Shown one piece after another: positions 1 through 64,000 of a DNA stretch of 64,000 nucleotides. The notes beneath the pieces are model-generated. The model saw nothing but the letters and a program-made list of their open reading frames with translations, did no database searches and was not told the origin of the DNA. Made by a program: the position numbers and the translations under genes. This stretch comes from Parcubacteria group bacterium Gr01-1014_13 (GTDB taxonomy: Bacteria > Patescibacteriota > Patescibacteriia > Magasanikbacterales > GWA2-37-8), in assembly GCA_007376295.1 (NCBI GenBank), contig VMGB01000003.1:71106-135105 (forward strand), in the 5' to 3' direction. The stretch's first letter is position 1. The number at the start of each line of letters is the position of its first letter.

Positions 1-407
1 TCAACTTTACTTCCCAAAATAATACCGTCGCTATCTGCGACCAGATATTTAACCATATCCGCTAAATCAATCGTGGTCAAGACATCCCCATTTAAAATTA
101 TCGTTGGCTCATCGGGTTTGCTTACATATTCCAAAGCGTGCTTGATGGCGCCACCGGTGCCTAGTCTTTCCTGTTCAATCGCATAAATCAAATCCATTCC
201 ATCTTTGTGTAAACCAATAGTTTGATGTAAAACTTCGGCCAAATGGCCAGCAGCCAACACCACTTCAGTAACACCAATACTTTTTAATTTTTCTAACTGC
301 CACTCCAAAACTGTCTTGCCTTTTATTTCCAGCAAAACTTTGGGAATACTTTTAGTAATTTCTCCTAAACGAGTAGATAATCCTCCGCAAAGAATAATGG
401 CGTTCAT
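1..407 (-). CDS. sugar-phosphate nucleotidyltransferase (NTP_transferase family), partial; the C-terminus lies beyond the window start
   Basis: Minus-strand translation begins MNAIILCGGLSTRLGEITKSIPKVLLEIKGK...GTGGAIKHALEY. This is the G-rich nucleotide-binding N-terminus typical of glucose-1-P thymidylyl/uridylyltransferases. The ATG is at 405-407. Confidence 0.6.
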   Translation of the reverse strand, partial: MNAIILCGGLSTRLGEITKSIPKVLLEIKGKTVLEWQLEKLKSIGVTEVVLAAGHLAEVLHQTIGLHKDGMDLIYAIEQERLGTGGAIKHALEYVSKPDEPTIILNGDVLTTIDLADMVKYLVADSDGIILGSKV

Positions 408-937
408 ATATTTAACAAATTCATTAGACAATAAGCTAAAGCAGCTACAAATGCTGCTACACCTAACCCACCTAAAACATCTAACGGATAATGCAACCCA
501 GCGTACACCCTTCCCCACACTACCCATAAAGCCATAGGCAATAAAGCCCAGGCTCCAGGAAAATCGAAAATACAAGCCATAAAGAATATAAGGAAAGCTG
601 ACATGCTATGATCTGACGGAAAAGTCTTCCAGCTCATTAGTGGCTTGAATAAAAGTTTAGTCTGCGGGTTGTTAATATATGGCCGTGGTTCCCGCACTGA
701 CAAACCAATCAAAAGATTAATCAACCAACCAATAATCCAGGCAACACCAAAAAATACTAGGGGCAAAAACACTAAACGTTTATCTGGCATACGGACTACC
801 AAGTCACTAGCAATATACCAACCAAGCATAGCAACTACCACCCACTCTGCACCAGCTCGGCCAAAACTATCCAGCAGCTTGGATTTGCCTGATAAACTGT
901 TAATTTTTAAGAAAATTTTTGTGTTTAAATCCATCAT
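404..937 (-). CDS. PAP2-family phosphatase (undecaprenyl-diphosphatase or phosphatidic acid phosphatase type)
   Basis: Multi-TM protein carrying the three PAP2 motifs KxxxxxxRP (REPRPY), PSGH-like (PSDHS) and SRxxxxxHxxxD (GRVYAGLHYPLDV). Confidence 0.7.
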   Translation of the reverse strand: MMDLNTKIFLKINSLSGKSKLLDSFGRAGAEWVVVAMLGWYIASDLVVRMPDKRLVFLPLVFFGVAWIIGWLINLLIGLSVREPRPYINNPQTKLLFKPLMSWKTFPSDHSMSAFLIFFMACIFDFPGAWALLPMALWVVWGRVYAGLHYPLDVLGGLGVAAFVAALAYCLMNLLNI

Positions 938-1138
938 AATTTACAATTATCTTATCAGCTTAAACCCAATTTGGCAACGATATGGCTTTACCTCTGGGGC
1001 TTGAAAATTATTATAAATAATGATATGCTTGGAACATTCACGGTATTAGTTTTGGACCAAAAATATTGCTCATTCAAAATTTATATGTTAAAATGAACTA
1101 ATAAATAATGCCCAGATAATTTATTTGATAGTTCAAAT

Positions 1139-1813
1139 ATGGCACGATTCGCAGACCACCAAAAAGCCCTTACGCTCCGAAAAGAAGGAATGAGTTATAG
1201 TCAAATAAAAAATATATTAAAAATTGGCAAGGGGACTTTAAGCCACTGGCTTCAAGATTACCCATTATCAAAAGAGCGTATTAAAGAATTAAGAGATGGT
1301 GGCGGCAAGAGAATTGAAAAGTACAGAGAAACAATGAGACAAAAAAGAGGGGCTAGATTAAAAGTAGTTTATGAATCCCAAAAAAAGATTCTCCTACCTC
1401 TAAATAAAAGAGAACTATTAATTGCCGGTCTGTTCCTTTATTGGGGCGAGGGATCAAAAAGCCACGCTACCGACCTTAGACTTTCAAATACAGACCCTTC
1501 AATGATAAAATTTTTTATAAAATGGCTAACCGTATGTCTACAGGTACCGAAATCTAAATTAAAGGTACAACTGCACTTATACAGCGACATGCATATCGAT
1601 AAAGAAATTAATTTTTGGTCTAACACCTTAAATATACCTGACACACAATTTATAAAACCCTATATAAAAACTAGTTTGCTAACAGACATAAACCATAAAG
1701 GTGGTTTTGGTCATGGTACATGTAATATAAAAATTGGAAATGCAAGACTGTCTGAAAAAATACTAATGACATTAAAAGTAATTACTGATAAATATACAAA
1801 ATTGCGCCTGTAA
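1139..1813 (+). CDS. hypothetical DNA-binding protein with an N-terminal HTH and a C-terminal degenerate LAGLIDADG-like segment; possible homing-endonuclease-like selfish gene
   Basis: The N-terminus (LRKEGMSYSQIKNILKIGKGTLSHWL) looks like a resolvase or sigma-region-4 HTH. ELLIAGLFLYWGEGSK resembles a LAGLIDADG block. Its stop codon lies inside the 5' end of the adjacent tRNA. Confidence 0.35.
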   Translation: MARFADHQKALTLRKEGMSYSQIKNILKIGKGTLSHWLQDYPLSKERIKELRDGGGKRIEKYRETMRQKRGARLKVVYESQKKILLPLNKRELLIAGLFLYWGEGSKSHATDLRLSNTDPSMIKFFIKWLTVCLQVPKSKLKVQLHLYSDMHIDKEINFWSNTLNIPDTQFIKPYIKTSLLTDINHKGGFGHGTCNIKIGNARLSEKILMTLKVITDKYTKLRL

Positions 1814-1876
1814 CTCATCGGTTAGAGTGTCACGCTTATAACGTGGAAGCAGATGGTTCGACTCCATCCAGGCGCA
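1804..1876 (+). tRNA. tRNA-Ile, anticodon TAT (UAU), 73 nt, CCA not encoded
   Basis: Manual cloverleaf: acceptor GCGCCTG/CAGGCGC (7 Watson-Crick pairs), D-stem ACTC/GAGT, anticodon stem TCACG/CGTGG with loop CTTATAA, 5-nt variable loop, T-stem GATGG/CCATC with loop TTCGACT, discriminator A. Confidence 0.75.
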
Positions 1877-1923
1877 CAGATAAAACGACGGCGTTAAAAA
1901 AAGACCCAAACAAGGAAGAGCAA

Positions 1924-2232
1924 ATGCCAAAGAAGTCAAGAACAAAAAAACAAGCCACTAAAAAGGTTAAAAAGCCCGAAACCAAAAATCAAGAAGCGAT
2001 AGTTAGTAAGCTAGAAGAACTGTTCGTTGAAATTTTTGCCCATAATGACCTTGATCGGAAGGTATATATTTGTGGCCGTGGAACAAATCCTTTTGAAGCC
2101 GCCAACGTAGTCTATGGCATGCTCGACATCATTTATGGTGACGATAATGAATGGCGACGCGATAATCAAAAACGCATCGACGACTACAAAGCCGAATGGC
2201 GCAAAATACGTGAGGAAAACGTAGAGGATTGA
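1924..2232 (+). CDS. hypothetical lysine-rich small protein
   Basis: The track ORF 1843-2232 begins inside the tRNA, so I moved the start to the internal ATG at 1924 (MPKKSRTKKQATKK...). No recognizable domain. Confidence 0.35.
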   Translation: MPKKSRTKKQATKKVKKPETKNQEAIVSKLEELFVEIFAHNDLDRKVYICGRGTNPFEAANVVYGMLDIIYGDDNEWRRDNQKRIDDYKAEWRKIREENVED

Positions 2233-2258
2233 ACACGGTATCTTTGTGCAAAATCAAG

Positions 2259-2290
2259 CGGCACGATACTATCGGTCCGCTTTTTTATTT
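2259..2290 (+). terminator. rho-independent terminator
   Basis: Hairpin AGCGG...CCGCT followed by TTTTTTATTT. Confidence 0.5.
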
Positions 2291-2389
2291 CAATTAAACT
2301 CTTCTTTACTGCCAGCCACCATCATAACCTTGCCCTATTAAAAATAAAATGTTAGCATAGGATTAGTTACTTACAACAGAGGACAATTC

Positions 2390-3505
2390 ATGAGTACAAT
2401 TTTGACTCACGATGAAATTTATCGTTTGCCAAAAATAGACCTGCATCGCCATGTGGATGGCGCTATAAAACCAGAAACTTTGATAAGACTGGCCAAGGAA
2501 TTTGGGGTAAAGCTGCCTACCTACGAACTCGATGAGTTCACCAAGCTATACCAAATCACCGAACCAGACATGTCCATTGATCAAATTTTCCAACGATTCG
2601 GTTGGGGAATTGCGGTGATGCGCACGCCACACGGACTCCATGATGTTTTTCGCGAACAGGTACACGATCTGGCAGAGGAAAATATTTTGTGTGCCGAACT
2701 CCGATTTGCTCCCGGCTACCACAGCATCTATCCCCCTCCTTGGTACAAACCGGAAATGTATGAAACAGAACCATTTCCGGCAATGTCTTTGCACCAAACA
2801 GTGTGCTACGCCCTGGCTGGCATAGAACGAGGGATGAAGGAAACCGGTATCGCTGTTAACCTCACGCTCTCTATTCCTCGCGAATCACTTTCTGTGTGGG
2901 GAAAAAATAGTGTAGAAGCGATTGTAAAATTGGCACTTCAGTTTCAAAACGAAGGTGTGGTGGCAATAGATTTGGCCTGTGATGAATATACTTACACGCC
3001 AGATCCATATATTCCATACTTTCGCGCTACCAGAGGTTCGCGTATTCGACGCAACCCTCATGGCGGTGAAATGGGCTCGCCTGAGCAACGTCTAAAAAAT
3101 ATCGCGACCTGCTTAAATGGACTTAATGCCGATGGCATTGGCCATGCTCTTGAAATTTACCAGTCAATATATTTGATGTTTTTGGCCAGATGCAGAAACA
3201 TCCGTATTGAACGCACACCGCTAAGCCCAGTCCCTGGATGTTCACTTGCAGACGGACATCTGGATGTGTTGTTAAAACACAAAGTTCCGGTAGTAATTAC
3301 TTCTGATGATCCGGTGCTAATGCAGGCTTCCCTGACTGATAACTGGCTGGCCGCGCTAAACTATCATCAGTTTACTGATGAACAGTTTTGGCAAATGACA
3401 GCCAATGCTGTAAATACAGCTTTTTATCGTGACGAAGCTCAGAAAACACGAGTTCAAGAAGAATTTGTTAAGCGAGGATTAAGCGAATCTTTGCTAAGGA
3501 GATAG
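2390..3505 (+). CDS. adenosine/adenine deaminase family protein (amidohydrolase)
   Basis: N-terminal PKIDLHRHVDG matches the adenosine deaminase metal-binding signature (PKxELHxHLDG). ITSDDP is near the C-terminus (compare SLNTDDP). Confidence 0.7.
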   Translation: MSTILTHDEIYRLPKIDLHRHVDGAIKPETLIRLAKEFGVKLPTYELDEFTKLYQITEPDMSIDQIFQRFGWGIAVMRTPHGLHDVFREQVHDLAEENILCAELRFAPGYHSIYPPPWYKPEMYETEPFPAMSLHQTVCYALAGIERGMKETGIAVNLTLSIPRESLSVWGKNSVEAIVKLALQFQNEGVVAIDLACDEYTYTPDPYIPYFRATRGSRIRRNPHGGEMGSPEQRLKNIATCLNGLNADGIGHALEIYQSIYLMFLARCRNIRIERTPLSPVPGCSLADGHLDVLLKHKVPVVITSDDPVLMQASLTDNWLAALNYHQFTDEQFWQMTANAVNTAFYRDEAQKTRVQEEFVKRGLSESLLRR

Positions 3506-3521
3506 TATTAGTTATGGCCGC

Positions 3522-3572
3522 CCTGAAACCCTATATAAAGGGAAGTACCGGCGGCCTCTTTTCTTTATCAAA
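3522..3572 (+). terminator. rho-independent terminator
   Basis: GGCCGCC...GGCGGCC stem followed by TCTTTTCTTT. Confidence 0.5.
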
Positions 3573-3593
3573 GATAAATGGTACACTCTTCTC

Positions 3594-4541
3594 ATGAATT
3601 CCCTAAACACAATCATAGCTCCTAAAAATATCGCCGGACAACGGCTGGATATTTTTTTGGCCAAAAAACTCAAAATCAGCCGGTCGCAGGTACAAAAAAT
3701 GATTGGAGCAGAACAGGTTTTTGTAAACAAAAAATTACCTAAAAAACCAGGTGATAACTTAACCGAGGGAGCGGTAATAGAAATAAAAAAGGCAAAAATA
3801 ACTATAGAGGCTAAAGAAAAAAAGAAGGCCGCCCAAGTAAAGTTTGATGTAAAGATAATCACCGCCACCCCAGATTATATAATAGTTGAAAAACCTACTG
3901 GCATGCTCGCCCACCCCACCATGGCTGAAGAGAAAAACACCCTTGCGAATTTCATAATCAAAAAATATCCGGAAATAAAAAAGGTTGGCGATGATCCAAT
4001 GCGTCCGGGTATAGTACACCGATTAGATAAAGAAGCTTCTGGACTCATGGTAATCGCACGAACACAAAAAATGTTCAACCATTTAAAGGAACAATTTAAA
4101 AACAGAACTATCGAAAAGGAATATTTTGCTTTGGTGCACGACCCGATGCCCAGAAATTGGGACGAAATCAATTTCCCTATTTCCCGATCAGAAACTTCCG
4201 ACCGTATGGCCGCTATTCCTACTGGCGAGGCTAGCCGAGGCAAAGAAGCCAAAACAGAATTTCTGGTAGAGAAAAATTTTGTTAATTTTTCCCTCATACG
4301 CGTAAAAACCCACACTGGTCGTATGCATCAAATTCGCGTACACTTTTTGGCTTACAACCATCCGCTGGTGGGCGATCCGCTTTATTTTCAAAAAAAACAA
4401 AAACGAGTTTGGGATAAAAAACTAGCGCGCCTTTTTTTACATTCCACCAAACTGAGCTTTACTGATCTGGGTGGCAAGAAACAAACATTTGAATCGCCTT
4501 TACCACCGGAACTGACAGAATTTCTAAAATTACTTAGATAA
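3594..4541 (+). CDS. rluD: RluA-family 23S rRNA pseudouridine synthase (RluD-like) with N-terminal S4 domain
   Basis: Catalytic motif HRLDKEASGLMVIART (compare HRLDKDTSGL). S4-like N-terminus. The neighbouring genes are rRNA-modification and housekeeping genes. Confidence 0.85.
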   Translation: MNSLNTIIAPKNIAGQRLDIFLAKKLKISRSQVQKMIGAEQVFVNKKLPKKPGDNLTEGAVIEIKKAKITIEAKEKKKAAQVKFDVKIITATPDYIIVEKPTGMLAHPTMAEEKNTLANFIIKKYPEIKKVGDDPMRPGIVHRLDKEASGLMVIARTQKMFNHLKEQFKNRTIEKEYFALVHDPMPRNWDEINFPISRSETSDRMAAIPTGEASRGKEAKTEFLVEKNFVNFSLIRVKTHTGRMHQIRVHFLAYNHPLVGDPLYFQKKQKRVWDKKLARLFLHSTKLSFTDLGGKKQTFESPLPPELTEFLKLLR

Positions 4542-4543
4542 TT

Positions 4544-5146
4544 ATGTCCAAAGGTTTACTCATAATCATCTCTTCTCCTACTGGGGGCGGCAAAGACGCA
4601 GTTATAGCCCGCCTGCTTAAAATTTTTCCAAATTCCACGAGGCTGATCACTACTACTTCACGCGCTCCCCGCCCAACTGATAAAGAAGGTGTAACTTACT
4701 ATTTCGTCTCCCCAGAAGATTTTGAAAAGAAAATAAAAGAGGGGTATTTTTTGGAATACAACAATTGTGTTGGCAATTATTACGGCACACCCAAACAATA
4801 CTTATCAGACCTATTAGCCAATCACGATTTAGTTTTCTCCAACCTGGATGTAAATGGCAAACATAGCATGGACAAATTGGGTGTAAAAAATATGTCATTC
4901 TTTCTCTTGCCCGAAAGCATGGAAATCCTAAAACACCGTGCCGAAAAACGGGGCGGTATGACAGAAAAAATGATTCAAGACAGAATTAAGCTGGCTGGCG
5001 AAGAAATAGACCAGTCTAGAGATTACGACTACCCTATTACCAATTACGAAGGCAAGCTCCAACAAACTACCGACAGCATAGCCGGGATTATTCAAAGACA
5101 CCTCAAAAACACCCCGCCTATTGACAAAATTCAGGAAAATAGCTAA
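4544..5146 (+). CDS. gmk: guanylate kinase
   Basis: ISSPTGGGKDAV P-loop variant, TTTSRAPRPTDKEGVTYYFVS and FLEYNNCVGNYYGT match Gmk blocks. The length fits. Confidence 0.8.
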   Translation: MSKGLLIIISSPTGGGKDAVIARLLKIFPNSTRLITTTSRAPRPTDKEGVTYYFVSPEDFEKKIKEGYFLEYNNCVGNYYGTPKQYLSDLLANHDLVFSNLDVNGKHSMDKLGVKNMSFFLLPESMEILKHRAEKRGGMTEKMIQDRIKLAGEEIDQSRDYDYPITNYEGKLQQTTDSIAGIIQRHLKNTPPIDKIQENS

Positions 5147-5174
5147 TATACGGCAACATTTAACTTAACTTCTT

Positions 5175-5510
5175 ATGACAGAAACTACAACAGCTACCGC
5201 CTATAAACCGGGAATGGTAGTAAAGGTTCACCAGAAAATTAAAGAAACAAATACCAAAGGCGAAGAAAAAGAACGTGTTCAGATTTTTGAAGGTATTATT
5301 ATCGCCGCCAAACACGGACAAGAATCCGGCGGTACCATCACAGTCCGAAAGATAGCTAGCGGCGTGGGTGTAGAAAAAATATTTCCTATTCACTCCCCAG
5401 CTATAGATAAGATTGAAGTGGTCAAACAATACGAAGTCAGTCGCGCTAAATTACACTTTTTACGCGATCCGGAATTTAAACGAAAAATGAAAGAAAAGAA
5501 AACTAAATAA
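5175..5510 (+). CDS. rplS: 50S ribosomal protein L19
   Basis: VQIFEGIIIAAKHGQESGGTITVRKIASGVGVEKIFPIHSP aligns to the L19 core. 111 aa. Confidence 0.9.
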   Translation: MTETTTATAYKPGMVVKVHQKIKETNTKGEEKERVQIFEGIIIAAKHGQESGGTITVRKIASGVGVEKIFPIHSPAIDKIEVVKQYEVSRAKLHFLRDPEFKRKMKEKKTK

Positions 5511-5523
5511 ATTCTTCAAACAA

Positions 5524-5552
5524 AAAATCCTCCGAGCGGAGGATTTTTTGTT
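5524..5552. terminator. bidirectional rho-independent terminator between rplS (+) and uvrA (-)
   Basis: AAAAATCCTCCG-AGC-GGAGGATTTTTTGTTT. A near-identical element recurs at 15154. Confidence 0.6.
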
Positions 5553-5571
5553 TGATTTAAGTTTTAAGTTA

Positions 5572-8412
5572 TTATATCGTCTTCAAATACTTTCCTGTCC
5601 AACTGGCTTTTGCTTTCATTATATCCTTGGCCGTACCTTGAGCCACTAACTTACCACCGTGTCGGCCACCAAGTGGACCCATATCAATTATCCAATCGGA
5701 ACAAGCGATGATTTCTAAATTGTGTTCAATTATCACCACTGTATTGCCTCTACTTACCAAACGATTGAGCACTTGAAGCAAGTGCTTAATATCTTCAAAG
5801 TGCAAACCGGTAGTAGGTTCATCCAAAATATATAAAGTCTTACCAGTAGAACTGCGTGACAATTCTGTGGCGAGCTTTACTCTCTGCGCCTCACCGCCAG
5901 ATAAATTGGTGGCAGGCTGACCCAAGTGCATATATCCCAGACCAACCTCACGCAAAATATTTAACTTGTCAGAAATATTTGGTATATCACTAAAAAATGT
6001 TCTCGCCTCATCTACCGTCATATTCAACACATCAGCAATATTTTTGTTGCGATAGTGAACTTCTAACGCTTCACGGTTATATCTGGCACCATTACATTCA
6101 TTGCATTGTACGTAAACATCAGCCAAAAATTGCATCGGGATGCGCATATACCCCTCACCAGCACAGGCTTCACAGCGGCCGCCGCCTTTGACATTGAAAC
6201 TAAATTTACCCGCATCATAGTTGTTCATTCTTGCTTCTGGTAAGTCGGCAAACAAGTCTCTGATAAGAGTAAAGACGCCGGTGTAAGTAGCTGGGCTGGA
6301 ACGCGGAGTGCGGCCAATTGGAGATTGGTTGATAGCAATCACTTTATCTATATTAGCTATGCCTTTAATCTCTTTATGTTCTCCTGGTTCGTCTTTGGCG
6401 CGATAAAAATGCTTGGACAAAGCTTTGCCTAAAATATCTATTACCAAAGTAGATTTACCCGAACCAGAAACACCGGTCACGCAAACCAGTTTGCCTAACG
6501 GAAACTCTACATTCACATTTTGTAAATTAAAGGCTGTAGCGCCAATAATTTTTATAGATTTATTATTCTTGTTCTTACTGTTATCTTTAGCGCAGGTAAT
6601 TTTTTCTCGGCCGGATAAATAGTCTCCGGTGAGAGATTTTTTTGTCTTTTTTATTTGCGCCACTGTGCCTTGAGCCATAATTTGTCCGCCGCCCACGCCT
6701 GCACCGGGCCCAACGTCGATAATATAGTCGGCAGCTTCCATCATGGCGCTGTCGTGCTCGACCACAATTACGCTATTACCCATATCACGCAGTGAACGCA
6801 AAGTTTCAATCAACATTTTGTTGTCCTTGGGGTGAAGACCGATACTTGGTTCGTCTAATATATAGATAACGCCGATTAGTCCGGTAGACAACTGGGTGGC
6901 CAATCTGGTACGGGTTACTTCTCCGCCAGATAATGTATTCATTGATCTGTCCAAAGCTAGATAGCTTAAGCCAACTTTTTCTAAACTTTCTAATCTTTGG
7001 ATTATTTCTTTTAAAATCGGTTTAGCAACAGTTTCTTTCTGAGTCTGGCTTAATCCGCCAGCCCCAACATTTACCGGAAGTTTGGCAGATACTTTTTTGA
7101 AAAAAATAATATTGTCTTCAACGCTTAATGCAGACAGATCAGCAATGTTATATTCCCCTATTTTTACAGCCAAGGAATTCTTGTGTAGACGCTTACCCTT
7201 ACAAACCGGGCAGATAGCCTCGCGCATGTACTGCTCTATTTCCTTGCGCACATATTCAGAATCAGTTTCCAAATGTCTTTGTAGTAAATTTGGAATAACA
7301 CCGGGGAAGGCAGTTTTTTTGCCGTCAATTACATACTCTTCTGATCCAGTACCTTGTAAAATGATATTTTTTATCTTCTGGTTAAATTCTTTAACTGGTG
7401 TATTTACAGAAAAGCCGTGTTTCTCGGCCACAGCGGCAATAATTTTTTGATACCAATTTTGATTGCCGGTAATTCTCATCCAAGGCTGAATAGCGCCTTC
7501 GGCCAAAGTGAGGCGGTCATTAGGAATCACTAATTGTTCATCTACTTCCTGAGTAATGCCTAAACCAGTACAACGCGGACAAGCACCATAAGGGCTGTTG
7601 AAACTAAAACTACGCATATCCAAAGTCGGCATAATTTTACCGCACTTTGGACACAAGCCGGAAGTAGAAAAAGTTTCATCGTTTTTGCCATCGGCCAGCA
7701 TTACTAGACCGTTACTCAAATCCAAAGCGCTCTCTACCATTTTCATTAAATCTTGTTTTTGAAAATCAGTTACTTTGCCTATAACTAACTCTACGCTGTA
7801 TAACTTATTTGCGGAAAACTCATATTTTGCCAAGTCATTTATTTTCATCACTTTGTCATTTACCCGCACCCATTCATAGCCAGACTTCTCTACTTTTTCG
7901 AGTAGTTCATCGGCTTTTACTTTAGCCTCTTTGGCTATTGGTGAAAGCACAAACAATTCACCGCTTTTACGAGCGCGGCGGCGGACTTCTTCTAAAATTG
8001 CGCCAGGAGTATATGATTGCACAGCTTCGTGGCAATCTGGACAATACTGCTGACCGATACGGGAGAATAACAAACGAAGATAATCGTAAATTTCTGTTAC
8101 TGTGCCCACAGTGGAGCGAGGATTTTGCGTATAACTTTTTTGATCAATAGCGATGGTTGGTGACAAACCTTCAATACTGTCTACATCCGGCTTATCGCGC
8201 ACTTCCATAAACTGACGCGCATAAGAAGAAAGGGATTCGGCATAACGGCGCTGGCCTTCAGCATAAATAGTATCAAAGGCAAGGCTGGATTTGCCCGAAC
8301 CAGACAAACCGGTGATTACCACCAATTTGTTTTTGGGTATTTCCAGAGAAACGTTTTTAAGGTTATGGACTCTGGCGCCTTTGATGATAAGTTTATCGTT
8401 CTGTGGAGGCAT
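5572..8412 (-). CDS. uvrA: excinuclease ABC subunit A
   Basis: 946 aa with two ABC ATPase modules ([20 protein letters not shown]), zinc-finger Cys clusters and LSGGEAQR signature motifs. Confidence 0.95.
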
Positions 8413-8495
8413 ATTTGATTATTATGAAGAGTGCTAAATTCAGTGAGCTATTGTACCAGGTTTTTGCAAGATGTCAACAGAGGCGACGGCAATAT

Positions 8496-8520
8496 CAAAA
8501 CCCCGCCTTGAAGCGGGGTT
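8496..8520 (-). terminator. rho-independent terminator for the 8548-9990 gene
   Basis: AACCCCGCCTTGAAGCGGGGTT hairpin, with a T-run on the minus strand. Confidence 0.45.
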
Positions 8521-8547
8521 AATTCACAAGTGTATTAAAGCAGAAAA

Positions 8548-9990
8548 CTACTTATATTTTTCTTCCCAATACTGTTTATAATATTCATATGCTGGATCCG
8601 AATCTTTATACACGACTCTTACACTATTTATATCTATACTTTGTCTTATTATCCCTTTCTTAAAATCTTCTATGCTAAACATATATTTTGGATCAACTTT
8701 ATGCCCATGACTGGTAAAATAATAAGCGCTACCTACATATATTTTTGTATCATACCCCAAGTCTACACCATTCCTTCCAAAAAAATGAAACTCGTTTGAT
8801 CCATAAGGATATTCAAGCTCTAATCTTAAGACAAACCCTTTAAACCCACCCAGATTTTCACAACTCCCGGTCGCAGACGCTGAATCCTCTAATTCCTGAA
8901 GAGTTGATTCTATATAATAACTTTTTCCTTCAATTTCAACCCCTTTGAGAAGTGATGAGTCCCCGCCCACATCGCTTGTGATACTAGTATTATGATCTTT
9001 TTGTTCATTGCAAACATAATCCAACCATACATGATCATTTTTAACTGGCCGGGATGAAAACTCACCAGCTATTTTAGCACCAATATCACCTGGGGATAAT
9101 TTAATATAATTTATTAGCCCACCTATTCTTACATTTCCACAGATGTAATTTTCTCTTTTACCTACTTTATCAAAACATGTTTGATTTACCCCAGGACAAA
9201 TATCCCCCATACAAGGAGTCTTGCCTCCGGCCTCCACAAAAAACCTCTCTCCGCAATGAAATATATCTTTATCTGTAAGCTTCCATTTAAAACCATCCGC
9301 TTTTCCGCCAGCTGTTTCTGGAGTAACTGGTTTCGCTTGTTCTGTTGCGCCAGCAGCGTGCATAAATTTAATTTTTCCCTCTTCACCAGGCTTCTCCAGC
9401 TGACTACAAAATTCCGGGGTCAATGATATAGGCTTTACCATCCAAACCTGGGGCAATCGTAAATTTACCAAAGCCGGATTGATGCTGTTAAGAACAAAGT
9501 AAGACATGTAACCTATAAAAAGACCGATTAACGCCCCAGCAATTCTTTTTTTAGCACTGCCGATAGCTTCGCTATTGCCACCAGAAGTAATCCATTGCAC
9601 CCCGGCGATTAATATCATTACTGCCGCCACAATGCTGGCAATGGTGAGCATGTACTTGTACATCAGAACTATAAAATCACCAATATTGGTAAATTCAGAT
9701 TTACCGCCAAAAGAAATTTCGGTTTTGGTTGTGCCTGCAGGCAGACACCGACCCCATTTCAGAGGACCTTCTCCTCCCTGACAAGGAGCCACTGAAGCGT
9801 TGCTAACAAAACCTTCTTCGCCTGTACCACTACCACCATATTGTTTTCGAAATTTCTGACAATCTTCTAAATGCCAACAAAAAGGATTGGTTTCAGGAAT
9901 ATTACTTGTGTTGTCTGTGGCAGCAAAAACGGGAGAAGAAATTAAAACCGTAAAAAATAATATTATGATGATTGTTAATTTTTTTAACAT
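8548..9990 (-). CDS. hypothetical secreted/membrane-anchored Cys- and Gly-rich protein
   Basis: Signal peptide (MLKKLTIIIILFFTVLISSPVFA), one internal hydrophobic helix, and many Cys in the extracellular part. No recognizable catalytic motif. Confidence 0.45.
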   Translation of the reverse strand: MLKKLTIIIILFFTVLISSPVFAATDNTSNIPETNPFCWHLEDCQKFRKQYGGSGTGEEGFVSNASVAPCQGGEGPLKWGRCLPAGTTKTEISFGGKSEFTNIGDFIVLMYKYMLTIASIVAAVMILIAGVQWITSGGNSEAIGSAKKRIAGALIGLFIGYMSYFVLNSINPALVNLRLPQVWMVKPISLTPEFCSQLEKPGEEGKIKFMHAAGATEQAKPVTPETAGGKADGFKWKLTDKDIFHCGERFFVEAGGKTPCMGDICPGVNQTCFDKVGKRENYICGNVRIGGLINYIKLSPGDIGAKIAGEFSSRPVKNDHVWLDYVCNEQKDHNTSITSDVGGDSSLLKGVEIEGKSYYIESTLQELEDSASATGSCENLGGFKGFVLRLELEYPYGSNEFHFFGRNGVDLGYDTKIYVGSAYYFTSHGHKVDPKYMFSIEDFKKGIIRQSIDINSVRVVYKDSDPAYEYYKQYWEEKYK

Positions 9991-9999
9991 AATTAAAAT

Positions 10000-10722
10000 T
10001 TATAGCGTTTTAATATATTTCTCCCATGTCTCCCAAGGCACGACGCCTTCTAATTTTTTGCCATTTACAAAAAATGTTGGCGTACCTCCTACTCCAAACC
10101 GGAAACCATCAGCATAATCTCTGTTTACTTTTATACTCGTGGCACTGGAATCCAAACACTTTGTTAATTTGTCTAATTCCAAATCAGTATCACTGGCCAG
10201 GCTAGCAAGATCCTCTGCCGCCAAATAGAGCGGCAGGCTGTCTTGCTTGGCAAATAAATAATTATGAACAGCCCAGTACTTTCCCTGACTATGGGCGCAA
10301 GCGCCGATTTGTGATATTTTTGTGGTGCCAGCATGAATTGATTCGGCTGGAAATTGTCTATAAATTACTTTTATTTTATAGCCGTATTTATTAGCCAATT
10401 TTTCGACTGTTGGCCAAGCTTCCTTTGTATATGGGCAACGAAAATCACCAAAAACTACAATTGTGGTAGAGGCATTAGGATTTCCCAAAAAAGGAAAATC
10501 CCCATTTTCCAAAGCATTTCTATCTACTTTTTCGCTACTCTGATTTTTGACCTGCAAAGAAGTAAAGCCACTATATACTTGCTGTTGTAAAAAATCCCCC
10601 TGACCATGTTTTATTTGCCACAAAAAATTAACTGTTATTACCCCAAAAGCCAAAAGGCCAAAAAGCACCAGTCCTCCCAGACCCAGCAGCGCTACCCCCC
10701 AAGCAGTTTGATACCAACGCAT
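10000..10722 (-). CDS. DsbA-like thioredoxin-fold protein (membrane-anchored) with a CxxT active-site variant
   Basis: N-terminal TM anchor and thioredoxin-fold layout (VVFGDFRCPYTKEAW ... GTPTFFVNGK). The active-site motif reads CPYT rather than CPHC. Confidence 0.55.
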   Translation of the reverse strand: MRWYQTAWGVALLGLGGLVLFGLLAFGVITVNFLWQIKHGQGDFLQQQVYSGFTSLQVKNQSSEKVDRNALENGDFPFLGNPNASTTIVVFGDFRCPYTKEAWPTVEKLANKYGYKIKVIYRQFPAESIHAGTTKISQIGACAHSQGKYWAVHNYLFAKQDSLPLYLAAEDLASLASDTDLELDKLTKCLDSSATSIKVNRDYADGFRFGVGGTPTFFVNGKKLEGVVPWETWEKYIKTL

Positions 10723-10835
10723 AAACTAGAAGATATAATTAGGATTGAAGATATTATACTACAAAGGCCCATCATTGACAAAGCTTATCTCGTATGATAT
10801 AATGAATTTACTCTAAAATGCTTCTTAAATAAATT

Positions 10836-11054
10836 ATGTCTGCGAATACTTATAATATTATTCAATTTGTTCTTGCAGCTTTGCTTGTAACAGCCATTCT
10901 CTTACAACAAAAAGGCACTGGACTAAGCGGCGTTTTCGGCGGTTCTAGTAATATTTACAGCACAAAACGCGGCGTAGACCGAATCTTATATCTTTCCACT
11001 ATTGTAATTTCAGTAATTTTCTTTGGTCTTTCTTTGGTTAGACTCGCCTTCTAA
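10836..11054 (+). CDS. secG: preprotein translocase subunit SecG
   Basis: 72 aa with two TM helices and LLQQKGTGLSGVFGGSS, matching SecG (LQQGKGAGMGASFGGG). Confidence 0.7.
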   Translation: MSANTYNIIQFVLAALLVTAILLQQKGTGLSGVFGGSSNIYSTKRGVDRILYLSTIVISVIFFGLSLVRLAF

Positions 11055-11079
11055 TGGCTAATATCTAACAAAATCTTCT

Positions 11080-13107
11080 ATGTCTTGGTCCAAAATGTTT
11101 TTTTGGATTAAAAAAAAGCCAGGTTCTCGGAGCGCAACCATGCCCTCTACGAGTTTTGATCAAAAATTAATAAAAAAAACCCGGTCAAACTTAATGCCTA
11201 GCTGGTCACAATTTAAATACTTGGGAAGTTTTTTGACAAAGATGGAAAAACTGGCGATAAATATTGCCTTTGCCGTACTTTTGTTTACAATTGTCGGCTG
11301 GGGTACGCTCTGGTTTTTTAAAAACATGGAACTTGTCGCGGCCAGTGGCGGAGAATATAGCGAAGCTTTAATAGGCCAGCCAAAATACGTGAATCCTCTT
11401 TTTACACCAGCGAGCGCCGTGGATGCTGATTTAGCATCACTCGTTTATTCTGGATTATTTCAATTTAACAACCAACAAAAATTATTGCCCGATCTGGCCA
11501 GTAATTATACTGTTTCCAGCGATGGCAAAATTTACGACATAAATTTACGCAAAGATGTGAAATGGTCTGATGGCGAACCGTTTAATGCCGATGACGTAAT
11601 TTATACTTTCCAAACTATTGCCGATCCGGAAGTTGGCAGCCCGCTACTGGCAGCATTCCAAAATGTGCAAGTAGAACGCACGGGAGATTATTCTGTTCGT
11701 TTTATCCTAAAAGATCCATTTGCTCCATTTTTGAGCAGTCTTACGGTTGGCATCTTGCCCCAACATACTTGGGCCAACATACCTCCGGCCGCTGTTAGAC
11801 TGGCCAAAACAAATCTACAGCCTGTCGGCTCTGGTCCATGGAAATTTAGCAAACTTACCAAGGATTCTAGCGGCAATATTCAAAACTACACGCTAGAACG
11901 AAACGATCAGTATTACAGAAATACCCCTTACCTGAAAACTTTGACTTTCAAATTTTATAGCGACTATACGCAGGCGGCCAGTGCCCTAAAAAGCCAAGAA
12001 GTAATGGCTATAAGTTTCCTGCCCAATGATTTGGCCGATAAAATTGCCGGTAAAAATTTTGAGTTATACAGATTTCAATTACCGCAATACAGCGCGCTAT
12101 TCTTTAACCAAGATGCCACACCGATTTTACGAGACAGTGATATGCGTTTGGCTTTGAGTTCGGCGATTAATAAAAATGAGATTTTAACCCAAGCGCTTGC
12201 CGGCGAAGGAGAGGTAGTAAATTCTCCAATTCTTAAAGACAACGTTGGCTACAATCCTTCCATCGCCTTTCCTGCATTTGACAGAGAAAAAGCAAATCAA
12301 ATCCTGGATAAAAACTGGAAAAAAATTGAGCCGGAAGAATTTTTTAAGTTTCAATACGACGCGGTTTTGAAAACCAGAAAAAACGAGATAGATGAACTGA
12401 AAAAAAATGCCACTACAACGATGACTACCACTACAACCACCACTACCGAGGGACAAGTAGAGCAAACTACCTTGACTCCAGAACAAGCGGCCGAAAAAAT
12501 CCAACAAATAGAAAAAGAGATTAGTGATTCGGTTCGCGAAGATATGAGTGCTGAACAAAGTTTTTATAGAAAAAATAAAGCCAATGAATTCTTGACCGTC
12601 ACTATTACCACTGCTGATACTCCAGAATACCAAAAAGTTGCGGCCTCTGTCGCCAAAATGTGGCGCGCAGTTGGTGTAAAAACAAAAATCCAGCTCGTCA
12701 ACAGCAATCAGATAGCCCGGGATGTTTTGCGAGACAGAAGTTACCAAGCCCTGCTTTATGGAGAAATTGTCGGCAGCGATCCAGACCCATATCCTTTCTG
12801 GCACTCTTCACAAATTAATTATCCGGGATTAAATTTATCCATGTTCGTAAACAGAACGGCTGATAAACTGTTAGAAGACGCCCGCGCCACCACTACCGAA
12901 AAAACACGCGCCGACTTATATGAAAAATTCCAACAGATTTTGGTAAAAGAACTTCCAGCCGTATTTCTGTACGCTCCTGTTTATGATTTTGTCGCCAGCC
13001 AAGAAATCAAAGGTATCACTTTCAAAAAAGTTTTTTCTCCAGCCGACAGATTTAATGATCTGGGCAACTGGTACATAAAAACAAAACGTCAGTGGCGCAG
13101 ATCCTAA
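11080..13107 (+). CDS. ABC transporter substrate-binding protein, family 5 (peptide/nickel type), membrane-anchored
   Basis: About 650 aa with an N-terminal TM anchor. The length and composition fit SBP_bac_5, but no single diagnostic motif is visible. A poly-Thr linker (TTTMTTTTTTTTE) is present. Confidence 0.6.
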   Translation: MSWSKMFFWIKKKPGSRSATMPSTSFDQKLIKKTRSNLMPSWSQFKYLGSFLTKMEKLAINIAFAVLLFTIVGWGTLWFFKNMELVAASGGEYSEALIGQPKYVNPLFTPASAVDADLASLVYSGLFQFNNQQKLLPDLASNYTVSSDGKIYDINLRKDVKWSDGEPFNADDVIYTFQTIADPEVGSPLLAAFQNVQVERTGDYSVRFILKDPFAPFLSSLTVGILPQHTWANIPPAAVRLAKTNLQPVGSGPWKFSKLTKDSSGNIQNYTLERNDQYYRNTPYLKTLTFKFYSDYTQAASALKSQEVMAISFLPNDLADKIAGKNFELYRFQLPQYSALFFNQDATPILRDSDMRLALSSAINKNEILTQALAGEGEVVNSPILKDNVGYNPSIAFPAFDREKANQILDKNWKKIEPEEFFKFQYDAVLKTRKNEIDELKKNATTTMTTTTTTTTEGQVEQTTLTPEQAAEKIQQIEKEISDSVREDMSAEQSFYRKNKANEFLTVTITTADTPEYQKVAASVAKMWRAVGVKTKIQLVNSNQIARDVLRDRSYQALLYGEIVGSDPDPYPFWHSSQINYPGLNLSMFVNRTADKLLEDARATTTEKTRADLYEKFQQILVKELPAVFLYAPVYDFVASQEIKGITFKKVFSPADRFNDLGNWYIKTKRQWRRS

Positions 13108-13117
13108 ACCAAACAAA

Positions 13118-13199
13118 GGGCGAGTGGCGGAACTGGTATACGCGTACGTCTCAGAAGCGTATGGAGCAATCCTTGAGAGTTCAAGTCTCTCTTCGCCCA
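13118..13199 (+). tRNA. tRNA-Leu, anticodon CAG (type II, long variable arm)
   Basis: Acceptor GGGCGAG/TTCGCCC, 3-bp D-stem, anticodon stem TACGT/GCGTA with loop CTCAGAA, 13-nt variable arm (GGA-GCAA-TCC), T-stem GAGAG/CTCTC with loop TTCAAGT. Confidence 0.8.
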
Positions 13200-13298
13200 C
13201 ATAATTATAATCTTAAAACACGTATCTCATAACGTAATTTAAACTGTGAGAAACTTTTATGCCTTAGTCGTAAAAGTATTTAAAGTAGAAAAATATAT

Positions 13299-15137
13299 AT
13301 GATCAAAGATCAGCCCGGCCAGCCCTTAAAACCAACACCTGCTTCTCCTGCAAGCGGCGGCTTTGGTTCTCACCAACAAAGACAAAGGAGAGTTTTTCAG
13401 ACTAGCCGAAACCAACCGGCAACGAGCAGGTTACAAAAAACACCGATGCCTTCTTTTGCGCGCCTGCGAGGAGAAGAGAAAAAATTAAGAGTCGCTGTTA
13501 TTGGCGGCTTAGAAGAAATTGGCCGCAATTGCACCATGTTTGAATATGGTGATGATATTATCCTCGTTGATTTGGGCTTGCAATTCCCTGAGGAAGACAT
13601 GCCTGGAATTGATTACATCATTCCCAACATGAGCTACCTCAAAGGCAAGGAAAAAAATGTTCGTGGTGTTATTATCACCCACGCTCACTACGACCATATC
13701 GGCGGTATCCCCCATCTTATTCCAATGTTAGGCTACCCTCCTATATACGGCCTGCCTCTGACTAATGCTGTTATTAAAAAACGCCAGGAAGATTACAAAG
13801 GCTTACGTCCTTTAAATCTTCATAACGTTGGCCTAAATGACAAACTGGCTTTAGGATCTTTTGAGATAGAATTTTTCCATCTTAATCACAATATCCCTGA
13901 CTCAATGGGAGTGGTTATCAAAACCGCTGAAGGAATTATTATCCATACTGGAGATTGGAAATTCGACTACCAACCAACCGGAGAACCACCAGCTGATTTA
14001 CAAAAAATTGCTAAAATCGGCAGCGAAGGTGTACTCGCTTTGTTTTCTGACAGCACTAATGCTTCTCAACCTGGACACCAAATTTCCGAATCAGAAATTG
14101 GCGTCAATTTGGAAGACTTAATTTCCAAAGCCACTGGCCGAATAATTATCGGCACTTTTGCTTCCTTACTTACCCGCATCAAACAAATTATTGAAGTTTC
14201 CGAAAAACTGGGCAAGGTTGTCGCGCTCGGTGGTTTTAGTATAAAAAGCAACGTAGAAATCGCTAAAGAATTGGGTTATATGAAATTCAATCCAAAAACT
14301 TTGGTGGATATGCGTCATCTGGATAATTATCCTCATAATAAGATAGTGGTAATTTGTACAGGCGCGCAAGGAGAAAAAAATGCTTCGCTGATGCGCATTG
14401 CCAACGGCGAACACAGAGAAATTAAACTGGTGACGGGAGATACGGTTGTTTTTTCTTCTTCTGTTATCCCGGGAAATGAACGCATGGTGCAACGCCTAAA
14501 GGACACCATCTTCCGCAAAGGAGCTGAAGTGGTTCATCACCAAATGATGGATGTGCACGCTGGCGGACATGCCAAAGCTGAAGATGTGAAGCTGATGATT
14601 CGTCTGCTCAATCCAAAATATTTTGTACCTATCCACGGCAATCATTTTCTTTTGCGTTACAACGGTAAAATTGCGCAGTCAATGGGCTATGCCAAAGAAA
14701 ATATTTTCATTGCCGACAATGGCCAAATCATGGAATTTACCAAAGGCACAGGCGTGCTCACCAAAGTTAAAATTCCGTCTGACCATGTGTTTGTCGATGG
14801 TTTGGGCGTAAGTGACGAAACCAATATCGTATTGCGCGACCGCCAAGTGTTGGCCGAAGATGGTATGGTGGTAATAATCGCCACTGTCGATAGTAAGACT
14901 GGTAAACTTATTCAAAACCCTGATATTATTTCCCGCGGCTTTGTTTTCCTTAAAGAACACAAAGAGTTAATCGAAGATTTGCGCCATCGCGTAAAGAAAA
15001 TGGTCAGTGATTCTGATCCTCTATCTTGGGCTGATACGAATAATATAAAAAATAAACTGCGCGATAATGTTGGCCAATTCTTGTTTACTAAAACAGAAAA
15101 ACGGCCGATGATTTTGCCGGTTATTATAGAAGTATAA
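13299..15137 (+). CDS. rnj: ribonuclease J (metallo-beta-lactamase/beta-CASP RNase)
   Basis: HAHYDHIGGIPHL motif, beta-CASP region, about 560-aa core. The true start may be the internal M near 13443 (MPSFARLRGEEKKLRVAVIGG). Confidence 0.85.
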   Translation: MIKDQPGQPLKPTPASPASGGFGSHQQRQRRVFQTSRNQPATSRLQKTPMPSFARLRGEEKKLRVAVIGGLEEIGRNCTMFEYGDDIILVDLGLQFPEEDMPGIDYIIPNMSYLKGKEKNVRGVIITHAHYDHIGGIPHLIPMLGYPPIYGLPLTNAVIKKRQEDYKGLRPLNLHNVGLNDKLALGSFEIEFFHLNHNIPDSMGVVIKTAEGIIIHTGDWKFDYQPTGEPPADLQKIAKIGSEGVLALFSDSTNASQPGHQISESEIGVNLEDLISKATGRIIIGTFASLLTRIKQIIEVSEKLGKVVALGGFSIKSNVEIAKELGYMKFNPKTLVDMRHLDNYPHNKIVVICTGAQGEKNASLMRIANGEHREIKLVTGDTVVFSSSVIPGNERMVQRLKDTIFRKGAEVVHHQMMDVHAGGHAKAEDVKLMIRLLNPKYFVPIHGNHFLLRYNGKIAQSMGYAKENIFIADNGQIMEFTKGTGVLTKVKIPSDHVFVDGLGVSDETNIVLRDRQVLAEDGMVVIIATVDSKTGKLIQNPDIISRGFVFLKEHKELIEDLRHRVKKMVSDSDPLSWADTNNIKNKLRDNVGQFLFTKTEKRPMILPVIIEV

Positions 15138-15153
15138 AATTAAACACCAAAAA

Positions 15154-15180
15154 ATCCTCCCAGTGGAGGATTTTTTGTTT
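15154..15180 (+). terminator. rho-independent terminator
   Basis: ATCCTCC-CAGT-GGAGGAT followed by TTTTTTGTTT. Same family as the 5524 element. Confidence 0.6.
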
Positions 15181-15234
15181 TTGCGTATAAAATCTAAATG
15201 AGATATAATGACTTCGATTTAATTTAATAAAAAT

Positions 15235-16245
15235 ATGCCTTCCAAACTAAAAATTTCCTTCTACGGCATCTGGCCAGAAATGAAAGACTACGTCCGCGCC
15301 AAAATGCGCGGTTTCCACACCACCATTTCCAGCGACAAAATTAACGAGGAAAATTTGGCTACCGATACGGACATATTGGCTGTTTTTGTAGAAGCGCCGG
15401 TTACCAAAAAAATAATGGACAAGTTACCTAACTTAAAAATGATCGCTACCATGAGTACTGGTTTTGATCATATAGATTTGACTACGGCAAAAAAACTCAA
15501 AATTCCAGTCTGTAATGTGCCTACTTACGGTGAAAATACCGTAGCCGAACACACCATGGCCCTAATATTGGGATTAACCCGCAAATTATTCCCTTCCGTA
15601 AAAAGAGTAAAAGAAGGCGTGTACGATTTTCATGGACTACGCGGGGTAGATTTAAAAAGTAAAACCTTGGGTATTGTTGGCACTGGCCATATTGGCACGC
15701 ATGTCATCAAAATGGCCTGTGGTTTTGAATTAAACATAATCGCCTTTGATGCATACCCTAATAAAGATTTGGCCAAAAAGCTAGGATTCAAATATGTTTC
15801 TCTAGCCAAACTTTTGGCCGAATCGGATATTATTAGCCTGCATACACCATTACTGCCTACGACTTACCATTTGATAAACAAGAAAAATATTAAGCAGATT
15901 AAAAAAGGAGCTTACCTTATAAATACCGCCCGTGGCGCCTTAGTGGATCCGGAAGCTATCGTCTGGGGATTACAAAACAATCATTTGGCCGGCGTGGGAC
16001 TAGATGTTTTGGAGGATGAAAATTTAATTCAGAATCACGAACAGGTTATCTCTTCCGACAAAAACAAAATCAAAACTACGCTTTTTAATGAAATGATTAT
16101 CGACCACCCCAACTCTATTGTTACCCCGCACAATGCATTCAACAGTACCGAGGCTCTGCAAAGAATTGTGGATGTGACGGTGGATAATATACAATCTTTT
16201 GCTAACGGCCAGACAAAAAACAACGTTGCCACGTCAAAAAAATAA
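15235..16245 (+). CDS. D-isomer-specific 2-hydroxyacid dehydrogenase (D-lactate dehydrogenase family)
   Basis: NAD-binding GIVGTGHIGTHV and catalytic-domain layout (…TARG..VD…). Confidence 0.8.
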   Translation: MPSKLKISFYGIWPEMKDYVRAKMRGFHTTISSDKINEENLATDTDILAVFVEAPVTKKIMDKLPNLKMIATMSTGFDHIDLTTAKKLKIPVCNVPTYGENTVAEHTMALILGLTRKLFPSVKRVKEGVYDFHGLRGVDLKSKTLGIVGTGHIGTHVIKMACGFELNIIAFDAYPNKDLAKKLGFKYVSLAKLLAESDIISLHTPLLPTTYHLINKKNIKQIKKGAYLINTARGALVDPEAIVWGLQNNHLAGVGLDVLEDENLIQNHEQVISSDKNKIKTTLFNEMIIDHPNSIVTPHNAFNSTEALQRIVDVTVDNIQSFANGQTKNNVATSKK

Positions 16246-16306
16246 CAGTTTTCTTCATTTATCCACAGAAATTTGCGTTTTTGGCATTGATTTTTTGTCA
16301 ATTTTA

Positions 16307-16315
16307 TGGTATAAT
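16307..16315 (+). promoter_or_regulatory. extended -10 promoter element (TGgTATAAT) upstream of 16429
   Basis: Perfect TGnTATAAT. The same type recurs at 28887-28895 (TGgTATAAT) and inside the array AT-hairpins (TGgTATAAA). Confidence 0.35.
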
Positions 16316-16428
16316 TATTGTAACAACGTTACAATCTTCGTAACTCTTGAGGTTAAAAGGTCGTTCTCCTTGCGAGTCACAAATATATTTCAATAATATT
16401 AATTTTAAACAATAAACAACCAATTTCT

Positions 16429-18246
16429 ATGAAAAATATCGCCAAAATTTTAGTTTTGTCATTTTTGTTTACATTTGCTTTCACCGCGGCCAAACCGGCG
16501 AAAGCTTTTTATTTAGAAGTGCCAGCAAGCGTAAAAGGTTTGCTGTCCATATTTAAATCTCGTCAAAGTATAGCTCAGGAATCCGGAACAATGACTCCGA
16601 TGCCTATGCCTACGAATATGACATATCCAACGGACGGCGGCACACAACAATACCAACAACCTATGCCGATGCCATCTGGAGATATGAGCCAGTACCCAAT
16701 GCAGGGTACGCAACAATATCCGATGCCGTCTGGTGATATGAATCAACAGTACCCGATGCAAGGCACACAACAATACCCAATGCCTCCTTCTGGCGATATG
16801 AATCAACAACCTATGCCTTATACAGGCATGATGTCTTCTTCTGGTCAGTACCCAATGCAGGGTACGCAACAATACCCAGACATGAAACAACCAGGGATGA
16901 TGCCCCCTTCTGGCGATCAATATAAACAATACCCAGACAATAAAAACATGATGCAAGGAGATCGCCAAGGTATGCCTTATGGCGACCAACGTGAAGGCAT
17001 GCAAGGTGATCAAAGAATGGGCGACCAAGGCCAAGACAGCGGCAAACAATTGGAGCAAATGAAACGCAGCATGAAACAAATGGGACGCATGGTAAAACAA
17101 TTTGACTCAATGATCGCCAGCGCCGAGAAAAAAGGCACCTCTGTTCCCGAAGAAATAAAACAAAATTTAGCCAAGCTAAAAAGTATTTTGGAAGCTGTGC
17201 AAAATGCCAAAAGCATGGAAGAACTGCAAGACGTGGATATGAATTCCATGCAGGACTTAACGCAATCTTTGGAAGACTTCAGACGCAATGTCATGGAGGC
17301 GCAACAAAGACTTGACGGCATGAAGCGCGGCATGAAAGGTATGGAACAGGCTTTAAAAATGTTTAAAAGCCAAATTGCGAGATTAACTAAACAAAAAGTT
17401 GTAGTTCCTACGGAAGTTACCGAAAACATTGCCAAACTTGAAGAAATTATAACAACTATAAAAAATGCCAAGACAGCTGAAGAAATGGATGCTATTGACT
17501 TTGAGTCCATGCAAGATTTAATGCAAACTATGGACCAAAATCGTCAACAGCTAGAAATGTTAGCCCGCTGGCCTCAGGCTTTAAAACAAATAGACCGCCA
17601 ATTAACTCAATTAAACTCTGCCTTAAAGCAATCAAAAATCATTGTTGATCGCTTAGCCAAAAAAGGCACTGATCTTCAAGCTGAATATGCCGCCTTTGCG
17701 GAAGCGGTCGCTAAATTGAAAATTGTTCGTGACGACGCCGTCGCCAAAATGGCTGCCGGCAGTTCTGAAGAAGCATTCTCTGCCTTAGAAGATGATTTCT
17801 TTGGTCAAATGGAAGACGTTTGGCAACATCAAAGAGTAATTATGATGGTAAGTAACTTGGGAAGATTCGCTTCGGAATTTAAACGAGGTGTAGCTGAAGG
17901 TCAAGCAACCATCAACAAACTAAAAAGAAAGAAGATAGACACTTCTGAATTGGTAGTTATCTTCAATCAAGCTAAAGAAAAAGGCCAAGAAATTCTTAAT
18001 CTTCTCAAAGCCAAACCATTAGATATGGATGCAATTACTGGCGCTATGGATGAATTAGAAAACATAACCCAAGAGTTTGACTCCAAAGCTAGTGAACTGG
18101 GCGGCGAAGAAGAACGAATGCCTTGGGAAGAAGGTCCGCAACAATTCAGACGCGTAGACTTACCTCAAGGATTTGATAAATTTGTTCCTCAAAGACAAGA
18201 AGCTCAAACTTCACAGTCTACAGAAACACAAACACAAACTCAATAA
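16429..18246 (+). CDS. secreted repeat protein: signal peptide, Q/Y/P/M-rich tandem repeats, then a long coiled-coil with about 55-aa repeats
   Basis: MKNIAKILVLSFLFTFAFTAAKPAKA signal, four copies of QYPMQGTQQYPMPSGDMNQ, then repeated blocks (…VPEEIKQNLAKLKSILEAVQNAKSMEELQDVDMNSMQDL… and …VPTEVTENIAKLEEIITTIKNAKTAEEMDAIDFESMQDL…). Confidence 0.6.
   Translation: MKNIAKILVLSFLFTFAFTAAKPAKAFYLEVPASVKGLLSIFKSRQSIAQESGTMTPMPMPTNMTYPTDGGTQQYQQPMPMPSGDMSQYPMQGTQQYPMPSGDMNQQYPMQGTQQYPMPPSGDMNQQPMPYTGMMSSSGQYPMQGTQQYPDMKQPGMMPPSGDQYKQYPDNKNMMQGDRQGMPYGDQREGMQGDQRMGDQGQDSGKQLEQMKRSMKQMGRMVKQFDSMIASAEKKGTSVPEEIKQNLAKLKSILEAVQNAKSMEELQDVDMNSMQDLTQSLEDFRRNVMEAQQRLDGMKRGMKGMEQALKMFKSQIARLTKQKVVVPTEVTENIAKLEEIITTIKNAKTAEEMDAIDFESMQDLMQTMDQNRQQLEMLARWPQALKQIDRQLTQLNSALKQSKIIVDRLAKKGTDLQAEYAAFAEAVAKLKIVRDDAVAKMAAGSSEEAFSALEDDFFGQMEDVWQHQRVIMMVSNLGRFASEFKRGVAEGQATINKLKRKKIDTSELVVIFNQAKEKGQEILNLLKAKPLDMDAITGAMDELENITQEFDSKASELGGEEERMPWEEGPQQFRRVDLPQGFDKFVPQRQEAQTSQSTETQTQTQ
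16640..16900 (+). repeat. intragenic ~60-bp tandem DNA repeats encoding the QYPMQGTQQYPMPSGDMNQ units
   Basis: Direct inspection shows near-identical 57-63 nt units. Confidence 0.6.
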
Positions 18247-18261
18247 AAAAACTGCAAAACA

Positions 18262-18295
18262 AAAACGTCCCAATAAAGGGGCGTTTTTGTTTTGC
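18262..18295 (+). terminator. rho-independent terminator
   Basis: AACGTCCC-AATAAA-GGGGCGTT followed by TTTGTTTTG. Confidence 0.45.
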
Positions 18296-18299
18296 ATAG

Positions 18300-18718
18300 T
18301 ATAAGCCGAATTTTGTTTCCGACTTGCGTCGGATGATAATCATTTCTCTAGGATTGATATTGCTACCAATCTCAAGCGAGCGAACTTTTTATCTCCTTTA
18401 GAGAGACTCTGCTCTTGCGTCCAAGTAAGGATTTAGCCGTTTCATCTCTCGACTTACTACCTCCATCGAGAGTTAAGCAATCATTTTTGATTTCCCAAAA
18501 ATCTGAGGTTTGCTTTCTTTTTCTTTTCAAAAAAAGACGTTTCTGCTCGCACCTTGGGCCTTGCGGCCAATGGGGGTTACCCACTACTTTTCTCCGACGT
18601 GACCTTCGGAGTGAACGTTCGGACTTTCCTCCCTGACTTACATCAAGGCGATCATCACTATGCGCCGATATATTATCATAAATTAGGTGTTTTGTCAAGA
18701 TAAAAAGTAAAAAAAGAA
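18300..18718. ncRNA. structured non-coding leader region preceding the hairpin array; possible ncRNA
   Basis: No credible ORF. It holds multiple strong hairpins: CCGAC-TTGC-GTCGG, CTCTCGA…TCGAGAG, a C(UUCG)G tetraloop hairpin CCGACGTGACCTTCGGAGTGAACGTTCGG, and TGGCC-TTGC-GGCCA. Its 3' end carries TTGTCAA 21 nt before the first array unit. Confidence 0.3.
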
Positions 18719-26616: not shown

Positions 26617-27742
26617 TATTCGAAATTTAATGTCCCCTACTCGTACCGGTGTTGGCGAGTATACTTACGAACTTTTAAATTCGGTTTTTAAAATAGATAA
26701 AGAAAATCAATATTATCTTTTCTATAATTCCCATACCGATGTCACCCAACACACACCTCTTTGGCCGCAAGGCAACATTCATTATATCGCCACCAGATGG
26801 CCAAATAAATTATTTAATACTTCCATAAAAATTTTGGACTGGCCAAAATTAGATAAATTAATTTCTCGTAATTACAAACTGGATTATTTTTTCTCGCCAA
26901 ATTTAAATTTTACGGCGCTTTCAAAAAATATTAAAAAAATTTTAACAATCCACGATTTGTCATTTAAATTCTTTCCGCAATTTTTTTCTGCCAAACAAAG
27001 ATTGTGGCATTGGGCCATTAATCCAAAAAAACAATGTGGACGCGCCAATAATATTTTGGCACTTTCGGAAAATACCAAACGAGATCTGGTTAATTATTAC
27101 AAAATTCCAGCGGAAAAAATAAAAGTTAGCCCGGGAGGAATATCCGCAATTTTTAATAATCCTGTATTTGATAAAGAGAAAATAAAACAAAAATATAATT
27201 TGCCAAATAGATTTATACTCTGCTTGGGCGCAGTAGAGCCGCGCAAAAATATTATCGGCCTGATTGAAGCGTTTGAAAAAACTTACTCCCTACTCCCCAA
27301 TTCTTACTCTCTGGTAATCGCCGGTAGCGGCCGTGGTTGGAAAAACAAAGCTATCTATGCCAGAGCTTTGGCTTCACCGCTACGAGACAAAATAGAATTT
27401 ATTGGCTATGTAGACGCCGAAGATAAACCTGGGTTATACTCTCTAGCAGAGCTGTTTGTTTACCCAAGCTTCTATGAAGGCTTTGGATTTCCTGTTCTAG
27501 AGGCCATGGCTATGGGAGTGCCGGTAATTACCTCTAATTGCTCTTCTCTGCCAGAAATCACCGGCCAGGCCGCTTATCTGGTCAATCCTAACCGTCCAGC
27601 CGAGATTGCCGAGGGGATAATAAAAATGCTGACAGATGAAAAATTACGGGAGCATTTTAAAAAAGCGGGACTGGAACAGGTAAAAAAATTTAGTTGGGAC
27701 ATAACAGCCAAACAATGGCTAGAATTAATATCTACTCCATGA
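26597..27742 (+). CDS. GT4-family glycosyltransferase
   Basis: EGFGFPVLEAMAMGVPVITS motif. Overlaps both neighbours by a few nt, as in an operon. Confidence 0.75.
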   Translation: MLKIGVDIRNLMSPTRTGVGEYTYELLNSVFKIDKENQYYLFYNSHTDVTQHTPLWPQGNIHYIATRWPNKLFNTSIKILDWPKLDKLISRNYKLDYFFSPNLNFTALSKNIKKILTIHDLSFKFFPQFFSAKQRLWHWAINPKKQCGRANNILALSENTKRDLVNYYKIPAEKIKVSPGGISAIFNNPVFDKEKIKQKYNLPNRFILCLGAVEPRKNIIGLIEAFEKTYSLLPNSYSLVIAGSGRGWKNKAIYARALASPLRDKIEFIGYVDAEDKPGLYSLAELFVYPSFYEGFGFPVLEAMAMGVPVITSNCSSLPEITGQAAYLVNPNRPAEIAEGIIKMLTDEKLREHFKKAGLEQVKKFSWDITAKQWLELISTP

Positions 27743-28824
27743 AAATCCTCATTCTCCACGATTACTTTATCTACAAAGGCGGCGGCGAACGCTTGGTAAT
27801 AAGTCTGGCCAAAAATCTTGGCGCTGATATTGCCGCAGCTTTTATTTCCAAAGACGCCTTTGATCCGAGAGAAAGTGGAATAAACACAATTGAACTCTAC
27901 AAAGAAAAAGCTTGGTCACGCCTGCCCGGCTTTCGTTATCTGCAAGTACAATTTTCTTTTTTGTTTAAAACAGGTTTTGCTAAAAAATATGATGTTATAA
28001 TTTATAGCGGCGACTGCTTGATTGCGCTTACCAGATTACGAAATAAAAAAAATATCGCCTACATGCACACGCCACCCCGACATTTATACGACAATTACGG
28101 TGAACGATTAAAATCTTACCCGCTTTGGAAAAAAATAGTTTTTGTACCGTTTGTCTGGCTCAACCGCTGGCGTTTTTCATATCTAGCCAAACGACTAAAT
28201 GTTATTGTCACCAACTCTAAAAATACCCAAACGCGAATAAAGGAATACCTGGGCTTGGATTCCACTGTTGTTTATCCGCCTTGCAATACTTTGCCTTTCA
28301 AAAATCTTGGTTACGGCAACTATTTCTTCTCTTGGGCTCGACTCTATTCCATAAAACGAGTAGACAAAATCGTGGAAGCCTTTATCGGCATGCCAGATAA
28401 GAAATTAATTGTAGCTTCAGCTGGCCCAGAGCTGGAAAAAATCAAAAAAATGGCTATCGGACATGAAAATATTACTATTTTAGGCTGGATAAATGATAGC
28501 CAGCTGCTTGATTACCTAGGAAGATGCCTAGCCACAATTTATATCCCTGTTCGCGAAGATTTTGGCATGAGTGCCGTCGAATCTATGCAGGCTGGCAAGC
28601 CAGTAATTGGCGTGGCTGAAGGCGGATTGCTTGAAATTATTACTGACAACAAAAACGGCCTGCTCCTGAAGCCGGAATTTACCGTAGACGACTTGCGCGC
28701 GGCTGTACAGCAGCTGACACCAGCCCAGGCCCAGACTATGGAAAATGTTTGCTATCAAACAGCTCAAAAATTCAGCGAACAATCGTTTATAGAGGGGATG
28801 AAAAAGGTAATAAACGGTTCTTAA
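27739..28824 (+). CDS. GT4-family glycosyltransferase
   Basis: Start moved to MKILILHDYF (ATGA overlap with the upstream stop). EDFGMSAVESMQAGKPVIG motif. Confidence 0.7.
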   Translation: MKILILHDYFIYKGGGERLVISLAKNLGADIAAAFISKDAFDPRESGINTIELYKEKAWSRLPGFRYLQVQFSFLFKTGFAKKYDVIIYSGDCLIALTRLRNKKNIAYMHTPPRHLYDNYGERLKSYPLWKKIVFVPFVWLNRWRFSYLAKRLNVIVTNSKNTQTRIKEYLGLDSTVVYPPCNTLPFKNLGYGNYFFSWARLYSIKRVDKIVEAFIGMPDKKLIVASAGPELEKIKKMAIGHENITILGWINDSQLLDYLGRCLATIYIPVREDFGMSAVESMQAGKPVIGVAEGGLLEIITDNKNGLLLKPEFTVDDLRAAVQQLTPAQAQTMENVCYQTAQKFSEQSFIEGMKKVINGS

Positions 28825-28886
28825 GTTAGCAAAATCTTCAGTTAAAAACTCTTCGAATCTATACACAGGCCTTCGCATCAAAAAAG

Positions 28887-28895
28887 TGGTATAAT
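28887..28895 (+). promoter_or_regulatory. extended -10 promoter (TGgTATAAT) 28 nt upstream of 28924
   Basis: Perfect TGnTATAAT in AAAAAGTGGTATAATATACC. Confidence 0.35.
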
Positions 28896-28923
28896 ATACC
28901 TGTATTTTTGAGCGCAAACTCCA

Positions 28924-31347
28924 ATGTCCAAAGGAGCAAATACCACAAAAAAAATTCACTTGCGACGTTGCGCCGTCTGCCAAAAAGTTGGACACAATAA
29001 ATCCACTTGCCCAGAAGCGGTGGCGCAAAATATTGATAAACCGGTCAACCAACCGCTTAAGTTTTTTGTACATCATGTTAATTACAACAATCACCAATCC
29101 CCTCATCTAGTAAACCTCAAAGAACACAAAAAAAATCTTTACGAAGATGTACAATCAGTTGGGCCGAAAAAAAATACAGAATTTTATTTTGATCATGACA
29201 CGCCGGTAAAACAAATTCCAAAAATAACTACGCCTTCTTTTAGTCCAAATATAAAAGCCAATAAACGAGCGACAAATACAACACAAAAAAAATCAACTTC
29301 AAATTTAGGACAAAATATAAAAACAGCTTTTGATAAAGCTTCTAGCGCTGTCGCGCCCAAACATTTGGCCGGAGTAGCCATGGTAATTTTATTTTTATTA
29401 TTCGTGCCATCCAGAGCCCGTACTTATTATTTTGATTTAAAATCTACAGCCAATAAAATTTCCGATAACAGCACTGCCGGGTTTTCGGCACTACAAGATT
29501 CCACTTCTGCGCTCATGAGCGGCAACCTGGAAGGCGCGCAGGAATCCTTAACTGGCGCTTTGCAAAATTTTGACAAGGCTGTCAAAGTCTTAAATAGCGA
29601 GCATCAAATTTTACAAAAAATAGTTTCCGTTGTGCCGATAATGAACGGCGAGATGCAAAGCCGACAAAGACTTATTACTGCCGGACAAGAAATATCTCTT
29701 GGCAACACTTACTTACTTAAAGGATTATCTGAAATTCGCGCTGTCAGTTCCACCATTACCAAAAATCTGGCTTTGCTTGGTGAACATCTAAGATTTTCTT
29801 TACCTCACTACCAGACAGCTTTGATCGACTTAAACAAAGTCGACTCCGATGTTTTACCATTTGAATACCAAAATACTTTCAAAGAATTCCGCATACTGTT
29901 CAATGCCTATGTTGGTGATTTAGAAAAAATTGCCAAATTAAACAGCGCCGTACAAGAAATTTTTGGCGGGCAAGGACTACGTCGTTACCTTCTGGTCTTC
30001 CAAAACCCAGACGAACTACGGGCCACCGGCGGCTTTATGGGCAGTTTTGCTTTACTTGACATCAAAGATGGAGATATTGTAAAAATAGATATACCTGCCG
30101 GCGGTACATACGATTTACAAGGCCAACTTTCCCAATATGTAGCACCGCCCACACCTCTTTTATTATCTAATAAACGCTGGGAATTCCAAGACGCAAATTG
30201 GTTTCCAGATTTTCCGGCCAGCGCCAAAAAAATACTTTGGTTCTACCGCCATGGCCGCAACATGACAGCCGATGGAGTAATCTCTATTAATGCCACTGTT
30301 TTAAACCGCCTACTTTCAATCGTTGGTCCGGTGGTTGAAGAAAATCATAACGTAGTTATCGACAAAGAAACTGCTCTAACCACAATACAACATATCGTTG
30401 AATACGGACCAGAGAAAAAAGAAAACAAACCAAAACAAATTCTCTCTGATCTGGCTCCGATATTTATCAGTAATTTCAAAAAAATGAAAGCTGAAGCAGT
30501 GCTACCAATGCTTGCCAACCTGCAAGAGGCTCTGCAAGAAAAAGAAATTCAATCCTACTTTACAGATACTGAAACCGAAAACACTATCAAAGAATTTGGC
30601 TGGAGCGGGGAGATTTTAAAGACAAACCCAGACCAAGATTATTTATTTGTAGTAAATACTAACATTCAAGGACAAAAAAGTGATGCTAGAATCAAACAAA
30701 CTATTAGCCACCAGGCAATAGTTCAACCCGATGGCACTATTCTCGATAGCGTGGTAATATCTAGAGAACACACCGGTCAAGCTGAAGAAAAACTATACGG
30801 ACAAACTAATATTGATTACTTACGAATCTACGTACCGGCCGGCAGTGAGTTAGTAAGGGCCAGTGGTTTTATCTGGCCGGATGAACAAATCTTCCGAGCT
30901 CCGGAAAGCTGGTATGAAAAAGATGCTACGCTAAGCGATTTGGAAAAAGAAATCAGCATAGACAGTAAATCCGGCACCCGCATTACCAGTGAATTTGGCA
31001 AAACAGCTTTTGCCAATTGGCTTATCACTGAACCCGGCCAAACCAACCAAATACAATTTATTTACAAACTCCCCTTCAAAGCCTGGGAACAACCAGAAGA
31101 CCGAAGCTTAAACAACTGGGCCAAAATATTTCAATCCGAGGATCCGAGTTCCAAGTACCAATTAATCGTCCAGAAACAATCCGGCATAACCAGCAACTTC
31201 GATAGCCAGATAATTTACCCCGAAGGTTGGTCGCCGATTTGGCAAAATGGAGATGGTGTAAACTTGGCCAGCAATGGCGCGGCTATAAACTCCACCGAAT
31301 TGAACAATGATAAAATATGGAGTTTAGTTATGAAAAAAAATGAATAA
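28924..31347 (+). CDS. large membrane-anchored hypothetical protein, DUF4012-like, with an N-terminal CxxC zinc-ribbon
   Basis: CAVCQKVGHNKSTCPE Zn-ribbon, a TM helix near residue 150, and ELRATGGFMGSFALLD, which resembles the DUF4012 signature seen in cell-envelope loci. No other motifs. Confidence 0.45.
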   Translation: MSKGANTTKKIHLRRCAVCQKVGHNKSTCPEAVAQNIDKPVNQPLKFFVHHVNYNNHQSPHLVNLKEHKKNLYEDVQSVGPKKNTEFYFDHDTPVKQIPKITTPSFSPNIKANKRATNTTQKKSTSNLGQNIKTAFDKASSAVAPKHLAGVAMVILFLLFVPSRARTYYFDLKSTANKISDNSTAGFSALQDSTSALMSGNLEGAQESLTGALQNFDKAVKVLNSEHQILQKIVSVVPIMNGEMQSRQRLITAGQEISLGNTYLLKGLSEIRAVSSTITKNLALLGEHLRFSLPHYQTALIDLNKVDSDVLPFEYQNTFKEFRILFNAYVGDLEKIAKLNSAVQEIFGGQGLRRYLLVFQNPDELRATGGFMGSFALLDIKDGDIVKIDIPAGGTYDLQGQLSQYVAPPTPLLLSNKRWEFQDANWFPDFPASAKKILWFYRHGRNMTADGVISINATVLNRLLSIVGPVVEENHNVVIDKETALTTIQHIVEYGPEKKENKPKQILSDLAPIFISNFKKMKAEAVLPMLANLQEALQEKEIQSYFTDTETENTIKEFGWSGEILKTNPDQDYLFVVNTNIQGQKSDARIKQTISHQAIVQPDGTILDSVVISREHTGQAEEKLYGQTNIDYLRIYVPAGSELVRASGFIWPDEQIFRAPESWYEKDATLSDLEKEISIDSKSGTRITSEFGKTAFANWLITEPGQTNQIQFIYKLPFKAWEQPEDRSLNNWAKIFQSEDPSSKYQLIVQKQSGITSNFDSQIIYPEGWSPIWQNGDGVNLASNGAAINSTELNNDKIWSLVMKKNE

Positions 31348-31374
31348 GGATTTATACATTTAAGATTTACTACT

Positions 31375-33264
31375 ATGGCCTTAGAAATACCATCATTCTC
31401 CTCCAAGCCGCTAACCGAAACAGACGCTCCGGAAACAAAACCAAAACGCAAAGGGGCCAGTTCGCCAAGGAAAAAGCGCGAACCTAAAAAATCAGAAGAA
31501 GGCTCAAACAAACAGACAAAATTATCCCGGCAACTAACTCAAATTTACCAAGACAACGAAGGCCATTTACCTGATATGCGAAAAATAAAAATTAAAAAAA
31601 ATCACTCTGGGTTTAAAACCTTTTTTGTTGTTGTTTTTATAGGCGGATTATTAGCCGCAGTAGCTTGGGCTGGCCTTTTTTTGATGCCCAACAGCAAAAA
31701 ATTCGCAGAAGGGCAAATCAATTTAAGTATTGCTGGGCCAGAAAATATAATTTCCGGAACAGCCACCACTTATACAATTTCTTATGAAAACAATCAAAGC
31801 CTGGCTTTAAAAAAGGCAACTTTAAATGTCCAATACCCGCAAGGTTTTATATTCTTATCCAGCGACGTTGATTCAAATAACTCCGGCCATACGGAATGGC
31901 AATTAGATGAAATAGGAGCACACAAAAAAAGAGAGATTAAGATTACAGGCCTAACCTACGGATCATTAAACCAAACAAAATCATGGCGAGCGTTCCTAAC
32001 CTACAAACCAGAAAATTTCGGCTCTGAACTGCAGAAGGCGTCCTTTTTGAATGTCACTGTAGCTAAATCCCCATATTCCCTAGGTGTTAGCGGATCCAAC
32101 AAAGCTATTACCGGCAACACAGCTGAATATTCTTTCACTGTAAAAAAAGAAGAGGCGTCGGAAATAACTAAACTGGAGCTAAAACCTTCCTGGCCACAAA
32201 ATTTCTACATCACATCATCTTCTCCGGCACTAAGCAAAGATTCCAAATGGACAATAGAGCCAAATAAAGATTCCTCTTCTGATTGGACTTTCAAAATCAC
32301 CGGAAAATTCTCCAGCTCCACAGCAAATTCCGGCGATATTTCCGGTGTACTTTCCACAATAAATAATAAAAATACCTTTACTTTAGCTGATGCCAAAGCA
32401 ACTACAGAACTAACCCAAAATGACCTGGATTTAAACCTGGCCATAAACGGATCTCTAACCAACTTCAGCAGTCAGCCTGGAGATAATTTAAACATAACTC
32501 TCTCCTTAAAAAATCAAAGCGCCAATGACTTAAAAAACGTTTCCCTAAAACTCATTCTGGAAGCACCATCGGCAAAAAGACTAAGCCTGCTCGATTGGGG
32601 AAAAATTTCAGACAAGTTTGATGGCGATATACGCGGCATACAAATTAATGATGACGTGAGAAGCGGAGAAATTACTTGGGGCAAAGCCAAAGTTGCCGAC
32701 TTGGCCAAAATAAACAAAAACCAAGAAGTTGGTCTTGATATTCAATTGCCAATAAAAAATGATTCGTCATTCGATCTATCGGCCCTAAAAGGATCCTCTC
32801 AAATCAAAGCGGTGGCCGAAGTAAGCTTCAAAGATGCTGACAACGTTTCCCACACTTACTCTAGCAACCAGATAATTATCACCGTAAATTCAGACTTAAA
32901 ATTTGAAGCTCGTGATTCGGCTTCTGGCGAAAAACATCAAATCAGCTGGGTGCTGACAAATAATTTTCATCCTTTAAAAAATATTTCTTTGTCGGCTGAT
33001 GTTTACGGTGATGCAAAAGTAGAGCTGCCAACTCCCACTCCGGCCGGAGAAGTAACTTTTGATTCGTCAAACAAAAAAATTACCTGGACCATAGCCGAAA
33101 TGCCTCAAAGCGTAGATACCCTGGCTTTGCCAATCACTATAACTTTAAACAAAGTTAATCCTACTCAACAGTTGTTAATTTCTAAAGTTCATATCCAAGC
33201 AGAAGATACGGTAACCGGAGAAAAACTTGATTTTATGGGTGAAGAAGTGGGACTCAACCAATAA
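31375..33264 (+). CDS. hypothetical membrane-anchored extracellular protein with multiple beta-rich repeat modules
   Basis: Basic N-terminus, one TM helix (FFVVVFIGGLLAAVAWAGLFL), and a long S/T/N-rich ectodomain. Confidence 0.45.
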   Translation: MALEIPSFSSKPLTETDAPETKPKRKGASSPRKKREPKKSEEGSNKQTKLSRQLTQIYQDNEGHLPDMRKIKIKKNHSGFKTFFVVVFIGGLLAAVAWAGLFLMPNSKKFAEGQINLSIAGPENIISGTATTYTISYENNQSLALKKATLNVQYPQGFIFLSSDVDSNNSGHTEWQLDEIGAHKKREIKITGLTYGSLNQTKSWRAFLTYKPENFGSELQKASFLNVTVAKSPYSLGVSGSNKAITGNTAEYSFTVKKEEASEITKLELKPSWPQNFYITSSSPALSKDSKWTIEPNKDSSSDWTFKITGKFSSSTANSGDISGVLSTINNKNTFTLADAKATTELTQNDLDLNLAINGSLTNFSSQPGDNLNITLSLKNQSANDLKNVSLKLILEAPSAKRLSLLDWGKISDKFDGDIRGIQINDDVRSGEITWGKAKVADLAKINKNQEVGLDIQLPIKNDSSFDLSALKGSSQIKAVAEVSFKDADNVSHTYSSNQIIITVNSDLKFEARDSASGEKHQISWVLTNNFHPLKNISLSADVYGDAKVELPTPTPAGEVTFDSSNKKITWTIAEMPQSVDTLALPITITLNKVNPTQQLLISKVHIQAEDTVTGEKLDFMGEEVGLNQ

Positions 33265-34188
33265 TTAGTGCTTCTGTAAAAATTCTTTTATCATTTTATC
33301 GGCCAGCGCCAAATCGCTGTTTTTTATCCAAATAATACTTTTGTCGCGCTTAAACCAGGTCATCTGTCTTTTGGCATAACGCCTGGTATCACGTTTCAAA
33401 ATTTCTATAGCTTCATTTTGCGTCATTTCTCCTCGCAAATAAAATCCTATCTGCTTGTAACCAATGCCGCTCATGCTAGGCAAAGTCCATTTATATTTCT
33501 TAGCTAATTTCTTTGTTTCTTCAATCAATCCTTCGGCAATTTGTCCATCAACACGAGTATTAATTCGTTTATATAATTCTTCGCGCGGCAGATCTATACC
33601 AATCTGCAAAACCTCATAAACAGGCTTTGATTTTGTTTGTTGTTTAGAAAAAGACTTGCCAGTTTGAATCACTACTTCCAAGGCACGCAAAACTCGTCGC
33701 GGATTTTTTAAATCTATTTTCTCCGCAGTTTCCGGATCCATTTTTTCAAGCATGACTATCAACTCAGGTAATTTCTTCTTCTCAAACTCTTCTCGTAAAT
33801 CCTTGTTTGGTGCAACTTTTGGAATATCCAAATTTTCTACTAACGCCTGAATATATAATCCTGTGCCGCCAACTACTATTGGTAATTTTTTTCTGCTTAA
33901 AATATCTTTTATTGATTTTGTCGCCATAGCCTTGTAATCAGCCAGACTAAAATCTTTTTTTGGATCCACAATATCCATCAGGTGATGCGGGATACCCTCA
34001 ACAACAAACACTTTTTTGTTTTCCCACTCACCTATTGGCTTAGCTGTGCCAATATCCATTTTTTTGTAAACTTGACGCGAATCTGCAGACACAATTTCAC
34101 CGTTGAATTTTTTTGCCAATGCCAAACCCAGATCTGTTTTGCCAGACGCTGTGGGCCCGAGGATGACAATAATTTTAGGAAGTGGCAT
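33265..34188 (-). CDS. miaA: tRNA dimethylallyltransferase
   Basis: IVILGPTASGKTDLGLALAKKFNGEIVSADSRQVYKKMDIGTAKP matches the MiaA N-terminal P-loop block. Confidence 0.9.
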   Translation of the reverse strand: MPLPKIIVILGPTASGKTDLGLALAKKFNGEIVSADSRQVYKKMDIGTAKPIGEWENKKVFVVEGIPHHLMDIVDPKKDFSLADYKAMATKSIKDILSRKKLPIVVGGTGLYIQALVENLDIPKVAPNKDLREEFEKKKLPELIVMLEKMDPETAEKIDLKNPRRVLRALEVVIQTGKSFSKQQTKSKPVYEVLQIGIDLPREELYKRINTRVDGQIAEGLIEETKKLAKKYKWTLPSMSGIGYKQIGFYLRGEMTQNEAIEILKRDTRRYAKRQMTWFKRDKSIIWIKNSDLALADKMIKEFLQKH

Positions 34189-35932
34189 TTCTTTCGAGAA
34201 TTTCTTTTCTCACTTTGGCTATGAAGTCTTCTTTACTCATTTGAATTTGATCTTTCTGACCTCGCACGCGTATCATCCACGGTTCACCGGATAATTCTTT
34301 GTCGCCTACAACCACAATATATGGAATTTTTTGTCCGGCAGCTTTACGCACCTTGTTGCCAATAGTTTCGTCAGCTTCATCTGTGGCTACGCGTATTCCT
34401 AAGGCTTCCAGATCGGCGCTCAGCTCTCTGGCGCCATCCACATGCTTACTCGACACTGGAGCTAACTGTACTTGAATTGGCGAAATCCATACCGGAAAAG
34501 CACCACCGTGATGCTCGATTAAAACTGCTAAAAATCTCTCTATTGAACCCATTATCGCAGCGTGAATCATCACTACTCTTTCTTTTTCACCCTGTTCATT
34601 CACGCAAGTTAAATCAAAACGTTCCGGTTGATTGCGATCAATTTGGATAGTAGCTACCTGCCAATCACGACCAATAGAATCTTTAGCCATAAAATCTATT
34701 TTCGGCCCGTACATGGCGGCTTCGCCGATTGCTTCAAAGGCTTCTGCTCCCCGTTCTTTTACTAATTCACGCAATTGTTTTTCTGTTTGTTCCCAAACTT
34801 CTTTGGTACCTAAATATTGTGAGAATTTTTCCGGATCATGGAGAGAAAGACGAACTCGTAAATTACCAAAGCCAACGGCTTTGTAAAAACGTTCAATAAT
34901 ATCCCAGATTTTAAACATTTCTTCTTTTACCTGGCTTTCGCGACAAAAGACATGCGCATCATCTTGGGTAAAACCACGCACGCGTAAAAGACCGTGTAAT
35001 TCTCCAGTCTGCTCATCGCGGTAAACCATAGTAGTTTCGGCATAACGCTGTGGCAAATCGCGATAACTGCGTGATAAGTGATTATATATCTGAGTATGGT
35101 GCGGACAATTCATTGGCTTCATCGCAAACTCATGGCCTTCACGAGTATTTATCTTTAACAAGTCATCTTTAAACTTGTCCCAATGTCCGCTAGTTTCGTA
35201 TAATTCTTTTTTGGTGATATGCGGAATAGTAACTTTCATATAGCCACGCTCTTTGCGTAACTCCCAAACAAAATCATCCAAAGTTGTGCGCAGCAATGTG
35301 CCTTTCGGTGTCCACAAAGCCAGTCCAGCCCCAACTAAATCAGAGAAAGTAAACAAATCAAGTTCTGCGCCCAATTTTCTATGGTCGCGTTTTTTAGCTT
35401 CTTCGAGTTGCAATAGATAAGCGTCTAATTTTTCGGCGGTAGAAAAAAGCAGGCCATAGATACGGGTAAGCATTGGATTTTTTTCGCTTCCACGCCAATA
35501 GGCTCCGGCCACCCGGTGGAGTTTCAAACCATCAACCGGAATCTCTTTGGTATTTTCTACATGGCCACCGCGGCACAAATCTTGAAAAGGACCAGATTCA
35601 TATATAGTGAGCTCTTTGCCATCACCAGCAAATTCATTTATGAGTTCCAACTTGAACGGCTGGTCTTTTTGCTCTTCTTTGGCTTCGGCTACAGATACCT
35701 TACGGCCCAAGAATTTATGATGGCCTTTGATTATTTTTTTCATTGTGGACTCAATTTTTGGCAGATCGTTTTCGGAAACCACTACTCCTTCTGGAAAAAG
35801 AAAATCATAATAAAAACCATTCTCAATGGTGGGCCCAATGGCCAGTTTGGTGCCGGGATATAATTCTAAAACTGCCGCTGCTAACATGTGCGCGGCTGAA
35901 TGACGAATATTTTCTAAATTTTGCTCACTCAT
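34175..35932 (-). CDS. thrS: threonine--tRNA ligase (catalytic and anticodon-binding domains, lacking the N-terminal TGS extension)
   Basis: RHSAAHMLAAAV, class II motifs (HRGEFGL-like, FTQDDAHVFC), C-terminal anticodon-binding domain. 14-nt overlap with miaA. Confidence 0.9.
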   Translation of the reverse strand: MSEQNLENIRHSAAHMLAAAVLELYPGTKLAIGPTIENGFYYDFLFPEGVVVSENDLPKIESTMKKIIKGHHKFLGRKVSVAEAKEEQKDQPFKLELINEFAGDGKELTIYESGPFQDLCRGGHVENTKEIPVDGLKLHRVAGAYWRGSEKNPMLTRIYGLLFSTAEKLDAYLLQLEEAKKRDHRKLGAELDLFTFSDLVGAGLALWTPKGTLLRTTLDDFVWELRKERGYMKVTIPHITKKELYETSGHWDKFKDDLLKINTREGHEFAMKPMNCPHHTQIYNHLSRSYRDLPQRYAETTMVYRDEQTGELHGLLRVRGFTQDDAHVFCRESQVKEEMFKIWDIIERFYKAVGFGNLRVRLSLHDPEKFSQYLGTKEVWEQTEKQLRELVKERGAEAFEAIGEAAMYGPKIDFMAKDSIGRDWQVATIQIDRNQPERFDLTCVNEQGEKERVVMIHAAIMGSIERFLAVLIEHHGGAFPVWISPIQVQLAPVSSKHVDGARELSADLEALGIRVATDEADETIGNKVRKAAGQKIPYIVVVGDKELSGEPWMIRVRGQKDQIQMSKEDFIAKVRKEILERNATS

Positions 35933-36004
35933 ACTACTGTTTAACTCTTTAATTAAAAACCCCGTACGCTTTAATGTATCGGGGTCTTAGGTTATTGTCA
36001 AATA

Positions 36005-37150
36005 CTACTGCACATTTTTTACAATCACCTGCACCCTGTCGGCCACGGCCGGCGCGCTTCGCATCCAAGATGGAGAAAACTTCACATCTACCCCTACCAC
36101 ATGTCCCAAACCAAAAATATATCTTTCGATTTCGTCTTTGCTTTTTCCAAAAAAATTGACGGCTGCTAATTTATCTCCGTTGGCATCCAAAGTTACCAGC
36201 ACGTCCTGATAAACTGAAAATCTGGCTTTTTGTTTTTCTAAATCATAACTGGCCAAAGAAACTTGCGGCTCTTTGCTGACAGATAAAACTTTTTCTGTAG
36301 TTGCGTCGACATGACTGGAAATTTCTTTTGCTAAAACTGATTTTAAATCATCGGTGTTATAAAATACAATTACAACCGTGCTGGTACCTGCCAAGTTGAA
36401 CTCGGTAATTTCTTCTCCGACTTTACGGTCGGCCTTTACATTACGGCTGGGAACAAAAATTAATTTTTGATTAAAGGATCCGTTTTTTCCAAGGAAACTA
36501 GATATTTCTTGTTTCACTTTTTCAACATAATCAGCTTCAGCAGATTTTAAATCGTCCGCGCTTAATACCCCGACCGTTCTTATCCCGCCCACCATAGCTT
36601 TGGCACTGTCGGCGTAAATAACTTTTTGCTTTTCTTCATTTAAACCGGGAATAGTAAATTTACTCGGACCAATATTTCCGGAAGCTCCCGGCTGATCAGC
36701 ATAGACACTAGCCGTAATTTGACCATTTGCCGGTATAATTACTCTCTCGGACAAACGAAACAATACTCCGGCTGGAGTGAGCAGACGAGTTGTTTTGACG
36801 AGTGTTTGAGGCGCGCCAGTGTCATTATGTAGAGTTACAGAACCAACAGCCAAACCAGTAGTTGTTTTGTTGCCGGTTGGAAAATATTTTTGTGACCATT
36901 TGAATTCAGTTGTTGTAACCAGGCCTGCAATTGATGAGTCACTAGTTTTTTCTTTGGCAACGCTGATGTCTAAATTAACATTTTTATTATCTGTTTTGGC
37001 CACCACCACAATAGTGGCTTTTTTTGAAGTAAAAAATATTATTATTCCAAGCAACACAAGAGCGACTACCAAAAAGGTGCCGGCAATAGTACGATAAAAG
37101 CCCACCGACGGTTCGGGTACTAATTTGGTCGTAACGCGATGAGTGATCAT
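36005..37150 (-). CDS. hypothetical membrane-anchored protein
   Basis: Single N-terminal TM (FLVVALVLLGIIIFF), followed by a T/V/G-rich beta-type ectodomain. Confidence 0.45.
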   Translation of the reverse strand: MITHRVTTKLVPEPSVGFYRTIAGTFLVVALVLLGIIIFFTSKKATIVVVAKTDNKNVNLDISVAKEKTSDSSIAGLVTTTEFKWSQKYFPTGNKTTTGLAVGSVTLHNDTGAPQTLVKTTRLLTPAGVLFRLSERVIIPANGQITASVYADQPGASGNIGPSKFTIPGLNEEKQKVIYADSAKAMVGGIRTVGVLSADDLKSAEADYVEKVKQEISSFLGKNGSFNQKLIFVPSRNVKADRKVGEEITEFNLAGTSTVVIVFYNTDDLKSVLAKEISSHVDATTEKVLSVSKEPQVSLASYDLEKQKARFSVYQDVLVTLDANGDKLAAVNFFGKSKDEIERYIFGLGHVVGVDVKFSPSWMRSAPAVADRVQVIVKNVQ

Positions 37151-37263
37151 AGAAGAGAGTCCCTAATTTCTAAAATTATTATATCATAAAAATCACAATA
37201 AGACTAACCTGTGCATAAGTAAATAAAAACCCAGTATTCTTTACGAATACTGGGGTGCTCTCC

Positions 37264-38580
37264 TTAAAAAAGAAACCAATTCCCTTTACTCTTTATAACA
37301 TCATTACGGTCAACACCGACCGAAACCAGTGATACCGGCATGCCTATAGCCCTTTCCACCCTTTGAATATAGCTACCAGCATTGCCACGAACCTCTTTGA
37401 GCTCTTTTCCACAGACAATATCGTATGCCGGCCAACCCAAACTATCTTGGTACTGTGGAACACAGTCTTTCAGGTTAGTTATAACTTCACCTTGAAGATC
37501 AAAAATTTCTTCTCCGTTATATTTGTAAGACTCACAGGTCCTAACAAATTCCAATCCAGACAAAACATCCAGTTTGGTAAGGACTAGTTCGTCCAGACCA
37601 TTGATGCGAGCCGCATACCGAAGTAGCGGCAAATCCAGCCAGCCCACCCGACGCGGACGGCCAGTGGTAGCGCCCTTTTCTTCTCCGGGCTTACCCTCGC
37701 TACGCAGATGTTTGGCTACAACAGAGTCAAATGGCAATTCCGTAGGCATCGGGCCTTCGCCAACCCGTGTCTGAAAACATTTGGCAACACCAATAACCTT
37801 GCGAATACATCTGGAATCTAATCCCAGACCAAGAGCGGCGCTGCTCGCAATTGTGGAAGAGCTGGTTACATAAGGGTATGTACCGTAATCCACATCCAAC
37901 AGTGTGCCTTGCGCCCCTTCGGCCAAGATATTTGCTCCAGCGAGTAGACAATTAGACAAATAAACTGAGGTATCTTTGATATACGGAGCTAACCGATTCG
38001 CGTATTCTTCGTGCTTATGCCATCCCGCATGAAAATTCAGGTTTGGCTCAATACCAAATCTCCGTAATTCATCAAGATGTTCTGACATAAGCTGGCGGAC
38101 TTGCTGGCCAAATTTTACAGGATCCTTCATCATAACAGCCCGCAAACCACGGCGCCGAGCTCTATCGGCATAAGTTGGACCAATACCGCGCTTGGTAGTA
38201 CCAATCGGGACTTTGCCTCTGCCTCCCTCATGCGCGCCATCAAGCGCCCTGTGTGTAGGCAGAACAATATGCGCTAAAGAAGAAATCATGATTCGCCCTG
38301 GAGAGACATCAATCCCTTGGGCGGCAAACCCATCAATTTCCTTCAAAAGCTGTTCTGGATCAATTACCATTCCAGCTCCTAACACGCACATCTTTCCCTG
38401 TAACAAACCCGAAGGCAAAAGATGCATTACGTGTTTTTTGCCATCGAGGTAGACAGTATGACCAGCATTGGCCCCGCCGCCCCATCTGGCTACAATATCC
38501 GCATCCTGGGAAAGATAATCAACAATTTTTCCCTTACCCTCATCACCCCATTGCAGTCCAACAAGCACATCCATTGGCAT
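37264..38580 (-). CDS. purA: adenylosuccinate synthetase
   Basis: QWGDEGKGKIVD P-loop, GGANAGHTV, TTGRPRR. The start was trimmed to MPMDVLVGLQWGDEGKGK from the track ORF end at 38610. Confidence 0.9.
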   Translation of the reverse strand: MPMDVLVGLQWGDEGKGKIVDYLSQDADIVARWGGGANAGHTVYLDGKKHVMHLLPSGLLQGKMCVLGAGMVIDPEQLLKEIDGFAAQGIDVSPGRIMISSLAHIVLPTHRALDGAHEGGRGKVPIGTTKRGIGPTYADRARRRGLRAVMMKDPVKFGQQVRQLMSEHLDELRRFGIEPNLNFHAGWHKHEEYANRLAPYIKDTSVYLSNCLLAGANILAEGAQGTLLDVDYGTYPYVTSSSTIASSAALGLGLDSRCIRKVIGVAKCFQTRVGEGPMPTELPFDSVVAKHLRSEGKPGEEKGATTGRPRRVGWLDLPLLRYAARINGLDELVLTKLDVLSGLEFVRTCESYKYNGEEIFDLQGEVITNLKDCVPQYQDSLGWPAYDIVCGKELKEVRGNAGSYIQRVERAIGMPVSLVSVGVDRNDVIKSKGNWFLF

Positions 38581-38728
38581 AATTTTCCCTTTCAAGACAC
38601 ATCTTAACATTGCAGAATAAAAAAAACAAATTGACTTAAAAACCCTTTAGGCTTGCGCACTTTAACCGGGCGACATATACTACCCAACATGGCATGAATG
38701 CCTAAACAATCTAGCAAGTAGGTGTGTA

Positions 38729-39469
38729 ATGTCATTTCGTAACATTCGACCTTTGCACATTTTATGGCAAGATGGTATAGCCGATGAAGTTATAAACCAT
38801 GTCAACAGCGGCATAGTCGGAATTCTTTCCTGGGCTGAAGTTTTGGGAGAAATTCTACCAATGCATTTTGTTCAACGACGCCAAAAAAATTGGCTTGAAA
38901 ACGGTCTATTAGCTCCGTACCAAAGCCTGGATTGGCATATTGAGCTAGCTAGAAGCAATAGCAAGTTGGCTGGACATCTAAATAGCACATCGCTATTAAA
39001 CTCTCTGCGGGAAAATCCGACCTGTACAACAGACCCGCGCTATGAATTGGTGGTGGTAAACGAGCCACTTCATTGGCACGATACTTCTTTGCGCAAGGTT
39101 GGCGGTATTGGCCGGCAAGAACAAGGGGCTGTCATTACTGCTCACCGTGATCTATCCGCAGATCGCTGGAGTGAAAAAACCCAGAGAAAAAAAGAGTTAG
39201 AATTTCCTCTTTCCATACAAATGTTTGTAATGCACGAGCTCGGACATGTCTTTGGCCTTTTTACCAAAGGGACTGCCAAAGAAAACCCGAGCGACGACGA
39301 ACTAAGACAATCGCACTGCCTAAACGAATGTGTAATGTACTGGCGGGATGACCATGAGCTTAATAAAAAAATTGAGCGCCAGCCATTCTGCCCATCGTGC
39401 TTGAAACAATTAAGGAATTATTTCCTGGAACCGGAAACAATTATCATAGATGTAGATGACACCCTCTGA
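38729..39469 (+). CDS. archaemetzincin-like zinc metalloprotease (peptidase M54-like)
   Basis: HELGHVFGLF…HCLNECVM…CPSC matches the archaemetzincin pattern HExxHxxGx3CX4CxM…CxxC. Confidence 0.5.
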   Translation: MSFRNIRPLHILWQDGIADEVINHVNSGIVGILSWAEVLGEILPMHFVQRRQKNWLENGLLAPYQSLDWHIELARSNSKLAGHLNSTSLLNSLRENPTCTTDPRYELVVVNEPLHWHDTSLRKVGGIGRQEQGAVITAHRDLSADRWSEKTQRKKELEFPLSIQMFVMHELGHVFGLFTKGTAKENPSDDELRQSHCLNECVMYWRDDHELNKKIERQPFCPSCLKQLRNYFLEPETIIIDVDDTL

Positions 39470-39580
39470 TTTCTAAATGAAATCTGAGGGTATTTTTTTA
39501 TAACATAATAACATTGACGAACAAACAAACCCATGCTAAGGTGAAACAGCCAATTTTGGCAAACAACAAGGAGACGCGGC

Positions 39581-40951
39581 ATGAAGAACACGGTTCTTTC
39601 AACAATTTTCTGCGCATTACTAGCTGCCTGCTCACCCAATGTGACGCCAGTGGACATGGAATATAATGTAAGCGTCGAGACGATCGAGGACACCTGCGGA
39701 AACGATCCGGCCCCCGATGGCCTAACTATTCCGTTCAATGTTGCCCTGCAGACAGACAACAAAATAAATGTCTGGTATCCGGCCGGATATGCTCCGGGCC
39801 GTGGCGACTACAAGGGTTTTATCATTTATGATGGCCAGACAGATTTTGAATCCAAACGTCCATCGAAAACTGGACCAGGCGATGATGTCGTCCGCATCTC
39901 CGGCAGTCTTACCATGGATTTCATGGACATTACCATCGAAGAGCGGCGTTGGCGACAAGAAGAAACAGAGCCAGTGCCATGCATCCGCAAAGCGCGCCTG
40001 CGCGGCGCGGCGCGGCCTTTCTCGACCCTGACTGCACTCGACGGCAAATATGAGGCATACTATGATTTCTATGAACTGGTCTGCCCTCCAGGCCAACCAC
40101 AAGAAAACGATCCTGTACCATGGACCGTACCACTGGACATCAAAGACCAAAACGGTTCCGCGCTTTTCGCCTTTGATTCCTACGATGAAAACCTGATGTT
40201 TGCGATGCCAACTGAAACGCTCGCGTCGGGCAACATCGACTGGGATGGGGCTATATACCTCATCGGACGAACCAGCGGTATCTTCTATGAATTTGAAGGG
40301 AATGTTGCCGGCAAATTTGTGGACGGATCCTATTATCTGCGGATCAAGTTCCATGAAATTGGCGATACTACCGGATGCGATTTTGTCCTTGATGCGAACG
40401 GTGCCAAACGTATGCCAGATCCTACCAGCATCTCGAATACTTACCGTCTGGCCTTCCTGGAATCAGACGCCTGTCGTCACGATGCTTTTGGGGACATAAC
40501 GCTCACGAAAACCGAACAGGAAGGCGAGATCGTCTTCCACACCGATGGCCGTCTGACCCTGATGCATAGCAATGAACGCTTTAATCTAAAAGCGCAAACG
40601 GACGGTAGTTATACCGGATCCTGGTCGGCAGGCGGTGTGACTCTGAAATACAAGCTGACGGCCGCGCCGCCGAATCTGTCGTTCTCATTCATGTATGCGT
40701 GGCCGACCGACGAGGGTTACTGCGACATTGCCACCGAGGTGGCCGGCGTACCGCGCTACTTCCCGGGATTGGCGCTAACCACTCCGAAGAGGACTAGTGA
40801 AAATCTGCAAATGGCCAGATATTCATCCAACGCAACTGAAAAGTTAAACTTCAAATCGCTTGGACTGGCCGCCAAAATCAAAAACCGCGCGCGCTTACAC
40901 CCGTTATCCGAAGCGCCGCAATTTGTTCGCGAAGCCATCTTGGCTCGCTAG
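39581..40951 (+). CDS. hypothetical lipoprotein (GC-rich, likely horizontally acquired)
   Basis: Lipobox signal MKNTVLSTIFCALLAAC. No domain recognized. GC is about 52%. Confidence 0.5.
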   Translation: MKNTVLSTIFCALLAACSPNVTPVDMEYNVSVETIEDTCGNDPAPDGLTIPFNVALQTDNKINVWYPAGYAPGRGDYKGFIIYDGQTDFESKRPSKTGPGDDVVRISGSLTMDFMDITIEERRWRQEETEPVPCIRKARLRGAARPFSTLTALDGKYEAYYDFYELVCPPGQPQENDPVPWTVPLDIKDQNGSALFAFDSYDENLMFAMPTETLASGNIDWDGAIYLIGRTSGIFYEFEGNVAGKFVDGSYYLRIKFHEIGDTTGCDFVLDANGAKRMPDPTSISNTYRLAFLESDACRHDAFGDITLTKTEQEGEIVFHTDGRLTLMHSNERFNLKAQTDGSYTGSWSAGGVTLKYKLTAAPPNLSFSFMYAWPTDEGYCDIATEVAGVPRYFPGLALTTPKRTSENLQMARYSSNATEKLNFKSLGLAAKIKNRARLHPLSEAPQFVREAILAR

Positions 40952-41065
40952 CTCGTTCTTTTAAACCTGAACACATAATTTATATGACGGCTCCATCGCA
41001 AGGGCCGTTTTTTTTAAATAATCCCGCCACGCATGCGCGGGACGGGATACAAAATTTTTGCCGAA

Positions 41066-41662
41066 TTAACTGAATTTAACAAAACCATTATCGCTGGCAA
41101 GAGCAAAGCCCTTGCGTAATTGAGAATAGATATACAACCAATCCGCGATCTCTTCTTTTACTGTTGTATCACCGTAAAAACTAAAACGCTTCTCTTTGAT
41201 TATTTTACGAATTGACTTCTTGATAGGACCAGAAAATTCCTCAAAATCACCGGCGAGTTTTTTGCTCGTTACCGGCCCAATGGCGCCATCTGAGTCGGAC
41301 ATATTAACCAACTCAAAGAATGGTTTGCCTTTGTACTTTTCTGGGTTCTGCCAAACTTCTTGAGCAGACGCTTTTAGAGCAGCGTACGATAACAATTCAC
41401 GCCAGTCATTATAATACGAATACATTACGGAAAAAATACTTTTACTTTTTCCCTTGCATTCATAACAACCTTCTTGGAGACCATCCAGACGTTCAATGAA
41501 TGTTGGAACAGAGTTGATTCCGATATGATCACCTTCATCATCAACACATTTTGCATCTTTTTTATGGACAAAGAGCATCTTGCTGTATGCGCAAACAAAA
41601 AGTCCCATTGCACACCTCGCTTCCGATAAAATTATCTTAAAGCATAATTTACCATAAAACAA
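41066..41662 (-). CDS. hypothetical protein
   Basis: ORF only; Cys-containing N-terminus. No recognizable motif. Confidence 0.35.
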   Translation of the reverse strand: MFYGKLCFKIILSEARCAMGLFVCAYSKMLFVHKKDAKCVDDEGDHIGINSVPTFIERLDGLQEGCYECKGKSKSIFSVMYSYYNDWRELLSYAALKASAQEVWQNPEKYKGKPFFELVNMSDSDGAIGPVTSKKLAGDFEEFSGPIKKSIRKIIKEKRFSFYGDTTVKEEIADWLYIYSQLRKGFALASDNGFVKFS

Positions 41663-41721
41663 GCATAAAAAACCCGAAATTCTATGAACTTCGGGGTACT
41701 AAGTTTCTTTACTAGTTGACT

Positions 41722-41982
41722 TTAGTCATCAAGCGCGATGACTACATCGTCAAAAAGTTTTACAGAGTCCTTGTATATCTTACGGCGCCAATACTGGACT
41801 CCTAGCCCTAAAACAGAAAAAATATTTTCTTTGGGCTGCCACTCAATTGCAATTTCGCGACTTTTAAATACCAGACACAAATCCCAGCTATCAACTTCCG
41901 GGTTTGAGGACTTCTCAAGACTGATCTTTACATTGGGAAGTCTAATACGAAACTTTTCTTTTAAGCGCTCGATTTCGGTCAT
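41722..41982 (-). CDS. hypothetical small protein
   Basis: 86-aa ORF with a plausible start. No motif. Confidence 0.3.
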   Translation of the reverse strand: MTEIERLKEKFRIRLPNVKISLEKSSNPEVDSWDLCLVFKSREIAIEWQPKENIFSVLGLGVQYWRRKIYKDSVKLFDDVVIALDD

Positions 41983-42012
41983 GGCTGATTTATCCTTGTT
42001 TTAGTTCAGTAA

Positions 42013-42375
42013 TCACATTCCCCGAATGGTACCACCCTTGAAAATGACGCCGGTGCAGACATACACTTCCGCGGCCTTTCCAGCGGGATTTGTTGCCTTT
42101 GCAGTAAATCGCGCGGCGTCCTTCTCATCACATCCGCGGAAACCAACTGCAAACCAAGCGTGATCCACGATTTGGATATCGCTGTATCCCTGCGCTTCAA
42201 GCGCAGTGATAGCCGCGTCTTCGCTAGCGAAGACGCCTCTACAGGCTCCGAAAAAGAAAGCGACGGGGAATAAAATAACAATGAACCACAAGAAATAATC
42301 TCTGCCTTTTTGAACTTTCATCATTGCCTCCTGTTTGTGAGCCATCAATATATCCTTTTTAGCATCAAAAGTCAA
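42013..42375 (-). CDS. hypothetical small membrane/secreted protein
   Basis: N-terminal hydrophobic segment (LWFIVILFPVAFFFGA). 120 aa. Confidence 0.35.
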   Translation of the reverse strand: MTFDAKKDILMAHKQEAMMKVQKGRDYFLWFIVILFPVAFFFGACRGVFASEDAAITALEAQGYSDIQIVDHAWFAVGFRGCDEKDAARFTAKATNPAGKAAEVYVCTGVIFKGGTIRGM

Positions 42376-42424
42376 TATTAAAACAAAAAATCAGCATCTC
42401 TGCTGTTTCTTGTCTCTCCAAATG

Positions 42425-42496
42425 TGTCCTCGTTAGGAGTCGAACCTAAATTTCCGGCTTCGCAGGCCAGTGTCCTATCCATTGAACGACGAGGAC
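42425..42496 (-). tRNA. tRNA-Arg, anticodon GCG as parsed, 72 nt
   Basis: RC reads GTCCTCG-TC-GTTC-AATGGATA-GGAC-A-CTGGC-CTGCGAA-GCCGG-AAAT-TTAGG-TTCGACT-CCTAA-CGAGGAC-A. The anticodon loop is CTGCGAA. Confidence 0.7.
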
Positions 42497-42501
42497 TTAT
42501 C

Positions 42502-43071
42502 TTAGTGCAACTTAAACATTCTGCCCAACCTATCGCTCAATGGTTCCTCTTCTTGGTCTAAATCTTCTACCAAAAATTCGTTTAGATATTCTCGAATCGG
42601 ACGAGGATCATTATCCAAAAGTGGAATCTGCAAGCGATGTCTCAAAATACTGTTTGTTGTAAAGTAAATATTCTTTACTTCCGGCGGATTATATATTATC
42701 CAATAATTGGTAATTTCTTTGAATGGATAATATGTGTTTCCGACTACGATCCCGGTTTCGGTGACGGCAAATGAAACCCGCATTGGTTGTTGCATATCCT
42801 GCAAAAACAAGACGATTCCAAAAAGCACCACTACCAGGGCAAATAGATAATTACCAGATATTACGGAATAAAGCAAGAGCGCTACGCCAATTACAGCGGT
42901 AATTACGTACCAGCGCTTGTTTCTATCATGTTTTTCGTATTCATTTACTTCCCAATCAAAAACTACACCTCCGATATTTGCCTCTGCCTTATTTAAGTTA
43001 ACCGGCATATACAAATTTAGATAATAAAGCTCTTTACTGGTAATTATAACACAAAAAATTGATAAAAACAA
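42502..43071 (-). CDS. hypothetical membrane protein (2 TM)
   Basis: 189 aa. Central hydrophobic helices (WYVITAVIGVALLLYSVISGNYLFALVVVLFGIVLFL). Confidence 0.4.
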   Translation of the reverse strand: MFLSIFCVIITSKELYYLNLYMPVNLNKAEANIGGVVFDWEVNEYEKHDRNKRWYVITAVIGVALLLYSVISGNYLFALVVVLFGIVLFLQDMQQPMRVSFAVTETGIVVGNTYYPFKEITNYWIIYNPPEVKNIYFTTNSILRHRLQIPLLDNDPRPIREYLNEFLVEDLDQEEEPLSDRLGRMFKLH

Positions 43072-43132
43072 CGAGGTTGCATTTCATAAAATTTTATGAT
43101 AAAGTTAGTTAATTATTCTGAATAATTCTACT

Positions 43133-44593
43133 ATGGATGAACAGTCAATAAATTTACTTAAACCCCAAAATTACCCTCTCTCCGACCCCCCAAAAAAGAA
43201 GACCAAACGGGTCATATTTTTGGCTTTGGCTCTGACTATTTTAGGCCTTTTAATTTTCCGAAATTACACCATGACCAAATGGCCAAATAATCCGGACGAC
43301 TACGACTCAGTCACCCTCAAACCCAAAAGAATAGGGTTTTTGCAAACTGTAAAGAATTTTATCTTTAGCTCAGATAATGTAATCGCCGGAGATCAAGATG
43401 GCCGGATAAATATCTTGCTTCTAGGTATTGGGGGCTCTGGACATGATGGCCCGTACTTAAGCGACACTAATATTATTCTTAGTATAAAACCAAGCACCAA
43501 TGAAGTGGCGATGATTTCTATTCCGCGCGATCTGGCTGTGAGAATAAATAACCATGGCGTCAGAAAAATAAATAACGCTGATGCTTTTGGTGAAGCTGAG
43601 CAGGCCAATGGTGGCGGAGAATATGCCCGAAAAGTTTTTGAAAAAACATTTGGCATCAGCATCCCCTACTATGCGCGTGTAGATTTTATGGCTTTCAAAG
43701 AATTGGTAGATGCCGTAGGCGGCATAGAGGTCAATGTCCAACGTTCTTTTGTAGACACTGCTTATCCGGGTCCCAATCATTCTTTCCAAACCATCTCCTT
43801 TCAGGCTGGTCCACAACAACTAAACGGCGAACGCGCTTTGATGTTTGCTCGTTCCCGCCACGGATCAAATGGTGAAGGTTCGGATTTTGCCCGTGCTAAA
43901 CGCCAACAATTAGTACTCACCGCCTTTAAAAAAGAAGTGCTTTCGGCCGGCACTTTCCTTAACCCCGTAACTCTGCAAAAGATTTTTTCCTCCCTATCTC
44001 AGCATATTGTTACCAATCTAGATTTTGGACAGACCATGTATTTGATTAGTTTGGCCAAACAATTAAACAGCGACGAACTAAAAACATTGGTTATAGATGA
44101 CTCGCCAAATGGATTTTTAAAATCAATCATCGGTGAAGATGGGGCTTATCTGCTTATCCCAAAAAGTGGAAATTTTTCCGAGATAACTTCAGCTATAAAC
44201 AATATCTTTGAAGCAACCAGCACGATGGCCGCCTACACTCCCAATCAAAATCAGCCTATCACCATTGCCTCCGTTATCCCCTCTATCCCTTCGGTCAAAA
44301 TAGAAATTCAAAACGGAACTTGGCAACCAGGTTTGGCTGCTTTCAAAAAACAGGAGCTGGAAAAAGAAGGATTACAAATTTTTTCCATCGGTAATAGCGC
44401 CAAAAGGCCTATCGCTACCACTACTATCTACCTAATCAACCCAAATGTCTCCAGCACAATCGTTACCTCTCTTAAGGGCAAATTCCACGCCCTAACCTCC
44501 AACACCTTGCCAGAATGGTTACAAAGAGCGTATAATGCCGCCAGCTCGTCCCGAGACATCCTCATTGTCCTTGGACAGGACATGGTAGAATAA
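43133..44593 (+). CDS. LytR-CpsA-Psr (LCP) family cell-envelope phosphotransferase with C-terminal LytR_C domain
   Basis: N-terminal TM, then ILLLGIGGSGHDGPYLSDTNIILSIKPSTNEVAMISIPRDLAV (LCP core) and RSRH…DFAR block. Confidence 0.8.
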   Translation: MDEQSINLLKPQNYPLSDPPKKKTKRVIFLALALTILGLLIFRNYTMTKWPNNPDDYDSVTLKPKRIGFLQTVKNFIFSSDNVIAGDQDGRINILLLGIGGSGHDGPYLSDTNIILSIKPSTNEVAMISIPRDLAVRINNHGVRKINNADAFGEAEQANGGGEYARKVFEKTFGISIPYYARVDFMAFKELVDAVGGIEVNVQRSFVDTAYPGPNHSFQTISFQAGPQQLNGERALMFARSRHGSNGEGSDFARAKRQQLVLTAFKKEVLSAGTFLNPVTLQKIFSSLSQHIVTNLDFGQTMYLISLAKQLNSDELKTLVIDDSPNGFLKSIIGEDGAYLLIPKSGNFSEITSAINNIFEATSTMAAYTPNQNQPITIASVIPSIPSVKIEIQNGTWQPGLAAFKKQELEKEGLQIFSIGNSAKRPIATTTIYLINPNVSSTIVTSLKGKFHALTSNTLPEWLQRAYNAASSSRDILIVLGQDMVE

Positions 44594-44600
44594 ACAAGTT

Positions 44601-45977
44601 ATGGCAACACCTGCAAAAATTACCGATCAAAATCTACCCACCATAGCCTTGGTGGGCCGGGTTAATGTTGGTAAATCTACCTTGTTTAACAAAATTCTTG
44701 AACAAAACAAGGCTATCGTTTCTACTATTGCCGGTACTACCCGCACCAGAAACATCGGCATTGCCAGCTGGAGAGGAAAAGAGTTCACTCTGGTAGACAC
44801 AGGCGGAATTACTTTCTCCGAAGAAGTTATATTAGAAAAAGAGATCGTCGAACAGACCGAAGCCGCGATTAAAGAATCAGATTTAATAATTTTTGTAGTA
44901 GATGTTCAAGCTGGACTATTACCCCAAGAACGCGAATTGGCTAAAAAATTAATTAAAGATAAAAGTAAAATTATATTTGTCGCCAATAAAGCTGATAATG
45001 AACGCCTGCGTTTGGATACACACGAGGGCGAATGGCGCAAACTTGGATTAGGAGTTCCATTCCCAATATCGGCAGCTAATGGCTCTAATGTCGGCAACTT
45101 GCTAGATGAAATTTTTAAAAGACTGGGCAAGACTTCCAAAAGACCAAAAACAACCAAAGAAAAAAAGGTTATTAAAGTAGCATTAATTGGTAAGCCTAAT
45201 GTCGGCAAATCTTCTCTTTTCAATACTTTAATTGGTAAAGACCAAGTAATTGTTAGTGACATGCCCCACACCACCCGCGAACCACATGATACTTTGGTGG
45301 AAGTTGATGGTAAGTCATTAATATTTATTGACACTGCCGGTATCCGCAGAAAATCCAAAGTTTCCGGAGAACTGGAAAGAGCTGGTATTGGCAAAAGCAT
45401 AGATATGATAAAAAAAGCCGATGTGGTACTTTTTGTTTTAGATGCTCACGAAACTATTACTACCCAAGATCAACAGCTGGCTGGATTTTTGCGCGAAAAT
45501 ACCAAGAGCACTATTTTTGTAATAAATAAATGGGATTTAGCTGAAGAAAATACGGAAGAATTTAAAAACGAAACCAAAGCAAAAATTTACGCCGACTTCC
45601 CTCACCTGGATTTTGCCCCAATTGTTTTTGTCAGTTCTAAAACACAATATAAAGTACATCAAATTTTCCCCTTAATTTTCCGCGCTTGGGAAGAACGCCA
45701 CACTATTGTCCCTGAAGATGAACTAAAAGAATTCTTCAAAAAAGTTACCAAAGACCACCGACCATCGCGCGGCAAAGGTACCCGCCATCCGCAGGTTTTT
45801 GCTTTCCACCAAATTCACAATAACCCACCGATGTTTGAAATGATGATTAAATTCCAAACCTCTATTCACTTCTCCTACGTCCGCTACATCGAAAACAAAC
45901 TGCGCGAAAGATTTGGTTTCTTTGCTTCACCGATTGTGATAAAATTAACTAAGCTACGAAGAAAGATTAACCTCTAA
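44601..45977 (+). CDS. der: ribosome-associated GTPase Der (EngA), tandem GTPase domains plus KH-like C-terminus
   Basis: GRVNVGKSTLFN…DTGG and GKPNVGKSSLFN…DTAG are two G1/G3 sets. Confidence 0.9.
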   Translation: MATPAKITDQNLPTIALVGRVNVGKSTLFNKILEQNKAIVSTIAGTTRTRNIGIASWRGKEFTLVDTGGITFSEEVILEKEIVEQTEAAIKESDLIIFVVDVQAGLLPQERELAKKLIKDKSKIIFVANKADNERLRLDTHEGEWRKLGLGVPFPISAANGSNVGNLLDEIFKRLGKTSKRPKTTKEKKVIKVALIGKPNVGKSSLFNTLIGKDQVIVSDMPHTTREPHDTLVEVDGKSLIFIDTAGIRRKSKVSGELERAGIGKSIDMIKKADVVLFVLDAHETITTQDQQLAGFLRENTKSTIFVINKWDLAEENTEEFKNETKAKIYADFPHLDFAPIVFVSSKTQYKVHQIFPLIFRAWEERHTIVPEDELKEFFKKVTKDHRPSRGKGTRHPQVFAFHQIHNNPPMFEMMIKFQTSIHFSYVRYIENKLRERFGFFASPIVIKLTKLRRKINL

Positions 45978-45987
45978 TAACAAGGCC

Positions 45988-46518
45988 ATGCAGCTCATCA
46001 TCGGTCTAGGCAATCCGGAAAAAGAATACACCTCAACCCGCCACAACACGGGCTTTTTGGTTATAGACAAATTGCTTGCCGACTCCGGCGCAGAGACTAA
46101 ATTTGATAAAAAAGCTAATGCCGAAGTGGCCAAAGCGACCATAGACAAAAAAAGGGTTTTACTAGTTAAACCACTCACCTACATGAACAACTCTGGAATT
46201 GCGGTGCGGGCATTGCTGGATTTTTATAAACTAAAACCGGAAAATTTAATTGTAATTCATGATGACAAGGATATTCCGCTAGGAGAAACGCGCGTCCAGA
46301 CTGACCGCGGACCAGCCGGACATAACGGCGTAAAATCTATCATTGAACACTTAGGTACAAAAAACTTTGTGCGCATTCGTGTTGGCGTTGCTCCGGCAAG
46401 CCAAAACGAAATAAAGGACACCGTAAATTTTGTGATGGGTAAATTTACTGCTGAAGAAAAAAAGAAATTAAAAAAAGTTACTGAAAATATAGCCAAAGAA
46501 CTGGAACAGATTATTTAA
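45988..46518 (+). CDS. pth: peptidyl-tRNA hydrolase
   Basis: MQLIIGLGNPEKEYTSTRHNTGF and HNGVKSI motifs. Confidence 0.9.
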   Translation: MQLIIGLGNPEKEYTSTRHNTGFLVIDKLLADSGAETKFDKKANAEVAKATIDKKRVLLVKPLTYMNNSGIAVRALLDFYKLKPENLIVIHDDKDIPLGETRVQTDRGPAGHNGVKSIIEHLGTKNFVRIRVGVAPASQNEIKDTVNFVMGKFTAEEKKKLKKVTENIAKELEQII

Positions 46519-46520
46519 TT

Positions 46521-47408
46521 ATGGATTACCACGCCGCTTTGGCGCACTTCCCAAAAATAACTTACAACCGCTACCAAAAACTGGCGGCTTATTTTTCTGA
46601 TTTAAAAAATGTTTGGGAAGCAAAAATTAATGATCTGATAAAAGCCGGATTGGAAGAAAAAGTTGCCAGTGAATTTCTGGCTTGGCGAGAAAAAAATTCG
46701 TTAGAGAAAATAATGGAAAGATTAAATAAAGAAAACATCACTACAATTTCTATAAACAATCCTGCTTATCCGAAGTTACTTAAAGAAATTAACGATCCAC
46801 CTTTTACTTTATTTATCCGCGGCAAATTACCAAATACTAATTTGCCAACTCTGGGCGTAGTGGGCACTAGAAAATTTACTGCTTACGGAAAATCTACTTG
46901 CCAGGAAATAGTTGGGCCACTGGTTAATAAAGGAATTGTTATTGTCAGCGGTTTAGCCTTGGGCATAGATGGAATTGCTCATCAGATAGCAGTAGGCAAT
47001 AACGGCATCACAATTGCTGTGTTGGGCGGCGGTGTAGATAAAAGAACAGTTGCTCCAGCATCTCATCGTGATTTGGCAGAAAAAATTATCGCCACTGGCG
47101 GAGCTGTAATTTCCGAATATCCGCCCGGATTTACACCGACGGTCTATTCTTTTCCGGCGCGCAACCGTATTATCGCTGGTTTAAGCTTAGGCACTCTGGT
47201 AATAGAGGCGGCTGAAAAATCCGGCGCCCTCATTACAGCTAGATGCGCTTTGGACTATAACCGGGACGTTTTTGCTGTACCGCACGCCCTAAATTCGCCT
47301 ACCGGCATTGGGCCAAATAACCTGATAAAGATGGGTGCCAAGGTGGTAACCCAGGCTTCGGACATCATAGAATCGTTAAGCCTTACCACCCTAGGAGAAA
47401 TGGTCTAA
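46521..47408 (+). CDS. dprA: DNA processing protein DprA (Smf)
   Basis: GVVGTRKFTAYGKSTCQEIVGPLVNKGIVIVSGLALGIDGIAHQ Rossmann-like DprA core. Confidence 0.85.
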   Translation: MDYHAALAHFPKITYNRYQKLAAYFSDLKNVWEAKINDLIKAGLEEKVASEFLAWREKNSLEKIMERLNKENITTISINNPAYPKLLKEINDPPFTLFIRGKLPNTNLPTLGVVGTRKFTAYGKSTCQEIVGPLVNKGIVIVSGLALGIDGIAHQIAVGNNGITIAVLGGGVDKRTVAPASHRDLAEKIIATGGAVISEYPPGFTPTVYSFPARNRIIAGLSLGTLVIEAAEKSGALITARCALDYNRDVFAVPHALNSPTGIGPNNLIKMGAKVVTQASDIIESLSLTTLGEMV

Positions 47409-47478
47409 AAATCCCCAAATTGACATCTCTCTTTATTTATAGTATCCTTGATACTTGTTATATATAATGAGTAATCTC

Positions 47479-49728
47479 ATGAAAACCTTAGTTATCGTAG
47501 AGTCCCCTACCAAAGCCAAAACAATCTCCAAATTTTTGGGCAAGAACTTTGTTGTAAAGTCTTCTTTTGGCCATGTACGCGATTTGCCTAAAAGCAAGCT
47601 GGGAGTTGATGTTGACAACGATTTTGAACCTCATTACATAGTTAGCCGGGACAAAACCAAGGTCGCCAAAGAACTAAAGGAAGCAGCCAAAAAAGCTGAC
47701 GCTGTCCTATTCGCTACCGATGAGGACCGAGAAGGGGAAGCTATTTCCTGGCACCTAGCTAACATTTTAAACATTGAACCAAACGATGCCAAACGTATTG
47801 TTTTTCATGAAATTACCAAAACCGCTATAATGCACGCTTTGGATAATCCGCGTCCGCTTGACCTAAAAATGGTAGATGCCCAGCAAGCCCGCCGCATCCT
47901 CGACCGTTTGGTAGGTTATGAACTATCCCCTTTCTTATGGCGCAAAGTCGCCAGAGGCTTATCTGCCGGCCGCGTGCAGTCTGTGGCTGTGCGTTTGGTA
48001 GTAGAACGCGAAAGAGAAATTAAAGCCTTTAACCCAGAAGAATACTGGAGCGTTGAAGGAATTTTTGAAACAAAATCAAAACAGACTTTTCCTGCCAAGT
48101 TATATTCGATGAAGGGAAAAAAACTGGATAAATTGGATATTAAAGACAAAAAACAGACAGACAAAATATTAAATGATTTAAAAAATACTACTTACAAAGT
48201 AGAAAATATTGAAGAGAAAAAAACCAAGCGTTTGCCTTCTCCTCCATTTATCACTTCTACTCTGCAACAAGAGGCCAACAGCCAACTTGGATTCTCTGCC
48301 AAACAGACTATGCGTTTGGCGCAACAACTATACGAAGGTGTGGAGCTGGGCAGCGAAGGATCTGTTGGTTTAATCACTTACATGCGTACCGACGCCGTGA
48401 ATCTTTCTGAAAAATTTTTAAACGAAGCCAAAGAATTGATTGGCAACGATTTTGGCAAAAAATACCAACTGTCCGCACCGAGAGTTTATAACAACAAAAG
48501 TAAAAATGCCCAAGAAGCACACGAAGCTGTGCGTCCTACTGAAGTAACACGAACACCGCAATCTATAGAGGCGCACTTGGACAGAAATCAATTTAGATTA
48601 TACGACCTGATCTGGCGCCGAGCTGTGGCCACCCAAATGTCTCCGGCAGAATTAAATGCGACAGTAATAGATGTTGCTAGTGATAACGGCTACTCTTTTA
48701 GAGCGAACGGACAAATAATTGATTTTGACGGTTTCTTAAAACTCTTTCCAGACAAAGCTAAAGAAAATCTATTGCCACAGGTAGCTAAAGACGAAAACTT
48801 GAACTGCGCTGAACTAAAACCAGAACAGCATTTTACTGAACCGCCAGCCCGCTATTCAGACGCTACTTTGGTAAAAGCTTTGGAAAATTACGGCATTGGC
48901 CGTCCATCTACCTATGCTCCAACTATTGGCACTATTGAAGATCGCGGATATATAGAACGCGATGACAAAAAACGATTGGCGCCAAAAGATATTGCCTATG
49001 TTGTGAACGACTTATTGGTAGAACATTTCCCTCATGTGGTTGATTTTCAATTTACCGCTGACATGGAAAATGATTTGGATGAAATAGCTAGGGGAAAGAA
49101 AAAATGGCAGCCGATAATTACCAGTTTCTGGCACCCATTTAAAGAAAATCTTGATAAAAAAGAAAAAGAAATTGATAAAAAAGAATTAACTGAAGAAAAA
49201 TCAGACGAAATTTGCGAAAAATGTAATTCAGCCATGATAGTTAAAACTGGCCGGTTTGGAAAATTCTTGGCTTGCACTAACTATCCAGAATGCAAACATA
49301 CCAAATCATTAAACCCGGAAGAAGCCAAACAACAACAGGCAGTGGAAGCTGTTAACGAAAAATGTGATAAATGCCAGGAAGCTATGATGCTGCGCCACGG
49401 CAGATTTGGTCCATTCTTGGGTTGCTCTGCTTATCCAAAATGCAAAAATATCAAGGGCATAGATGTTAAACTAGGCCTTAAATGCCCAAAATGTAAAGAA
49501 GGCGATGTTGTTCAACGACGCAGTAAAAAGCGTGGCAAACCATTTTATGGCTGTAACAGATACCCAGAATGTGATTTCGCGATGTGGGAAAAACCAACCG
49601 GCGAATTCTGTCCTGACTGTAAAAACCCACTGGTATTTGCAGCCAAAGGAATTATAAAATGCAGTAATAAAGAATGTGTTTTTACCAAAGAACAGCCCGT
49701 TTCTACTCCTGAACCAGTAACTGAATAA
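47479..49728 (+). CDS. topA: DNA topoisomerase I with C-terminal zinc-ribbon repeats
   Basis: MKTLVIVESPTKAKTISKFLG TOPRIM start (track ORF start 47455 trimmed). Repeated CxxC…CxxC ribbons in the C-terminus. Confidence 0.9.
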   Translation: MKTLVIVESPTKAKTISKFLGKNFVVKSSFGHVRDLPKSKLGVDVDNDFEPHYIVSRDKTKVAKELKEAAKKADAVLFATDEDREGEAISWHLANILNIEPNDAKRIVFHEITKTAIMHALDNPRPLDLKMVDAQQARRILDRLVGYELSPFLWRKVARGLSAGRVQSVAVRLVVEREREIKAFNPEEYWSVEGIFETKSKQTFPAKLYSMKGKKLDKLDIKDKKQTDKILNDLKNTTYKVENIEEKKTKRLPSPPFITSTLQQEANSQLGFSAKQTMRLAQQLYEGVELGSEGSVGLITYMRTDAVNLSEKFLNEAKELIGNDFGKKYQLSAPRVYNNKSKNAQEAHEAVRPTEVTRTPQSIEAHLDRNQFRLYDLIWRRAVATQMSPAELNATVIDVASDNGYSFRANGQIIDFDGFLKLFPDKAKENLLPQVAKDENLNCAELKPEQHFTEPPARYSDATLVKALENYGIGRPSTYAPTIGTIEDRGYIERDDKKRLAPKDIAYVVNDLLVEHFPHVVDFQFTADMENDLDEIARGKKKWQPIITSFWHPFKENLDKKEKEIDKKELTEEKSDEICEKCNSAMIVKTGRFGKFLACTNYPECKHTKSLNPEEAKQQQAVEAVNEKCDKCQEAMMLRHGRFGPFLGCSAYPKCKNIKGIDVKLGLKCPKCKEGDVVQRRSKKRGKPFYGCNRYPECDFAMWEKPTGEFCPDCKNPLVFAAKGIIKCSNKECVFTKEQPVSTPEPVTE

Positions 49729-49772
49729 GTTTCAATTAAAAAACTCCCCAATTAACGGGAAGTTTTTTAATT

Positions 49773-49844
49773 GTGTTCTCAAGAGGAATTGAACCTCTAT
49801 TTCCAGCTTCGGAGGCTAGTGTTCTATCCGTTGAACTATGAGAA
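49773..49844 (-). tRNA. tRNA-Arg, anticodon CCG, 72 nt
   Basis: RC reads GTTCTCA-TA-GTTC-AACGGATA-GAAC-A-CTAGC-CTCCGAA-GCTGG-… with T-loop TTCAATT and acceptor TGAGAAC-A. Confidence 0.8.
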
Positions 49845-49852
49845 CAGAAGAC

Positions 49853-50824
49853 TTAAATCAACCGCCGAAGCCTTCTTAAAATACTGTATAATTTATATTT
49901 TCCAGTATTAACCACCAAATCAAATGTCCCTGGTAATTGATGTGGCTTGCCGCCAAATCCAAGTTTAAATCGAGTTACTCCAGCATACTGATGTTTTTGG
50001 TCATAGTTTCCATCTTTTACCGGAGCAACGCCAAAAAAATCATATAACTGATATCCGCTACTCTTCCCCATTTTTATACCTTCCCATTGCAATAAATATG
50101 GGGCCATCAAATCACGATGCGTATAGTCGGAAGCTCCGTATAGGTAGGTAAATGTATTGCCAAATTTAGCAAATACAACTGTGGCCACTGGCTTATTATT
50201 GAAATACACTGTAAGTTGAAAAGTTAAGGGTGAATTTAAAACTAACTCATAATGATTTTTACCATGCAATTTGAATTTGTCTCTCGATCCTGTCTGATTC
50301 ATGAGCGACCAAAAGACTTCAAAATTTTTCTCCTCACTTATTTTTAAATCTTTTTTTTCGGCCAGGTGAATATTATATCTGGTTTTTTGATGCATTCCGG
50401 CAAGTAATTCTTCTTCTGATTTTTTTAAATCTAAAATTAAAGTAGCCGGAGGGTTAATATCTATACTGCGATGAATTGTAAATTTTGAATCCGCGATTAC
50501 AGATCTCGGCTCCACTCTAAAAAAAATACAGTTTTTATTTTTTAAATAACCCAATAAATAATCGTATACTTCTGATTTTTCAACCACTGGCCCTTGCGGA
50601 CAAAAAGCATATTGCCAGCCAAATATTAGTCCGCTATAAACAATTTGCGCTTGCGCCACAACTTTATCACCTTCCACCATTGCTAGTCTTTCCACTTGCT
50701 TTCCTTCGGCTAACAAAATATTTCCCCAGGCCCAAGATTGGGTGAAAGGGCTGAGTTGGCTATAATTTTTTAGCCAATTATCCCACTGCTCTTGATTGGT
50801 AACGCTCTCTATTTTCATGTGCAT
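49853..50824 (-). CDS. FemAB-family peptidoglycan-bridge aminoacyltransferase (FemX-like)
   Basis: N-terminal FTQSWAWGNIL (compare FLQSWEWGEF of Fem proteins). 323 aa, twin GNAT-like layout. Confidence 0.65.
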   Translation of the reverse strand: MHMKIESVTNQEQWDNWLKNYSQLSPFTQSWAWGNILLAEGKQVERLAMVEGDKVVAQAQIVYSGLIFGWQYAFCPQGPVVEKSEVYDYLLGYLKNKNCIFFRVEPRSVIADSKFTIHRSIDINPPATLILDLKKSEEELLAGMHQKTRYNIHLAEKKDLKISEEKNFEVFWSLMNQTGSRDKFKLHGKNHYELVLNSPLTFQLTVYFNNKPVATVVFAKFGNTFTYLYGASDYTHRDLMAPYLLQWEGIKMGKSSGYQLYDFFGVAPVKDGNYDQKHQYAGVTRFKLGFGGKPHQLPGTFDLVVNTGKYKLYSILRRLRRLI

Positions 50825-50937
50825 ATCTTACCTAACTTTACAGCAAAAATCAACCATAAATTATAGACAAAATATTGAACAATATGATAGGATATTTTTA
50901 TGAAATCTCAAACCGTTCTTTACTAGGAGAAAAAACC

Positions 50938-51297
50938 ATGAAGAAACCATCGCTCCGCGAGCAAATGCTGGATAAAAAACAAAAGATTCAAGAACGCGAA
51001 GACAATTTTCGAAAGAAGTTCGAGGAAGCACCGAAATGCGTACAGGATGAATATCTTCGTTGCAATACACTGATCAAAAAATTCTTTGATAAACGCACGC
51101 TGAAGCAGCGACTCCAGCCATTTGAGGAAGTGCTCTATGCTCCGCAAAGCGGTTCTCTGACCGAAAACCAAATCGTGCAACTGCATGATCTTCTGCGCCT
51201 TCAAGGCTGGGAGGTGGTGCTCAGCGCAGCTCTTAAATGGCACGGAGGAGGTCCGCGGCCTATCGGACTCCTATTCCGTAATAATCCCGAAGACTGA
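50938..51297 (+). CDS. hypothetical protein
   Basis: Start trimmed to MKKPSLREQML. No motif. Followed by a strong terminator. Confidence 0.4.
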   Translation: MKKPSLREQMLDKKQKIQEREDNFRKKFEEAPKCVQDEYLRCNTLIKKFFDKRTLKQRLQPFEEVLYAPQSGSLTENQIVQLHDLLRLQGWEVVLSAALKWHGGGPRPIGLLFRNNPED

Positions 51298-51308
51298 TTA
51301 CAACAAAC

Positions 51309-51345
51309 CCCCACCACTTTCATATGAAGGTGGTGGGGGTTAAAA
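51309..51345 (+). terminator. rho-independent terminator
   Basis: CCCCCACCACTT-TCATATGA-AGGTGGTGGGGG followed by TTAAAATTTT. Confidence 0.55.
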
Positions 51346-51359
51346 TTTTAATTCATTAT

Positions 51360-52646
51360 TTACTTCTTCGGCGCAAATTTTTTATTACTCTCTATAAATT
51401 CTTCCTCTTCTTTTCTAGCCGAATCTATTATCGCTTGTCTGGCTTCTGGCGAAAGACCGCCCACTTTGCTATCCTCGGCTCTTAGCATTACGCTATATAA
51501 TCTTTTTAATTCTCTAACTGCCTTGCCAAATGCAAAAAATGGAGGTTTGGTTTTGGCAATCTGGTCATCCGATTTATTTTTGGTAAATCTAGGATCGTAC
51601 TTTTTGTAAGCTTCTACATAATCAGTTCGCGCTTCGTCGGACCTTGATTCTTTGGCCTGCTGACGATCAGCTTCGGCTTCTGCTCTAACTCTCTCTGCTT
51701 GTATTTTTTTGGTACGTTCATCAAAACGCTCCATAGTGGCTCTGGTTTTTTCTAACGCACGCTTTGTTTTCTCGTCTTTAGCGGCCGCAGCAGCCCTGTC
51801 TAGGACTTCTATATTTTTTCCTACCTCAACCGGAGCTGATTCTATCTTGCCAGCTTCGTGTTCATTATTTATTTCGCCAGAAACAACCTGGCTTTCTTCG
51901 GATGTAATTAGTTTATTTTTTTGTTTTTTTGGCACCCCTTCAGAAACTTCATATGACTCATAACCATCATCCTTTGGCTCTTCAGTTTCTTCAAAAACTA
52001 CAGGCTCAGCTTCCAGAATTGTCGCTCTTTCTTTTCTCCTTATTACATTTTTATTGGTTACTTTCTTTTCTTTCTTTCCTTTTCCTTTTTCTTCCAATTT
52101 ATAAAACTTTTTCTCCTGATTTTTGGCCAAAAAAATGTCTTCTGCAGAAACAGTTTTGTTTGTACCGTCCTTCTTCATAACCAAAAATTTTTGATCTGCT
52201 TCATTTTTATTCATAATTACCCAGTCGCTATCAATTTTGCCGCTCGATCTTTTAACGGATACCAACTGATGCTCTTCCAAATCTTCAAATTTGGCCGGCA
52301 CCAATTCATCCGTTTCACTGGAAATCTCAAAAGACTCATAGTCTGGCGCCTTTTCTTTTAACTTCCTTTCTTCTTCTCTTTTCTTCAGCTTTCCTCTCAG
52401 CTCTGTCATTATTTCTTTATATTTATAATCAGAGATGCGCTTCTCAAAATCAGCTTCCATTTCTTTGGATTTTCTTTTATTGCTCTTTTTCTCTTCTTCT
52501 TTAGCCTTTTCCGCTTCTATCGCTTTGCCGGCCTCAGCCAAAGCTGAAGCTATTTCTTCGCCAGATTTAGGAGAATTTGATTTTTTACGGCGAGATGAAG
52601 GCGGTTTCATCGCTTCTTGTGGGACAAATTGAGATGTTTCTGACAT
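51360..52646 (-). CDS. hypothetical highly charged K/E-rich protein (coiled-coil/IDP-like)
   Basis: 428 aa, more than 40% K/E/R/D. No catalytic motif. Confidence 0.45.
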   Translation of the reverse strand: MSETSQFVPQEAMKPPSSRRKKSNSPKSGEEIASALAEAGKAIEAEKAKEEEKKSNKRKSKEMEADFEKRISDYKYKEIMTELRGKLKKREEERKLKEKAPDYESFEISSETDELVPAKFEDLEEHQLVSVKRSSGKIDSDWVIMNKNEADQKFLVMKKDGTNKTVSAEDIFLAKNQEKKFYKLEEKGKGKKEKKVTNKNVIRRKERATILEAEPVVFEETEEPKDDGYESYEVSEGVPKKQKNKLITSEESQVVSGEINNEHEAGKIESAPVEVGKNIEVLDRAAAAAKDEKTKRALEKTRATMERFDERTKKIQAERVRAEAEADRQQAKESRSDEARTDYVEAYKKYDPRFTKNKSDDQIAKTKPPFFAFGKAVRELKRLYSVMLRAEDSKVGGLSPEARQAIIDSARKEEEEFIESNKKFAPKK

Positions 52647-52777
52647 ATATTCAAGCTAATAAATATTTAGGCAAGACTATTATACCACTTTTTCCAAAGA
52701 CGAGTAAAGGTCTTGCCAAAATCATTATTTTAATGTAGAATATCACTTGTTATTAATTACTATAATTATACAAATAT

Positions 52778-52993
52778 ATGGGTTTACCCGGTCATAGACG
52801 AACCTCCTCACACAAACGACGCCGCGCTGCGCATTTTGCTTTGACAGAGGCAACATTTAACGCTTGCCCAAAATGCAAAAAGCCGCTTAGACCACACCGC
52901 GCCTGCGCTTTTTGTGGTTACTACAAAGGCAAAACCGTGCTAAATGTAGAAAAAAGAGCTTCCCGCACTGGCAGAAAAGTCAAGGCCAAATAA
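52778..52993 (+). CDS. rpmF: 50S ribosomal protein L32
   Basis: RRTSSHKRRRAAHFAL (compare L32 KRRTSKSRKRRRRAHDAL) and the CPKC…CAFCGYYKG zinc ribbon. Confidence 0.75.
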   Translation: MGLPGHRRTSSHKRRRAAHFALTEATFNACPKCKKPLRPHRACAFCGYYKGKTVLNVEKRASRTGRKVKAK

Positions 52994-53027
52994 TTCCTAC
53001 ATTTTCCGTCTCTAAATCCGCACCTTT

Positions 53028-53456
53028 ATGTCTAATCGCCATTTGGCAAGAAGTATTGCTATGCAAGCTTTATTTGAATGGGATTTCCGGGATCAACCCA
53101 CGGACATCTTGCCTCTTATAATTGACCGAGACCTAAAGGAATTTGGCCCTGGTTTGGACGAAACAGAGTTTGCTAAAAAAATTATCGAGGACGTCCAGCA
53201 AAATATAAAGGACATAGACAAGCTGATTACCCAGTACGCTCCGCAATGGCCAATTGAACAAATTACAATTATCGACCGTAATATTTTGCGAATTGGCATT
53301 TACGAACTAAAATTCAATAACGAAGTACCGCCCAAAGTGGCTATCAATGAAGCTATTGAGTTAGCTAAAAACTTTGGCGGGCCTGCCTCAGGCAGATTTA
53401 TAAACGGAGTTTTGGGCGCGATATATAAAGATATGTTAAGCGCCGAACAAAAATAA
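53028..53456 (+). CDS. nusB: transcription antitermination factor NusB
   Basis: [15 protein letters not shown]-terminus. 142 aa. Confidence 0.85.
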
Positions 53457-53460
53457 TAGT

Positions 53461-54234
53461 ATGTCAAAAAGTATTTTAAGCTTGCCGGAAGTAAAAGAAA
53501 AAAACTTTCCGGACTTGCAAGAAAAACTGGGAATAAAATTTAAAGAACCAAAAAATCTGGTTCAGGCTTTTGTGCACCGTTCTTATTTAAATGAGCACCA
53601 TGATTTTGTTATCGGACACAACGAACGTTTGGAATTTTTGGGTGACGCGGTGCTGGAATTAATTGTTACCGAATTTCTTTTCAAAGAATACGGCAACCCC
53701 GAAGGCGAGCTGACCAATTGGCGCGCAGCTTTGGTAAACGCAAAAATTTTGGCCAGTATTGCCTATGAAATCGGCATGGAAGAATATCTTTTCCTTAGCC
53801 ACGGCGAGGCCAAAGACGCAGGCACCAAAGCCAGAGATTATATCATGGCCAATGCCATCGAAGCGCTAATCGGCGCGATATATATCGACCGAGGTTATGA
53901 AGTAACCCAACAATTCATCGCCCGCTGGGTTTTGACAAAACTACCATATATTTTAGAAAATGGATTATATTTGGATGCCAAAAGCCGCTTCCAAGAATCA
54001 GCCCAAGAAATATTAGGCATTACTCCAACGTACAAAGTTTTGCAAGAAGAAGGACCAGACCACATAAAATCATTCAAAATCGGCGTTTACTTAGATAAGG
54101 AAATGATAGCTACCGGTGAAGGCACTAGCAAACAAGAAGCTCAAACCGAAGCAGCTGAAGCAGCGGTAAAAATAAAAGGCTGGAAAGGACCGAAGATTAA
54201 TATTATAAAAAGAAAAGCAGAAGATCCGTTGTAA
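53461..54234 (+). CDS. rnc: ribonuclease III
   Basis: ERLEFLGDAVLELIVTEFLF RNase III signature plus C-terminal dsRBD. Confidence 0.9.
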   Translation: MSKSILSLPEVKEKNFPDLQEKLGIKFKEPKNLVQAFVHRSYLNEHHDFVIGHNERLEFLGDAVLELIVTEFLFKEYGNPEGELTNWRAALVNAKILASIAYEIGMEEYLFLSHGEAKDAGTKARDYIMANAIEALIGAIYIDRGYEVTQQFIARWVLTKLPYILENGLYLDAKSRFQESAQEILGITPTYKVLQEEGPDHIKSFKIGVYLDKEMIATGEGTSKQEAQTEAAEAAVKIKGWKGPKINIIKRKAEDPL

Positions 54235-54241
54235 TAGATTT

Positions 54242-54317
54242 GGGTCGGTAGCTCAGCTGGTAGAGCAGATCCCTCTTAAGGATAAGGTCCTGGGTTCGAT
54301 CCCCAGCCGACCCACCA
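54242..54317 (+). tRNA. tRNA-Lys, anticodon CTT, with encoded CCA
   Basis: GGGTCGG-TA-GCTC-AGCTGGTA-GAGC-A-GATCC-CTCTTAA-GGATA-AGGTC-CTGGG-TTCGATC-CCCAG-CCGACCC-A-CCA. Confidence 0.85.
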
Positions 54318-54339
54318 AATTAAATTCTAAAAAAAATGC

Positions 54340-54378
54340 CCTCGCTCAACGAAAGTTGGACGAGGGTGTTTTGATTTA
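54340..54378. terminator. rho-independent (likely bidirectional) terminator
   Basis: CCCTCGCTCAACGAAAGTTGGACGAGGG followed by TGTTTTGATTT. Confidence 0.5.
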
Positions 54379-54384
54379 AAGAAT

Positions 54385-55458
54385 TTATCTGTCGCGAAGA
54401 CAAAAATGCCAATCACGTTTTGCGGCCGCTGGATCCGCATCGCGAATCCAGATATCCAAAGTCTCGGGACACATGACAACCGTGGCAAGCGTTACACTGG
54501 TCGGATTCTGTTCCGGAGTACGGTGGATCAAACCATCATTCTGCGAAAACAGATCTAGCGCCTCCTGTGGCGTCCGTGGCAACTTGTCCTGCTTGAAACT
54601 TTTAAGCTTTTCATAACGAGGCACGGTATGTTTGGAAAGCTTTGGCGCGGGATCTTCTTTCCTTAGCCCTTTCAAAAACGGTCCTTCCGGAACATGGTTA
54701 GTGTGACAGAAAGACGGACCAGTAATCGGACAAAAAAACATTGGCACGTAAGATGTCTCTGGATTTGAAACCGTCAACGAAACAACTTCACGCGTATGTC
54801 CGTGCGCGATTACATAATGTGTAGTTACAGCAATGGGATCCATTGCCAACCATTCCTCCACCTCGTCTAGATCGCGGGCGAGAGAGGCGCGGAAATGCTG
54901 GACTTGTTTGGGCAGACCAGGCTGGGCTTCTAGCCACAAACCATTGTTAGTAATAGCAATCTCGCATGCATTTAAAGATCCGGCCAAACTTGGCAACATG
55001 CCGGGATAAGTTAGACAGACGAGCCGAGGGAAGTCATTGAATGTAACATCGAGCAACACCATCTTGCCGAAATTCTGCGGCTCATAGTCCTCGTTATGAG
55101 CGATCAGGTGATTGCCATTTGACAGACGAACAACCAGTGTTGAACACTTATCGTTCGAAGGAGGCAAAAACTCGGACGACACCTCTTCCGTAAAAGAGGT
55201 CAATGCAATTTTCTCCATGGAAACTCCGGCGCCTTCGGCCAGCCCCTGAAGAAAATCAACACTCCGCGCCCAAAGACGTTCGGCTCCGGCCATGTGGCGT
55301 TGGGCAACCTCATGCATACGCGCAACGGTGCCTACACTTGTATGTTCGAGCAGATAGGCCACCGTACGCTCATATAGTTCGGGAATATCCTCTTTGCAAG
55401 CTTCACCAACCTGCAAACCGACATCATAGAACGAACCGCTAGCTTTGACATGGCGCAT
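54385..55458 (-). CDS. peptidase C45 family acyl-CoA:6-APA acyltransferase-like autoproteolytic hydrolase (GC-rich, likely horizontally acquired)
   Basis: 357 aa. The conserved Cys-Ser-Thr (…DKCSTLVV…) is typical of the C45 nucleophile region, and the overall layout fits. GC is about 52%. Confidence 0.5.
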   Translation of the reverse strand: MRHVKASGSFYDVGLQVGEACKEDIPELYERTVAYLLEHTSVGTVARMHEVAQRHMAGAERLWARSVDFLQGLAEGAGVSMEKIALTSFTEEVSSEFLPPSNDKCSTLVVRLSNGNHLIAHNEDYEPQNFGKMVLLDVTFNDFPRLVCLTYPGMLPSLAGSLNACEIAITNNGLWLEAQPGLPKQVQHFRASLARDLDEVEEWLAMDPIAVTTHYVIAHGHTREVVSLTVSNPETSYVPMFFCPITGPSFCHTNHVPEGPFLKGLRKEDPAPKLSKHTVPRYEKLKSFKQDKLPRTPQEALDLFSQNDGLIHRTPEQNPTSVTLATVVMCPETLDIWIRDADPAAAKRDWHFCLRDR

Positions 55459-55559
55459 ATTTTCTCCTTAGTAAATTGTATATGTACCGCTTCAATAGGA
55501 ACATAAAACTAACTCCATTGTCAAGTATCTAATTAAATGATATATTTTAGCCTAGTCCC

Positions 55560-55631
55560 GCCCCTATAGTTTAATGGATAGAATATCAGGCTTCGAACCT
55601 GAAGATGGGAGTTCGATTCTCTCTGGGGGCA
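55560..55631 (+). tRNA. tRNA-Arg, anticodon TCG, 72 nt
   Basis: GCCCCTA-TA-GTTT-AATGGATA-GAAT-A-TCAGG-CTTCGAA-CCTGA-AGAT-GGGAG-TTCGATT-CTCTC-TGGGGGC-A. Confidence 0.8.
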
Positions 55632-55633
55632 CA

Positions 55634-58336
55634 ATGCTAAACATCTTACAAAATATGGAAAAACAATTTTCCTGGCACACCAAAAAAATCTCCGAGGTTC
55701 TTGAGGTACTTCACTCGCGTGAACATGGTCTAACTAAAGAAGAAGCAGCCAAACGTCTGCGAGACTACGGTCTAAATAAATTTCCCGAAGGCAAAGTAGA
55801 CAGCCTTCTTATTATTTTCCTGCGCCAATTCAAAAGTCCCCTCATATATATTCTCCTGGCCGCTGCAGCCATAGTGCTGGCCATGGGCGACGTTGTTGAT
55901 GCGGTGGTAATTATGGCCGTCCTGGTTTTTAATGCCGTCGTGGGCACAATCCAAGAAGGAAAGGCACAAAATACTCTGCTCGCATTAAAACAATTCGCTG
56001 AAACTTCTGCAACCGTACTCCGAGACGGTAAAGAATTTTTAATCCGAGATACCGAAGTGGTACCTGGGGATATAATAATTTTACAGGAAGGAGAAAAAAT
56101 TCCAGCTGATGCCAGAATTATCTTTGCCAATACTTTAAAAATTGATGAAGCGAGCTTGACTGGAGAATCGGAACCGGTAACCAAAACTGAAGCCGTACTG
56201 CCAATCGACCCCTTACCGACTGTTGACCAAAAAAATATGGTCTTCAAAGGCACGCATATCCTAAGCGGAAATGGCACAGCTGTTGTGGTCGCTACCGGAC
56301 TGACTACAGAAATCGGTAAAATTGCCAAAAAAATCGCGGCTGTCGATACCGAAATACCGCTAAAAGCCGACATCCGCTACCTTTCTCGTCTCATTATTAT
56401 CGCAGTCTTTCTTATCAGTATTTTTCTGATAATTATCGGCGTGCTTTATGGTAAATCTTTAACCGAAATGTTCGCAACCGCTGTAGCCCTAGCCATATCC
56501 ATTATTCCCGAAGGATTGCCCATAGTAGTAACACTTGTTTTGGCCACCGGAGTATGGAGAATGTCAAAACGTAATGCTTTAGTAAAACAACTACAGGCGG
56601 TCGAAGCTCTGGGACAAACAAAAATAATTGCCGTGGACAAAACCGGAACTCTCACCAAAAATGAAATGGTGGTTCAACAAATATATATAGATGGAAAAAT
56701 TTTCGAAATCACCGGCAATGGCTATGAACCAAAAGGCGAAATGGTTCTGGCCGGAAAAACTATCGATCCCGTCAATCACCCTGAACTTATTTTTAGCGGA
56801 AAACTTGCTGCCTTTTGCGCCAACGCCAGACTCTCTTTTTTAAAGGAAACTAATACTTGGAAAATCGCCGGTGATCCTACCGAAGCAGCACTGATCGTAC
56901 TTTCGGAAAAAATTGGTTTTAGTCATGACAATCTGGAACAAGAAATGCCGAAAATATTTGAATTGCCATTTAATTATCAAAAAAAATATCATGCCACAAT
57001 CAGAAAAGTGGATAACAAAAATTTCTTGACCATTGTCGGAGCGCCAGAAAAAGTACTTGAACTTTGTAAAAATGTTTGGCGCAAAGATGGGAATGAAATT
57101 TTAGATGAACATAAAAAAAGTGAACTTGAATCGGCTTTTCATAAATTGGCCCAAGACGGCCTGCGAGTGGTGGCCTGCGCGATAAATTCTGATGCTGATC
57201 AAAGTGTGGCTGATCCAGATAACATGCCAACTCTTTCTTTTGTTGGATTTTTTGGCATGAAAGATGCGTTACGCTCTGAAGTCAAATCAGCAGTGCAAAG
57301 AGTAAAATCAGCCAATATCCGCGTAGTTATGATTACTGGAGACCACCGCATCACTGCCCAGGCTATAGCCAAAGAAGCCGGTATCTACCAAGAAGGTGAT
57401 CTGGTCCTGACTGGTGAAGAAATTGATGCGATGTCTGATACGGAACTTGCAGAAAAATTAACCCGTGTTTCTGTGTTCGCCCGAGTTACACCAGATCATA
57501 AACTACGAATTATTTTAGCCTATCGCAAACGAGGCGAAATCGTGGCCATGACCGGAGACGGTGTCAATGACGCGCCATCTCTTGTAGCTGCGGATCTTGG
57601 GGTGGCCATGGGGAAAATTGGCACAGAAGTAGCAAAATCAGCTTCAGACATAGTTCTAATGGACGATAATTTTGGCAGCATTGTATCAGCAGTAGAAGAA
57701 GGCAGAAGTATTTATAAAACAATAAAAAAAGTAATTCTTTATCTTTTTTCCACAAACTTGGGAGAAACATTAACTATCACCGGAGCCCTGCTCTTAGGAT
57801 TCCCTCTCCCCCTTTTGCCGGCGCATATTATCTGGCTCAATTTTGTCACGGATGGATTTTTAGATGTGTCTCTGGCTATGGAACCAAAAGAAGAAAACTT
57901 ATTGCGCGGCCATTTTGAACGGCCAAAAAAATATTTAATCGATAAACTTATGGCGCAAAGAATGATCCTAATGGCCATACCTATGGCCATAGGTGCGCTC
58001 TACCTGTTTAAAGGAAATTTTCAACATGATATGGCTAAAGCTTGGACAATATCACTAACAACGCTCGCCGTTTTCCAATGGTTCAACGCTTGGAATTGCC
58101 GACATGAGAGCAAATCGATTTTCCAGATGAATCCATTTTCAAATAAATGGCTGATTGTGGCCACCATAACAATTATTTTCCTGCAATTGTTTGCAATCTA
58201 TAATCCGTTTATGCAGAAATTTTTACATACCGCTCCGCTTCAACTTTCTGATTGGCTAACTATAATCCCAATCGCCGCTTCTGTAATCGTGGTTGAAGAA
58301 ATACGCAAATTTTTCTACCGCAGAAAATTGATTTAA
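55634..58336 (+). CDS. P-type cation-transporting ATPase (Ca2+/Mg2+ type IIA/IIIB-like)
   Basis: DKTGTLT phosphorylation site, TGDHRITAQAIA, GDGVNDAPSL, 10 TM. Start moved downstream of the tRNA to MLNILQNMEKQ. Confidence 0.85.
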   Translation: MLNILQNMEKQFSWHTKKISEVLEVLHSREHGLTKEEAAKRLRDYGLNKFPEGKVDSLLIIFLRQFKSPLIYILLAAAAIVLAMGDVVDAVVIMAVLVFNAVVGTIQEGKAQNTLLALKQFAETSATVLRDGKEFLIRDTEVVPGDIIILQEGEKIPADARIIFANTLKIDEASLTGESEPVTKTEAVLPIDPLPTVDQKNMVFKGTHILSGNGTAVVVATGLTTEIGKIAKKIAAVDTEIPLKADIRYLSRLIIIAVFLISIFLIIIGVLYGKSLTEMFATAVALAISIIPEGLPIVVTLVLATGVWRMSKRNALVKQLQAVEALGQTKIIAVDKTGTLTKNEMVVQQIYIDGKIFEITGNGYEPKGEMVLAGKTIDPVNHPELIFSGKLAAFCANARLSFLKETNTWKIAGDPTEAALIVLSEKIGFSHDNLEQEMPKIFELPFNYQKKYHATIRKVDNKNFLTIVGAPEKVLELCKNVWRKDGNEILDEHKKSELESAFHKLAQDGLRVVACAINSDADQSVADPDNMPTLSFVGFFGMKDALRSEVKSAVQRVKSANIRVVMITGDHRITAQAIAKEAGIYQEGDLVLTGEEIDAMSDTELAEKLTRVSVFARVTPDHKLRIILAYRKRGEIVAMTGDGVNDAPSLVAADLGVAMGKIGTEVAKSASDIVLMDDNFGSIVSAVEEGRSIYKTIKKVILYLFSTNLGETLTITGALLLGFPLPLLPAHIIWLNFVTDGFLDVSLAMEPKEENLLRGHFERPKKYLIDKLMAQRMILMAIPMAIGALYLFKGNFQHDMAKAWTISLTTLAVFQWFNAWNCRHESKSIFQMNPFSNKWLIVATITIIFLQLFAIYNPFMQKFLHTAPLQLSDWLTIIPIAASVIVVEEIRKFFYRRKLI

Positions 58337-58416
58337 ATTTTATTGACAGTCCTTCTAATTGTTGCCAAACTACTTGCTAGACGCTCATTTACAAAACAGT
58401 CCTCAAGGAAGTAACC

Positions 58417-59271
58417 ATGACAGATAAAAAGATGACGTACAATGATCTGTTGCAAGGATACGTAGATAAAAACTACGAACTTGAATGTTACGGTTCGGTA
58501 AAAGAACCTATTAGAGGAAAAGATAAAGATTACCGCCTCTATAAAATCGTCGTCAACCCGGAATGTGAAAAAACTCTGTTTATCACTAACGGTTTCCATG
58601 GCGAAGAATTTAACGGCCCGATTTCTCTTCTACATATTTTCGATGAAACGACAGATTTTGCTAAAAAAAACCGGATACGACTTATCGTCTATCCTTGTAT
58701 CAATCCTGCGGGGTTTGATCTGCGCCAACGTTACAATCCCAGCGATGAATTGGAGTATGGAAATAACGATTTTCTGCGTTATGAAATCAAAAAGAATGAA
58801 TGGGTAGGCACTCTAAAAAATAACGAACCTTTTCTGCGATACAAAATTGTAGACTCGGCGGCAAAGGAAGTCCGTCTCTTGAAACACGATGTGTTGCAAT
58901 ATCAGAATCCTGCACCCCAAGCTGTACTGGATATTCACCAAGATTGTTTAAAAAAAGAACAGGGGGATTTCTATGCCTACATCCTTGATAAACGAGAAGT
59001 TTATCTAAAAATCATGAAAAAGCTGGCAAAAATCGCGCCGGTTTCCAAAAATATTCAGGCCGAAAATATTGAGGGCAAACGAAAAGTTCATTACCAAATA
59101 GATAAGGATGGATTTATTTTTCTCCGCGACGGATCCATAACTGACATGTTCCATAGGCTTGGGTCTGAATTCGCTGTTTGCGCCGAAACCAATACTGACT
59201 TGCCTTTGAAAAAAGTCTGCCAAATCAACCTAATTTGGATCAAGGAACTGATAAATCTCATCTCTAAGTAG
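58417..59271 (+). CDS. hypothetical protein, possibly M14/AstE-AspA-like zinc carboxypeptidase fold
   Basis: ITNGFHGEEFNGP resembles the HGNE zinc-binding block of succinylglutamate desuccinylase/aspartoacylase. Weak. Confidence 0.4.
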   Translation: MTDKKMTYNDLLQGYVDKNYELECYGSVKEPIRGKDKDYRLYKIVVNPECEKTLFITNGFHGEEFNGPISLLHIFDETTDFAKKNRIRLIVYPCINPAGFDLRQRYNPSDELEYGNNDFLRYEIKKNEWVGTLKNNEPFLRYKIVDSAAKEVRLLKHDVLQYQNPAPQAVLDIHQDCLKKEQGDFYAYILDKREVYLKIMKKLAKIAPVSKNIQAENIEGKRKVHYQIDKDGFIFLRDGSITDMFHRLGSEFAVCAETNTDLPLKKVCQINLIWIKELINLISK

Positions 59272-59369
59272 CCCCGACTCTTAATAAAGAGCGGGGTTTG
59301 TTGTAAAGGCCTTAACTTGACAATTTCCCCTATATAATGCTATACTTTGGTTACTTAATTTAACCCTTT

Positions 59370-59666
59370 ATGCAGACAAAAATTCATCCAGAATATAACA
59401 ATGACACAGCCGTCACTTGCGCTTGCGGTAATGCTTTTACTACCGGCAGCACTATGAAGGCTATTCGCGTGGAACTTTGCAACAAGTGCCATCCTTTTTA
59501 TACCGGCAAACAAAAATTTGTAGACACTGCTCGCCGCGTAGAAAAATTCCAAGAACGCGCCGACAAGAAAACTTCCGTTGCCGCTGCCCGCAAAGGCAAG
59601 AAAGTAAAGAAAGCCGCTGTAGCTATAAAGAAATCAGCCAAAAAAGCCGCCTCCAAGAAAGCTTAG
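59370..59666 (+). CDS. rpmE: 50S ribosomal protein L31 with Lys-rich C-terminal tail
   Basis: [10 protein letters not shown]…CACGN…[13 protein letters not shown] matches the L31 zinc-ribbon form. Confidence 0.85.
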
Positions 59667-59753
59667 CTTTATCAAACTTAAAAAACAGACTACAATATAT
59701 TTGTGTTGAGTCTGTTTTTTATTAAGTACCCCTACAGCTAAAAATCATACCTT

Positions 59754-60833
59754 ATGAACAATAAATATAAAGAAATACAATCTAAATTTGCCAAACTGGA
59801 AACCGATTTACAAAATCCGGCCGTGCTTGGTGATTCCAAAAAAATAAAGGAAATTTCTCAAGAATACAATGACCTAAAGCAGACTATGGAAAAAATAAAG
59901 GAGCTGGCTGCGATAGAAAACAGTATTTCTGAAACTCAACTAATCATTAATCAAGAAGATCCTCAAATGAAAGAAATGGCGGCTGCTGAACTGCCTGATT
60001 TGGAAACCAAAAAAATAAATCTGGAAAAAGAATTGGATGAAATGACTCGTCCGCAGGACCCTTTTGATAAAAAAGATGTGATTGTCGAAATCCGCGCTGG
60101 CGTGGGAGGAGATGAATCCGCTCTGTTTGCGGCTGAACTTTATCGTATGTATGCTCGTTATGCCGAAAGTAGAAAATGGAAGGTACAGACACTTGATTCC
60201 AACCGCAACGGTATTGGTGGCTTTAAAGAAATTATATTTTCTATCAAAGGCAGAAATGCTTATAAAGATTTGAAATATGAAATGGGTGTGCATCGCGTAC
60301 AAAGAGTCCCTGATACTGAAAAAGCTGGCCGTATCCACACTTCCACTATTACTGTAGCCGTGCTTCCGGAAATTGAAGAAGCGGAAATTAAAATTGAACA
60401 AAAAGATTTACGTATTGATACCTTTTGTTCTGGCGGCGCAGGCGGACAAAGCGTAAACACCACTTATTCGGCAGTAAGAATAGTCCATATTCCAACTGGT
60501 ATCATGGTGCAGTGCCAGGACGAACGCTCACAGACTGCCAACAAAGAAAAAGCTATGGCCGTACTACGTTCGCGTATCTATGCAGCTGATAGAGAAGCAA
60601 AAATGAAGACACTTACTGAAAAACGACGCGCCCAAATTGGCAGCGGCGACCGCAGTGAAAAAATCCGTACTTATAACTTCCCTCAAGACCGTATTACTGA
60701 CCATCGTATTCACCAAAGCTGGAATAACATTCCCAAAATATTAGAAGGTCATTTAGAACCGATTATTGAGGCTGTTCGCGCGGCTGATTATGCCGGGTTG
60801 GATTATAGCGGTACGGATGAAGATGAAGAATAA
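59754..60833 (+). CDS. prfA: peptide chain release factor 1
   Basis: [14 protein letters not shown] motif. The RF1-type tripeptide region reads [14 protein letters not shown], which is PDT in place of the usual PAT/PVT. Confidence 0.9.
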
Positions 60834-60834
60834 T

Positions 60835-61614
60835 ATGGATTTGATCGATTTTGATTTGTTAAAGGCACATGCTATAAAAAAGCCAAAAGAATTTTTGTAC
60901 TCCCATCCGGAATATCGTTTGTCAATTTGGGAATGGCTAAAATTAAAATATTTTATCTTCTTACGTAATCACGGCTACTCGGTGGCCGCTATTACCAAGC
61001 ATAAAGAATTTTATGGCTTGGATTTTTTTGTAAACAAACATGTGCTTATCCCCCGCCCAGACACGGAATTAATGGTAACAGAAGTAATTGAGGAAATTAA
61101 AAAGACAAATGAAAAAATAACACTGGTTGATGTGGGTACGGGCAGTAGCTGTATACCAATTTCTGTATTAAAAAATTTACCAGAACCAGTACCAACATAC
61201 GCCATAGATATTTCCAGCCAAGCTTTAAAGGTGGCCAAAAAAAACGCGGAAAATTATGGTATAAAAATACAATTTTTGCGTGGTAATTTGCTTGAACCGA
61301 TTTTACAAAAAATTTCCGGTAAAATTATTTCCACCGCCAATCTCCCTTACCTTACCGAACAACAATTTAAAAATGAACCATCTATTGCCCGAGAACCAAA
61401 AAATGCGCTGGTAGCAAAGAATAACGGTCTAGCTTTATACGAAGAACTATTACAACAAATTAAAACTTCTGGCTTAGACGCTACAATATTTTTAGAAATA
61501 GATCCATCGCAAACAGAGGCAATAAATAAATTGATTACAAAATATCTTCCGGAGTCAAAAATAGAAATAAAAAAAGACCTTGGCGGTCTAAATCGTCTGG
61601 TAAAAATATCTTAA
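60835..61614 (+). CDS. prmC: release factor glutamine methyltransferase PrmC/HemK
   Basis: VDVGTGSSCI SAM motif and ANLPY (NPPY-type) motif. Start trimmed to MDLIDFDLL. Confidence 0.8.
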   Translation: MDLIDFDLLKAHAIKKPKEFLYSHPEYRLSIWEWLKLKYFIFLRNHGYSVAAITKHKEFYGLDFFVNKHVLIPRPDTELMVTEVIEEIKKTNEKITLVDVGTGSSCIPISVLKNLPEPVPTYAIDISSQALKVAKKNAENYGIKIQFLRGNLLEPILQKISGKIISTANLPYLTEQQFKNEPSIAREPKNALVAKNNGLALYEELLQQIKTSGLDATIFLEIDPSQTEAINKLITKYLPESKIEIKKDLGGLNRLVKIS

Positions 61615-62669
61615 TTTGTTACCTGTACTTTTACCTCTTTCGGCACTACTTCTACCCAAGTGTTGCCTGGCACCAACATTACTTCTTTTCCATTTTTATC
61701 ATAAAATCGAGTGCGGCTAGTAAGAGAAGTCTTTTTCCAAGTTCCATAAGAAACATTACCTTTCTTTAAAATTATTGCCGTACCTTTACCCACGGTAGTA
61801 ATTACCTTTCGCCCTTTGTCGTCGCTGACCACATCTTGCACATTAGTAATTTGCACTAAAATATTTCGCGCCCGTACTTCGGAGCCGTCTTTGTCTGTTT
61901 CTTTTTTGTCATTTACGGAACGTACATAATTCAATTTTTTGGCGTCATACGTCCAAACTACTTCATAATCAGTGCTAAAAGGAATTTTTACTCCACCTCT
62001 AGTACCAATAGTTTTTCCAATAATTCGTGTATACTTCCAAGCTTTATCGGCAGTAAACAAAGTGCTTGTATTTCCATACTGACTAACAACCTTCTGCCAG
62101 TTGTCGGTATTGGTATAAAGATTGTGCGGGGCTTGTCTCCTCTGGCTTCTCCAGTAATACTGCCCCCAATAAAACTCATTGGCATCAAAAATTTTTCTGG
62201 AGTTGATTAAACCTAGAGCTTCAGGTGAGCCGCCGGAATGCATATACAAACCGTTACCATATTCCTGTAGCCAATCCAAAAAGTAGCCGCGAGCACTACG
62301 TACCGGACCAGCTTCAATTACAGCCTGTTTATTGTCGAATATAGCCAAATAACGCGTAAGGCCACCTTCGACTGGTGCTTCATAGACTATTTTGGCTTGA
62401 GAAAGACCAGATTGGGGACGGGAATCTGGATGATTATCTATCATCACGCCCACTACCTGGACTGCGGAATCGGCTTTTGAGCTTACAACTTTCCCATCTA
62501 GCCCGTTTATATATTTGGCCGCGGCAATCTCTAGCTTGTCATTATTGTTGAAAGCGCGCAGCAATTCCTGTGAGGGATAAAAATAAAAGAAGAGATACAC
62601 AATTCCTGCTAAGGAAACTAGTGCTAAGATAATGATTGGTGGCCAGTGCTTAGGTAACTTGTGTTTCAT
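61611..62669 (-). CDS. DUF3048-family secreted protein (YerB-like)
   Basis: VVGVMIDNHPDSRPQSGLSQAKIVYEAPVEGGLTRYLAIF matches the DUF3048 signature block. N-terminal TM/signal. Confidence 0.6.
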   Translation of the reverse strand: MKHKLPKHWPPIIILALVSLAGIVYLFFYFYPSQELLRAFNNNDKLEIAAAKYINGLDGKVVSSKADSAVQVVGVMIDNHPDSRPQSGLSQAKIVYEAPVEGGLTRYLAIFDNKQAVIEAGPVRSARGYFLDWLQEYGNGLYMHSGGSPEALGLINSRKIFDANEFYWGQYYWRSQRRQAPHNLYTNTDNWQKVVSQYGNTSTLFTADKAWKYTRIIGKTIGTRGGVKIPFSTDYEVVWTYDAKKLNYVRSVNDKKETDKDGSEVRARNILVQITNVQDVVSDDKGRKVITTVGKGTAIILKKGNVSYGTWKKTSLTSRTRFYDKNGKEVMLVPGNTWVEVVPKEVKVQVTN

Positions 62670-62737
62670 ATAACTGTATTATACCAAAGTAGACTAAAAC
62701 TAAAAACACTCCAATTTCTGGAGTGTTTTCTTGTTTA

Positions 62738-63451
62738 TTATTCTTTTTCTTCCTTTTTCTCTTCTTTGCCAGCTCCAGCTTCTGGCTTAGGAGCACCTTC
62801 GGCACCTTCTTCACCCTCTTCTTCTTTCTTCTTGCCGGCAACTTCAATTTTGGTCAAATCAGCTGGTTTAGCAGATTCTTCCATAGCCTTAATTTCTTCT
62901 TCAGTCAAAGCGGCAGTAGCTTTAGCAATCAAATCTTCCGCATGAGGATTGGTAATAGTGATTCCAGCCGGAACAATTAAATTTTTAATTTTTACAACAT
63001 CATCAAAAGTTTTCAAAACAGTCAAATCAACATCAATATGGGAAACCAAATCTTTTGGCAAACATTTTACTTCCACAGATTCAAGGTTACGCATTAAAGT
63101 ACCGCCTTGTTCCTTGATTACTGGCGCTTCACCAACAAAACGCAGCTCAACAGTAGCGGTCATTTCTTTATTCATATCGATACGGCGCAAATCCACATGG
63201 ATCATGCGGTCAGAAACAGGATCATACTGCACGTCCTGCACCAAAACTTTTCCTTCAGCCTTGTCTCCCAAAAGCAAATCAATCAAACTTGCTTCACCAG
63301 CTTCGGCAAATAATTTTGCAAATTCATCATAATTCAAAGTAACAGAAGCGGCTGTTGCGCCCATACCATAAACTACGGCCGGAAGTACGGTCTTGGTTCT
63401 TACTTTTTCTCCTTTAACGGTTCTGGTGTTAGCTGATAATTTGAATGCCAT
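62738..63451 (-). CDS. rplY: 50S ribosomal protein L25 / general stress protein Ctc form, with acidic/K-rich C-terminal extension
   Basis: MAFKLSANTRTVKGEKVRTKTVLPAVVYG N-terminus and beta-barrel core. Confidence 0.85.
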   Translation of the reverse strand: MAFKLSANTRTVKGEKVRTKTVLPAVVYGMGATAASVTLNYDEFAKLFAEAGEASLIDLLLGDKAEGKVLVQDVQYDPVSDRMIHVDLRRIDMNKEMTATVELRFVGEAPVIKEQGGTLMRNLESVEVKCLPKDLVSHIDVDLTVLKTFDDVVKIKNLIVPAGITITNPHAEDLIAKATAALTEEEIKAMEESAKPADLTKIEVAGKKKEEEGEEGAEGAPKPEAGAGKEEKKEEKE

Positions 63452-63452
63452 A

Positions 63453-63860
63453 TTAAAGTAATTTTAGAAAATCTGGGCGATTAAATATTTTATACCCCTC
63501 GATTGTTTCATCAATAGTTAAGGGCGACATTTTGTATAATTTTTGGACATCTTTCAAATTTAGATCGGTAACCATTCCTACCGTGCTCATGCCTTTTGGC
63601 ATCACCATAACCATGGCCATAAAGTGACTGCGGCAATGATGGCAAGTAAAATGGACAAATCTGGCATCGTTTTCTTTTATAAACAACTTACCGGCCTGAG
63701 ATTTGTAATCACGGCCGCAAACCGGGCAATGGCTGATTAACTTTAGGTTTTTCCGCCAAGAATCGGCTTTTTTCTTGTTTGCCAGCATATGATTGTATGG
63801 ACCAATATTAAACGATTTTAAGGATTTTGTCAAGGGATAAAATAGCTGCCTCCCACCCAT
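63453..63860 (-). CDS. hypothetical Cys/His zinc-ribbon protein
   Basis: HCPVCGR…FTCHHCRSHF is a CxxC/HxxC pair. No other similarity. Confidence 0.35.
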   Translation of the reverse strand: MGGRQLFYPLTKSLKSFNIGPYNHMLANKKKADSWRKNLKLISHCPVCGRDYKSQAGKLFIKENDARFVHFTCHHCRSHFMAMVMVMPKGMSTVGMVTDLNLKDVQKLYKMSPLTIDETIEGYKIFNRPDFLKLL

Positions 63861-63892
63861 TGTTAAAAACGGAGCGGGAGGCTAATTACCTA

Positions 63893-64000
63893 CTGATCAG
63901 CTAAAATTGTGGCTGGTTCCTCTTTACGCTTGCGCGAAGCCATTTTCGCTTTATTCATGCTGATACGCATAAATCGATAGATATAAACTACAACCCAAAA
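63893..64000 (-). CDS. C-terminal fragment of a gene continuing beyond the window (…FWVVVYIYRFMRISMNKAKMASRKRKEEPATILADQ*)
   Basis: Open minus-strand frame reaching the window edge, with stop TAG at 63890-63892. Confidence 0.35.

Follow-up and report, generated by a model that had tools for sequence, protein, structure and literature searches.

Integrases normally use the 3' ends of tRNA genes, so that a niche at the 5' flank of bacterial or phage tRNA genes, such as the one described here, is unusual. The gene for the regulator WhiA belongs to the host, is universal and occurs as a single copy, and SegB is a GIY-YIG enzyme. The latter is reportedly encoded by a free-standing homing endonuclease gene in the tRNA cluster of phage T4, which is said to have been described by Brok-Volchanskaya et al. 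in Nucleic Acids Res in 2008. In the LAGLIDADG endonuclease I-DmoI the residues Glu117 and Lys120 are catalytic, while WhiA, which consists of two LAGLIDADG domains and, C-terminal to them, one helix-turn-helix (HTH), has lost both the acidic and the basic catalytic residue; LAGLIDADG proteins can also become maturases (PMC3384342).

The window considered here, that is the whole 64-kb stretch of DNA that was analysed, originates from Parcubacteria group bacterium Gr01-1014_13 and contains a tRNA-Ile(UAU) gene with an open reading frame (ORF) at its 5' side (Table 1). In Lactobacillus a UAU tRNA is a second decoder. Adaptation of isoleucyl-tRNA synthetase (IleRS) to a UAU anticodon involves a Trp-to-Arg change or a eukaryote-type enzyme. 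For Mycoplasma mobile the absence of tilS, the unmodified U34 and the adapted IleRS have been demonstrated experimentally; in some bacteria tilS and tRNA-Ile(UAU) co-occur (PMC3575796). In 2013, tRNA-Ile2(UAU) was known from nine species belonging to three clades (PMC3575796).

Table 1. Positions of the features at the ORF-tRNA locus, numbered from the first letter of the window
Feature	Position	Strand	Details
Promoter-like site of the ORF	1066..1094	+	-35 TTGCTC 1066-1071, 17-nt spacer, -10 TAAAAT 1089-1094
5'-UTR hairpin UGAACUAAUAAAUAA ... UUAUUUGAUAGUUCA	1094..1135	+	ends 3 nt before AUG; spans the ribosome-binding region
ORF, 224 aa, HTH and LAGLIDADG-like nuclease-type domain	1139..1813	+	TAA stop 1811-1813
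N-terminal helix-turn-helix, residues 1-41, transposase/resolvase-type HTH_23	1139..1261	+	Pfam
C-terminal domain, residues 86-224, LAGLIDADG-like core	1394..1810	+	I-DmoI profile match
LAGLIDADG-like motif IAGLFLYWGEGSKS with Glu104 and Lys107	1418..1459	+	I-DmoI alignment
ORF/tRNA overlap, 10 nt	1804..1813	+	ORF 3' end on tRNA positions 1-10
tRNA-Ile(UAU)	1804..1876	+	ARAGORN, Rfam 66.1 bits, cloverleaf; anticodon 1837-1839; discriminator A 1876; CCA not encoded

The tRNA-Ile(UAU) gene and AUA decoding

ARAGORN identified a tRNA-Ile with the anticodon tat at 1804-1877, and the Rfam tRNA model gave 66.1 bits at 1804-1876 (threshold 29), which is inside the range of 50-69 bits obtained for the five further tRNAs that the window encodes. 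The gene folds into a clean cloverleaf with the anticodon loop CUUAUAA (-26.1 kcal/mol, z -2.7), and its sequence features comprise the A73 discriminator, C4-G69, U12-A23, A37 and A38. Among the orthologous tRNA-Ile(UAU) genes of 75 loci, changes in the stems are compensatory. The agreement of gene call, Rfam score and fold confirms what an earlier note on this DNA had read from the anticodon loop, namely a real tRNA with the anticodon UAU.

The window contains 327 AUA codons (19.5 per 1000 codons), and 39 of its 42 genes make use of AUA. Because AUA accounts for 27% of all Ile codons in the window, a tRNA-Ile(UAU) is needed. With the gene, its structure, its conservation and the codon usage established, we take tRNA-Ile(UAU) to be an ordinary gene of the host that functions normally; it would be charged by IleRS and read AUA. 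The earlier note had further considered a hard-coded UAU anticodon to be rare. The genomic encoding holds, whereas the rarity is only a relative one: via the ORF alone, this tRNA was found in at least 294 species genomes of Patescibacteria, to which matches of a generic pattern in metagenomes have to be added. These data show that tRNA-Ile(UAU) belongs to the standard equipment of many lineages within the Patescibacteria.

Neither tilS nor tRNA-Ile2(CAU) was found within the 64-kb window, with ARAGORN used for the tRNA and the SGGxDS PP-loop motif for tilS. The motif scan of the window and ~0.8 Mb of related loci returned two unrelated ORFs only and no PP-loop ORF; from their N-terminal sequence, these two are provisionally assigned to serine hydroxymethyltransferase. 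CAU tRNA pairs that lie near tRNA-Ile(UAU) in other loci look like initiator and elongator Met tRNAs. The different AUA decoding strategy that the earlier note derived from the anticodon is a possibility here, given that some bacteria possess tilS along with this tRNA. Nothing useful was contained in the literature searched on lysidine or tRNA modification in Patescibacteria, Parcubacteria and the Candidate Phyla Radiation.

The window also encodes tRNA-Arg(GCG), (UCG) and (CCG). Together with tRNA-Ile(UAU), these three tRNA-Arg genes hint at a translation system with hard-coded anticodons in place of wobble editing by enzymes like TilS and TadA.

The upstream ORF, its protein and its leader

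The exact protein is present in the database as 'Uncharacterized protein G01um101413_748 [Parcubacteria group bacterium Gr01-1014_13]'. Close pairs of the ORF show dN/dS values of 0.06-0.21, i.e. purifying selection, suggesting that it encodes a functional protein, and nonsense codons were seen in 2 of 78 copies. The GC content of the ORF is 0.32-0.355 as compared with 0.414 for the whole window, and in 73 of 74 loci it is below that of the flanks (33.8% versus 41.4%, a difference of 7.6 points), which is counted among the signs of a foreign gene.

The HTH and the LAGLIDADG-like segment that had been proposed for this protein were both recovered by profile methods. Pfam HTH_23 was detected in all 26 family members scanned (best E 3.8e-7), a family profile run against PDB matched Cgl2762 and the PAI subdomain of Sleeping Beauty, and the structure model places three helices at residues 2-37. 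When a 100-member profile was compared with 177,635 PDB sequences by hmmsearch, I-DmoI came out on top with E values of 4.6e-5 to 1.4e-4, being the best and sole match outside the HTH. The alignment to domain 2 of I-DmoI by hhalign reached a probability of 89.8% and an E value of 1.8e-6 over 77 columns. In the C-terminal domain an insertion of ~40 aa separates strands 3 and 4. The AF2 model has a pLDDT of 94.4, and a Foldseek search did not retrieve the LAGLIDADG fold (best TM 0.43). Pfam LAGLIDADG_3 and Hom_end gave weak matches only, in few members and with E values of 0.03-0.09; the 25 families that Pfam matched most often in a set of 98 diverse members included none of the LAGLIDADG type, and I-CreI gave no meaningful alignment with the family profile.

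Conservation within the family is highest in the segment IAGLFLYWGEGSK (residues 94-106, followed by Lys107; nt 1418-1459), with G97, Y101, E104, G105 and K107 being invariant or nearly so. Glu104 of its LAGLFLYWGEG helix aligns with Glu117 of I-DmoI, and Lys107 with Lys120, and each of the two is conserved to at least 90% across the superfamily. When clustered at 50% identity, the latter falls into at least 5,000 groups. Its catalytic domain is not covered by any model of Pfam, NCBIfam or PHROG, and no description of the superfamily was found in the literature searched. The PADLOC and PHROG models did not match beyond the HTH, and a reading as a defence system was rejected, as PADLOC gave no match.

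In most homologous loci the motif TTGyTC-N17-TAtAAT-GAAC precedes the start codon by ~75 nt irrespective of the upstream gene, and a conserved TGAAC...GTTCA inverted repeat overlaps the predicted transcription start. The exact TTGCTC/TAAAAT pair of the window was not listed by a simple consensus promoter scan. The hairpin that follows corresponds to inverted repeat I6, with 15-nt arms that are 87% complementary and a predicted fold of -10.0 kcal/mol. Of 45 loci, the majority have an equivalent hairpin, the mean z being -2.87, and in 42 of the 45 the region from -13 to -6 is inside its 3' arm. RNAalifold recovered only the outer six pairs of the 5' UTR, the outer stem being conserved with one covarying pair, while the inner stems differ in register between loci and are not alignable. 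By burying the ribosome-binding site, the predicted hairpin probably keeps expression of the ORF low. A 10-nt direct repeat around ORF and tRNA, GCCCAGATAA (1110) and GCACAGATAA (1874), was judged to be due to chance, as it is absent from other loci.

It had been noted correctly that the 224-aa ORF terminates inside the tRNA, its TAA occupying tRNA positions 8-10, and this arrangement was taken to be typical of selfish insertions of the homing-endonuclease type next to tRNA genes. By the comparison of loci, the overlap as such is incidental. The stop is on positions 8-10 in 29 of 75 loci, where U8-A9-R10 is read as TAG or TAA, and is found 2-30 nt upstream of the tRNA in most of the remaining ones; moreover, the same universal U8-A9-R10 serves as stop codon for ftsH in L148, a locus devoid of the ORF.

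Association with tRNA genes and empty sites

Among homologous loci of 80 Patescibacteria genomes, which were collected by peptide and DNA patterns and are thus a sample biased toward conserved members, the ORF is placed directly 5' of tRNA-Ile(UAU) in 76 of the 76 informative cases. Of the remaining ORFs in these loci, only 5.5% end at a tRNA on their own strand, so that this juxtaposition is far beyond chance. The cultured Candidatus Microsyncoccus archaeolyticus has the ORF-tRNA pair as well (locus L031). One locus, L068, seemed to be an exception without a tRNA and was rejected as such, the tRNA being interrupted by a masked run of N.

With the gene order ftsH-[ORF]-tRNA-Ile-tRNA-Val, the site contains the ORF in L007, L019 and L022 but is empty in L108, the FtsH of which is 69% identical to that of the three occupied loci. 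L093 and L148 have no ORF beside tRNA-Ile(UAU) either, which amounts to a presence/absence polymorphism at a constant position adjoining a conserved putative target. The FtsH proteins of the empty-site loci are nested within the diversity of the ORF-bearing lineages. Because the closest pair of empty and occupied loci shares only 69-72% FtsH identity, insertion boundaries and the direction of the change (gain or loss) are not readable from it. The divergence of the ORF is weakly correlated with that of FtsH (Spearman 0.27), with outliers such as a pair with 76% identity in the ORF versus 49% in FtsH; this and the nonsense codons in two copies are, like the low GC content, counted as signs of a foreign gene.

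Relatives with 25-35% identity adjoin tRNA genes for Gly, Phe, Gln and Arg at the 5' edge or lie within the tRNA arrays of huge phages, and were also recorded at tRNA-Val. Some single genomes have extra copies 5' of tRNA-Phe, tRNA-Gly or tRNA-Arg(CCU). All seven distant relatives with usable context are no more than 100 nt away from a tRNA, five of them at the 5' edge and on the same strand, and subfamilies cluster by tRNA species. In IMG/VR viral contigs, scanned with the alignment of the closer members as query, 18 of 21 relatives are located within ~110 nt of a tRNA, inside arrays, where the gene can take either orientation relative to the tRNAs; GenBank phages and plasmids gave no match to the family. 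The idea that a selfish, endonuclease-type gene has inserted beside the tRNA gains support from the syntenic empty sites, the relatives at other tRNAs and those in the phage arrays.

Interpretation and comparison with known systems

We favour, with a probability of roughly 0.55, the reading that the tRNA is the AUA decoder of the host and that the ORF is a free-standing gene of the homing-endonuclease type, which would use the tRNA as a landmark and play no role in AUA decoding. The protein would combine a transposase-like N-terminal HTH, a long helix and a single LAGLIDADG-like domain with a metal-binding Glu and a catalytic Lys, and it is probably a homodimer, as is implied by the presence of one LAGLIDADG domain instead of two. 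Its substrate would be a tRNA-Ile(UAU) gene without the ORF, which it would recognise and cut at the 5' edge, and repair from the occupied allele would copy the unit of promoter, hairpin and ORF into the break, immediately upstream of the tRNA. This would leave the tRNA intact, resulting in little cost to the host, and the ORF would often read on and take U8-A9-R10 of the tRNA as its stop codon.

A wider proposal, which we put forward tentatively and hold to be somewhat doubtful, is that of an undescribed superfamily of site-specific nucleases. With an HTH and a modified LAGLIDADG domain, its members would home to the 5' edges of tRNA genes in Patescibacteria and huge phages, one subfamily per tRNA species. 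They may drive the exchange and reshuffling of tRNA genes between these two, and they may limit their own expression through the hairpin-buried ribosome-binding site; in copies with the U8-A9-R10 stop, RNase P cutting of the co-transcript would in addition yield a stop-less mRNA. If true, the LAGLIDADG-type endonucleases would gain a large new branch, unusual in its architecture of N-terminal HTH, single domain and inserted subdomain, and attractive for enzyme discovery because each subfamily would have a natural and known target region.

Several other functions have to be weighed against homing. An immobile, domesticated regulator resembling WhiA, i.e. a former homing endonuclease controlling its own promoter and the downstream tRNA or tRNA cluster, would account for the HTH in all members, for the purifying selection, for the linkage in 76 of 76 loci with few pseudogenes, and for the conserved promoter, with the TGAAC...GTTCA repeat over the transcription start as putative operator. 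The tRNA itself probably depends on the promoter of the ORF, because the ORF occupies the entire upstream spacer. We regard such a regulator as unlikely, however, since Glu104 and Lys107 are retained across the superfamily but lost in WhiA, closely syntenic lineages that lack the ORF nevertheless have this tRNA, additional copies turn up sporadically in front of other tRNAs, either orientation occurs in phage arrays, and the GC content of the ORF is systematically low. The near-fixation of the Ile(UAU) subfamily where it is present, its rare decay and its purifying selection also fit a domesticated host function, and if the target were wholly inside the tRNA, occupied alleles would be left without immunity, which would argue against homing. 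Quite improbable is an RNA-directed helper comparable to LAGLIDADG maturases, binding the adjacent pre-tRNA for folding, 5' processing or protection: the DNA-cleavage residues are kept, domain searches did not detect an RNA-binding domain, related genomes have the same tRNAs without the protein, and the gene is on the strand opposite to the tRNA in P0183, P0256 and several phage loci. It would nevertheless be consistent with the constant adjacency to a tRNA, with the pairing of each subfamily with one tRNA species, in cells as in phages, with a probable co-transcription of ORF and tRNA, and with the known conversion of LAGLIDADG proteins into maturases (PMC3384342).

A partner of tRNA-Ile(UAU) in AUA decoding, for example a modification or specificity factor replacing TilS, is largely refuted by related Patescibacteria that have tRNA-Ile(UAU) but not the ORF, as do ~65 of the ~70 tRNA-Ile(UAU) loci matched in metagenomes. 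The relatives beside tRNAs for Gly, Phe, Gln, Arg and Val, where no such decoding problem exists, and the lack of similarity to modification enzymes in domain searches leave this explanation with hardly any probability, in spite of the perfect linkage of the subfamily with tRNA-Ile(UAU) and of an ORF rich in AUA (10 of 19 Ile codons). That HTH_23 marks an IS630/Tc1-like insertion sequence which targets tRNA genes by chance is suggested by the similarity of the HTH to IS630, IS3 and Sleeping Beauty transposases. The matches, however, do not extend beyond residues 1-80, and neither a DDE domain nor any other catalytic domain of a transposase was detected. The ORF is flanked by neither terminal inverted repeats nor target duplications, and the 64-kb window contains a single copy; with both terminal repeats and transposase domain absent, we rejected a transposon as extremely improbable.

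As a putative homing-endonuclease-type gene beside a host tRNA, the locus can be compared with four described systems. With Mycoplasma mobile and other tilS-less bacteria, Gr01-1014_13 has in common that a small-genome bacterium genomically encodes the UAU anticodon for AUA. In M. mobile the tilS status, U34 and IleRS were established by experiment, whereas the tRNA described here is known from its gene sequence, and the nine species in three clades of 2013 (PMC3575796) contrast with the at least 294 Patescibacteria species genomes of the present analysis. With domain 2 of the archaeal, intron-encoded I-DmoI the ORF product shares the LAGLIDADG helix, a short hairpin formed by beta1 and beta2, and helix 2, which align at 27-36% identity. 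I-DmoI, however, has two domains instead of one and resides inside an rRNA intron, whereas the ORF is free-standing beside a tRNA gene and has an additional N-terminal HTH with a long helix as well as the ~40-aa insertion between strands 3 and 4; the I-DmoI-type fold was not confirmed by the fold search.

The Gram-positive regulator WhiA (DUF199) likewise unites a LAGLIDADG-type domain with an HTH and is a chromosomal gene under purifying selection. In contrast to WhiA, the ORF product has one LAGLIDADG domain, an N-terminal HTH and both catalytic residues, and its family, instead of being universal and single-copy, has a patchy occurrence that is bound to tRNA genes. T4 SegB provides the parallel of a free-standing endonuclease gene between tRNA genes, with the conserved tRNA region as a homing landmark. 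The two differ in their catalytic type, GIY-YIG in SegB versus HTH plus LAGLIDADG-like in the ORF family, and the latter has mainly cellular hosts, the Patescibacteria, in which its placement at the 5' edge is stereotyped, with one tRNA species for each subfamily.

The tRNA-Ile(UAU) gene and codon decoding

Six tRNAs were predicted in the window by ARAGORN, one of which is a tRNA-Ile with the anticodon tat (1804-1877). The suggestion of an earlier note that a UAU anticodon is genomically encoded here was thus confirmed, as the Rfam tRNA model gives this gene 66.1 bits (threshold 29; the remaining five tRNAs score 50–69 bits) and its predicted structure is a clean cloverleaf carrying the loop CUUAUAA. 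A73, C4-G69, U12-A23, A37 and A38 can be read from the sequence, in which the CCA is not encoded. The gene is another example of an already known tRNA type. Rfam also detected an RNase P RNA in the window (100.9 bits, gathering score 100), several helices of which are reduced or absent in the alignment.

Features of the window and the basis of their assignment
Feature	Position	Strand	Basis or remark
Promoter-like site of the ORF	1066-1094
Predicted 5'-UTR hairpin, UGAAC...GUUCA	1094-1135		at transcript start
ORF, 224 aa	1139-1813		stop TAA 1811-1813
tRNA-Ile(UAU)	1804-1876		ARAGORN, Rfam, fold
102-aa ORF	1924-2232	+	just 3' of tRNA-Ile(UAU)
RNase P RNA	18290-18663	-	Rfam
tRNA-Arg genes (anticodons GCG, CCG, UCG)	42424-42496, 49773-49845, 55560-55632	-, -, +	ARAGORN

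The window has a GC content of 41.4%, and AUA accounts for 27% of its Ile codons (19.5 per 1000 codons) and occurs in 39 of its 42 genes, hence an AUA decoder is indispensable. Nine species with tRNA-Ile(UAU) and without tilS, belonging to three clades, were known in 2013, and in some lactobacilli both are present (PMC3575796), so that the tRNA alone is no proof of the absence of TilS. Neither tilS nor a CAU tRNA was found within the 64-kb window. The order tilS-hpt-ftsH is conserved in most bacteria. This neighbourhood was not seen upstream of ftsH in related loci, and in those loci where ftsH immediately precedes either tRNA-Ile(UAU) alone or the ORF together with the tRNA (L093, L108, L148 and about 45 of L003-L082), the 4 kb or so 5' of ftsH contain no PP-loop ORF. 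Our literature search returned no paper tying lysidine or tRNA-Ile(UAU) to the Patescibacteria lineages.

Among the tRNA-Arg genes of the window the anticodons GCG, CCG and UCG occur without ACG, and two related loci (L017, L022) also carry tRNA-Arg(GCG). According to a passage in PMC3711424, CGU, CGC and CGA are decoded by an inosine-modified ACG tRNA in most bacteria. These anticodons suggest that CGN decoding is TadA-independent and, like the reading of AUA by UAU, relies on hard-coded anticodons. A full-length homologue of the ORF in the metagenome contig Ga0209340_1001048 (L094 2991-3647, GC 0.31) has in-frame TGA at both near-invariant Trp positions (W37, W102) and TGG at the other two, suggesting that UGA is decoded as Trp in this Patescibacteria-like contig.

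The ORF family at tRNA 5' edges and its empty sites

The exact protein encoded by the ORF has a database entry under Parcubacteria group bacterium Gr01-1014_13, where it is listed as uncharacterised and placed on a 182.7-kb contig. Its close homologues number about 2,950, each of about 224 aa, and every named one comes from Patescibacteria. When one genome for each species was scanned with a sequence pattern, relatives were detected in at least 294 genomes; 80 loci, originating from many Parcubacteria classes, Microgenomates and genomes labelled Berkelbacteria, were taken for comparison. In 75 of these, ARAGORN placed a same-strand tRNA-Ile(UAU) immediately 3' of the ORF; four more stop at a contig edge, and in the last (L068) a masked stretch of N interrupts the tRNA. 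Linkage therefore holds in 76 of 76 informative loci; among the remaining ORFs of these loci, just 5.5% end at a tRNA on their own strand.

It had been claimed that the ORF terminates inside the tRNA, and its stop codon does cover tRNA positions 8–10. The same is true for homologues in 29 of 75 loci, and in most others the stop lies 2–30 nt upstream of the tRNA; the two genes thus as a rule abut tightly, and the overlap follows incidentally from U8-A9-R10, which is universal in tRNAs. In the ORF-less locus L148 the 3' end of ftsH likewise runs into the tRNA. The 102-aa ORF on the other side of the tRNA, whose N terminus is lysine-rich, has no family match and is annotated as a gene in both contigs carrying the region.

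A generic tRNA-Ile(UAU) pattern yielded about 70 metagenome genes among the matches listed, most of them without the ORF and many situated in tRNA arrays of a phage-like kind or in contigs whose GC content ranges from 0.21 to 0.74. In four loci (L093, L108, L148, L155) tRNA-Ile(UAU) is followed by tRNA-Val(GAC), which is the Patescibacteria-type order, and preceded by ample sequence containing no ORF. ftsH abuts the tRNA in three of these four, and stands immediately 5' of the ORF in about 45 of 78 ORF-bearing loci; in the window, L003, L010, L016 and L017 the upstream context is instead a nucleotidyl transferase and PAP2. The empty locus L108 shares its gene order with the occupied loci L007, L019 and L022, namely NYN-like, PNPase-like, a gene of about 390 aa, ftsH, tRNA-Ile, tRNA-Val, glycosyltransferase-like, RluD-like and L19 (labels are provisional, from N-terminal sequences). 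Its FtsH is 69% identical to that of occupied loci, and the sole difference is that no ORF separates the tRNA from the spacer, which measures about 85 nt. FtsH of the empty loci is 68–72% identical to that of the closest ORF-bearing neighbours, whereas ORF-bearing loci differ from one another by up to 52% in FtsH, so the absences are nested inside the clade.

The ftsH ORFs of five loci (L006, L014, L018, L021, L072) measure 1043–1503 aa, 400–900 aa above normal, and could hold inteins. An intein-splicing domain is present in gyrB (L001 902-4432, 1176 aa), which lies upstream of the window.

Single genomes harbour extra paralogues immediately 5' of tRNA-Phe (L045), tRNA-Gly (L009) and tRNA-Arg(CCU) (L071). 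Nine distant representatives (25–35% identity) were looked up, and all seven with usable context lie within 100 nt of a tRNA. Five share the strand of the tRNA and adjoin its 5' edge (two at Gly(GCC), one each at Gly(UCC), Gln(UUG) and Phe); the other two are a convergent and a divergent case. By pairwise identities the proteins cluster by tRNA species. IMG/VR contigs, many of 100–527 kb, contain 21 relatives, 18 of which are located at most about 110 nt from a tRNA, within tRNA arrays and in either orientation, while none were found in GenBank phages or plasmids. The interpretation in the earlier note is thus supported in part: syntenic empty sites, relatives at other tRNAs and relatives inside phage tRNA arrays favour the idea of an insertion next to the tRNA.

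Selection, base composition and control region

The ORF bears the marks of a gene that is functional yet foreign. Its dN/dS is 0.06–0.21, compared with 0.03–0.10 for the adjoining ftsH. In 73 of 74 loci the ORF has a lower GC content than its flanking DNA (33.8% vs 41.4%; window ORF 0.32–0.355). ORF and FtsH identities are weakly correlated (Spearman 0.27), with discordant pairs such as 76% for the ORF and 49% for FtsH, and in 5 of 8 close pairs the dS of the ORF is about 0.55–0.67 of that of FtsH. Two copies each contain one stop (L055 6220-6222, L058 6253-6255; one TAA, one TAG), aligned by eye with Leu74 and Leu85; both copies are otherwise complete and have probably acquired a nonsense mutation, and the tRNA 3' of each is intact.

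The unit carries a control region of its own. A promoter-like TTGyTC-N17-TAtAAT precedes the start codon by about 75 nt in most loci, irrespective of the gene farther upstream, and site and hairpin recur at equivalent positions among L003-L082. The hairpin ends a few bases 5' of the AUG, and the ribosome-binding region falls within its 3' arm in 42 of 45 loci (mean z-score against shuffles -2.87, 45 loci). Its outer stem alone can be aligned across loci, with one covarying pair.

A putative LAGLIDADG-type endonuclease

Pfam recognises only the N-terminal HTH (HTH_23 in 26 of 26 members), and NCBIfam, PHROGs and PADLOC gave no match beyond it; no model of the C-terminal domain exists in these four collections and no description was found in the searched literature. 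When 100 diverse members were combined into a profile and compared with all PDB sequences, the archaeal LAGLIDADG homing endonuclease I-DmoI was the top match (E 4.6e-5 to 1.4e-4), all others being HTH proteins. With hhalign, the C-terminal domain aligns to I-DmoI domain 2 over 77 columns (probability 89.8%, E 1.8e-6), pairing I-DmoI Glu117 and Lys120 with Glu104 and Lys107 of the ORF, which are at least 90% conserved over the superfamily.

AlphaFold models (pLDDT 83.7 at full length, 94.4 for the domain alone) give the order alpha-beta-alpha-beta-alpha-beta-beta-alpha, and Foldseek retrieved no LAGLIDADG structure with them, the best hits being OmpA-like domains (TM 0.35–0.43). This may be due to some 40 inserted residues, which a weak alignment to I-DmoI domain 1 places between strands 3 and 4. 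Of the proposed architecture the HTH stands, and the LAGLIDADG-like part is supported at the sequence level but not by the fold search. We conclude that, judged by sequence, the C-terminal domain is a LAGLIDADG derivative with an intact active site and an altered second half.

The protein would dimerise, recognise and cut unoccupied tRNA 5' junctions, and the ORF would be copied into the site by repair; the hairpin may limit its expression or translation, and the tRNA might be co-transcribed with the ORF and freed by RNase P. The main rival explanation is a domesticated regulator such as WhiA, which likewise combines LAGLIDADG and HTH domains. The Glu and Lys that are catalytic in I-DmoI have been lost in WhiA (PMC3384342) but are kept in the ORF superfamily, and together with the patchy distribution this weakens the regulator explanation. 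That the ORF acts in AUA decoding, as its linkage to tRNA-Ile(UAU) could imply, is very unlikely, since there are tRNA-Ile(UAU) loci that lack the ORF and since its relatives also occur beside tRNAs of other kinds.

Among the 1.84 billion cluster representatives searched, 5,162 clusters reach E <=1e-3 and 189 reach E <=1e-30; the close family is therefore nested in a much larger superfamily. High-GC relatives (L212 1497-3227, L213; proteins P0176, P0183, P0241) carry the entire HTH and nuclease-like unit at least twice in tandem within one protein, and one of these extends into a convergent tRNA-Gln. From its homologies, the ORF is best described as a putative free-standing endonuclease gene of a known general kind, the LAGLIDADG type, in a large family tied to tRNA flanks, whose single-unit and tandem-copy members parallel the split of LAGLIDADG enzymes into single-motif and double-motif forms.
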